Part shown: piece after piece, positions 1 to 32,000 of the stretch
Layout: each line of letters opens with the position of its first letter
How positions within the stretch are numbered: the first letter of the stretch is position 1
Assembly: GCA_002421785.1 (NCBI GenBank)
Contig: DIRZ01000003.1
Span: forward strand, 400,700 to 432,699
From: Candidatus Saccharimonadota bacterium
Lineage (GTDB): Bacteria > Patescibacteriota > Saccharimonadia > Saccharimonadales > Saccharimonadaceae
Length of the DNA stretch: 32,000 nt
Reading direction: 5' to 3'
Notes under the pieces: model-generated
Told to the model about the DNA's origin: nothing
What the model saw: only the letters and a program-made list of their open reading frames with translations
The model's database searches: none
Position numbers and translations under genes: made by a program

Positions 1-472
1 GAATAACCGAGTTCTGGCTAGGGATGACGGGAGTATTGACGTTATGAAGTGATACGTCGACCAAAAAACGATTTCGCAAAAAGCGCTTGCCAATGAGTAC
101 TGGGAAACGATTATTGGCACGGTTTGCCAGCGTAAACGATGCTCGGTATTTTTTGCCCGCAATGACCAACGCCAGTTTTACGCGGTATCGAAGCTCATCA
201 TCACCGAAGGAATTTTTGATTTTCGCCAGACGAAAACTACGCGTGGTAAATACTTTCCCGGTGTAGCAGGCTGAACCTGGCCCGAACAAGACGAAAGACA
301 GTTCGCCGTCCTGTTCGTTTACCTCTGTCGCCCATACACTCGACCCATCAGCGCCAGTGTCCACCTTTACCGGAACGGGCATATCACTGTTCTCGGGGAA
401 TACAGCAAACTCGGTCGTTCCGATGACGCCGTAGGTCGCTTGGTTCTTATCTGACGATATGACCGTTTTCAT
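1..472 (-). CDS. Retropepsin-like aspartic peptidase domain protein (PF05618 'putative ATP-dependent zinc protease' / RimB-like); 3' end cut by the window edge
   Basis: Absent from the ORF track because it runs off the window. Hand translation from ATG 472..470 gives MKTVISSDKNQATYGVIGTTEFAVFPENSDMPVPVKVDTGADGSSVWATEVNEQDGELSFVLFGPGSACYTGKVFTTRSFRLAKIKNSFGDDELRYRVKLALVIAGKKYRASFTLANRANNRFPVLIGKRFLRNRFLVDV..., open to base 1. The D-T-G-A signature and overall pattern match the PF05618 family from memory. A consensus promoter lies directly upstream. Confidence 0.6.
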   Translation of the reverse strand, partial: MKTVISSDKNQATYGVIGTTEFAVFPENSDMPVPVKVDTGADGSSVWATEVNEQDGELSFVLFGPGSACYTGKVFTTRSFRLAKIKNSFGDDELRYRVKLALVIAGKKYRASFTLANRANNRFPVLIGKRFLRNRFLVDVSLHNVNTPVIPSQNSVI

Positions 473-479
473 TCTTTAT

Positions 480-508
480 ATTATAGCAAATCATTACCAT
501 TTTGTCAA
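480..508 (-). promoter_or_regulatory. Consensus sigma70-type promoter (TTGACA-17-TATAAT) ending 7 nt before the ATG at 472
   Basis: Minus strand reads TTGACA (508..503), aaatggtaatgatttgc, TATAAT (485..480), ataaaga, ATG (472..470). The 7-nt gap has no room for a Shine-Dalgarno. Confidence 0.7.
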
Positions 509-519
509 TATGTCCCACC

Positions 520-1974
520 TCAGGCAGCAACCGCTTGTTGTTTAGCAATTATCCGCTTAGCAAAGTAGAGCTCCTGGGGGTTAGTATGGTCAATATTGCC
601 AATATGACTATCGTCCATCGCTTCGCTCAACCTATCGTCGGCAATTGCCTGCCGATAATACGCAGCATCCTTCATTATCCCTTCGTAATACACCTTGAGT
701 TTGCTATAAATAACACCCGGCATCGCCCAGTTTGTGCCACGAAACGCGTTGTCATCGTGGACGGTCGCTTCCTTTTTTGCGCGTGCTTCAACTGCTTCGG
801 TAATAAACCCATCTTCTGCATACTTAACGGCGAGTAGGCGCCACATCATTTCATAGGTTTGCCGGCCGTCCTTGGGCTGGCCATCCGCACCAAGCGCTAG
901 TCCTGCAACGATATACCGGTCGCGTGCGCGATTAATTGATGGATTTTCCATCGTGCCAGCCTCCGCACACTCGTATAGTACCCCATCGCCCTCCTCAACA
1001 TCCGCGCTTTTCGCTGTACCGTACTTTAACAGCCGCACACCCGTGGCTTCACCTTTGACGCTTCGGTCAGCATGAACACCACGCTCATGCAGGTAGAGCC
1101 GACGTAATTCTGCGGCGTTGCGACGGGTTGTAGCGGGCAGGTAAATTCTCTTTTTTGCGACATGCGTAGACACAATGCTGATTTCATGCGAGACTTCAAA
1201 TTTCCACTTGCCCCCATCAAAACCGTCAGCATTGATGGCGCGGTTCATTATGTCTGCACACTGCGTTGCGTCGTAATACACATCATCAGGCGTATCGGGG
1301 AATTCCTCTAGTTCTTTGCCAAATCTGCGATGAAGTTCTTTCTGGATAGCAATGAGCTCACTGTTAGTCAGCAGCTCGGCCTCTTCGCCTTGAAATTCGT
1401 GCATATCAAAATAGCGGAGCAGCTGTTGCTGGATATTACGCGTACGTTCGTCTGCCGGTATAAAATTCGCGACACGCCGCGATTCTGTTGCCATCATCGC
1501 ACCAAATACCGCCTCGTCAATCTCGCCATAAATCTCATGATTGAGCTGCATAAATTCTTGACGAGCGGTCTGAACTGCTTGGGAATTCCCCGCTTCACGA
1601 AGTCGCTTTGCAGCCTCAACCAACATCATTTTTTTTAGTCGCATCTCATGACCACCTGCATAGAATTCATATTCTTCATCAGATATCACCCCAGACCCTT
1701 TATTTGCCTCGAGTTCGAGAATCGCCTCGTAGGTATCGCGCTTTCTTTCTGCAAATGTCGTTTTGCCCTCGACTGTATCGTAAAGTCGATCGAGCTTAGG
1801 GTACAAATAATCAGGCTCGTACGCCGAGCCATGGATAAAAGCTCTTTGGCTCTCAGCACGCCTGGCGGTGGAATCCTGGAAATACGGATAGTCCGTGAAG
1901 CCACTTTTCACATCGACATATGCTTGGATTTCTGGTGCTGATTTTTGTGTTTGCATAATGCTTACGCCTAGCAT
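520..1974 (-). CDS. DUF1704 / MATCAP-like metallocarboxypeptidase-family protein (atypical HExxxH)
   Basis: 484-aa ORF. HERGVH is encoded at 1089..1072, followed about 25 aa later by VEEGDGVLYE, which I take as the counterpart of the QEGLA-type motif of DUF1704/TIGR02421 as I recall it. An alternative in-frame start is MQTQ at 1956. Confidence 0.6.
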   Translation of the reverse strand: MLGVSIMQTQKSAPEIQAYVDVKSGFTDYPYFQDSTARRAESQRAFIHGSAYEPDYLYPKLDRLYDTVEGKTTFAERKRDTYEAILELEANKGSGVISDEEYEFYAGGHEMRLKKMMLVEAAKRLREAGNSQAVQTARQEFMQLNHEIYGEIDEAVFGAMMATESRRVANFIPADERTRNIQQQLLRYFDMHEFQGEEAELLTNSELIAIQKELHRRFGKELEEFPDTPDDVYYDATQCADIMNRAINADGFDGGKWKFEVSHEISIVSTHVAKKRIYLPATTRRNAAELRRLYLHERGVHADRSVKGEATGVRLLKYGTAKSADVEEGDGVLYECAEAGTMENPSINRARDRYIVAGLALGADGQPKDGRQTYEMMWRLLAVKYAEDGFITEAVEARAKKEATVHDDNAFRGTNWAMPGVIYSKLKVYYEGIMKDAAYYRQAIADDRLSEAMDDSHIGNIDHTNPQELYFAKRIIAKQQAVAA

Positions 1975-2033
1975 ATCATAATTTACGACACGCGGCGAGT
2001 GTTATAGTGCCCAGTCAACCCCGAAGAATGAGG

Positions 2034-5000
2034 CTAGGATATGGGCGGTGGGGTGTGCTTTTTGTCCGACTTAATAATCACATAAACCACTGCGCCAATG
2101 ACGATTAAGCCAATGGCAATCGTGAGTAGCGAGGTGTAGCCTTTGAGCATATAAAGCACCGCCAATGTCACACCCGCCGCACCCCACCACGTTGCAACAC
2201 GGTAGGCATAAACAAGTCCGGCAATCACAATCAAAACGTGCTCGATGAGGAACAGCAGCTGTGGGCCGCCGCCTTCAGAGAGTGCCGCATTCAGCGTTGG
2301 AAGACTGAGTAGCAGCAGGCCAATAATCAGCCGAACCTTTGCTTTAGGCCGCGTGCGAAGTGCGAGGTATGCGTAGGCAACTGCAAAAGCGGCGAAGGCC
2401 CAGAGATGCGTATACACAAGATGATGCATGTCGGGGAAGTACACGCCAATCATTCGCTGGAATCCAACCATACCGATAATCACACCAAGATCGACGAGTC
2501 GCAGCCGACGATACTCTCTGTCGTCATAACAGATTACCGAACCGATAGCCAGGAGCGCTATGCCTGCCGCCAGCACATCAGTCTGACTGCTTGAAAACAG
2601 AGCAAACATACCTGCGATTGTGGTTGTCAAGATTGCAGACAAGAACATAATATCCCAAACCGCCGCGTCATTGCGCCACGATCGGTAAACCCGCCCGCCG
2701 ACATAGAAGGCGCCCAGCCCCACCCATGCAATACAGACGGCCGTCTGCGTAAATGTAAGGCTGGCCCACGTGCCAACAAGCCCAGTTAAAATAATCGCTG
2801 CAAGGTTGGCGCCGTAAAGTAATTGACGATTCCCCGTGCGATACGTCGCGTGGTAGAGTGCCACCGCAGCCGCAAGCCATGCGACCGTTCGCCACATTGC
2901 ATCGTACTCACCAGCACTAAAATCAGAAAACAGTGTAAGCACACCAAACGTCACTGCGGTGAGCATGCCCGTCTGCCATGTAGCGGATAGTGCGGACCAC
3001 ATACGCCCACTCGAACGCCACCACTCACTGACGCCCACGAAGCCGATAAATGCCAGCCAGCCGATAAATGCGGTTGTTTCGGGCCACGTGAATTGAAGCA
3101 TTGCCGCAATCAGCCATAGCTCAACGACCGTTGCAATGTGCCCGAATGTTAGCGACACAACCGAGCGCGCTCGCCACGCAACGTAGTACAGTATGCCCAC
3201 GAGCGCCAACCAAGCTGCTGCTTTCAGGTTTGCTGCATCCACTGCGACGAGCGCAAACAGCGCGAGCGTCGTACCGATGATGATTCCGCCAATTTGAAGC
3301 AATTTACTGATATCGCCCCCTCGCTCACCATGCCTTCGTGCATACTCCCCGCCGCCAATCATCATCAACGCGTTAACCGCCGTCAATACGATAATCGTCG
3401 TATTGGTCGCCCAGTGATAATGTTGTCCCAAACTAGCAAGCACTGCGAGCACTGCCGCGTTGCCAAAAACAATCATTATGTCCACGCGCTCGCGAATCAC
3501 GATAAAGTAACAGGTTGCAGCAAGGATAATCCACCAGGCTGCACCCCACAGGCCACCAAGTAGCGGCGCCATTACTCCCATTATCATCAGCCAAACGCCG
3601 ACATATGAATATATGACCGCAGCCTCACCCACGTGGCCGGGGCGCATAACACGGACTCCAAACAGTGCGATGAGCATCAGGACATAGGTGATGAATAGCT
3701 GCTGGGTTTCAATGACAGGGCTGGCGACAAACTTACCAACCAGAAGCGGCAATACTGTCAGGCCTAGCAGAAGCGGTATCCCAAACTCGAATCGCCGTAG
3801 ACGAATTAAGGCATACATCGCCACTAGTACGATTGCGACGTATTCAACAGTCATAATAAACGCATTCCCAGGATTCGTAACATCTAGTACCATGCCCGTT
3901 GCCAAAAGCGCGACGCCGAAACCTATCCACTGCATAATTTCGTGATGACTATCGCCAGCCCGCAAGCGGGGCGCAAGGAAAGCAGTCGACGATACCGCAT
4001 TCACGAGGCCTGCAGCAGCAAGTGCATAGCTCATCATCACCCAGGAGTTGTCGGTGAGTGCCGCAACGAATGATACCGCCGCGATAATCATAATACAGCG
4101 TGCAACAACCCAGTACGTGGTTCGTAATGCAGTAGTACTCGCAATGACTGCCTGCGCCACATAATACAGCGCAGCGACACTAAATACAGCCGCATATTCA
4201 CCGGCTGTCATTGTCCAAAATGAAAATACCGCTCCGGTCAAAGCTACAGGTACGGCCACAGGGCTGGTTTTGACGATTGGCTCTGCAAATTCCTGGGGTA
4301 TCCACGCGTATTTATAGTGCGCCAAAAGCGTCAGGAACGAACCGAACGCGATCATCACCACGTAATACCACATAATCTGCGCATGGCCGACTGCTGGCAG
4401 TGTGCACGAGAAGATAAAAAGCGATAAGATGGACACATACGCAAGCAGCTGGCTTTTCATAGCCATGGTCGCGTGAATATACATAGCAGATCCAATGAGT
4501 GACGTCACGAGCCAACAGGTTGCAGCGTCTTTAGTGACAAGGTAATACATCGTGATGCCAGCGATTGGCACCGCTGCAAGCGCCGTGCCAATAAAAGCAA
4601 CTGCGGCAGGCTTAAGAATTGGCACGTGCCGATTGATGACAAAGCCAGCCACATAGAATACGAATATCATGAGCCAAACGATGGCGAACTTCACCCCATT
4701 GCCAAGGCCGATGGTTTGTGCGAGCAGAATAATACCCGACACCAGCAATAGACTCGCCACATACAACGCAATGTTGATGGTGTGACTTCGGTTTCGCTCA
4801 CGGCGCTCATCGTTCGTAATGGCAGTAGGGGCGAACGGCTGGCCAATATAGGTAGTATCGGCATTTGGACTGTCAAGTGTCGTCACATACCCATAGGGAC
4901 TCATTTGTAATGGGACATCAACATAATTGAGGGATGGGTCGGCTACCGCGGCTTCTGCCGGTGCGGCATAGTCCCCTGCTGCATATGTCGCAGGCATGGC

Positions 5001-5201
5001 AGGCTCAGGACTAATCGCAGGCTCTGGCTTAGGAGGCTCGGGTGAAATACCGTGCTTCTGCTCAGTCGCCCTTACGCCATCCCAGTAGCCCTGCCGGTAC
5101 GATATGCTGTAATAATCCAGCGTATCAGGCTGCTTGCCACTACGCGATACTAGCGCAATTACCAGTACGATAACCACAATAAATAGCAAAAATTCTAACA
5201 C
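2034..5201 (-). CDS. Very large polytopic integral membrane protein (1055 aa, about 30 hydrophobic segments), function unknown
   Basis: Uninterrupted 3.2-kb ORF with a GTG start, AAGGGG 9 nt upstream and a TATAAT at 5222..5217. It has an N-terminal TM helix, a Pro/Glu-rich linker (SPEPPKPEPAISPEPAMP), then continuous hydrophobic helices. G-E-Y motifs recur (TAGEYAAVF, GGGEYARRH, SAGEYDAMW). Confidence 0.8.
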   Translation of the reverse strand: MLEFLLFIVVIVLVIALVSRSGKQPDTLDYYSISYRQGYWDGVRATEQKHGISPEPPKPEPAISPEPAMPATYAAGDYAAPAEAAVADPSLNYVDVPLQMSPYGYVTTLDSPNADTTYIGQPFAPTAITNDERRERNRSHTINIALYVASLLLVSGIILLAQTIGLGNGVKFAIVWLMIFVFYVAGFVINRHVPILKPAAVAFIGTALAAVPIAGITMYYLVTKDAATCWLVTSLIGSAMYIHATMAMKSQLLAYVSILSLFIFSCTLPAVGHAQIMWYYVVMIAFGSFLTLLAHYKYAWIPQEFAEPIVKTSPVAVPVALTGAVFSFWTMTAGEYAAVFSVAALYYVAQAVIASTTALRTTYWVVARCIMIIAAVSFVAALTDNSWVMMSYALAAAGLVNAVSSTAFLAPRLRAGDSHHEIMQWIGFGVALLATGMVLDVTNPGNAFIMTVEYVAIVLVAMYALIRLRRFEFGIPLLLGLTVLPLLVGKFVASPVIETQQLFITYVLMLIALFGVRVMRPGHVGEAAVIYSYVGVWLMIMGVMAPLLGGLWGAAWWIILAATCYFIVIRERVDIMIVFGNAAVLAVLASLGQHYHWATNTTIIVLTAVNALMMIGGGEYARRHGERGGDISKLLQIGGIIIGTTLALFALVAVDAANLKAAAWLALVGILYYVAWRARSVVSLTFGHIATVVELWLIAAMLQFTWPETTAFIGWLAFIGFVGVSEWWRSSGRMWSALSATWQTGMLTAVTFGVLTLFSDFSAGEYDAMWRTVAWLAAAVALYHATYRTGNRQLLYGANLAAIILTGLVGTWASLTFTQTAVCIAWVGLGAFYVGGRVYRSWRNDAAVWDIMFLSAILTTTIAGMFALFSSSQTDVLAAGIALLAIGSVICYDDREYRRLRLVDLGVIIGMVGFQRMIGVYFPDMHHLVYTHLWAFAAFAVAYAYLALRTRPKAKVRLIIGLLLLSLPTLNAALSEGGGPQLLFLIEHVLIVIAGLVYAYRVATWWGAAGVTLAVLYMLKGYTSLLTIAIGLIVIGAVVYVIIKSDKKHTPPPIS

Positions 5202-5260
5202 CCCTGGTCACCCCTTATTATAGCCATAATGGTTATAGTATATCAGTTATGAAGGAGTTT

Positions 5261-6367
5261 TTATGAAAACAGGCTATGCTTTTTTGCAGAATCAAACTGC
5301 TCGAGTAAATCACGCTGTTTTTTACTCAATTTAGTGGGTGTGTCCACTACAATACTCACAATGTGTGCACCGCGCGCTTCGCCGCGTAAATGCGGTACGC
5401 CATGGCCACTCAGCTTAAAGTCAGTGCCGCTTTGTGTACCCGCGGGAACCTTCATCGTCACTGTACCATCAACGGTCTCGACATCAATTTCCGTCCCGAG
5501 TGCCGCTGCAACCATATCAACATGCTCTTCGCTGAGCACTAAGTAACCTTCACGCGTAAACTTCTTGTGGGCTTTGACCCGTATATGAACGTACAAATCG
5601 CCCTTGGCTCCGCCGCCGATTGCCTCGCCGCGCTCACGCAAGCGAATCGTCGCGCCATCATCGATGCCGGCGGGTATTTTAACCGTCACACTCACCGTCC
5701 GGCGCTCCGTTCCCTTGCCGCGACACACACTGCACACAACTTCTGGCACTTTGCCTTTGCCTTTACAGGTTTCGCAGGTTACAGCCTGTTGAATTTGTCC
5801 GAACATCGTATTCATCAGTCGCACCTGTTGTCCGGCACCCTTACAGGCCTCACACGTCTTTAAGCTATGGCCTGGTTCGACTGTTGTCCCATGGCAGTGG
5901 CTACACTCGTCGTCCAAATTCATAGACAGCTTTTCTTCTTTTCCAAATACCGCCTCTTCAAATGTCAGGGTGACGCTCGTCTCTACGTCACGGCCCCTCG
6001 TGGGGCCGTAGGGCTGTTGGGCCCCGCCGCCAAAGAACTGGCTAAAGATATCTCCAAAGCCGCCCGCGCCATTGAAGTCAAAGTGAACGTCTTGCCCGTT
6101 GAAGTTAAAGCCTTCGAACGGATTGCCACCCGCACCACCACCGGCGCCACCGCCCACACCCGCGTGACCAAACTGATCATAACGCTGGCGTTTTTGCTGG
6201 TCTTTCAAGACCTCATAGGCCTCGTTGATTTCCTTGAACTTAGCTTCATCGCCACCCTCTTTGTCAGGGTGGTGTTTCACGGCAGCTTTGCGAAACGCCT
6301 TCTTAATTTCATCTGCACTGGCTGTTTTTGACACACCAAGCACTTCGTAATAATCACGTTTAGTCAT
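5261..6367 (-). CDS. dnaJ: Molecular chaperone DnaJ (Hsp40)
   Basis: J domain with HPD (KHHPDKEGG), a Gly-rich linker, four CxxCxGxG zinc-finger repeats ([32 protein letters not shown]) and a C-terminal substrate-binding region. Confidence 0.97.
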
Positions 6368-6388
6368 ATCTGTTATAAGTATAGTAAA

Positions 6389-6415
6389 CTAGCACTCGAA
6401 ATACAAGAGTGCTAA
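6389..6415. promoter_or_regulatory. CIRCE operator (HrcA binding site) upstream of dnaJ
   Basis: CTAGCACTC-N9-GAGTGCTAA, one mismatch to the consensus TTAGCACTC-N9-GAGTGCTAA. It lies between the dnaJ start (6367) and the stop of the upstream gene (6417). On the minus strand a TATACT follows it, 10 nt before the ATG. Confidence 0.85.
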
Positions 6416-6416
6416 C

Positions 6417-8063
6417 CTAAAAATGCTGACGGATGTGATTGAAGCTATATTCCCACGTTGCATCGGTTTTCTTGTGCGGGTTGAAGATGTTAAGTGGATC
6501 ATACAGTTGCTTTATCTCTTTCATATAGCCAAGAACGTTCGGGCTATACATCGCCGAAAGCCATGGGCCACGAATCATGCCGTCGTTATGTTCCCCACTC
6601 ACGCTCCCTCCATATTTTATGACCAGGGTGTTCACTTCTTTCATGGCAGGTTCGAACTTGGCGCGTTCCGCCGGGTCTTCAATTTTCATGAGCGGTATAA
6701 CATGGAAATTTCCATCGCCAAGATGGCCAGCAATCGTTGCGAGCAACTTGTACTTTTTCACAATCTCACGCAGCTGCGGCAAGAACTCGCTCAGGCGTGC
6801 CGGTGGCACAATCAAGTCATCAATAAATGGCGCAGTGTGCTTGTCCTTCACCTTACTGCGCAGCAAGTTAAAGCTTTCGCGTCGCATCAACCAAAATTTA
6901 CGTCCGGCCGCCTCTGTGGCATCTTCTTCCATATAGCTAAAGTTATGGCCTGCCAAGTGCTGTTTTGCCGTATGAATCTTCACTTTTACCTCATCTGCGC
7001 TGTTGCCAGTAAATTCGATGAGCAAAATGAGCTTTGGCACTCCACGAAACAATGCCAGACCATCTGGAATCAGCTGCAGACACATTACCATCCACGTTAC
7101 AAAACCCAGTCGCTTAATAAATGCAAAGATAAATTTAAAGCTGAGCCACAAGGTATTGTCGTCAAAACATTCAAACGTCGCAGGTTTTTCTGCGAGCACT
7201 GCTGGAATGACTTCCCCCAGGTTATCAATCGATTTCATGTAGCAAACGAGCGTGCCGCTGTGGCTCGGCTTGGGAACCAGCGAAAGCGTTGACTCTGTGG
7301 TAATTCCCAGCGTTCCCTGCGCGCCAACAAACAATTTTGTTAAGTCAAAAATACCCGTATCTCGGTTCCAAATGTTCCATAGGTGATAACCGGTAGAATC
7401 TTTGCTGACCTTTGGGGCTGCGGCTCTAATTTCATCATAATGGCCGTCCAGTAGTTCGAACGTTCGTCGATACAAATTGCCTTCAAATGTGTCTTGTCCC
7501 ATCTTGGCGTTCAACTCATCGCGCGTGAGTGGCTTCACCTCATACTCATTGCCATCGCTCAAAACAACGCGCAGATGAGTCACGAAGTTGTCGGTCTTAC
7601 CAAACTGGAGCGACTTTTCGCCACCGCTGTTATTATTCACGATTCCACCCATGCCCGCGAGCTCACGGCTTGCGGGGTAGCTAGGCAATATGCTGCCATG
7701 CTTCAGCGTTTCAACTTCGAAATCTTTATACATCGCCCCTGGCTGTGTCGTTGCGGATTCAGCGGAAACATTCGTGACGGCGGTCATATGACGACTGGTA
7801 TCGACAATAATCGAATCGTTGATTGCCGCCCCTGACATATCCGTTCCGCGCGAGCGTGCCGTGAGGCTTAGGTTGGGGACGTCTTTTTTATGCTCAGCAA
7901 CAAATGCTACCAGTGCTTTAATGTCATCGCCACTTTTAGGGAATACCACGACCTGAGGCTTTAACTCAAATAAGCTTGCGTCATGACTGTAGAATTCTCT
8001 GGTTTCATCACTTGCGTCAACGTCGCCTTGAAGAATCTTGCTTAGCTCACCCGGTAGATCCAT
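6417..8063 (-). CDS. FAD-linked oxidase / dehydrogenase (GlcD / D-lactate dehydrogenase-like, PCMH-type FAD-binding domain)
   Basis: 548-aa ORF. The N-terminal FAD-binding region is VVVFPKSGDDIKALVAFV...LTARSRGTDMSGAAI. The C-terminal motifs GHLGDGNFHV and SGEHNDGMIRG are typical of the FAD-oxidase C-terminal domain. Confidence 0.8.
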   Translation of the reverse strand: MDLPGELSKILQGDVDASDETREFYSHDASLFELKPQVVVFPKSGDDIKALVAFVAEHKKDVPNLSLTARSRGTDMSGAAINDSIIVDTSRHMTAVTNVSAESATTQPGAMYKDFEVETLKHGSILPSYPASRELAGMGGIVNNNSGGEKSLQFGKTDNFVTHLRVVLSDGNEYEVKPLTRDELNAKMGQDTFEGNLYRRTFELLDGHYDEIRAAAPKVSKDSTGYHLWNIWNRDTGIFDLTKLFVGAQGTLGITTESTLSLVPKPSHSGTLVCYMKSIDNLGEVIPAVLAEKPATFECFDDNTLWLSFKFIFAFIKRLGFVTWMVMCLQLIPDGLALFRGVPKLILLIEFTGNSADEVKVKIHTAKQHLAGHNFSYMEEDATEAAGRKFWLMRRESFNLLRSKVKDKHTAPFIDDLIVPPARLSEFLPQLREIVKKYKLLATIAGHLGDGNFHVIPLMKIEDPAERAKFEPAMKEVNTLVIKYGGSVSGEHNDGMIRGPWLSAMYSPNVLGYMKEIKQLYDPLNIFNPHKKTDATWEYSFNHIRQHF

Positions 8064-8124
8064 ATATCTTTATGGTACCCGCTCGCTAGCAAAAGCACAA
8101 GCATTATCGTACCCTTGCTGCAGA

Positions 8125-8133
8125 TGCTATACT
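8125..8133 (+). promoter_or_regulatory. Extended -10 box (TGcTATACT) 6 nt upstream of the FKBP start codon
   Basis: tgcTATACT acagct ATG(8140); no SD in between. Confidence 0.55.
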
Positions 8134-8139
8134 ACAGCT

Positions 8140-8514
8140 ATGGCATATGAAGGAACAAAACTAGCAGATTTCGCGCCCCTCGACCGAGTAAGCGAACTAC
8201 AAATCATTGATATCGAGGAAGGCACTGGCGCTGTCGTGCAACCAGGCGCAACCATCACCGCCCACTATACGGGCGCACTCTGTAAAAACGGTATTATTTT
8301 CCAAAGTAGTCACGACTTTGGCAAACCGATTTCGTTCGGGCTCAACCAGGTGATTCGCGGATGGACCGACGGCGTACCGGGCATGAAGGTGGGTGGCATG
8401 CGACGACTCATTATCCCAAGTGACATGGCCTACGGTTCAGCGCGCGCGGCCAGTAACATTCCGCCAAACAGCGATCTGGTCTTTGATATCGAGCTCGTGG
8501 ATATTGCAGGCTAA
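8140..8514 (+). CDS. FKBP-type peptidyl-prolyl cis-trans isomerase
   Basis: From MAYEGTKLADF...; motifs HYTGAL..G..F.SS, FGLNQVIRGWTDGVPGMKVGGMRRLIIPSDMAYG and LVFDIELVDI. The track ORF starts at 8038, but that extension overlaps the divergent gene and the promoter, so the ATG at 8140 is preferred. Confidence 0.9.
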   Translation: MAYEGTKLADFAPLDRVSELQIIDIEEGTGAVVQPGATITAHYTGALCKNGIIFQSSHDFGKPISFGLNQVIRGWTDGVPGMKVGGMRRLIIPSDMAYGSARAASNIPPNSDLVFDIELVDIAG

Positions 8515-8516
8515 TA

Positions 8517-9293
8517 ATGGACGCGCCAACGCCTCATCAGCCTCACGGGCAGCCACATATACCTACCGCAGTCGTGCCCGCCCCTTATACCGATAGCTAC
8601 GGTATTGCGAGCATCGTCCTAGCGCTATTCGCGTTCACCATTCCGGGCCTTGTCGTCGGCCTAATTGGCGCGAGCAAAGCCAAACGCATGCGTGTTTCTC
8701 CAGCCGTCTCGCGCGTGGGCTGGATACTAAACCTCGTCTTCCTAGTCATCTCTACCGTCATTCTTATTGCCGTCATTGCGTTCGTCGTTTCACATCCCGA
8801 AGAAATCAAGTCTGAGCTCTCATCGCTCAAAGATGCCTCCCGAACAACTGTTGCAGCCGGGGGTGCACGACTACTGGTGCCTATTTCTTTCGAGTCTATC
8901 GCAGAAGATTACCCTGACGCCGATATTGCCCAGGGTGATTTATTTAGCGAAGCCTATGTCATTACGTACCGTGAGTCGAGCGCTGACATTGCATCAAACA
9001 CAACAGTGAGTGACCACGCAAACCTGTCGTATCAGCAATTTATAGCTGACCCCGGATATAGCGAACAGTCCCGCACGCAGCTTACTGCCGGGAAGGTGGC
9101 CAATCCTTACGGCTACGAAATTGCTGACTATCGTATTGACGCAACCTATGAAGGACACAAGTATGTCTACGTCATACGTTATGTACGAACCGCCCAAAGC
9201 TATTACACAGTAATGAGCTGGACCATGCCAAGCCACCTTGACGACAACCAGACAACGCTCTACAACATCTTGGGGTCTTTCCAGGAACTATAG
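8517..9293 (+). CDS. Membrane protein with a DUF4190-like two-helix N-terminus and an extracytoplasmic C-terminal domain
   Basis: The ATG is 2 nt after the FKBP stop. It has a Pro/His-rich N-terminus, two hydrophobic helices (IASIVLALFAFTIPGLVVGLIGA and GWILNLVFLVISTVILIAVIAFVV), then a soluble domain of about 150 aa with no motif I recognise. Confidence 0.7.
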   Translation: MDAPTPHQPHGQPHIPTAVVPAPYTDSYGIASIVLALFAFTIPGLVVGLIGASKAKRMRVSPAVSRVGWILNLVFLVISTVILIAVIAFVVSHPEEIKSELSSLKDASRTTVAAGGARLLVPISFESIAEDYPDADIAQGDLFSEAYVITYRESSADIASNTTVSDHANLSYQQFIADPGYSEQSRTQLTAGKVANPYGYEIADYRIDATYEGHKYVYVIRYVRTAQSYYTVMSWTMPSHLDDNQTTLYNILGSFQEL

Positions 9294-9330
9294 TCCGCGT
9301 CTTATTGTGGTAATGTTTTACCCAGCGCGC

Positions 9331-9336
9331 TATACT
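9331..9336 (+). promoter_or_regulatory. -10 box TATACT 7 nt upstream of ATG 9344
   Basis: gcgcTATACT agctgca ATG; no SD. Confidence 0.5.
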
Positions 9337-9343
9337 AGCTGCA

Positions 9344-10441
9344 ATGGAACCCTTCTTTCGTACTACTGGCGTCATACTCGGTACACTTCGTGCCGAGTAT
9401 CGCCAACTCGCAAATCGCTACTTTGGTACCGTGGAACGCCTACCTGGCGACGCGCGAGCCATTTGTCAGCAAACGGTTGATCGACTTTGGGAAGGTGATT
9501 TCTATCGAACCAGTCTGGGGCACTTTGATTTCTTTTGGATGCGAGATTTTGGCACCGTCGCACAATCTCTCGTGCGGCTAGGCGAAACAAAGCGCGTCCA
9601 CCACACTCTGCAATTTGCCCTTCGTCACTATCGACGGGCAGGTGCGGTCACACTATGTATCGACTCGGTCGGCAACTGTTTTGATGCTCCGGGCAAAAGC
9701 ATTGATGCGCTCCCATGGCTGCTTCACAGCCTTCATGTCAGCGGCTACGAACTCAACAAGTCAGACATAACGTTCCTACACAGGGAGCTTCGTCGCTACC
9801 GGAAAAAGTATCTCGACGATAATGGCCACATACGAAGTATGAAGTATGCCGAGATGCGTGACGCCGTGATACACGACCGTAGCGCCTACTCCGTGGCACT
9901 GGTGGCGCGGCTGGCCTACTGTAGCGAGCAACTCCAGCTTGAATTTCCTTACAAAATGAGCCAATACCGTGAAAAGTTAATAGCTCATTACTGGAACGGA
10001 CACTACTTTAATGCAGCCTATCGAAACACCGCATTTAGCGCCGAGTGCGCGCTCTTCCCGTTTTTCCTGGGCATCGTGGATGACGCAACAATGGCCGGCC
10101 AAACATTCGATTACATTAATCAGCAGCGTCTCAATGAGCCCTACCCACTCATTTACACCAACACGCCAGAAAAGTTTCGCTACAACTGGTGGATGACCGG
10201 ACCTTGGATGCCAAATTATCAAGGAGATACCATATGGAGCTGGCACGGGGAATACTACCTCCATTTACTCAAGCGATACAAGCGCCCTGAATACAAGCGA
10301 GAGTATAAAAAATTCTCTGAAATGATTGAATTACACGGAAGTTTTCCAGAAATGCTTAACCTCGATGGAAGCTGGTATAACGCACCAGTATACAAGGGCG
10401 ATCCTGGCATGGTCTGGGCAGCATTATTTCTGGAGCTCTAG
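9344..10441 (+). CDS. Six-hairpin (alpha/alpha)6 glycoside-hydrolase-like protein (GDE_C/GH63/GH125-like), paralog of 14451..15920
   Basis: 365-aa ORF. It has FDFFWMRDFG near the N-terminus and YQGDTIWSWHGEYYLHLL...GSFPEMLNLDGS near the C-terminus. These motifs resemble six-hairpin glycosidases; the family was not resolved by eye. Confidence 0.5.
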   Translation: MEPFFRTTGVILGTLRAEYRQLANRYFGTVERLPGDARAICQQTVDRLWEGDFYRTSLGHFDFFWMRDFGTVAQSLVRLGETKRVHHTLQFALRHYRRAGAVTLCIDSVGNCFDAPGKSIDALPWLLHSLHVSGYELNKSDITFLHRELRRYRKKYLDDNGHIRSMKYAEMRDAVIHDRSAYSVALVARLAYCSEQLQLEFPYKMSQYREKLIAHYWNGHYFNAAYRNTAFSAECALFPFFLGIVDDATMAGQTFDYINQQRLNEPYPLIYTNTPEKFRYNWWMTGPWMPNYQGDTIWSWHGEYYLHLLKRYKRPEYKREYKKFSEMIELHGSFPEMLNLDGSWYNAPVYKGDPGMVWAALFLEL

Positions 10442-10483
10442 CATCGACCGGCCGCAGGGCCTGAATATTTACTCTAAGTAGGC

Positions 10484-10489
10484 TATAAT
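10484..10489 (+). promoter_or_regulatory. -10 box TATAAT 6 nt upstream of ATG 10496
   Basis: ggcTATAAT tttact ATG; no SD. Confidence 0.55.
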
Positions 10490-10495
10490 TTTACT

Positions 10496-11701
10496 ATGCG
10501 CATTGCAATCTTTACCGATGTTTACCTTCCCCTCCGTGGCGGTACCCAAACATCAATCCACAACCAAAAACTCATGCTTGAACAGGCGGGACATTCTGTC
10601 ACTATTTTCACGACACCCCATCCTGATGCTGAAGGACGAGCCGACATTGTGACAGTACAAGGCGTTAACTTCACTACCAAACGTGGCGAACAGCTCCAGC
10701 TCACAATGCCCACCCCTACCAGACAAATCCGTAACGAGTTATTAAGCCGTCAGATAGAACTCGTTCACGTCCAGACAGATTTCGGTATTGGTATTAGTGG
10801 AGCGGCGGCTGCCAAAAAACTGAATCTGCCGCTTGTCTACACATTTCACACTCTCCTTTGGGAGCAGATTGAAACACGGCCTCGCGGCGAGCAGCTTGCC
10901 GTCCACTTGTTCGAAGCTCCGATGCAAAAGACACTTACCGTACCCGAGAACTTCCATGTCGAACGTTTGCCCGGCGAACGCTCATACGCCTACAAATTCC
11001 GCCGACACGTTTGCCTTCTTGCCAGTCAAGCAGATGTCGTTATATCGCCATCACCACACATGGCAGAAAAATTCAAAGCATGGCTTCCTGCGGGAACTAT
11101 CGTCACATCGCCCAATACCGTCACCACGCCGCCGCACCAACAAACACTGCCCGCGGTTCCCACGTTCCTATGGATGGGGCGCATGATGCCCGAAAAGCGC
11201 GTACTCGATTTTTGTCACGCCATTCAACTCATTAGCAAGTACACAGACGGGGCATTCCACGCCGTCATTGTGGGCGATGGCAGCGACCTAGAGGAAGCCA
11301 GTGAGTTGCTGCGAGAAACACCTCAAGCGACACTCGCTGGATCAATCCCCAACGAACACATTAACTCGTACATTGACAACGCAAGCGCGCTTGTCATGAC
11401 ATCCCAGGGATTCGATAACCAACCAATGGTTATCACTGAAACAATTGTCGGAGGACGCGGTTTTGTGAGTATGGATAACGACCTCGTACAAGATGTCGCG
11501 CCTGGTGTGGGCGTGTTTCCTGGCGGCACTACACCTGACGACCTAGCGCGTTGCCTCGCCGAACTCATTGACAAGCCTCACCTCCTCCAACAAATGTCTG
11601 ATACCGCTGCAGCTATCGCGCCCCACTACAACGCAGCGCAAGGGCTGGAGCGCCAACTAAACGCGTATCAACAAGCGCTACAGCACTTCCACCAAGCCTA
11701 A
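10496..11701 (+). CDS. Glycosyltransferase family 4 (GT-B fold)
   Basis: MRIAIFTDVYLPLRGGTQTSIHNQKLMLEQAGHSVTIFT is a typical GT4 N-terminus. The C-terminal half has WMGRMMPEKR...VIVGDG...SQGFDNQPMVITE (E-x7-E-like region). Confidence 0.85.
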   Translation: MRIAIFTDVYLPLRGGTQTSIHNQKLMLEQAGHSVTIFTTPHPDAEGRADIVTVQGVNFTTKRGEQLQLTMPTPTRQIRNELLSRQIELVHVQTDFGIGISGAAAAKKLNLPLVYTFHTLLWEQIETRPRGEQLAVHLFEAPMQKTLTVPENFHVERLPGERSYAYKFRRHVCLLASQADVVISPSPHMAEKFKAWLPAGTIVTSPNTVTTPPHQQTLPAVPTFLWMGRMMPEKRVLDFCHAIQLISKYTDGAFHAVIVGDGSDLEEASELLRETPQATLAGSIPNEHINSYIDNASALVMTSQGFDNQPMVITETIVGGRGFVSMDNDLVQDVAPGVGVFPGGTTPDDLARCLAELIDKPHLLQQMSDTAAAIAPHYNAAQGLERQLNAYQQALQHFHQA

Positions 11702-11735
11702 ACTTTCCTCGGCTGCATTGCTCCAGAGCGAATCC

Positions 11736-12260
11736 CTAGGACCCCATGCAATAGTCGCCACCACTTTCAAGCCCGACAACAATGCGATATGCCCTTGCAC
11801 TTTCAGTGCCATCACAGTTTACACCAGGAGTATAAACAGCAATGGTTGATGACGGCACCCCGCCGCCGGATACGGTGTCAATAACCGAGTAATCAAGCCC
11901 GTCTAGCCAACTTGCTTCCGGTAGCTCGCCCCGATAATTTGTCATGAAGTCCACTACCTCTGTACTCGCCAGGCTCACGTCTGCTTTGCGGCCAGTGTCG
12001 CGTTGACTGCGCTGGAGCGCAGGGATACCGATAAAGATCATCGCGAATATCAATATGCCCAGTAGCAACCCCAAGATTCCCGTGGCAAGCCCCGCAATTG
12101 CCATTCCGCGGCGAGCAGATTTCAGTGCAATAATACCAAAAATGATAGCAAGAATCGCCAGGATAGCCGACAAAAAAGGAACAAAACATAGCACAATCGA
12201 GATAATCCCCAAGACGAGCGCCGCAACTGCAAGGCCATTATTGTTGTTCTGTGGTGCCAT
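11736..12260 (-). CDS. DUF4190-type multi-TM N-terminus fused to a pilin-like C-terminal domain
   Basis: 174 aa with SD AAAGGAG 7 nt upstream. There are three hydrophobic helices. The last runs into IPALQRSQRDTGRKADVSLASTEVVDFMTNYRGELP, a pattern typical of the region after the N-terminal helix of type IV pilins. The C-terminal Cys pair (NCDG...DYCMGS) resembles a pilin D-region. There is no G|FTxxE prepilin cleavage motif. Confidence 0.6.
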   Translation of the reverse strand: MAPQNNNNGLAVAALVLGIISIVLCFVPFLSAILAILAIIFGIIALKSARRGMAIAGLATGILGLLLGILIFAMIFIGIPALQRSQRDTGRKADVSLASTEVVDFMTNYRGELPEASWLDGLDYSVIDTVSGGGVPSSTIAVYTPGVNCDGTESARAYRIVVGLESGGDYCMGS

Positions 12261-12330
12261 TACTGATATCTCCTTTGTTATTACTCTTCACTATACCGAA
12301 GTAACCCGCTAATCCCAAGCTTTCCCACGT

Positions 12331-12360
12331 AAAAAGAGTACGCAGATGCGTACTCTTTTT
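12331..12360. terminator. Bidirectional rho-independent terminator downstream of dnaK
   Basis: AAAAAGAGTACGCA-GA-TGCGTACTCTTTTT: a GC-containing stem flanked by an A-tract and a T-tract, 15 nt after the dnaK stop. Confidence 0.85.
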
Positions 12361-12374
12361 CGTAAACGAGCTTC

Positions 12375-14273
12375 CTACTTCTCGTCGACTACTTCGCCTT
12401 CTACGGCATCGTCATCTTTTTTTGTTTTCTTCTTATCCGCATCGTCACCCTCAACTGGCGCTTCTGCCTCTGCTGATTGCTGATACATCTTGGCACCGAT
12501 TGGCATAATTGCTTCGTTAAGCGCTTTTACCGCCGCCTCGAGTTCATCCTTGTCGGTTGCATCTTTATGCTTTTCCGCTTCGGCGACTGCGTCTTCAATG
12601 GCTTTTTTATCGTCGTCACTGATTTTATCTTTGTACTCATCAGGCATTTTCTTGGCCTGGTAAATAGCATTTTCTAGTTGGTTTTTAGCATCAACTGCTT
12701 CACGCTTTTTCTTGTCATCATCAGCATGGAGCTCGGCCTCTTTTTGCGCCTTCTCGATGTCTTCTTTGCTCATGTTGCCTGATTCCTGAATGGTAATTGA
12801 CTGTTCTTTACCGGTACCCTTGTCTTTGGCGGTAACATTCAGCAGACCATTCGCGTCAAGATTAAAGGTAACCTCAATCTGTGGAACACCGCGTGGGGCG
12901 GGAGCAATTCCATCAAGCACAAACTTACCGAGCGACTTGTTATCGGCAGCAAACTCACGCTCGCCTTGCAGTACATGAATTTCAACTTGCGGCTGGTTAT
13001 CACTTGCCGTACTAAACGTTTCTGACTTACTCGTCGGAATCGTGGTATTGCGCTCAATCAATTTCGTACTCACACCACCCATCGTTTCAATACCGAGGCT
13101 CAGTGGAGTCACGTCAAGTAGCAACACGTCTTTTACGTCACCGCTCAGCACCCCACCCTGAATAGCTGCACCGATTGCGACCACTTCGTCAGGGTTAACG
13201 CCCTGCATTGGGTCTTTACCAAACAGCTTTTTAACTCGCTCAACAACAGCTGGCATACGGGTCATACCGCCGACGAGTACAACTTCGTCAATATCACCCT
13301 TCGAAAGTTTCGCATCTTTCAGTGCCTTTTCAACTGGGCCGTCCAAACGATTAAGCAAATCCGCTACCAGGCTTTCAAGCTTCGCACGAGTAAGTTTTAG
13401 CTCGAAGTGCTTCGGGCCATCAGCGTCAGCCGTAATAAACGGAATGTTTACTTCGTACTCTGTCGTGGTCGAAAGCTCTTTCTTCGCTTTTTCGGCTTCG
13501 TCCTTCAGACGTTGCATCGCTGCATTATCTTTTTTCAGGTCAATGCCATCAGTCTTCTTAAACTCATCGATAAAGTGGTTCACAATCGCGTTGTCGAAGT
13601 CTTCACCACCCAGGTGCGTGTCACCGTTTGTGCTTTTTACTTCGAACACTCCATCACCGAGCTCCAGGATTGATACGTCGAATGTACCACCACCAAGATC
13701 GAAGACAACAATTTTTTCTTCTTTACCCTTGTCGAGGCCATACGCGAGCGCAGCGGCAGTTGGCTCATTAATGATACGCTTGACTTCGAGTCCGGCAATT
13801 TTACCGGCGTCCTTTGTTGCCTGGCGCTGAGAATCGTCAAAGTACGCAGGTACAGTAATGACTGCTTCTGTTACTTTTTCACCCAGGAAGGCTTCAGCAT
13901 CGGCTTTAATTTTACTCAGAATCATTGCTGAAACTTCTTCAGGCGTATAATCCTTGTCACCCATTGTCACCGCAACGCCTGTTGCGTGTTTCACAATAGC
14001 AAACGGCATAATGTCGATATCTTTTTGAACTTCTTTGTCGCTAAATTTACGACCGATAAGTCGTTTAATACCATAAATAGTGTTTTTGGCGTTGGTCACA
14101 CGCTGACGCTGTGCAACCTGACCGACAAGTCGCTCGCCACTTTTATTTACCGCAACGACACTTGGTGTCGTACGGTTACCCTCTGCATTCGCAATAACCT
14201 CTGGTTTACCGGCCACCAAATAGGCAAAGGCGCTGTTCGTTGTGCCGAGGTCAATTCCAATGATTTTACCCAT
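12375..14273 (-). CDS. dnaK: Molecular chaperone DnaK (Hsp70)
   Basis: [14 protein letters not shown]..., [20 protein letters not shown], and an acidic Lys/Asp-rich C-terminus. SD AAGGAGA lies upstream. Confidence 0.99.
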
Positions 14274-14323
14274 ATTCTTCTCCTTGTTTTCTTATGAATT
14301 CTCTGTTGCACGTTGTGTGCGGT

Positions 14324-14350
14324 TTAGCACTCCTCGCAGGATAGTGCCAA
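14324..14350. promoter_or_regulatory. Second, imperfect CIRCE element in the dnaK 5' leader
   Basis: TTAGCACTC-N9-TAGTGCCAA: the left arm is perfect and the right arm has 2 mismatches. Confidence 0.6.
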
Positions 14351-14360
14351 ATCTGTTTCT

Positions 14361-14389
14361 ATGATAGGTGATTAGCACTCTCATGTCAA
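14361..14389 (-). promoter_or_regulatory. dnaK promoter (TTGACA-17-TATCAT) interlocked with CIRCE
   Basis: On the minus strand TTGACA (14389..14384) lies inside the 9-nt spacer of the perfect CIRCE. TATCAT (14366..14361) follows after 17 nt. Confidence 0.7.
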
Positions 14390-14398
14390 GAGTGCTAA
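14372..14398. promoter_or_regulatory. Perfect CIRCE operator upstream of dnaK
   Basis: TTAGCACTC-tcatgtcaa-GAGTGCTAA, an exact match to the consensus inverted repeat. Confidence 0.92.
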
Positions 14399-14438
14399 TG
14401 TGTTATTTTTAACATCACCCTTCTCTGTTTCTGCATAG

Positions 14439-14444
14439 TAAAAT
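14439..14444 (+). promoter_or_regulatory. -10 box TAAAAT 6 nt upstream of ATG 14451
   Basis: catagTAAAAT aggtaa ATG, in the region divergent from the dnaK promoter. Confidence 0.45.
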
Positions 14445-14450
14445 AGGTAA

Positions 14451-15920
14451 ATGCACTTTATTTATAGTCTTATAGGGATTATCGGCTTTGCTTCCCTTAT
14501 GGCAGTACTCACCAACCCCTTTAGCCGTCTCACTATTGTTCGTCGTCCTTATATTTCCGAGATGAAGCAAGATGCCATTGAAGCAGTCAACAACAACCAT
14601 AAACTTATCGTACGCAGTAGCCTCCCGTATCGACTATTCGGTATCTTCAAGAACGGTTTTCATATTATCGCCAGCCGCTATACTCGTCGTCCGCATGCAG
14701 ATAACGCCGAGACCGTTGATGAGATCATCAATCAAATCTATCATCTTCGATTTGATCCAAAAAAGCTACTCCTGACTTCAGGAGATCATTTTAGCTCACT
14801 TTTCGTCCGGAACCTCGGCGTTTTTTACTACCCCACGCTTGACACGCAGCTTGCCACTACCGAACAGCACTGGCATAATCGACAGCTCGTTTACCTACAA
14901 ACACTTGCCTATGCACTCGGCGTTTTTGACAAAACAACCGATCTCGCCACCACTATTGTGCCGACTGGCCGGTGGCAAGCAACGTGCGTCGACTTCCATT
15001 CCTATCCTTCTGACACCCTCTACGGGATGCTCTACGCACTTGCCGCACTAATGGGCAAAGAATCTGCTCGCCCTGCCAGCTACAACCGCGATGTCTGGAA
15101 ACTTAGTACCGTCGATGCTGCTAAGTTGTTGCGCAAAACGTACGCGGGGAGCCTGGCCCGCCACTACCAGCGCTACCGTGAACGAGCTTTCGATGAGACA
15201 TTGGGACTCATTAACCCCTCGGTGACAATGTCCGGAGCAAAAGACATTACCAAACGCCAGTCCTCGTTCTACGACAATGTCGTGTTCTGGAAAACAACAC
15301 AGCTCGCCATGGACTTAGGAATCGTCAAAAGCGACTCAGGCTTCCTGGCCGCGCTCAAAGAGCGCATCATCACAACATTTTGGCTAGAAGATGAAGGATA
15401 TTTCCTTGAAGACCTCTCAGCAGCAGGCAAACAACATAAATACTACTCATCTGATTGGCTTATCGTGCTCGCAACACATTTTCTTGATCCAGAAGACAGC
15501 ATAGAGCGAGACTATTTTGAACGTTCGATCGCCTATATTCGTAAGCAAAAAATCGCTAAACCTTTTGCGATAAAATACCAGCACGAAACGCGCGCCCACC
15601 GTCAATTTGCTATCGTACGCCTTGCCGTCGCTAGCTATGGCGGCGACTCCATTTGGAGTTTCTGGGGAATGGAATACATCAAGACGCTGATACTCCTCTA
15701 CCGTGCGACGAATAACAACAACTACCTCGAAGAAGCAGACTACCACATAGACAAGTACGAGCACGCCATGAAACGAGATCGGGGGTTCCCGGAAGTTTAT
15801 GATGCTAAAGGAGCGCTACTTCAAACGCCGCTCTACCGCAGCATCCGAATGACGGGCTGGGTAATCGGGTTTGATCAAGTGCGCGCCATGCGTCGCGCAA
15901 TCACTAGCAGCGAAGACTAA
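14451..15920 (+). CDS. Six-hairpin glycoside-hydrolase-like protein with an N-terminal membrane anchor; paralog of 9344..10441
   Basis: 489 aa. The N-terminal hydrophobic segment is IYSLIGIIGFASLMAVL. SGDHFSSLFVRNLG and YGGDSIWSFWGMEYIKTLILL...RGFPEVYDAKGA align by eye with the motifs of the 9344 protein. Confidence 0.5.
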   Translation: MHFIYSLIGIIGFASLMAVLTNPFSRLTIVRRPYISEMKQDAIEAVNNNHKLIVRSSLPYRLFGIFKNGFHIIASRYTRRPHADNAETVDEIINQIYHLRFDPKKLLLTSGDHFSSLFVRNLGVFYYPTLDTQLATTEQHWHNRQLVYLQTLAYALGVFDKTTDLATTIVPTGRWQATCVDFHSYPSDTLYGMLYALAALMGKESARPASYNRDVWKLSTVDAAKLLRKTYAGSLARHYQRYRERAFDETLGLINPSVTMSGAKDITKRQSSFYDNVVFWKTTQLAMDLGIVKSDSGFLAALKERIITTFWLEDEGYFLEDLSAAGKQHKYYSSDWLIVLATHFLDPEDSIERDYFERSIAYIRKQKIAKPFAIKYQHETRAHRQFAIVRLAVASYGGDSIWSFWGMEYIKTLILLYRATNNNNYLEEADYHIDKYEHAMKRDRGFPEVYDAKGALLQTPLYRSIRMTGWVIGFDQVRAMRRAITSSED

Positions 15921-16381
15921 CGACGAGTCACTTTAACCATTGCATGCCGAAGTGGCGTACCATTCAACAGGTAGCCCGCTTGTAGCTCCTCGTCAATCAC
16001 TTCATGCTCACCCACTGCGTCTTCATCGAACTGAACAGCCTGATGAAGTTCAGGATTGAACGGCGTCCCTGGCGTCGCTTCAATACGTACTACTTGCATT
16101 GCGGCAAGCGACTTTTCGAGCTGTTTACCAAGACCCATCACACCCTGCACCCAAGGATTCTTTGCTAAATCGGCAGGCGCATGAGCAATCGCGCGCTCAA
16201 GCGTATCAATGACGGGCAATAATTTCATAATCGATTTCATCTCACCCATACTGCCGGCATTCGTCTTTTCTTGTTCGACACGCTTACGGTAATTTTCGAA
16301 GTCTGCACGTACACGCTGCAAATCAGCGGTCAATTCGGCAATTTGCTGGGTATGTTCATCGCGTTGTTTTTTCGCTGGCAT
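15917..16381 (-). CDS. grpE: Nucleotide exchange factor GrpE
   Basis: DLQRVRADFENYRKRVEQEK, LLPVIDTLERA and FNPELHQAV are GrpE hallmarks. The ATG overlaps the hrcA stop (TAATG). Confidence 0.9.
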   Translation of the reverse strand: MPAKKQRDEHTQQIAELTADLQRVRADFENYRKRVEQEKTNAGSMGEMKSIMKLLPVIDTLERAIAHAPADLAKNPWVQGVMGLGKQLEKSLAAMQVVRIEATPGTPFNPELHQAVQFDEDAVGEHEVIDEELQAGYLLNGTPLRHAMVKVTRR

Positions 16382-17097
16382 TATAAGACCTCCTCTAACA
16401 TTGCGCCGGTTCGCCTGACGAGCTGCATGGTGCGTGCATAATTCTGACGTGTTGGGCCAAGCACACCAATATAGCTTTTGTCACTGTATGGCGATCGAAA
16501 CCGACTAATAATTAATGTCGCGCCACTGCTTTTACCAATGGGATTTTCACTCCCGATAAATACATTGAGTGGCTCATTTGGTGCGGCTTCACGCAGCCAA
16601 GGCTCCAGGTTATCCAGCAATCGCGCGACAGCTTGGATGTGCGTCCCGCTCACGTATTCTGGCTGACTAAACAAATTGCTAATGCCATTCATATACAGCT
16701 CGCTCCCAATCGTCGCGATGCCAAGGTTGCCGGTCAATTCGACCAGACCATCGACTGCGCTACGGATAGCACGGTCAGCTGCATCCTTATGCGAATGAAC
16801 GTGCGCCTCGATAGTCCTGGCGCTCCTGTCCACTCCAGTGGAAAGCTCCGTCATTTGCGCATCCGTAATGTCGTTTACATACAGGCGATAGCCCTTGTCT
16901 GTGGGAATGCGGCCAGCACTCGTGTGAGGGGCTTCAATCAATCCCATGTCTTCTAGGCGAGCCATCTCGCTTCGAATTGTCGCGCTACTCACACCGAACA
17001 GCTTGGCAAGCGTGACACTCCCTACTGGTACAGCGATCTCTGCGTACTGCTCAATAATCGCAGCAAGAATCTTAGCTTGACGTGAAGTAATTTCCAT
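16381..17097 (-). CDS. hrcA: Heat-inducible transcription repressor HrcA (short form, 238 aa)
   Basis: N-terminal wHTH: RQAKILAAIIEQYAEIAVPVGSVTLAKLFGVSSATIRSEMARLEDMGLIEAPHTSAGRIPTDKGYRLYV. C-terminal IGVLGPTRQNY. CIRCE lies upstream and grpE downstream. Confidence 0.9.
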   Translation of the reverse strand: MEITSRQAKILAAIIEQYAEIAVPVGSVTLAKLFGVSSATIRSEMARLEDMGLIEAPHTSAGRIPTDKGYRLYVNDITDAQMTELSTGVDRSARTIEAHVHSHKDAADRAIRSAVDGLVELTGNLGIATIGSELYMNGISNLFSQPEYVSGTHIQAVARLLDNLEPWLREAAPNEPLNVFIGSENPIGKSSGATLIISRFRSPYSDKSYIGVLGPTRQNYARTMQLVRRTGAMLEEVL

Positions 17098-17104
17098 ACC
17101 GTAT

Positions 17105-17110
17105 ATTATA
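17105..17110 (-). promoter_or_regulatory. -10 box TATAAT 7 nt upstream of the hrcA ATG
   Basis: Minus strand: CIRCE, ccatttgc, TATAAT, atacggt, ATG (17097); no SD. Confidence 0.6.
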
Positions 17111-17118
17111 GCAAATGG

Positions 17119-17145
17119 CTAGCACTCAAGCAATACGAGTGCTAG
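17119..17145. promoter_or_regulatory. CIRCE operator upstream of hrcA-grpE
   Basis: CTAGCACTC-N9-GAGTGCTAG (the outermost base of each arm differs from consensus). The right arm contains the stop codon (17142..17144) of the upstream gene. Confidence 0.8.
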
Positions 17146-17861
17146 TTCTCGTAGCGTTCACGAATTTCATTCAAAATATCACGTGCCACAAGGCGTTTCT
17201 CGTCGTCCTTGCGGTAAAACTTGTCGTTACTCCCCACAATTTGCAAGCAGGCATCAACTGCTTCACTCAGTGAATCATTGATCACAAAGTGGTAATACGG
17301 TTTTTCGAGCGCGGCTTCGAGTTCGTGAATTGCGCTGGTGCGTCGATTGGGCCAATCAGCGTGGAACTCCTCAATGCTCGGATAGCGTTTTTGGACCCGG
17401 CGCTGCCACTCATCATAGTTGGGCGGCAATAGGAATATTGCCACGACGTTGTCTGACAAGCTTTTATATTTATCGACGCCTTCCACAGTAACGTCAGCAA
17501 TCGCAATCTTGCCAATGTCATGGGCGCGGCGTACTTCGCTAACCGTCACGCCATAAATTCGGTTATGAACCATGCTGACTTCCACGTATTCACCAGCGTC
17601 TATCGCTGCCAGTGCTTGGTCCTCAGTCAAAAAATGATAGTCCACGCCGTCTTGCTCAGGAACGCCGTTGTTTGACCGTGGCTGCCGCGTCACGCTTGTT
17701 ACGAGATCGTGATAATTGCCCGTCTTTACCATTTCGTTCAGAACGCTGTTTTTACCTGCGCCTGTTATGCCTACGAGTAACGCGACTTTTGTGTCCCGAA
17801 GTAGCTGAACGCCCTCTTGGTTCGGTGTTGCTGATTCGACTTTTGAGGCTAATGATTCCAT
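17142..17861 (-). CDS. Guanylate-kinase-family P-loop protein
   Basis: P-loop GITGAGKNS, then TSVTRQPRSNNGVPEQDGVDYHFL (like TTRxxRxGExxGxxYxF). The start is taken at MESLASK (17861), which has a TATACT 12 nt upstream. The track ORF extends to 17903. Confidence 0.6.
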   Translation of the reverse strand: MESLASKVESATPNQEGVQLLRDTKVALLVGITGAGKNSVLNEMVKTGNYHDLVTSVTRQPRSNNGVPEQDGVDYHFLTEDQALAAIDAGEYVEVSMVHNRIYGVTVSEVRRAHDIGKIAIADVTVEGVDKYKSLSDNVVAIFLLPPNYDEWQRRVQKRYPSIEEFHADWPNRRTSAIHELEAALEKPYYHFVINDSLSEAVDACLQIVGSNDKFYRKDDEKRLVARDILNEIRERYEN

Positions 17862-17930
17862 AGTTATCCTTTCAGTATAATCGTAAAACCCATATATAAC
17901 CACCCATCTATAAGGTATGACGGCTAGTGC

Positions 17931-19709
17931 TTAGTCTCGCTTGAGCATTACCGTAAAGGCTTCTGATGGTATATCAACCTTACCAAAGCGTTTCATGCGC
18001 TTTTTACCACGCGCTTGCTTAGCAAGCAGTTTCTTTTTACGACTCACGTCGCCACCGTATAGATAACCCGTCACATCTTTACGGTACGCACCAATGTCTT
18101 CACGGGCAATAAACTTCCCACCGATAGCAGCCTGCAAGCTTACTTCAAAACTCTGGCGCGGCACGACTTCTTTGAGTTTTTTGGTAATCATGCGGCCGAG
18201 TGCCATACTTTCGCTACGGTGGCACATGATGCTCAGCGCATCAACCATCTCCCCACCAACATAAAAGTCTACGCGCACCAAGTCTTCGGCACGGTATTCG
18301 TCTAGCTCGTAGTTGAAACTACCATACCCGCTGGTGACACTTTTGAGCTGGTCGTAAAAATCCGTCAGCAAGTTAGCGAGCGGGGCTTCGAAACTAATCA
18401 GCGCGCGCTCATCGATATAACTTAGGTTATTCTGCAGCCCGCGTTTTGCGATAATCAACTGAATCACCGCGCCAATATAGTCCTGCGGCACCACGATTTC
18501 ACCCTTAATCCATGGCTCCCTGATCTCTTTAATTTTCGTCACCAGCGGCAAATCACTGGCACTTTTAATGTCCAGCTCCTCGCCGTCATTCATGCTAATC
18601 TGATAGTCCGTGCTAGGGTTGGTAACGACCAAATCCAGATTGTATTCTCGCTCCAACCGCTCGCGAACAATATCCATGTGCAGTAGGCCCAAAAATCCGA
18701 TGCGGACCCCAAACCCAAGTACTGGTGAGTTCTCTGGCTCAAACTGCAACGCGCTGTCGCTCAGGCTGAGTTTTTCGACTGCATCTTTGAGATCGTTATA
18801 GTCTTCGTTGCTTACAGGGAAAAAGCCAGCGTATACAAATGGCTGCACGTTTTGATAACCAGGGAGTGGTTGGTCGCTATGGCTGCGGCGAACCGTCACC
18901 GTGTCGCCCACTTTGGCATCGCGAGTCGTTTTGAGGTTGGTGACAATGTAGCCGATTTCACCTGGCTCAATGCTCGGCTCTTCTTTCATAGCAGGGCTCA
19001 ACGCTCCCACTTCGAGTGCGATTCCATGCGCACCCGTTGCGAGCATTTCAATCGTATCGCCCTTTTTAATGGCACCATCCACAACGCGGGTGTATAAAAT
19101 CACGCCACGATAATCGTCATAGTAACTGTCAAAAATCAGTGCCCGTGTTGGCTGATTTGCATCGCCCTGCGGGGTAGTCACGCGCTCCACAATCGCATCC
19201 AATACTTCCGTCACGCCTTCGCCAGTCTTCGCGCTAATTTTTAAGATGTCATCTTCGCTACATCCCAGCAGATTAATAATTTCCGCGCTCACTCGTGGAA
19301 CGTCCGCCGCGGGTAAATCGATTTTGTTAAGTACGGGGATAATTGTCAGGTCAGCCGCGAGCGCTAAGTACACGTTGGCGAGTGTCTGGGCCTGAATCCC
19401 CTGACTGGCGTCAACTACGAGCACTGCGCCCTCGCAGGCTTCTAAGCTACGGCTTACCTCGTAACTAAAGTCCACGTGGCCGGGCGTATCAATTAAGTTC
19501 AGGTCAATTCCCTTGTAGTGCATGCGGACAGGCGCTAGTTTAATCGTGATGCCTTTTTCGCGTTCCAGGTCCATACTGTCGAGCAACTGACTTTTCATGT
19601 CACGTTTTTCAACGGTGTGTGTTAGCTCCATCATACGATCAGCAAGCGTCGACTTGCCGTGATCGATATGCGCGATGATGCAAAAATTACGGATATTACT
19701 CTGACTCAT
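17931..19709 (-). CDS. lepA: Elongation factor 4 (LepA)
   Basis: IRNFCIIAHIDHGKSTLADR and DTPGHVDF, 592 aa with an LepA-type C-terminus. SD GAGGAG lies inside the murJ 3' end. Confidence 0.97.
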   Translation of the reverse strand: MSQSNIRNFCIIAHIDHGKSTLADRMMELTHTVEKRDMKSQLLDSMDLEREKGITIKLAPVRMHYKGIDLNLIDTPGHVDFSYEVSRSLEACEGAVLVVDASQGIQAQTLANVYLALAADLTIIPVLNKIDLPAADVPRVSAEIINLLGCSEDDILKISAKTGEGVTEVLDAIVERVTTPQGDANQPTRALIFDSYYDDYRGVILYTRVVDGAIKKGDTIEMLATGAHGIALEVGALSPAMKEEPSIEPGEIGYIVTNLKTTRDAKVGDTVTVRRSHSDQPLPGYQNVQPFVYAGFFPVSNEDYNDLKDAVEKLSLSDSALQFEPENSPVLGFGVRIGFLGLLHMDIVRERLEREYNLDLVVTNPSTDYQISMNDGEELDIKSASDLPLVTKIKEIREPWIKGEIVVPQDYIGAVIQLIIAKRGLQNNLSYIDERALISFEAPLANLLTDFYDQLKSVTSGYGSFNYELDEYRAEDLVRVDFYVGGEMVDALSIMCHRSESMALGRMITKKLKEVVPRQSFEVSLQAAIGGKFIAREDIGAYRKDVTGYLYGGDVSRKKKLLAKQARGKKRMKRFGKVDIPSEAFTVMLKRD

Positions 19710-19712
19710 ACG

Positions 19713-21341
19713 TTATCTCCTCGAAAATAAAATTGCTTTCATTCGCGCGAGAATAGGCTTCGGCTCACTCAAATGGAAGAGTGTCGAAACCCATATATAC
19801 ACCGCAAAACTAACAAGCGTGATAATACCAAACTTTGGGAAGGTTGAAAGAAAACTCATGTCATCGCTTTGGAGCTGGAACAGTTGAACTGTAATGTACG
19901 TCGCCAGCCCCATGATGCCACTCGCTCCAACCATCCGCATGACCGCATGCAGAAAAATCGTATTAAACAGTTTTGGAATTCGCGCCGAAAGAATCACGAA
20001 CAAAATTGCAACTTCTACCACTGCCACGATTGACTGCGCCCACGCCAGTCCATACACGCCCCAGCCAAATGCGCTCGTAAAGACGACTGCCAGCAAAATA
20101 TTAAGCCCGATTGAAAAAATAGAAATATATAGCGGCGTCTTAGTGTCTTGCTTGGCATAAAATACCCGAGCAGCAATGTGATAAATCGTGCGGAACAATA
20201 TCGAAATCACCAGAGCACCCAGTAGCCCTGCAATCAGCGCGTTACCACCGTTTTTAATAAATGTCACGATGAAACCACGGGTAAAGAACGTAATGGTTGC
20301 AATCGGCAGTGCCAGCCAAATAATCCACCGTAGAATCGTCCGTAGCTCGCGGCGGAACAGGTCATCTTCACCATCGCTCAGGCGCTGCGTCATACGAGGA
20401 AACGCGGCGTTACTAATTGCGACACCGATCAAGCTCACGGGCATCAACGACAGCGACGACGCCTGTTGATAGGCACGGATCGTTCCGTCTGCCATGTGCG
20501 AAGCAATGTTGGTTTCCACCAGCCCGTTAAAGTAATCGATACCCTGGTCCAACGAACGAGCGGGGAGGAGCCTGAGCACCTGACGGAAGCCTTTATTCTT
20601 CCAGCTAATGCGCATCTGGTAATCAAAGCCGAGCCCTAATAGCCCAATCGAACTAACGACAAGCTGCATCATGGAACCAAGCACCACACCGAGAGCAACG
20701 CCCATTATACCGCCTTCGAATATCTTCCATCCAAACAGTTCGATACCGTTGGTGAAGAACTGCGCGCCAATAATGATTCCGATGTTGTAAATCGTGGGCG
20801 CAAGTGCGTAGAACGTGAAGCGACCCACCGCCTGCTGCATGCTCGCGATAACCGTAGCAACTGCAAACAAGAACGGGTTGACGGCAATGATGCGCATCAT
20901 GCTGATGGCCAGCGCCCTACCTGATTCGTCGAGCCCCGGCCCAACTACATAGCGTACCAGCGGGTCGGCGAATATGATAATGAGTACACTTGCGATGAGC
21001 GTGACGAGCGCCATAAAGTTCACCATGCTTGAGCTAAGCTCCCATGCAGATTTACGGTTTCCCTTCGCCAATCGCTTGTTGAATACTGGGATGAACGTTA
21101 CGCTCAGCGCGCCCGATACCAAAATGAAGAACATGAAATCAGGAATAGTGAAGGCAACCGTGTATGCGTCGATACCGACCGGGTAACTATCGAGGTATAA
21201 ACTGTTCAGCAAGCGGTCACGGTAAATGCCCAGTAGCGAAGCAATCAGGGTCGAGCCGGACAGCAAAATTGCCGCCCACTGGACGGACAATTTGCTGTTA
21301 GCGAGCGCTACAACCGATCGAACTCGACTCTGTGTTGCCAT
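19713..21341 (-). CDS. murJ: Lipid II flippase MurJ (MviN family)
   Basis: 542-aa polytopic protein (about 14 TM). The N-terminal pattern SGSTLIASLLGIYRDRLL...FTIPDFMFFILVSGALSVTFIPVF is typical of MurJ. Confidence 0.88.
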   Translation of the reverse strand: MATQSRVRSVVALANSKLSVQWAAILLSGSTLIASLLGIYRDRLLNSLYLDSYPVGIDAYTVAFTIPDFMFFILVSGALSVTFIPVFNKRLAKGNRKSAWELSSSMVNFMALVTLIASVLIIIFADPLVRYVVGPGLDESGRALAISMMRIIAVNPFLFAVATVIASMQQAVGRFTFYALAPTIYNIGIIIGAQFFTNGIELFGWKIFEGGIMGVALGVVLGSMMQLVVSSIGLLGLGFDYQMRISWKNKGFRQVLRLLPARSLDQGIDYFNGLVETNIASHMADGTIRAYQQASSLSLMPVSLIGVAISNAAFPRMTQRLSDGEDDLFRRELRTILRWIIWLALPIATITFFTRGFIVTFIKNGGNALIAGLLGALVISILFRTIYHIAARVFYAKQDTKTPLYISIFSIGLNILLAVVFTSAFGWGVYGLAWAQSIVAVVEVAILFVILSARIPKLFNTIFLHAVMRMVGASGIMGLATYITVQLFQLQSDDMSFLSTFPKFGIITLVSFAVYIWVSTLFHLSEPKPILARMKAILFSRR

Positions 21342-21355
21342 AGTTGGTGCCGCTT

Positions 21356-23212
21356 CTAGTGAAGCATCGCCTCCGCTGGAAGCTTCGCGCTTTCCATAAC
21401 TTTATGTGCTTGATCTTCTTCGAGTGTTTCTTCCTTCAGGAGTGCGTCCTTGAGCCGTTCGAGCACATCGCGGTTAGCAGTCAGAACCGCTTCGGCGCGC
21501 TTACCGGCTTCTTTAATGAGCGCTTCGACTTCCCCGTCAATTTGCTGTGCCGTTGCATCGCTGTACGGACGCTCATGAGTCATGCGGTCAAAGACCATTC
21601 CGCCGTTGTCTTCGTGGAATACTTGGTCACGAAGTTCGGTCCCCATACCTTGCTCGATAATCATATCGCGCGCGATTTCAGTTGCTTTGCGAAGGTCGCT
21701 TCCTGCGCCGGTCGTGATGCCATCAGCACCGTAAATGATTTTTTCAGCAATGCGGCCACCCATCGCGCGAGCGAGGATATCTTTGAACTCATACACGTTG
21801 GTGTAGCTTTTGTCTTCTGGTGGCAAGAACCACGTCACGCCGCCAGTTCCACCGCGGGGAATAATGGTTACCTTGTGAACAGGATCGCTATCCGGGAGCA
21901 CGTGCCCCACGATTGCGTGACCGGCTTCATGATACGCAGTCATCTCCTTTTCTTGCTCACTCATCACTTTGGTCTTACGCTCAGGACCAATGGCAACCTT
22001 TTCAAAGGCCTCAGTCAGGTCTTTGTTGGTAATGCGCTTCGCATTGCGACGCGCAGCGATGATGGCGGCTTCGTTGGCAATATTTGCCAGGTCAGCCCCA
22101 GAACTTCCCGCGGTCTTCGCAGCGAGCTTATCCAAATTGACCGTGTCATCGGTCGGCTTGTTCTTGAAGTGCACTTTCAAAATTGCTTCACGGTCTTTGC
22201 GCTCAGGAAGCGTAATGTTAGTTCGGCGGTCAAAGCGACCGGGACGTAGCAGCGCTGGGTCAAGCACGTCGGCGCGGTTTGTCGCCGCCAGAACGATTAC
22301 GTTTGTGCCCGTTTCGAATCCATCCATTTCCACCAGAATCTGGTTCAGTGTCTGCTCACGCTCGTCGTGGCCACCGCCCATGCCGCTACCACGCTTTCGT
22401 CCAACCGCGTCAATCTCATCAATAAAGATGATGGCAGGAGCGTTCTTTTTGGCTTTGGCGAACAAATCACGCACACGACTTGCACCGACACCAACAAACA
22501 TTTCTACAAACTCTGAACCGGAAATGCTGAAGAAGGGAACATTCGCTTCACCGGCAACCGCGCGCGCCAGCATGGTCTTACCTGTACCAGGGTTACCAAC
22601 AAGCAACACGCCCTTTGGAATTTTAGCGCCCAGTGTTTCGTACTTTTTAGGATGCTTCAGGAAGTCAACGACTTCTTCAAGGTCTTGCTTGGCGCTATCG
22701 TTACCCGCGATATCGGTGAACGTCACGCGCTCTTTGTCGAGCCCATACAACTTCGCCTTACTCTTACCAAAGCCCATGGCCTGGTTATTCTGGCCTTGCG
22801 CCTGGCGCATCATAAACATGAAAAACGCGGCAATCAGGACAACTGGAATAATAATTGAAGCTATGTTCCAAATTGCGCTTCCCGTTTCAGAAGCAGCCGT
22901 ATCAATTACCTGGGTTTTTGTGGTATCGATTTTGTTGTCTTTAATCAGGGTACCCACGCCGCCAGCAATATAGGATTTTTGGGTGGCCTTTTCTTGGCCT
23001 TTTGGCGTGATTTGCAGCTCATTACCAGAACCCTGAATCTTCGTTATCTTGCCTTCGTTTGATTGCTGAATTACTTCGCTAATCGGCACGTCTTTTAGCT
23101 GCTCTTGCGGCAACGTAATAGCTAGCACTGCGAGTGTCGAAACAACGAGGATTGCCCAGAAAAGCCCGAGCCGCAGCGAGTTACTAATGTTGCCTTTTGG
23201 TAGTTTCACCAT
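21356..23212 (-). CDS. ftsH: ATP-dependent zinc metalloprotease FtsH
   Basis: Two N-terminal TM segments, Walker A GNPGTGKT, Walker [13 protein letters not shown] region and HEAGHA zinc motif. SD AGGAAGGA lies upstream. Confidence 0.98.
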
Positions 23213-23268
23213 GAATGTTTATCCTTCCTGTCTATATAGTCAGTCTTATCGCAAAATTACTCTAGTAA

Positions 23269-24108
23269 TTATACTACGACTACCGTGAATTTTCGAGCCG
23301 TGAAATGAAGTTCGATACCTGAGCCAACTTGAAATGATGTTCCCGGCTTGGCGGTTTTTACCGCATGGAGGGCGCGCACCAGCTGTGGCCGAGTCGGGCG
23401 TGCCACTCCCGCTTGCTCAACCATATACCCGAGCAGCTCCAGTGCAGTCCCATCATCAATCTGCGTCAGGAAGTGGCGCGAGCCTATGTGCGCCGCCAAC
23501 ACATGCGCAGATTCGCGCGCAATATCACGCCGCAACTGCAACTGCCGTGCCCGTAGTGCCATCACCTGCTCTGCCGCGCTCGCGGCCAGCAGGGAAGTCA
23601 GCTTGCGCCGAAGTCGGTTACGGTGGTATGCATCGCTCTGGTTCGTGCTATCTTCTACCCACTCTAGCCGCTCCCTATTTGCATAATCCCGAAGCTGGGA
23701 TTTTGTAAAAGAGAGTAGGGGACGATGGATTTCTTCCCTGCCCAACACCGCCAGGCCGCGCCAGCCAGTGCCTCGGGAAATATTAATAGCCACCGTCTCT
23801 ACTGCGTCGCCGGTATGATGCGCTGTCGCAATCGTGGCACCATATTTCGCTGCTTGCTCAGTCAAAAATCCGTATCGCGCTTCCCTAGCCCGTTCCTCAC
23901 TTGCCCCCGCCCCCAGCTCAAACCGAGTTGTCACAAAGGGCAGCCGGTAGCGCTTCGCCAATGCTGCCACAAACCGCGCGTCGGCCGCGCTATCTTCCCG
24001 AATACCATGGTCGACATGCGCCACGACCAACTGGTGGTCGCTTTTGCTCAGCATATCGAGCAGCACCACGCTATCCACCCCGCCACTCACCGCTACGAGG
24101 TACTTCAT
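23269..24108 (-). CDS. tilS: tRNA(Ile)-lysidine synthase TilS (short, 279 aa)
   Basis: PP-loop VAVSGGVDSVVLLDML; HVDHGIR; AHHTGDAVETV. Confidence 0.9.
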   Translation of the reverse strand: MKYLVAVSGGVDSVVLLDMLSKSDHQLVVAHVDHGIREDSAADARFVAALAKRYRLPFVTTRFELGAGASEERAREARYGFLTEQAAKYGATIATAHHTGDAVETVAINISRGTGWRGLAVLGREEIHRPLLSFTKSQLRDYANRERLEWVEDSTNQSDAYHRNRLRRKLTSLLAASAAEQVMALRARQLQLRRDIARESAHVLAAHIGSRHFLTQIDDGTALELLGYMVEQAGVARPTRPQLVRALHAVKTAKPGTSFQVGSGIELHFTARKFTVVVV

Positions 24109-24282
24109 TTAGCTCAGTCGCTTACTTACCTTGACGCCTGCCCAAATGCCCAGAGCGCCGCCAACAAGTCCGCCCAAGATTGCCCAACCACTCATCAAAT
24201 CGTGGTCACCAACCATCCATGGCAGCAGGCCGCCAAGCGTCATTCCGATACTCATAAAAATCATAATGACTGTTTTATTCAT
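24109..24282 (-). CDS. Small glycine-zipper membrane protein (57 aa)
   Basis: MNKTVIMIFMSIGMTLGGLLPWMVGDHDLMSGWAILGGLVGGALGIWAGVKVSKRLS. The stop abuts the tilS ATG. A TATACT (24294..24289) lies 6 nt upstream of this ATG. The track's longer ORF (to 24324) would overlap the polymerase gene. Confidence 0.55.
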   Translation of the reverse strand: MNKTVIMIFMSIGMTLGGLLPWMVGDHDLMSGWAILGGLVGGALGIWAGVKVSKRLS

Positions 24283-24301
24283 GTTTTTAGTATAGCGCAC
24301 C

Positions 24302-25579
24302 CTAGAGGTACCGAGTACTGCCAAACGGAATCTTCTGCTTCACATACACGCCCGTTCCCAAGGTGTCGGCACTATGAATCGTCCGATTGCCGTAGCGCTG
24401 GTTAATCTCATCAAGCGCCGTCGTCACCTGCTGCTCACGAACCAGCTCATTACCAAACAGCGAAAGCTGATTACCCATATCATCAGTCAAATGGTAGCAG
24501 TGAACCCCAATCTCACGAATACCACCCGGGGGTACATGAGCAAACAACCGACGCGCGATTGCCCAAATGGCCGCATCGCTATAAAAGGGCAGGGGAGCCA
24601 GATATTTTTCGTGCCAATAATTCCCCTTGCGTCCCCATCGCCCATTACTTGCACTTCCCTCGGCGTCACCGTACAGGCGAACGTAGATGCCGACGCCTCG
24701 AGCGCACTTTTGCTGCGAACGCAGCTTACTACCCACCGATTCCACCAAATGGTGCAGGCGCTGCGATACCTGCGCTCGGGTCAGCTGACGGCTCTCCAGC
24801 ACATACTGTCGCCCACAGGTTTTCAAGTCATATACCACATCGTCGACTTCCCAACCCCGCAGCCGCTGGTGCCACTGGTCACCACAGATGCTTTTGAATA
24901 CTACGGTGCGAAGGGAATACGCGTCCGCATCCAGGAACTGTAGCGGCGTCATGATACCTACCTGCGTAAGGCGATGTTCGTTGCGGCTCGCGATACCCGT
25001 CAGGTCTTGCAGCTTAAGCCGGCCCAGTACCTCGCGTAAATTAGTGTGGTCAATCACATTGAGTCCGTCTGGTTTGTTCAAGCCTGCTGCGGTTTTTGCC
25101 AAAAATCGATTTGGTGCGATGCCAATGTTGCAGCGCATGGCACAACCAATTTCGGTGCGCAGCCGATGCTTAATCTCCTGTGCCACTTCTACCATGTCCC
25201 GGTCACGAATCGCCGCCGAACTTTGGGCAAAATCAATCACTCCTTCGTCGATGCTTTTCATCGTGAAACTAGGGGAGTAGTCCCGCATAATCTCCATGAG
25301 CTTGTGGTACACATAGCGGTATTTTGGCGGATCGCTTTCCAGCCCCACTAGCTGCGGACACAGCCGCTTCGCTTCCTTAAAGCTCATCCCTAGCCTTACG
25401 CCCATCGCCTTGGCTTCATAACTACACGTAATAATCATGGTATGTTCAGTGCGCCGATTTAAAATCGCCACCGGCCGGTCGCGCAGCATGGGCCGGGCCT
25501 GCTGCTCTACTGTTGCAAAGCAGCTATTCAGGTCAATGTGCATCACCAGTGGGCGAGTGGGGTTGTAGTCTTCCCTCAT
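24302..25579 (-). CDS. Y-family DNA polymerase (DinB/UmuC-type translesion polymerase)
   Basis: MHIDLNSCFATVEQ (catalytic Asp motif), SIDEG (catalytic D-E); at 425 aa its length is UmuC-like. Confidence 0.9.
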   Translation of the reverse strand: MREDYNPTRPLVMHIDLNSCFATVEQQARPMLRDRPVAILNRRTEHTMIITCSYEAKAMGVRLGMSFKEAKRLCPQLVGLESDPPKYRYVYHKLMEIMRDYSPSFTMKSIDEGVIDFAQSSAAIRDRDMVEVAQEIKHRLRTEIGCAMRCNIGIAPNRFLAKTAAGLNKPDGLNVIDHTNLREVLGRLKLQDLTGIASRNEHRLTQVGIMTPLQFLDADAYSLRTVVFKSICGDQWHQRLRGWEVDDVVYDLKTCGRQYVLESRQLTRAQVSQRLHHLVESVGSKLRSQQKCARGVGIYVRLYGDAEGSASNGRWGRKGNYWHEKYLAPLPFYSDAAIWAIARRLFAHVPPGGIREIGVHCYHLTDDMGNQLSLFGNELVREQQVTTALDEINQRYGNRTIHSADTLGTGVYVKQKIPFGSTRYL

Positions 25580-25839
25580 ACCCTATCCGCCTCGAGCGTC
25601 AGCAACCAGGTGAGTCGCTCGCTATCAAATTCCAACCGGTAGTCCGCCCCGCCATCTGTCACATCAAACATGTGGACCATGCGTCGGCCAGCAGTAGTAG
25701 GGTGGCACAGCCCAATTTCGGTAATGTCGACTTCCCTGCCGCTGGCGCGCCTAAATTTCACTGGTTTACACGGGTTCAGCCCCTCGCTAAACACCGCGAC
25801 TACTTCAACCCGTTCGTTTAAAAAAAGTTCATCATTCAT
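25576..25839 (-). CDS. Small protein of unknown function (87 aa), translationally coupled to the Y-family polymerase
   Basis: MNDELFLNERVEVVAVFSEGLNPCKPVKFRRASGREVDITEIGLCHPTTAGRRMVHMFDVTDGGADYRLEFDSERLTWLLTLEADRV. Its stop overlaps the polymerase start (ATGA at 25576..25579). The track ORF uses an upstream TTG (25917); the ATG at 25839 is preferred. Confidence 0.6.
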   Translation of the reverse strand: MNDELFLNERVEVVAVFSEGLNPCKPVKFRRASGREVDITEIGLCHPTTAGRRMVHMFDVTDGGADYRLEFDSERLTWLLTLEADRV

Positions 25840-26019
25840 TTCAAAATATCCCCAACTAAGTATTAGAGAAACGGTTGATTGAAATGTGTTGCCCGTCCCC
25901 TTGCCCGTTTCTAGCAATTCGTCCGTAAAACAACTGATGATCCACTAGCGAGGGACGCTTGCTCGCGAGGCGAGTAGTGAGTATCACTGGGAGTTATGTA
26001 TAGTATATACCAATGCGCG

Positions 26020-26607
26020 TTAACGCTCTACGGGCTCAGCGTGAATACCAATCATTGAAAGCATTTCAGCCAGTACAGTAGTTGTCAAACCTACAACAGT
26101 GTCGTAACGACCGCTATAGCCCGCAATCAAAGGCGCGGCGCCGCTCTGGATACCGTAGGCCCCCGCTTTGTCCATACAGTCGCCCGTCGCCACATAGTCG
26201 CGAATTGCCTGCTCGTCGTACGGATTGAAGGTCACTTTGGTTGTGTCGCTATCGACAAGATGAATCCCCTCATCCAGACAGATGACTGCAATACCTGTGG
26301 TAACTTCGTGAGTTTTGCCAGCCAAAAGTGTCAGCATTTCGACTGCATTTTCAGGTGAAGTAGGCTTTTCGAGCTGCTTGCCGTCTATGCTCACAATCGT
26401 ATCCGCCCCTATCACCGTCGCCGCGGGAAATTCACGGGCGATCGCCATCGCCTTGCCAGCGGCCAGTTCTTCAGCCACGTCAGCCGGCTCGCGTGCATTA
26501 TTGAGTTGCTCGTCAAAATTGCTCGGCATTACGTCGAACACGATGCCCATTTCGGTCAAAAGTTCTTGCCTACGAGGGGACTGGCTTGCCAGAATAATTT
26601 TTGCCAT
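26020..26607 (-). CDS. maf: Maf-like nucleoside triphosphate pyrophosphatase
   Basis: MAKIILASQSPRRQELL..., GADTIV, GKP..., AGAYGIQ. Confidence 0.92.
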   Translation of the reverse strand: MAKIILASQSPRRQELLTEMGIVFDVMPSNFDEQLNNAREPADVAEELAAGKAMAIAREFPAATVIGADTIVSIDGKQLEKPTSPENAVEMLTLLAGKTHEVTTGIAVICLDEGIHLVDSDTTKVTFNPYDEQAIRDYVATGDCMDKAGAYGIQSGAAPLIAGYSGRYDTVVGLTTTVLAEMLSMIGIHAEPVER

Positions 26608-26613
26608 GCACCC

Positions 26614-26619
26614 ATTCTA
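26614..26619 (-). promoter_or_regulatory. -10 box TAGAAT 6 nt upstream of the maf ATG
   Basis: Minus strand: tttgaTAGAAT gggtgc ATG (26607); no SD. Confidence 0.5.
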
Positions 26620-26661
26620 TCAAATGACAGGCCCGCCCCTCTAGAAATTGCCACCCGCCTC

Positions 26662-26670
26662 TGCTATAAT
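26662..26670 (+). promoter_or_regulatory. Extended -10 promoter (TGcTATAAT) for the tRNA gene
   Basis: The TATAAT ends 13 nt before tRNA position 1. Confidence 0.65.
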
Positions 26671-26683
26671 TGCGTAGTTATAT

Positions 26684-26760
26684 GGCACCGTAGCTCAGCT
26701 GGTTAGAGCGCAGGACTCATAAGCCTGAGGTCACAAGTTCAATCCTTGTCGGTGCTACCA
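26684..26760 (+). tRNA. tRNA with CAU anticodon (elongator Met type; lysidine-modified Ile2 not excluded), CCA encoded
   Basis: Hand-folded cloverleaf: acceptor GGCACCG/CGGTGCT (G1-U72 wobble), D arm GCTC-AGCTGGTTA-GAGC, anticodon arm CAGGA-CTCATAA-GCCTG (A31-G39 mismatch), variable loop AGGTC, T arm ACAAG-TTCAATC-CTTGT, A73, CCA. It lacks initiator features (no 1:72 mismatch, no GGG/CCC in the anticodon stem). Confidence 0.92.
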
Positions 26761-26768
26761 CGAAAGAA

Positions 26769-26791
26769 CCCCACCTAGCGTGGGGCTTTTT
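26769..26791. terminator. Bidirectional rho-independent terminator between the tRNA and the convergent metallopeptidase gene
   Basis: CCCCAC-ctagc-GTGGGG followed by CTTTTT on the plus strand and TTCTTT on the minus strand. The loop contains the stop codon (26775..26777) of the minus-strand gene. Confidence 0.8.
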
Positions 26792-27866
26792 CGTGGCTTG
26801 GGGTACGATTGCGGCGCACTAGCCACCAAATTAGCAGACAAATCCCGACAAGCACACTACTCCCCACTACGAACACCATGAATAACACCACCAGTCCCAC
26901 GAGCAATGTGGGCAGGCCGTCGTCAGGCACCTCTTGGCCTGGATTATCAGGCACCACGGTGCTTTGGGGTTCGGGCGCCAACTCTGCCTGCGCAACGCCG
27001 GAATGAATTTTCGCAAAATATTCATCATCCATTTGTGGCACCACGGCGCGAATCACCTGTTTGTAATACGCCAGTTTGTTGGCAAGTATCACATCGGTTT
27101 TTGCCCACTCTGCAAGCTGGGCGTACCCAGCAGTCGTAAACATGTAGCCGTATAGCTCGGCTTTGTCCTCCTCCATCCCAGAGGTAGCATAGCCCGTGAC
27201 AAACCCAGGCGTCGGGTGCACGCCCGTCAGGCAGGTATTCCCCTCCTCATAACACGTTCCGCCGCCGCCGCCATAGCTAAACTCTGCAGGATTAAGCGCG
27301 GCCCAGCGAGCGTCGTGGTGATACACGTCACCGTAGTACGACGCTTCAAAATAATGAGCATACTCATGGTGAATCACGTGTCGCATATAGGCTTCATCGT
27401 AACTATACGAAATATCATAAATCATGGCGCGCAAGTAGTTCATGGGAGCGGCGGCTCGTGCCTGCGACGTGCCGTTATAGCGGTACTCATACTTGTTTAT
27501 CAGGTTAATCGTTTGCAGGTCTGTTGCCCTGGTCCACTCTGGTGGATACTTGGCCCACTCTTCTACAAACATCACCGCCATGCGCTTATACGTCGGCAGG
27601 TCACCCGGCACAATACTTTGGCAGGTAAACGCGGCGTCCTGCATGCACGTCGTCGTGAGTTTCAGCGAATATTGGTCAAGCAACGACTGTACGCTGCTCG
27701 TGACTTCCTGTACGGTAGTCGCCTGGTTGATACCAGCGGTCAACTGCTGGACATCTGCCAACCGATAAATCGGCGGCGTCGACATAGCCAACGCGGGCAT
27801 CGTAAAACCAGCTAGGCAGCATAACGCCGATAGGAACAAACCAGTGAAGCCACGATAAAACTGCAT
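26775..27866 (-). CDS. Secreted, C-terminally membrane-anchored putative zinc metallopeptidase (HExxH ... EDxAE; Peptidase_Mx1-like)
   Basis: Signal peptide MQFYRGFTGLFLSALCCLAGFTMPALA; VIHHEYAHYFE (HExxH); GFVTGYATSGMEEDKAELYGYMF; Pro-rich linker; C-terminal TM LLVGLVVLFMVFVVGSSVLVGICLLIWWLV followed by RRNR. Confidence 0.55.
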   Translation of the reverse strand: MQFYRGFTGLFLSALCCLAGFTMPALAMSTPPIYRLADVQQLTAGINQATTVQEVTSSVQSLLDQYSLKLTTTCMQDAAFTCQSIVPGDLPTYKRMAVMFVEEWAKYPPEWTRATDLQTINLINKYEYRYNGTSQARAAAPMNYLRAMIYDISYSYDEAYMRHVIHHEYAHYFEASYYGDVYHHDARWAALNPAEFSYGGGGGTCYEEGNTCLTGVHPTPGFVTGYATSGMEEDKAELYGYMFTTAGYAQLAEWAKTDVILANKLAYYKQVIRAVVPQMDDEYFAKIHSGVAQAELAPEPQSTVVPDNPGQEVPDDGLPTLLVGLVVLFMVFVVGSSVLVGICLLIWWLVRRNRTPSHEKAPR

Positions 27867-27890
27867 CTGCTATCAGTGTAGCAGATGCAG
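27861..27890 (-). terminator. Perfect 12-bp hairpin plus U-tract after the 27911..28306 gene, overlapping the start codon of the next gene
   Basis: Minus strand: CTGCATCTGCTA-cactga-TAGCAGATGCAG followed by TTTTAT. The ATG of the metallopeptidase gene (27866..27864) lies in the 3' arm. Confidence 0.6.
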
Positions 27891-27910
27891 TAATGACGGT
27901 AGAGAGTGGT

Positions 27911-28306
27911 CTACACGTCGCGGGCGCTATTGAGCGTAAAAAGCTTAGAAACACCCCAGCCAATCAACGCATACACGGCGACTGCAACGAGCGAGCTAAC
28001 TTCCAACACTGATTGCCCATAGGCGGGCTGGTAGCTAAAGATGCCATAGAATGGCCATGCGAATACACCGCTCAGGGCATATACGAAGCCGACGAACGCG
28101 TTGTTGTCGTTCGCACCGAGCAGCAGCAAGACCAGGCGCAGCACGAGCAGCACAATGATAAATCCGACGATGTACCACACCACGCGGCTGGCGACAACGC
28201 GACCATCAGCCTGAGTCGTCTGGGCAACCGTTTGTCGCTGAACATTCGTGGCGCCTTCTTGCACATTTGTTTCACGAACTTCAGTTGTTTGTCGTTCTTG
28301 GTCCAT
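27911..28306 (-). CDS. Small membrane protein, YggT-like (two or three TM segments after a Gln/Thr-rich N-terminus)
   Basis: RVVWYIVGFIIVLLVLRLVLLLLGAN...FVGFVYALSGVFAWPFYGIF...LEVSSLVAVAVYALIGWGV. This pattern matches proteins commonly annotated as YggT family (from memory). SD AGGAGA is 8 nt upstream. Confidence 0.5.
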   Translation of the reverse strand: MDQERQTTEVRETNVQEGATNVQRQTVAQTTQADGRVVASRVVWYIVGFIIVLLVLRLVLLLLGANDNNAFVGFVYALSGVFAWPFYGIFSYQPAYGQSVLEVSSLVAVAVYALIGWGVSKLFTLNSARDV

Positions 28307-28398
28307 ATCAGTGAATCTCCTATTGATTTAGTGAATATCCTCAGTATAGGAGCGCTGCGTGAGCGGTGATGGGATAATTATCACAGTTTCACTGGGTT

Positions 28399-28539
28399 CT
28401 AGAGGTCAAATTCTTCAACATCAAGTGCTTCGTCGTGTCGGTTCACAAAAGCACGCAACTCAACGGTTGATCGGGGACGGCTCCAGGTAGCGAGTGTCAA
28501 AGAATCATTGAGTGTGTTTTGTTCGGCGATGGCTTCCAT
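28399..28539 (-). CDS. Possible small acidic protein (46 aa), hypothetical
   Basis: Below the ORF-track length cutoff. MEAIAEQNTLNDSLTLATWSRPRSTVELRAFVNRHDEALDVEEFDL, with AAGGA 9 nt upstream. Support is weak: no motif and no comparative evidence. Confidence 0.3.
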   Translation of the reverse strand: MEAIAEQNTLNDSLTLATWSRPRSTVELRAFVNRHDEALDVEEFDL

Positions 28540-28645
28540 TTTTTTGTGTCCTTGTTTGCATTTTTTTGTTTTTATGAACTTATGTACTTAATATAGCATA
28601 TGTTTGCATAAAAAGCAATAGCTTTATGTAAGATTGCTTTCCTTT

Positions 28646-28675
28646 TTGACATTTTTGAGCCGCTTATGGTATAAA
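28646..28675 (+). promoter_or_regulatory. Promoter TTGACA-18-TATAAA for the 28704 gene
   Basis: TTGACA at 28646..28651 and TATAAA at 28670..28675, within an AT-rich divergent intergenic region. Confidence 0.5.
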
Positions 28676-28703
28676 TAACAGCAGAGGATAGCAAAACATA
28701 AAC

Positions 28704-29429
28704 ATGGACTACCCCACTATATTCGGGATTATCGGACTGGCCGCACTGATTCATGCCAGCTTTCAGCTGAGCATCAGCATGGTAACACTTCTCAGCGGCC
28801 ATAGCCTCGGCAGCAAAGCCAAGGCAAGCCGCGCGCTTCACTTAGCGGGCGCTTTTTTTGCTGGCGTCGTCGTCATGACCATGCTGTTCGTTTCGTTCCT
28901 GGCGTACCTTGCTACACAACTGTTCCCTCACTCCGTACCCGCGCTTGCATGGTCAGCAGTGGCAGGTATCTCCATCGGTCTCGGCGTCGCAGTGTGGGCA
29001 TTTTACTACCGCCGCACCAAAGTTGGAACGACCCTGTGGATACCACGGCCAATGGCCAGGTTCCTGAGTGAGCGCACGAAAGCCACGACGTTTGGCGCAG
29101 AAAGCTTCAGCCTTGGGCTGGTAAGCGTCATCGCCGAGGGAATCTTTATCATCGCGCCTGCCAGCGCGGCCGCACTTGCCCTCACCCAGCTGCCCGCCCC
29201 CCTGCAACTTGTAGGTATCGCCCTGTATACCGGTGTCGCGTCACTCGGCATCCTGGTGGTCATCATGCTCATTGGTGGCGGGCACAAGCTCAGCCGTATT
29301 CAAAAATGGCGCGAAGACAACAAACGATTCATGCAATTCGCTGCCGGAAGCGCCCTACTGGTGCTCGGGTTTTACATGTATGTCAATGAAGTAGTGGCAG
29401 CCGTGACTACTGTTACCGGGGGCCTATAG
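28704..29429 (+). CDS. Integral membrane protein (about 6 TM segments), function unknown
   Basis: 241-aa hydrophobic ORF. It vaguely resembles LysE/GAP-type small transporters, but I see no diagnostic motif. Its stop overlaps the next start (TAGTG). Confidence 0.7.
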   Translation: MDYPTIFGIIGLAALIHASFQLSISMVTLLSGHSLGSKAKASRALHLAGAFFAGVVVMTMLFVSFLAYLATQLFPHSVPALAWSAVAGISIGLGVAVWAFYYRRTKVGTTLWIPRPMARFLSERTKATTFGAESFSLGLVSVIAEGIFIIAPASAAALALTQLPAPLQLVGIALYTGVASLGILVVIMLIGGGHKLSRIQKWREDNKRFMQFAAGSALLVLGFYMYVNEVVAAVTTVTGGL

Positions 29430-29716
29430 TGACCACGAAAGCTATTGACGTCGTCAAGCGCCGGGGCAAGCGCGCCACCGAGCCGTTTGACCGCGATAAA
29501 CTACACGCCAGCGTGTATGCCGCTTGCCTGAGTGTCCGAAGCCCCGAGGGCCACGCCCGCCAAACTGCCGAACACGTATGTAATGTCGTGGAAGCCTGGA
29601 GCGCCAACAAACACGTCATTACTAGCGAAGATATCCGCCGCCAAGCCGCCAAAGCACTTGCCCCCCACCATCCGGAAGCCGCGTATTTATACCAACATCA
29701 CCGAGTGATTTTATAA
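29429..29716 (+). CDS. Stand-alone ATP-cone domain protein (95 aa)
   Basis: GTG start. IDVVKRRGKRATEPFDRDKLHASVYAAC...VITSEDIRRQAAKAL...AAYLYQHH fits the ATP-cone pattern (V-KRdG--EpFdr-Ki). There is no zinc ribbon (so not NrdR) and no attached RNR domain. Confidence 0.7.
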   Translation: MTTKAIDVVKRRGKRATEPFDRDKLHASVYAACLSVRSPEGHARQTAEHVCNVVEAWSANKHVITSEDIRRQAAKALAPHHPEAAYLYQHHRVIL

Positions 29717-29728
29717 GGAGAACAAACC

Positions 29729-31105
29729 ATGGCCAAGAAACCACAATTCGACTACGACCTGATTATTATCGGTAGTGGTGCCGGTGGATCGGCTGCCGCC
29801 ACCATTGCAGCGCGTGAAGGCAAAAAAGTCGCCATCATCGAGTCCGAAACCTTTGGCGGCGATTCACCCAACTGGAGTGATGTGCCTACTAAGGCACTGT
29901 TGCACGCTGCTCAGCTATACGACGAAGCACGCCACGGCGCCAGGTTTGGCCTGCGCAGCAACACGCTGGGCTACAACTACCCGAGCCTGCGCACCTGGAA
30001 AGAACTCGCCGTCAAGCGAACGGGCGCAGCTGGCAACAAGAAATTCTACGAATCACAAGGTATCGACGCATTCCTGGGCAATGCACACTTTTTGTCACCC
30101 CATGAAGTGACCGTCAACCGCCGGCACATAACCGCCGCGCATTTTTTGGTGGCTACAGGGTCACACTGGGTCGCCCCTGACATTCAGGGCCTGGCCGATA
30201 TTCATTACCTGACACCGCGCACCATCCTGGAATCGATTCGCCCCCCAAAGAGCCTGTACATTATTGGTGGCGGCACCATTGGCGTGGAGCTAGCGCAACT
30301 AATGGCAATTTTTGGCACAAAGGTTTACCTAGCCGAAGTGGCCGCACGCATCCTGCCTAAAGAAGACGAAGAAGTCGGCGAGCTGATTGAACGGCTGCTG
30401 CTGGAAAACAAAGGCGTCACGACACTCACGCAAACTCGCACCCTCAGCATCATCAAAGATGGGCTCGGCGCGCGCGTCACGTTCCTGCGTGGCGGCGTAG
30501 AAAAATCAGTCCGCGTGGACGAAATTCTGATTGCCACTGGCCGCACACCAAGTGTTGATTTGGGCCTCGAAAATGCCTCGATTCAATACACTCCTGCCGG
30601 CATCGAGGTGAACGAACACCTGCAAACGAGCGCTCGACACATTTATGCTGCCGGGGACGTGCTTGGCCATAGTCGTCACACGCACACCGCACTGCACGAA
30701 AGCCGCGTCGCCGCGCACAACATCCTCATGAAAACACGTGTTGCGCCAGACTATACCGCCTCACCACGCCTGACGTTTACGTTCCCTGGCGTCGCATCAG
30801 TCGGGCTGAGCGAAGATGATTGCCTGAAGCGCGACCTGCCCATCAACAAAGCAACGGCCCCTCTCGGTATCATCGCCCGCAGTAATACGAGTGATTTCCA
30901 TGACGGCTTCGTGAAGGTCATCACCGACAAAAAAGGCGTTATCCTCGGCGCGACCGTCGTTGCCCCCCACGCCGCCGAAATCGTACACGAACTGGCCCTT
31001 GCGGTGAAGTACGGCCTGACCGCCAGTCAAGTCGCCGCCACGCCGCACGCGTTCCTAAGCTGGAGTGAAGGAGTTCGCGTCGCATGCGGCAAGCTCGCCC
31101 GATAG
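29729..31105 (+). CDS. Class-I pyridine nucleotide-disulfide oxidoreductase homolog (Lpd/GR-like) lacking the redox-active CxxxxC
   Basis: SD AAGGAG. FAD motif DLIIIGSGAGGSAAA, NAD motif IIGGGTIGVELA, and GRTP / AAGD motifs. The active-site region reads GGDSPNWSDVPTKALLH instead of GGxCxNxGCxPSKALLH, and the C-terminal HAFLSWSE replaces HAHPTxxE. Confidence 0.85.
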   Translation: MAKKPQFDYDLIIIGSGAGGSAAATIAAREGKKVAIIESETFGGDSPNWSDVPTKALLHAAQLYDEARHGARFGLRSNTLGYNYPSLRTWKELAVKRTGAAGNKKFYESQGIDAFLGNAHFLSPHEVTVNRRHITAAHFLVATGSHWVAPDIQGLADIHYLTPRTILESIRPPKSLYIIGGGTIGVELAQLMAIFGTKVYLAEVAARILPKEDEEVGELIERLLLENKGVTTLTQTRTLSIIKDGLGARVTFLRGGVEKSVRVDEILIATGRTPSVDLGLENASIQYTPAGIEVNEHLQTSARHIYAAGDVLGHSRHTHTALHESRVAAHNILMKTRVAPDYTASPRLTFTFPGVASVGLSEDDCLKRDLPINKATAPLGIIARSNTSDFHDGFVKVITDKKGVILGATVVAPHAAEIVHELALAVKYGLTASQVAATPHAFLSWSEGVRVACGKLAR

Positions 31106-31713
31106 ACCGTCCTCATCAATCATCAGGCTTTACAATCGTCGAGCTGCTCGTAGCGATTGTTGTGATTGCCATTCTCGCATCGATTACTGTTGTCGCATAT
31201 AACGGTATGCAGGACCGAGCCTACGCGACCGACCTAATGAGTCGCATCAACACGTACAAAAAACTCTTGCAGCTTTACCACACTGAACACGGTCAGTTTC
31301 CCGACACAAATGACGCATTTGCGCTCGGCTCCTACGGATCGTGCCTAGGCAAACTATCGGACTACCCCGCCGAAGATGGATGGCCAGCTGGCGTATGCAT
31401 GCAATCAATTGGCAGCACCAACTGGAATGAGTTCGCAAGCGATGACTTCACAAATGCCCTACAACCCTATAGCCGGTCCGCCCTCCCTAGCGGCAAAATA
31501 CGTACTGCGACTGAAATGTACGATGCAACACGAGGTACTCGCTATCGCGGCATCTACTTCGAAGGCGCTGGTGGCAATGGCAACAACGACTGGGCGTATA
31601 TGGAATACGTTGCAAAAGGCAATGTTGCATGCCCACAGTCTGACTACAAACGATATAACGCAGCACCGCAAAACGTAACATTTTGCGGCTATCTCGTTAG
31701 GCAAGCCGACTAG
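31084..31713 (+). CDS. Type IV pilin-like protein (prepilin-type N-terminal cleavage/methylation domain)
   Basis: MRQARPIDRPHQSSG|FTIVELLVAIVVIAILASITVVAYNG: a G-FTxxE prepilin peptidase site plus a hydrophobic helix. Two Cys pairs lie in the C-terminal half. The start overlaps the preceding gene by 22 nt. Confidence 0.85.
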   Translation: MRQARPIDRPHQSSGFTIVELLVAIVVIAILASITVVAYNGMQDRAYATDLMSRINTYKKLLQLYHTEHGQFPDTNDAFALGSYGSCLGKLSDYPAEDGWPAGVCMQSIGSTNWNEFASDDFTNALQPYSRSALPSGKIRTATEMYDATRGTRYRGIYFEGAGGNGNNDWAYMEYVAKGNVACPQSDYKRYNAAPQNVTFCGYLVRQAD

Positions 31714-31774
31714 GGAGTGATTTACCGCATATCAATGTCGAGCGTACACCACGTCGAGCCCCTCAACATCGGAA

Positions 31775-31938
31775 TTTTCTTGGTTGCGGGGGCAGGAATT
31801 GGTCACATTCTGCGACCCCGAAACTTCACGATTGAAAACAAGTTTTCATCGGAAGGTTTCCTTGCGAACTGCCACCACGGCAGTTCGCACCTACGACCTG
31901 ACGGGTCGCAGCTTCAACCAGCCTCATAACCAAGAAAA
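31775..31938. other. Structured non-coding region (candidate ncRNA or cis-regulatory RNA); strand unresolved
   Basis: TTTTCTTGGTT (31775..31785) can pair with AACCAAGAAAA (31928..31938). This encloses several hairpins, including a perfect 10-bp stem GCGAACTGCC-accac-GGCAGTTCGC (31864..31888). The only ORF here (31717..31929, GTG start) has no motif and no usable SD. Confidence 0.35.
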
Positions 31939-31971
31939 AAGCCCCACCAAGGTGGGACTGTTTTCTTGGTT
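31928..31971. terminator. Long bidirectional rho-independent terminator hairpin (18 of 20 bp)
   Basis: AACCAAGAAAAAAGCCCCAC-caag-GTGGGACTGTTTTCTTGGTT. A GC-rich core is flanked by an A-tract and a T-tract. The minus-strand reading gives GGGGC followed by TTTTTTC. Confidence 0.75.
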
Positions 31972-32000
31972 GCCCAAGTGGCTCTGCATTGGAACCAGAT

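Follow-up and report, generated by a model that had tools for sequence, protein, structure and literature searches.

What does a relative of the human carboxypeptidase MATCAP do in a bacterium, beside a gene for a RimB-like peptidase? The question is raised by the left end of the window, the 32,000-nt stretch of Candidatus Saccharibacteria DNA that was analyzed. The first-pass annotation had proposed that two minus-strand genes at this end form the trimming half of a system that builds and trims a tail on a protein C-terminus, with the ligase expected just beyond the left edge. On the best reading of the sequence, a peptide-tail cassette starts here, one and a half of its genes lying inside the window. 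That these genes would trim a C-terminal tail built by a ligase is proposed from gene context and from knowledge of the families. Coordinates are given in the table.

Table. Features at the left end of the window, in window coordinates.
Feature	Position	Strand	Remarks
Fusion gene, first 157 codons (RimB-like retropepsin domain)	1..472	-	PF05618; ATP-grasp part past the window edge
DTGA motif with the catalytic aspartate (retropepsin-like domain)	350..361	-	Invariant in fusion relatives
Consensus sigma-70-type promoter (predicted), TTGACA-17-TATAAT with TG	480..508	-	12/12 consensus match
MATCAP/DUF1704-family metallocarboxypeptidase-like gene	520..1974	-	484-aa ORF; PF08014; family profile reaches 7z5g
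EEG motif, predicted third metal ligand	988..996	-	Near-invariant; aligned to EEGLA
HERGVH (HExxxH motif), predicted two His metal ligands and catalytic Glu	1072..1089	-	Invariant; aligned to HEIGTH
1055-aa membrane protein, no family assigned	2034..5201	-	Directly upstream of the MATCAP-like gene; context
dnaJ	5261..6367	-	DnaJ Pfam domains; context
CIRCE/HrcA operator upstream of dnaJ	6389..6415	-	1 mismatch; 0.01 chance matches expected

The 484-aa ORF probably starts at position 1956 (MQTQ...), which gives a protein of 478 aa; P0001, the cluster representative, starts six codons later and has the same sequence across the shared 478 aa. The ORF was confirmed from its sequence as a PF08014 (MATCAP/DUF1704) protein, since the Pfam model expected to match did so at E 1.7e-12 and 47.4 bits (gathering cut-off 27). 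The match covers only residues 206–337, the motif region (profile positions 90–220 of 365), and the ~200 N-terminal helical residues lie outside the model. Both segments singled out in the annotation are present, HERGVH and VEEGDGVLYE, the latter starting 25 residues past the second His, and the residue numbers given for them (H296, E297, H301, E327 and E328) are correct. In alignments of 21 and of 35 relatives, the H, E and H of HExxxH and the second E and the G of EEG (E322, G323) were invariant, and the first E of EEG was nearly so. The protein was found to have no N-terminal hydrophobic segment marking export, and tblastn against plasmids returned zero matches. Bacterial DUF1704/MATCAP relatives comprised 1882 cluster representatives at E ≤ 0.001.

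Human MATCAP1/TMCP1 (KIAA0895L) and MATCAP2/TMCP2 (KIAA0895) share PF08014 with the bacterial protein, and HExxxH, the EEG third-ligand motif and an RG(x)T..KD..Y..G block are common to MATCAP and the bacterial protein. The kinship is remote: human MATCAP (7z5g) was the best solved structure for a 35-sequence family profile (E 6e-7), whereas a 21-sequence profile did not retrieve MATCAP from PDB sequences even at E 10. In the 35-sequence alignment HExxxH falls on HEIGTH, EEGLG on EEGLA and FRGT..KD.Y.G on KRGQTD..KDQVYLDG of 7z5g, and HExxxH and EEG are thus in register with the metal ligands of the family; 7z6s has HQIGTH where 7z5g has HEIGTH. A Foldseek search with the AF2 model (pLDDT 92.5) did not retrieve MATCAP, and the best matches were M32 (Taq-type) metallocarboxypeptidases at non-significant E (5giv against the full-length model, E 0.048, TM 0.33). 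M32 enzymes are also carboxypeptidases of ~500 aa but have HExxH rather than HExxxH and no sequence similarity to the protein, and the match is too weak to demonstrate common descent. Compared with MATCAP, the protein belongs to an organism without tubulin, its partner ligases are RimK-type and its Pfam match spans ~130 residues. The proteobacterial QEGLA motif proteins (TIGR02421) are likewise PF08014-type with HExxxH, and we take their QEGLA motif to correspond to the EEGLG of the Saccharibacteria family. The protein scored 40.8 bits against the TIGR02421 equivalog (cut-off 338.65), with ≤56 bits for ten further Saccharibacteria relatives, and therefore belongs to a different subfamily.

The reading frame of the second gene leaves the window after 157 residues. 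This part matched PF05618, as expected (E 2.2e-15, 57.2 bits, cut-off 27), and contains the VKVDTGADGSS seen in the annotation, with KVDTGA at residues 36–41; DTGA was invariant in 17 fusion proteins, and 17 further loci had it in their RimB genes. On public contigs with the same genes (L001/L003), the full gene encodes 455 aa, a RimB-like domain (PF05618, residues 18–146) followed by a divergent ATP-grasp ligase (RimK-type ATP-grasp ~178–431; PF08443, 291–431) whose Lys/Asp/Glu/Asn positions are conserved in 17 fusion relatives. The peptidase domain was below the cut-off of the RimB equivalog NF052261 (43.2 bits vs 200) and scored about equally against the RloA3 model (43.8 bits vs 210); free RimB-like proteins of relatives gave 50–63 bits against the RimB equivalog. 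The ATP-grasp half was below the cut-off of the RimK family model TIGR00768 (57.5–57.9 bits vs 143.4), is ~23% identical to the adjacent RimK, and matched Ddl and RimK equally weakly in the PDB (E 4e-5 to 5e-4).

The ligase predicted past the left edge is present, both as this fused ATP-grasp domain and as a separate canonical RimK, whose gene lies downstream of the fusion gene with a 4-nt overlap on the public contigs. RimK passed the cut-off of the S6:L-glutamate ligase equivalog NF007764 (348.7 bits, cut-off 331) and matched the solved structures 7qyr (E 1.2e-97) and 4iwx (E 6.2e-89), of Pseudomonas and E. coli RimK; the cofactor ligases MptN and CofF were weaker matches, and their cut-offs were not reached. 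The description of the two window genes as a trimming half holds for their PF08014 and PF05618 peptidase domains but not for the whole of the second gene, which also bears a ligase. For the four catalytic domains, family identity, intact catalytic motifs and recurrent gene order were seen; we infer what the substrate is, which way and how specifically each step would run, and that the MATCAP-like protein acts on a RimK-made tail.

Gene order was counted in the 19 Saccharibacteria GTDB loci that were long enough. In 17 of them the dnaJ, MATCAP-like, RimB and RimK genes followed one another in this order, all on the same strand, and the MATCAP-like/RimB spacer was short in 12 of those loci. RimB was immediately ahead of RimK in 17/17 rim-carrying loci of the genome sample, and a full RimK gene was always downstream of the fusion gene in the loci examined. 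A more divergent subfamily had the identical order, including on a human-oral metagenome contig. In most loci with a MATCAP-like gene, RimB was free and a second ligase was lacking. Four lineages kept the fusion gene and RimK with no MATCAP-like gene at the locus, while in two loci (L022 and L021) a MATCAP-like gene had no rim genes nearby, its neighbors being rpsG and an amylase gene or ABC-transporter genes. The MATCAP-like gene is dispensable. Identity among relatives was 69–93% for RimK, 47–80% for DnaJ and 30–52% for the MATCAP-like protein. The earlier suggestion that retention of the pair in an apparently reduced genome means that it matters fits in its premise, as the identical gene was located on a Candidatus Saccharibacteria contig of 812,921 bp; its conclusion applies more to RimK and the RimB domain than to the MATCAP-like gene, missing at four loci and alone at two.

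The "perfect promoter" assigned to the second gene was recovered as a predicted site with the TG extension; it ends 7 nt ahead of the fusion gene ATG, and a scan of 6.5 kb gave no other site with all 12 matches. In several relatives promoter-like spacers lie upstream of the MATCAP-like gene, between it and dnaJ. This consensus promoter and these spacers weigh against taking co-transcription of the MATCAP-like and fusion genes for granted. The cassette locus adjoins HrcA/CIRCE heat-shock genes, and in most relatives dnaJ directly precedes the MATCAP-like gene. A single heat-shock operon comprising dnaJ and the cassette was considered; the conserved CIRCE upstream of dnaJ in relatives speaks for it, and the promoter-like dnaJ/MATCAP-like spacers speak against it. 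The 1055-aa membrane protein had zero Pfam matches even at E 10. At the corresponding place L019 and L024 have a relative and L005 a partial one, and an unannotated protein is found there in L027 (similar size) and L032 (larger). It was rejected as a fifth component, being missing from most loci and without a recognizable domain, and is therefore listed as context only.

The tails trimmed by human MATCAP enzymes are built or rebuilt by TTL/TTLL ATP-grasp ligases. The MATCAP/TMCP enzymes are processive C-terminal carboxypeptidases that act on protein C-terminal tails, the human enzymes removing residues stepwise from acidic ones; MATCAP was first characterized as a remover of terminal tyrosine, the EEG motif was described in TMCP1/2, and the E281A mutant of TMCP1 is inactive (PMC10499314). 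Deglutamylation, too, is ascribed to the family (PMC10499314).

In Pseudomonas RimABK, as here, canonical RimK directly follows a PF05618 DTGA retropepsin-like peptidase. The Saccharibacteria cassette differs in that no RimA (EAL-domain) gene was seen in it, the peptidase domain falls well short of the RimB equivalog cut-off (43 vs 200 bits) and shares its polypeptide with an additional ATP-grasp domain, and a MATCAP-like carboxypeptidase precedes the RimB domain; such a carboxypeptidase is not mentioned in the text of the two Rim papers searched for it. RimB is an endopeptidase that needs 5–6 contiguous Glu, and poly-glutamate endopeptidase activity is known for Pseudomonas RimB and the Desulfotalea psychrophila hybrid only (PMC11957791). 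This RimBK hybrid (DP2392; PMC11957791) has the layout of the fusion protein, N-terminal RimB-like and C-terminal RimK-type ATP-grasp; compared by description, the cassette differs in that the ATP-grasp half of the fusion is not RimK itself (57.5 bits vs 143.4) and in that a separate full RimK gene is also present. The combination of rimBK with an extra rimK occurs in only 0.9% of rim-carrying genomes (PMC11957791).

We give about an even chance to the reading, drawn from sequence, that the locus encodes a system in which RimK writes a tail and RimB cuts it, supplemented by a carboxypeptidase, the MATCAP-like enzyme, that would trim the RimK-made tail. RimK would add alpha-linked glutamates to a protein C-terminus, most likely that of ribosomal protein S6 and perhaps with help or priming from the second ATP-grasp domain, and may additionally make free poly-alpha-glutamate. 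The RimB domain would cut internally in long glutamate runs, and the MATCAP-like enzyme would remove residues one by one at the C-terminus; it may finish tails too short for RimB, degrade freed oligo-glutamate, or expose an acceptor glutamate. As RimB needs 5–6 contiguous Glu, shorter tails would escape it (PMC11957791), and these are the tails that the exopeptidase would presumably remove. In the window and the fetched loci, tblastn with approximate E. coli and B. subtilis S6 queries did not find rpsF, and none of the ORFs of at least 60 aa ended in EE or an acidic tail. Counting against the tail model are the four lineages without the MATCAP-like gene and the two loci without rim genes, as are the lack of an acidic-tailed ORF nearby, the synteny of the wider region, the promoters and promoter-like spacers around the MATCAP-like gene, and the failure of Foldseek to retrieve MATCAP.

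A bolder form of the tail-trimming reading, doubtful but possible, would see in the cassette a bacterial forerunner of the tubulin tail code, directed at the ribosome: RimK and the second ligase would write the S6 tail, with a retropepsin-like internal eraser and a MATCAP-family end eraser, the original job of MATCAP would have been the trimming of RimK-type tails, and eukaryotes would have inherited the ligase-peptidase pairing.

It is unlikely, in our judgment, that the MATCAP-like protein is instead a general cytoplasmic carboxypeptidase, serving for example peptide salvage in an amino-acid auxotroph, which neighbors the rim genes through a frozen Saccharibacteria gene order. Saccharibacteria share synteny over the entire stretch from dnaJ to comEC, these two genes and one for a small membrane protein included, and adjacency by itself is therefore weak evidence. 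Such an enzyme would also fit the four rim loci lacking the gene and its solitary copies in L022 and L021, its much faster divergence than that of RimK, its own promoter-like spacers, and its weak best structural matches to M32 carboxypeptidases of broad specificity. Against it stand the very short spacers to RimB in some loci (1 nt in L024, 9 nt in L025, 11 nt in L013) and the action of characterized family members on protein C-terminal tails. It is also opposed by Photobacterium damselae, a gammaproteobacterium, where a QEGLA/DUF1704 gene overlaps by 17 nt an ATP-grasp gene annotated glutathione synthase and where, at low salinity, the DUF1704 and ATP-grasp genes were induced 27- to 38-fold and RimK 52-fold; a link in that organism cannot come from Saccharibacteria synteny, and it gives the tail-trimming reading independent support from a second phylum. 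The DUF1704 protein of Photobacterium is 660 aa long, and the annotation of its partner is that of an ATP-grasp enzyme of glutathione-synthase type, not of RimK. If a link of DUF1704 with ATP-grasp ligases was described earlier, the likeliest place is the comparative-genomics study of Iyer et al. 2009; our literature search found no paper joining DUF1704 or MATCAP with RimK or ATP-grasp, nor RimK with Saccharibacteria.

We consider it quite unlikely that the cassette acts on a free polymer or small molecule instead of a protein, RimK making free poly-alpha-glutamate or the glutamyl tail of a metabolite, with the two peptidases setting its length or recycling glutamate. RimK does make free poly-alpha-L-glutamate, and RimB stimulates its synthesis (PMC11957791). 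The RimK family also includes the cofactor glutamylators MptN and CofF, the weaker matches here, and no acidic C-terminus was found among the neighboring genes. However, this RimK passes the cut-off of the S6 ligase equivalog and not those of the cofactor ligases, and the known substrates of the MATCAP family and of RimB are protein tails.

Very improbable is a scheme, comparable to tubulin tyrosination and detyrosination, in which the divergent ATP-grasp domain would add a non-glutamate residue to the tail or native C-terminus and the MATCAP-like enzyme would specifically remove that residue: the cassette does contain two clearly different ATP-grasp ligases (~23% identity; 57.5 bits vs 143.4), the second with conserved core residues, and terminal tyrosine was the first residue that MATCAP was found to remove, but most MATCAP-like loci lack a second ligase, their RimB being free, and the MATCAP-like gene is missing from four loci that do have this ligase, so that neither part accompanies the other consistently.

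A literature search found no experimental function for bacterial DUF1704/MATCAP relatives. The presence of one beside the enzymes of the S6 glutamate tail in a reduced-genome bacterium suggests a first function for these proteins, and its placement beside RimB and RimK across the phylum yields a concrete hypothesis, with the S6 C-terminal tail as the likely substrate. The tail-trimming reading would fill a gap in the RimK model, in which RimB cannot cut tails of fewer than ~5–6 glutamates; an end-trimming enzyme would account for the removal of such tails. If it is true, the eukaryotic tubulin detyrosinase/deglutamylase family would be connected to a prokaryotic ligase-peptidase cassette. The stronger conservation of RimK than of DnaJ, in genomes of ~0.8–1 Mb, suggests that modifying tails is important for these ultra-small bacteria, which depend on hosts and include human-oral lineages.

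The minus-strand ORF expected to encode a DUF1704 protein matched PF08014 (MATCAP, Pfam) at 47.4 bits against a curated cut-off of 27, with the match limited to residues 206–337. Its cluster representative starts at window position 1956, six codons downstream, and is identical across the 478 shared amino acids; residues are numbered on this 478-aa form (ORF numbering is +6). HERGVH and, beginning 25 residues past its second His, VEEGDGVLYE were both read in the ORF, as the first-pass annotation had placed them. H290, E291, H295, E322 and G323 were invariant among 21 aligned MATCAP-like relatives and remained so when a more divergent subfamily was added (35 sequences). A profile of the 21 sequences reached no MATCAP structure among solved structures, while the 35-sequence profile, searched against the PDB, had human MATCAP as its top two matches (7z5g/7z5h, E = 6e-7; 7z6s, E = 2.7e-5), with HExxxH aligned to HEIGTH, EEGLG to EEGLA and FRGT..KD.Y.G to KRGQTD..KDQVYLDG; 7z6s reads HQIGTH at the first motif. 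In sequence, the motifs of the suspected metal site were thus in register with those of MATCAP. The HExxxH and EEG pair has been described for this enzyme family, and the TMCP1 E281A mutant is inactive (PMC10499314). Foldseek with AlphaFold2 models (pLDDT 92.5 whole, 91.9 core) gave nothing significant and did not list MATCAP, the best non-significant matches being M32 carboxypeptidases and other zinc peptidases; the protein is therefore placed in the MATCAP family by its Pfam and profile matches and aligned motifs. It falls outside the proteobacterial QEGLA equivalog group (40.8 vs 338.65 bits).

The next frame on the same strand runs off the window after 157 residues that include VKVDTGADGSS, and this part matched PF05618 (Pfam), the family anticipated for it, at 57.2 bits (curated cut-off, 27). 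The perfect promoter claimed for this gene was confirmed: it matches the sigma-70 consensus 12/12, as no other site did across the 6.5 kb scanned. Only 7 nt separate the promoter from the ATG, with no obvious Shine-Dalgarno sequence (window 473–508, minus strand), pointing to an mRNA that is leaderless or almost so. By exact-sequence look-up, the window's genes were recovered on public contigs extending past its edge, including an 812,921-bp Candidatus Saccharibacteria contig on which they are identical; near-identical proteins in 'Saccharibacteria bacterium 32-50-10' are annotated as hypothetical. The complete gene encodes a 455-aa fusion of a RimB-like domain (residues 18–146) and a RimK-type ATP-grasp domain (about 178–431). 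This second ligase scored 57.5 bits against the RimK family model (cut-off, 143.4), is ~23% identical to the adjoining RimK and resembles D-Ala-D-Ala ligase as weakly as RimK. Conservation in 17 relatives of its ATP-grasp core (Lys298, Asp410, Glu424, Asn426) and of the DTGA motif in the fusion's peptidase part suggests that both halves are catalytically competent. The fusion is common in Saccharimonadia (402 relatives).

After the fusion gene, with a 4-nt ATGA overlap, lies a gene for a 303-aa protein that matched Pseudomonas RimK (7qyr, E = 1.2e-97), E. coli RimK (4iwx, E = 6.2e-89) and the NCBI S6:L-glutamate ligase equivalog (348.7 bits; cut-off, 331); by its sequence it is a genuine RimK. 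Where one ATP-grasp ligase had been foreseen past the left edge, there are the second ligase and this canonical RimK. The proposal that the two window genes form the trimming half of a ligate-and-trim system would apply to their MATCAP-like and RimB-like peptidase domains, but not to the second gene as a whole, which also carries a ligase.

A scan using one genome per species gave 21 loci, nearly all from Saccharibacteria, 19 of them long enough for gene order to be judged. The order dnaJ, MATCAP-like, RimB-like, RimK on a single strand was found in 17 of the 19, and was retained with the divergent MATCAP-like subfamily, including on a human-oral metagenome contig. RimB is mostly a free protein of 140–180 aa; the window's lineage and three scanned loci (L005, L013, L015) have it fused to a second ATP-grasp domain. 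Four fusion-bearing loci (L029, L030, L031, L033) run from dnaJ to the fusion gene to RimK without an intervening MATCAP-like gene, L032 has all parts, and two loci (L021, L022) have a MATCAP-like gene without rim genes nearby. The MATCAP-like gene is thus not obligatory, and the constant core is RimK plus the RimB-like domain, to which the carboxypeptidase and the second ligase are often added, as both are in the window's lineage. Identity across loci was 69–93% for RimK, 47–80% for DnaJ, 30–52% for MATCAP-like proteins and 24–62% for the RimB domain, RimK being as conserved as DnaJ or more and far above its peptidase neighbours.

The L016 genome has a second MATCAP-like copy, the L021 gene, which adjoins ABC-transporter genes; the L022 gene is flanked by rpsG and an alpha-amylase gene, and L005 has a divergent, partial copy upstream of its main one. 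Insertions of 0.8–3.2 kb separate the MATCAP-like gene from RimB in four loci. A DUF192 gene follows RimK in four others; none was seen in the window's lineage, where a 160-aa membrane-protein gene directly follows RimK. Directly upstream of the L030 fusion gene is a GGDEF (diguanylate cyclase) gene; Pseudomonas RimK is under cyclic-di-GMP control.

Coordinates of features in the window and, where an L number is given, in retrieved public loci
Feature	Location	Strand	Detail
MATCAP-like ORF	520..1974	-	484 aa
HERGVH (HExxxH)	nt 1089..1072	-	in MATCAP-like ORF
Fusion gene, part in window	472..1	-
Sigma-70 consensus promoter	508..480	-	TTGACA-17-TATAAT, TG extension; between MATCAP-like and fusion genes
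Membrane protein	2034-5201	-	1055 aa
CIRCE repeats	6389-6415, 14324-14350, 14372-14398, 17119-17145
tRNA-Met	26684-26760		only tRNA gene in window
363-aa protein	26775-27866	-	adjoins tRNA-Met
ORFs lacking a Pfam match	8517-10441, 14451-15920, 25576-25917, 27911-28306, 28704-29429
RimK gene	L003 12849-13760		public contig with the same genes as the window
MATCAP-like/RimB insertions	L014 8431-11690; L016 8404-11474; L023 8305-9817; L007 8370-9213
Other MATCAP-like genes	L021 7004-8377; L022 6974-8332; L005 1617-2357
DUF192 genes	L025 8727-9188; L027 8988-9440; L029 8237-8683; L030 8187-8657
GGDEF gene	L030 4990-5721	-	opposite strand to fusion gene

Inverted repeats of the CIRCE type (HrcA operator) occur four times with 0–2 mismatches (0.01 expected by chance): once before dnaJ, twice before dnaK and once before hrcA-grpE. 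In 14 loci, the window's contig counted together with 13 relatives, a CIRCE precedes dnaJ by ~20–50 nt. Read-through from dnaJ could bring the genes beyond it, among them the MATCAP-like gene, under heat-shock control. The 1055-aa membrane protein matched nothing in Pfam, even at E 10; L019 and L024 have a relative immediately before their MATCAP-like gene, and L005 a partial one. That position holds an unannotated protein of similar size in L027 (oral lineage) and a still larger unannotated gene in L032, overlapping the MATCAP-like start by 17 nt. Elsewhere in the window, the 363-aa protein matched two putative families of zinc metallopeptidases, Peptidase_Mx1 and SprT-like, weakly and below the cut-offs, several sizeable ORFs had no Pfam match, and the remainder consists of housekeeping genes, namely dnaK, grpE, hrcA, lepA, murJ, ftsH, maf and those for a guanylate kinase, a PP-loop ATPase, a Y-family DNA polymerase, a pyridine-nucleotide disulphide oxidoreductase and a pilin-like protein.

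The cassette thus encodes side by side four catalytic domains whose motifs are intact: a metallocarboxypeptidase of the MATCAP family, a retropepsin-like endopeptidase, RimK and a divergent ATP-grasp ligase. RimK would add alpha-linked glutamates to a protein C-terminus, most probably that of ribosomal protein S6, since it passes the S6:L-glutamate ligase cut-off. The RimB domain would clip long glutamate runs and the MATCAP-like enzyme would trim from the tail end; it could thereby reset short tails, recycle oligo-glutamate once released or uncover an acceptor residue. In the window and retrieved loci no rpsF was found, and no ORF near the cassette has an acidic C-terminus. RimB is an endopeptidase that requires 5–6 contiguous glutamates (PMC11957791), which would leave short tails for an end-trimming enzyme; enzymes of the MATCAP family take residues one by one off acidic tails, and deglutamylation is attributed to the family in the title and abstract of PMC10499314.

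We put the chance that the MATCAP-like enzyme acts within the RimK/RimB system at about even. That its gene sits beside rim genes through synteny only is rather unlikely. The whole dnaJ-to-comEC region is syntenic throughout the phylum, making gene order alone weak evidence, and the consensus promoter before the fusion gene, promoter-like spacers before the MATCAP-like gene in several relatives and its absence from some rim loci argue against coupling. Coupling gains weight from the fitting enzymology, from MATCAP-like/RimB spacers of 1 nt (L024), 9 nt (L025) and 11 nt (L013), and from the gammaproteobacterium Photobacterium damselae, in which a QEGLA/DUF1704 gene shares 17 nt with an ATP-grasp gene whose annotation is glutathione synthase; at low salinity the pair is induced 27- and 38-fold, and RimK 52-fold (PMC10308900). 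Action on a free polymer or metabolite appears improbable. Most doubtful is a cycle of capping and uncapping that involves the second ligase, a reading weakened by the lack of consistent co-occurrence between this ligase and the MATCAP-like gene.

RimK, RimB and a RimB–RimK hybrid are known experimentally (PMC11957791), as are MATCAP/TMCP enzymes in animals (PMC10499314). In the literature searched, no description was found of a function for bacterial DUF1704 proteins, of a DUF1704 protein in a RimB/RimK cassette, or of RimB fused to a paralogous ligase that coexists with RimK. A connection of DUF1704 with ATP-grasp ligases may already have been noted in the 2009 comparative genomics of Iyer and colleagues. 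While not a first-order surprise, the cassette is a clear, testable lead.

Follow-up and report, generated by a model that had tools for sequence, protein, structure and literature searches.

The flavoprotein gene at 29729..31105 (+ strand) of the window, that is, of the whole 32,000-nucleotide stretch analysed here, is the last of a three-gene cassette that encodes a DsbD/CcdA-like membrane protein, a stand-alone ATP-cone protein, and a homologue of the class-I flavoprotein disulfide reductases (FDRs). Gene 1 (28704..29429, +) specifies a 241-residue multi-pass protein with six transmembrane segments, recognized as a DsbD/CcdA-superfamily homologue by hhalign and synteny. The GTG start of gene 2 (29429..29716, +), which encodes 95 residues, overlaps the stop codon of gene 1 (TAGTG). 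Gene 3 encodes 458 residues, without stops, and is preceded at a distance of 7 nt by the ribosome-binding site AAGGAG. A promoter-like sequence, TTGACA-N18-TATAAA with TG before the −10 hexamer (28648..28678, +), lies about 25 nt 5′ of the start codon of gene 1; it was found by eye and is a consensus match only, and a consensus promoter scan listed no site upstream of gene 1, the near-consensus second hexamer ending in A. The module is fixed in the family of Saccharibacteria to which the genome belongs.

The initial annotation had drawn attention to the coupling of the flavoprotein with an ATP-cone protein and a pilin gene. The first association is conserved. Inclusion of the pilin as a fourth component was considered and rejected, since it follows the flavoprotein in this genome only among about 90 related loci. 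The decisive neighbour, which had not been weighed, is the upstream six-transmembrane DsbD/CcdA homologue, whose cysteine pair has also been lost.

At the level of the fold the flavoprotein belongs to the class-I pyridine nucleotide-disulfide oxidoreductase superfamily. Pfam identifies the FAD/NAD domains (Pyr_redox_2, E = 8e-54) and the interface domain (Pyr_redox_dim, E = 7e-22), and the AF2 model (pLDDT 95.6) superimposes in Foldseek on MerA (4ywo, 5x1y) and Lpd (1ebd) with TM scores of 0.92–0.95. It falls under every NCBIfam cut-off for Lpd, MerA, GR and STH, and it cannot be a classical dithiol-disulfide reductase, so that the view taken initially is supported. The best sequence and fold matches are in the MerA-like/PRK06370 branch (NF004991, TIGR02053; PDB 5x1y, 4ywo), with 349.1 bits against a cut-off of 620 for the PRK06370 “FAD-containing oxidoreductase” model NF004991 and 345.9 against 454.45 for the MerA model TIGR02053; the dihydrolipoyl dehydrogenase model TIGR01350 gives 334.5 against 408.8. 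By these scores and by its motifs, the protein is a Cys-less, His-less FDR homologue of the MerA-like or PRK06370-like branch.

The translation confirms that both dinucleotide-binding motifs are intact, as first described. The FAD motif GSGAGGSAAA occupies residues 15–24 (29771-29800, +) and is accompanied by Glu38; the Rossmann motif for NAD, GGGTIGVELA, occupies residues 180–189 (30266-30295, +, in the region 30266..30337), with Glu187 closing GGGTIGVE (180–187) and Glu203 ending strand β2 (KVYLAE); the AAGD310 motif is also present. An acidic residue at the end of β2 is the established signature of NADH preference in Rossmann folds, and because Glu203 holds this position the flavoprotein would be expected to prefer NADH.

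The former disulfide segment, GGDSPNWSDVPTKALLH, was located at residues 43–59 (29855-29905, +) by alignment to solved structures. Ser46 (TCA, 29864-29866, +) stands at the position of the interchange cysteine and Asp51 (GAT, 29879-29881, +) at that of the flavin-proximal cysteine. HMMER alignments set the two residues opposite both cysteines of MerA 5x1y (GGTCVNIGCVPSK) and of Lpd 1ebd (GGVCLNVGCIPSK), and likewise opposite those of 2eq6, so that the replacements named in the initial annotation are upheld. Each would require at least two base changes from a Cys codon, and a sequencing slip is therefore ruled out. In the C-terminal interface motif PHAFLSWSE (residues 439–447; 31043-31069, +), Phe442 (31052-31054, +) does replace the catalytic histidine; it is aligned by HMMER with the second His of HAHPT in Lpd and with the Tyr of APYLTMAEG in MerA. 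Leu443 replaces a conserved proline, and Glu447 is kept. The whole protein contains only two cysteines, Cys365 and Cys453 (VAC; 31085..31087, +), the latter a relic of a C-terminal tail cysteine. Cysteines elsewhere in the active site, which might have overturned this reading, were looked for: the protein has neither a shifted CxxxxC nor any other cysteine pair. The protein thus has neither the CxxxxC nor the His-Glu dyad of group 1 FDRs, nor does it have the combination of CxxxxC with a C-terminal Cys-Cys pair that marks MerA, its tail holding the single Cys453.

As regards the histidine, the earlier interpretation has to be revised. The His-Glu pair was said to be essential in every characterised enzyme of the Lpd, GR and MerA types, which is wrong for MerA, where Tyr stands in place of the His. 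Nor does the change of His to Phe belong to the same event as the loss of the cysteines, with which it had been grouped: the nearest relatives with CxxxxC already read IHA[FY]PT[WF]SE. Since CxxxxC relatives carry HA[FY]PTWSE, as MerA does in having an aromatic residue there, the His-to-Phe/Tyr replacement is, on this alignment, ancestral.

A flavin that works without a disulfide recalls STH (SthA/UdhA), and an STH-like enzyme would shuttle hydride between NADH and NADP+ through FAD. STH is a relative within the superfamily in which the catalytic His and one or more of the redox cysteines are missing (PMC6296175), and the flavoprotein does score 225.9 bits against the STH model NF003585. This value is, however, far under the cut-off of 465 and lower than the protein's own MerA and Lpd scores. 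The flavoprotein stems from a different, MerA-like branch and adjoins a membrane protein, Glu203 suggests a single site of NAD type, and a soluble transhydrogenase would leave the conserved membrane and ATP-cone partners unexplained. Transhydrogenation is accordingly an improbable function for this protein.

Still less credible, and already contradicted, is the idea that the protein remains a thiol enzyme, either as a true E3/Lpd or as a reductase acting through Cys365 or Cys453. Some sources do name homologues “dihydrolipoamide dehydrogenase (E3)”, others using the generic “NAD(P)/FAD-dependent oxidoreductase”, and Cys365 is conserved in 39 of 47 Cys-less proteins. But the genome, which is 98.6% complete, shows neither a 2-oxoacid acyltransferase (PF00198) nor a lipoyl domain (PF00364), families that were matched in 10/14 and 14/14 reference genomes, respectively, as positive controls. 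Because both the E2 acyltransferase and the lipoyl domain are missing, the E3 name is mistaken, and the E3/Lpd identity was rejected on these missing partners together with the Lpd score, which is below the cut-off. By homology, Cys365 lies opposite an Ala of the MerA and Lpd structures, in the helix after ASVGLTE and away from the flavin. The position of Cys453 is Cys in most CxxxxC-type relatives; it has been lost from most members of the clade and from most Cys-less proteins in general, and many orthologues have a single cysteine in all. Two TrxB-like genes and thioredoxins in the genome serve thiol reduction. Alignment was the sole ground on which a displaced CxxxxC, or a mechanism with Cys365 as its one cysteine, was rejected.

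The membrane protein encoded by gene 1 contains no cysteine, and so departs from the DsbD/CcdA pattern of one Cys per half-domain. The active-site cysteines have become Leu in TM1 (IHASFQLS for IDSINPCA) and Phe in EGIFII (for ELPCTG). Its DsbD-type transmembrane homology is apparent from profile comparisons: hhalign relates the Cys-less profile (A7) to that of a Cys-pair type (A1) with 98.65% probability (E = 5e-16, 221 columns), and the Cys-pair type matches the DsbD membrane domain NF001419 with E values of 3e-6 to 1e-5, below the curated cut-off, as well as the ArsG permease and Pfam SfLAP. A search of the PDB with the sequence profile of A1 gave nothing meaningful. In the Cys-less membrane proteins, His17, Gln21, His33, Glu133 and Glu145 are invariant and a loop, FYYRRxxGTxLWIPR, is very highly conserved. 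Nearly all related loci have the membrane gene upstream of the flavoprotein, and most have the ATP-cone gene between the two.

The product of gene 2 scores 38.4 bits against PF03477 (gathering cut-off 25.8) and displays the conserved N-terminal pattern VVKRxGxRxxExFDxxKL as VVKRRGKR...EPFDRDKL; on this basis it qualifies as an ATP-cone with a predicted nucleotide-binding motif. In the literature covered by the analysis, no paper links an ATP-cone with Saccharibacteria, and the single paper in which Saccharibacteria and dihydrolipoamide dehydrogenase occur together is unrelated. Prediction of a complex of the flavoprotein, the ATP-cone and the membrane protein, with alignments as input, reached a score of 0.10 against a mark of 0.32, a value that speaks neither for nor against binding. 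A cassette in the same order, SEML1_0736-0738, occurs in Southlakia epibionticum, where it was classed as a core family and found non-essential by Tn-seq, with normalised reads that fall in parallel for the three genes between T0 and T2 (2084 to 698, 303 to 90, and 3653 to 756; PMC10633639, Table S1). The orthologue-like SEML1_0736 is described as having a “DsbD 2 domain” and as structurally matching “cytochrome c biogenesis TM domain” proteins (PMC10633639, Table S2). SEML1_0738 was equated with the flavoprotein by gene order, gene lengths and annotation.

Comparison of loci shows, at the level of sequence, that the three-gene module goes back to a thiol-bearing system with a wide distribution among CPR bacteria and DPANN archaea. 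Older versions of the cassette occur in both groups, other Saccharibacteria included; they add a cysteine pair in the membrane protein, its two members lying in separate motifs that each contain PC, and an exported His/Cys-rich protein encoded upstream, here named the HWH protein. In Saccharibacteria and some other CPR lineages the older system includes an FDR with CxxxxC, usually with a tail Cys at the C terminus. At 10/10 of the Cys-pair loci the gene immediately upstream is that of the HWH protein, which none of the Cys-less loci has there. Across the class the HWH gene was found in 10 of 300 genomes, of which nine are those that encode a Cys-pair membrane protein; neither the genome studied nor any of 100 genomes of its family yielded it. 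The HWH protein has no family in Pfam or NCBIfam, and a sequence-profile search (A5) of the PDB was uninformative. Foldseek found no PDB match to its model at E ≤ 0.001, a wide VIA-align search matched only the N-terminal helical hairpin, and the ESM atlas returned only “hypothetical protein” clusters.

The distribution of cysteines suggests an order of loss. Wherever an FDR adjoins a Cys-pair membrane protein (10 loci plus 33) it has CxxxxC, and at none of the loci does a flavoprotein that has lost its cysteines stand beside a membrane protein that has kept its pair. The intermediate combination, CxxxxC with a Cys-less membrane protein, occurs at five loci, which are basal in two clades of a quick-search tree rooted on long-branch outgroups; on this tree at least two changes of the membrane state and five of the FDR state are needed. 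We infer that the HWH protein and the membrane cysteines were lost first and Cys46 and Cys51 of the FDR later, the tail Cys also disappearing in most members. The nearest CxxxxC representatives, P0124 and P0132, are on contigs of 3.2 and 1.8 kb, which do not extend far enough to show the gene neighbourhood.

The Ser/Asp variant forms a conserved clade and is not peculiar to this sequence: the substitutions are shared by 120 homologue clusters, in which GG[DE]SPNWSD[VI]P and PHAFLSWSE are near-invariant (80–100% identity). Ser46 and Asp51 are 100% conserved in the 33 sequences of the gene's own clade within the family, and Asp occupies position 51 in 40 of 44 Cys-less proteins, even with position 46 variable. 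The clade differs from the CxxxxC type at only eight positions, among them C46S, C51D and P443L, and the rest of the enzyme has therefore been retained, including GxGxxG, Glu38, GGGxxGxE187, Glu203 and the GD motif. The former substrate pocket (Ser46, Asn48, Asp51, Phe442, Trp445, Glu447) is conserved in the clade as tightly as in working enzymes. Lys55 is present throughout the canonical enzymes but varies among some of the Cys-less ones, and several rapidly evolving lineages of the latter keep the gene although its NAD motif GxGxxG, or the Asp of its GD motif, has degenerated, which hints that catalysis may not be what is conserved everywhere.

The flavoprotein gene was present, always as an intact open reading frame, in 100/100 sampled genomes (0.6–1.2 Mb) of the family, as compared with 124/300 sampled class-wide. 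In L005/L043, the only pair without saturation, dN/dS is 0.028 for the FDR, 0.049 for the membrane protein and about 0 for the ATP-cone; other pairs give 0.05–0.08, and the CxxxxC-type pair L076/L079 gives 0.05. By this comparison all three genes of the cassette are under strong purifying selection. The near-invariant motif, the presence in all 100 genomes and dN/dS values of about 0.03–0.08 indicate that the flavoprotein gene is neither an error nor a pseudogene. It is conceivable that the protein is a decaying relic, a pseudo-enzyme nearing loss that has no selected function: the client protein and all of the relay cysteines are gone, some lineages have long branches and degenerate motifs, and the S. 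epibionticum cassette is non-essential in laboratory co-culture. Such decay is very hard to reconcile with an open reading frame that is intact throughout the family's small genomes, with dN/dS equal to that of the CxxxxC-type pair, and with the invariance of Ser46 and Asp51, and it can be given very little credence.

In the ancestral system, electrons would have passed from NAD(P)H to FAD, to CxxxxC, perhaps by way of the tail Cys to the membrane cysteine pair, and finally to a client in the envelope. The present protein may still bind FAD and NADH, with hydride transferred from NADH to FAD and from there directly to a non-thiol acceptor. By analogy with Irc15p and with LpdA of Mycobacterium tuberculosis, O2, a quinone-like compound or a metal ion are candidate acceptors. 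The flavoprotein is probably docked at its membrane partner, and the ATP-cone may act as a nucleotide sensor. Flavin-only NADH oxidation at the membrane is thus proposed as the most likely present role. A role as a respiratory quinone reductase was considered and rejected: there is no visible downstream partner, because neither a heme-copper oxidase (COX1) nor cytochrome bd was found in the genome. A single UbiA-family open reading frame is present in the genome.

The main rival to NADH oxidation is a regulatory or scaffolding subunit without turnover. The flavoprotein would then sense NADH/NAD+ or serve as a structural partner and, together with an ATP/dATP-sensing ATP-cone, would control a Cys-less membrane protein that has become a transporter of small molecules or ions, like other members of the LysE/DsbD superfamily. 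In 33 CPR/DPANN loci the ATP-cone follows the membrane gene where there is no flavoprotein, and the membrane protein is therefore the core of the system. The membrane cysteines have given way to hydrophobic residues, and the polar residues and the FYYRRxxGTxLWIPR loop described above have newly appeared or been kept; the match of the Cys-pair type to ArsG is a match to an efflux permease family; and some Cys-less lineages retain the gene although its cofactor motifs are decaying. Against this proposal, the FAD and NAD contacts, like the former pocket, are as tightly conserved in the gene's own clade as in working enzymes, and gene context in the family suggests no transport substrate. A regulatory or scaffolding subunit is a possible, though rather unlikely, explanation. 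The preferred account as a whole, in which a cytoplasmic flavoprotein of a fixed three-gene module, once part of a thiol system, now carries out thiol-free flavin chemistry, has about an even chance of being correct.

A broader proposal is more speculative and is put forward tentatively. The ancestral cassette may represent an undescribed, thioredoxin-independent route for reductant across the membrane in CPR bacteria and DPANN archaea, gated by the ATP-cone, in which an NAD(P)H flavoprotein with a tail Cys reduces a CcdA-like cysteine pair and thereby an exported His/Cys-rich protein. In the present family the five-cysteine relay would have been deleted residue by residue, and the complex re-used for a thiol-free membrane function, such as NADH/ATP-controlled transport or NADH oxidation, that is now a fixed core trait.

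Saccharibacteria have genomes of about 1 Mb and very little redox metabolism. That every sampled genome of the family keeps this 458-residue flavoprotein is therefore meaningful. The series from a full thiol system, through loss of the membrane cysteines, to loss of the FDR cysteines is an unusually complete and ordered dismantling of a relay with retention of its scaffold. It points to an undescribed envelope system, common to CPR bacteria and DPANN archaea, of HWH protein, DsbD-like protein and ATP-cone, and it provides the first context in this analysis in which an ATP-cone is linked to neither ribonucleotide reductase nor NrdR. Genetic manipulation is now possible in S. epibionticum and N. 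lyticus, so that the function can be directly tested.

The best functional analogue is Irc15p, a paralogue of Lpd1 in Saccharomyces cerevisiae that likewise has the class-I FDR fold without active-site cysteines. Irc15p has lost both cysteines, binds FAD and is reduced by NADH; it has no disulfide reductase activity but acts as a diaphorase and quinone reductase towards the artificial acceptors ferricyanide, DCPIP, MTT and menadione (PMC6296175). It differs in its independent origin as a eukaryotic Lpd duplicate and in keeping the His-Glu dyad, where the flavoprotein has Phe442, and it is associated with microtubules rather than with membrane or ATP-cone partners. LpdA (Rv3303c) of M. tuberculosis, an FDR homologue that lacks part of the disulfide and the His-Glu dyad, reduces quinones and not disulfides (PMC6296175). 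It keeps one Cys, however, and its branch and gene context are different; against the model for LpdA-type NAD(P)H-quinone dehydrogenases (NF005883) the flavoprotein scores 195.5 bits, with a cut-off of 479, and it is not a member. STH is also a disulfide-less FDR homologue with flavin-only hydride transfer, but it is soluble, whereas the flavoprotein is tied to a membrane module.

The MerA-like/PRK06370 branch shares with the flavoprotein an aromatic residue, Tyr or Phe, at the position of the catalytic His, and the C-terminal cysteine of the ancestral forms recalls the two that MerA has at its C terminus; the CxxxxC, the Cys-Cys pair and the mer operon context of MerA are all lacking here. 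A Phe in place of the His of the His-Glu motif is found as well in 2-ketopropyl-CoM oxidoreductase/carboxylase (2-KPCC), a DSOR enzyme (PMC8358701) that differs in retaining its redox disulfide and a Phe-His dyad, and the flavoprotein shows no sign of carboxylation chemistry. The partner membrane protein is homologous to DsbD, CcdA and ScsB, and the placement of its ancestral cysteines is like that in CcdA. The ancestral logic is also the same, leading from a cytoplasmic reductant to a membrane cysteine pair and on to a client in the envelope. Known DsbD-family proteins draw their electrons from the thioredoxin system (PMC3322552); the system described here differs in that the membrane protein is encoded with an FDR of its own and an ATP-cone, and in that both membrane cysteines are gone in this family.

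The 458-residue product of the flavoprotein gene (29729..31105, + strand, with AAGGAG 5' of the start) matches Pyr_redox_2 (E = 8e-54), Pyr_redox (1e-15), and Pyr_redox_dim (7e-22) in Pfam. It exceeds the cut-off of none of the NCBIfam families that it matches: the top match, NF004991 ('FAD-containing oxidoreductase'), scores 349 bits against a cut-off of 620, the MerA model 346 against 454, and the Lpd model 334.5 against 408.8, with lower scores still for the GR, mycothione reductase, STH, and LpdA-type quinone reductase models. An AlphaFold2 model from 102 sequences (pLDDT 95.6, pTM 0.92) matches MerA (4ywo, 5x1y) and Lpd (1ebd and others) with TM scores of 0.92–0.95. HMMER alignments to solved structures bear out the claim of the initial annotation that both redox cysteines have been replaced. 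The two cysteines of MerA 5x1y and of Lpd 1ebd and 2eq6 align with Ser46 (TCA, 29864-6, +) and Asp51 (GAT, 29879-81, +), whose coordinates and codons were checked, and the protein's only two cysteines, C365 and C453, lie elsewhere. Phe442 is aligned to the catalytic histidine of Lpd (HAHPT) and to a tyrosine of MerA. Cys365 (30821..30823) arose at the base of the family and aligns with an alanine of the solved MerA and Lpd structures, within the helix that follows ASVGLTE; it is present in 39 of 47 flavoproteins that lack the redox pair, and 19 of 21 CxxxxC forms have Leu, Ala, or Val there.

The cofactor sites are kept throughout the clade of the window gene: GSGAGG/Glu38, GGGTIGVE187, the AAGD motif, and Glu203 at the end of β2. 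In Rossmann folds an acidic residue ending β2 usually goes with a preference for NADH, and by this rule Glu203 suggests NADH as the cofactor.

Comparison of homologues indicates a conserved clade and not a damaged gene. More than 120 clusters of 80–100% identity were recovered in a large-scale protein search, the named ones being 'Candidatus Saccharibacteria', 'Saccharimonas', or 'Patescibacteria'. Across them GG[DE]SPNWSD[VI]P and PHAFLSWSE are practically invariant; the substitutions are not those of a single sequence or a pseudogene. Six-frame searches found the gene in 100/100 other sampled genomes of the family, 124/300 genomes of the class, and 26/201 of the phylum. The window genome itself is 1.04 Mb and 98.6% complete. 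For the flavoprotein, dN/dS is 0.028 in L005/L043, the sole locus pair with unsaturated dS, and 0.05–0.08 in other pairs, on a par with the 0.05 of a CxxxxC-bearing pair. A flavoprotein from the same genus as the window genome, L063 (G423:C19:40927-42309), is just 52% identical and reads GGGAPNWGD; in contrast to its congeners (76–78% identical), no adjoining membrane or ATP-cone gene was detected.

The flavoprotein gene follows those for a multi-pass membrane protein of 241 residues (28704..29429) and a stand-alone ATP-cone of 95 residues (29429..29716; Pfam, 38.4 bits). The three genes overlap or lie 12 nt apart, and no terminator-like site was found between them. The coupling to an ATP-cone remarked on in the initial annotation is real: the order membrane gene, ATP-cone, flavoprotein recurs in nearly all related loci in the family, the order, and beyond. 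Its companion observation, coupling to a pilin gene, reflects no wider pattern. The type IV pilin-like gene (31084..31713, +; 209 residues, N_methyl motif) overlaps the flavoprotein stop by 22 nt in this genome only, and a pilin occupies that position in none of about 90 other related loci; it is a lineage-specific insertion at the 3' end of the operon.

The same arrangement is found in Southlakia epibionticum as SEML1_0736-0738 (Wang et al. 2023, PMC10633639, Tables S1/S2). SEML1_0736 (744 nt) is annotated as 'DsbD 2 domain', with structural matches to 'cytochrome c biogenesis transmembrane domain' proteins, SEML1_0737 (288 nt) is an ATP-cone, and SEML1_0738 (1377 nt) is an NAD(P)/FAD-dependent oxidoreductase, which gene order, lengths, and annotation make the probable equivalent of the window flavoprotein. 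All three carry the core-family label and are classed as non-essential in co-culture Tn-seq, where their normalised reads drop in parallel from T0 to T2 (PMC10633639). Upstream of the window cassette lie a Maf-like NTP pyrophosphatase (26020..26607, −) and tRNA-Met (26684..26760, +); the S. epibionticum neighbourhood is comparable, with tRNA-Met, NTP diphosphatase, cassette, and tRNA-Met (PMC10633639, Table S1). This suggests that the surroundings are syntenic apart from two insertions in the window genome, the genes for a metallopeptidase and for a small membrane protein. Elsewhere in the window, a 1055-residue ORF (2034..5201, −) has no Pfam match at E ≤ 0.001; its neighbours are the housekeeping genes DnaK, LepA, MurJ, FtsH, TilS-like, DinB, and Maf.

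The membrane partner is evidently a DsbD/CcdA-type protein whose own cysteine pair has also been lost. In other Saccharibacteria families its counterpart has one cysteine in each of two motifs, IDSINPCA and ELPCTGAPY, and gives weak matches to the membrane domain of DsbD (NF001419, E = 3e-6 to 1e-5), to ArsG permeases, and to the Pfam family SfLAP. A profile of the Cys-less proteins from the window's family aligns with these from end to end (hhalign, 98.65%, E = 5e-16), with leucine and phenylalanine at the two Cys positions.

The losses in the two proteins are ordered, membrane cysteines before flavoprotein cysteines. Among 70 flavoproteins from the cassette clade and outgroups, CxxxxC adjoins a membrane Cys pair at 10 loci and a Cys-less membrane protein at 5; Cys-less membrane proteins also accompany 2 flavoproteins with one cysteine and 44 with none. 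The combination of a Cys-less flavoprotein with a membrane Cys pair occurs at 0 loci. The remaining 9 flavoproteins (6 CxxxxC, 3 Cys-less) have no adjoining membrane gene. In an independent set fetched through the membrane protein, 33/33 flavoproteins have CxxxxC and all adjoin Cys-pair proteins. On a tree from a quick maximum-likelihood search, rooted on cassette-less relatives that form long-branch outgroups, the basal grade has the Cys-pair state, and the membrane cysteines are lost at the base of two clades (SH-aLRT 99 each). Basal members of these clades keep CxxxxC (L080, L081, and L085 in one; L057 and L061 in the other) and derived members lack it; the minimum is 2 changes of membrane state and 5 of flavoprotein state. 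Two independent membrane losses constitute a pattern, not a statistic. The direction is taken as loss because of the outgroup rooting and because CxxxxC is universal in the superfamily.

Most CxxxxC forms also have a cysteine in the C-terminal tail (VAC at 453, or KIxC a few residues on), which is gone from most Cys-less forms; the window protein retains Cys453. Position 51, which the accepted assignment for this enzyme family makes that of the flavin-proximal, charge-transfer cysteine, is aspartate in 40/44 Cys-less proteins, even in those whose residue 46 has become Ala, Asn, or Gln. A carboxylate would now stand where the thiolate stood.

The initial annotation treated the catalytic histidine as lost together with the cysteines. 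The substitutions stand but the joint loss does not, since in an exhaustive representative search the nearest CxxxxC relatives (GGECPNxxCVPTK) already read IHA[FY]PT[WF]SE, as does every CxxxxC locus fetched later. In this MerA-like branch an aromatic residue at the His position is thus ancestral, and the histidine was lost earlier than the cysteines. The window clade differs from the CxxxxC forms at just 8 alignment positions: C46S, C51D, F224L, K272R, Q324E, I379L, S409T, and P443L. 2-KPCC likewise has phenylalanine at the His site (PMC8358701).

The Cys-pair membrane protein has more than 570 relatives in species-representative genomes. The best 80 of these (L103–L182) come from Saccharibacteria, many other CPR lineages (among them Levyi-, Curtiss-, Nomura-, Doudna-, and Parcubacteria), and DPANN archaea (Woese-, Aenigm-, Pace-, Micr-, and Nanoarchaeota), with identities of 56–91%. 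The CPR and DPANN proteins are 56–70% identical to each other (L123–L182), a level suggestive of inter-domain transfer among ultrasmall organisms. A number of the L123–L182 contigs carry the labels of Gammaproteobacteria, Lysobacterales, or Methanosarcinales MAGs, perhaps through mis-binning.

Directly 5' of the membrane gene in 71 of the best 80 loci is a gene for the HWH protein, a His/Cys-rich exported protein of 240–380 residues (for example L009:42-782, + and L103:2075-2998, +). It has two N-terminal helices and a β-rich domain (AF2 model, pLDDT 94.9), the motifs GGPVHWHADFEIWxCG, HEHNDxRIHxEG, and VPPGDCxIxEF, four conserved cysteines, and invariant H72, H74, C82, H105, H107, D109, H113, E115, and D211. 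No relatives were found in Pfam, NCBIfam, or the PDB, nor by Foldseek with the model, and its ESM-atlas neighbours are all 'hypothetical protein' clusters from DPANN and Saccharimonadota. Its features resemble those of an envelope protein that handles metals or thiols. A connection with ion or metal handling is also hinted at by the neighbourhood: 44 of the 80 loci, and 30/33 of those with a flavoprotein, have a P-type cation ATPase (E1-E2_ATPase, Cation_ATPase_N/C) no more than 3 kb from the HWH/DsbD-like pair (examples are L103:1-1986, − and L123:87-2171, +).

The HWH protein is a fourth component, lost from the window's family. In the first locus set its gene is directly 5' of 10/10 Cys-pair membrane genes and of no Cys-less one except for a remnant in L081. 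Across the class it occurs in 10/300 genomes, 9 of which are the genomes that encode Cys-pair membrane proteins; it was found in 0/100 genomes of the window's family and 0/5 of the second Cys-less family, and the window's own genome likewise yielded none. L081 belongs to the second lineage without membrane cysteines, and its faint match (1275-1547, +; 17.8 bits, E = 5e-4), directly 5' of the Cys-less membrane gene, is possibly what is left of an HWH gene.

In 54 of these 80 loci the membrane gene is followed by one for an ATP-cone. In 33 of the 54, CPR and DPANN loci within L134–L181 (such as L135:3716-3979 and L140:3703-3966), no flavoprotein adjoins, so that the primary association of the ATP-cone is with the membrane protein, a context for this domain outside ribonucleotide reductase and NrdR. 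Such pairing without the flavoprotein in many loci favours the main rival account of its present role, as a regulatory or scaffold partner of the membrane protein. So does the persistence of the gene in some fast-evolving Cys-less lineages where the NAD GxGxxG or the GD aspartate has decayed, and so does the membrane protein, which has acquired invariant polar residues of its own and retained a highly conserved loop. This role is a real possibility, though less likely than not.

A role as E3 was rejected: searches of the window genome found neither a 2-oxoacid acyltransferase nor any lipoyl or biotinyl domain, with controls positive in 10/14 and 14/14 reference genomes. Thiol reduction is supplied elsewhere, by two TrxB-like ORFs (311.8 and 327.4 bits, just under the cut-off of the thioredoxin reductase model) and two thioredoxin-fold ORFs. 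Neither heme-copper oxidase nor cytochrome bd was found in the genome, where a respiratory role would have no visible partner.

The intact cofactor sites, together with the behaviour of Cys-depleted relatives, place flavin-only NADH oxidation at the membrane module first, and we give it about an even chance of being the function. Irc15p binds FAD and is reduced by NADH, does not reduce disulfides, and uses ferricyanide, DCPIP, MTT, and menadione as acceptors, whereas its reaction with O2 is only slow; M. tuberculosis LpdA reduces quinones, and STH is a transhydrogenase (PMC6296175). All three are Cys-depleted relatives that act as flavin-only NAD(P)H oxidoreductases (PMC6296175).
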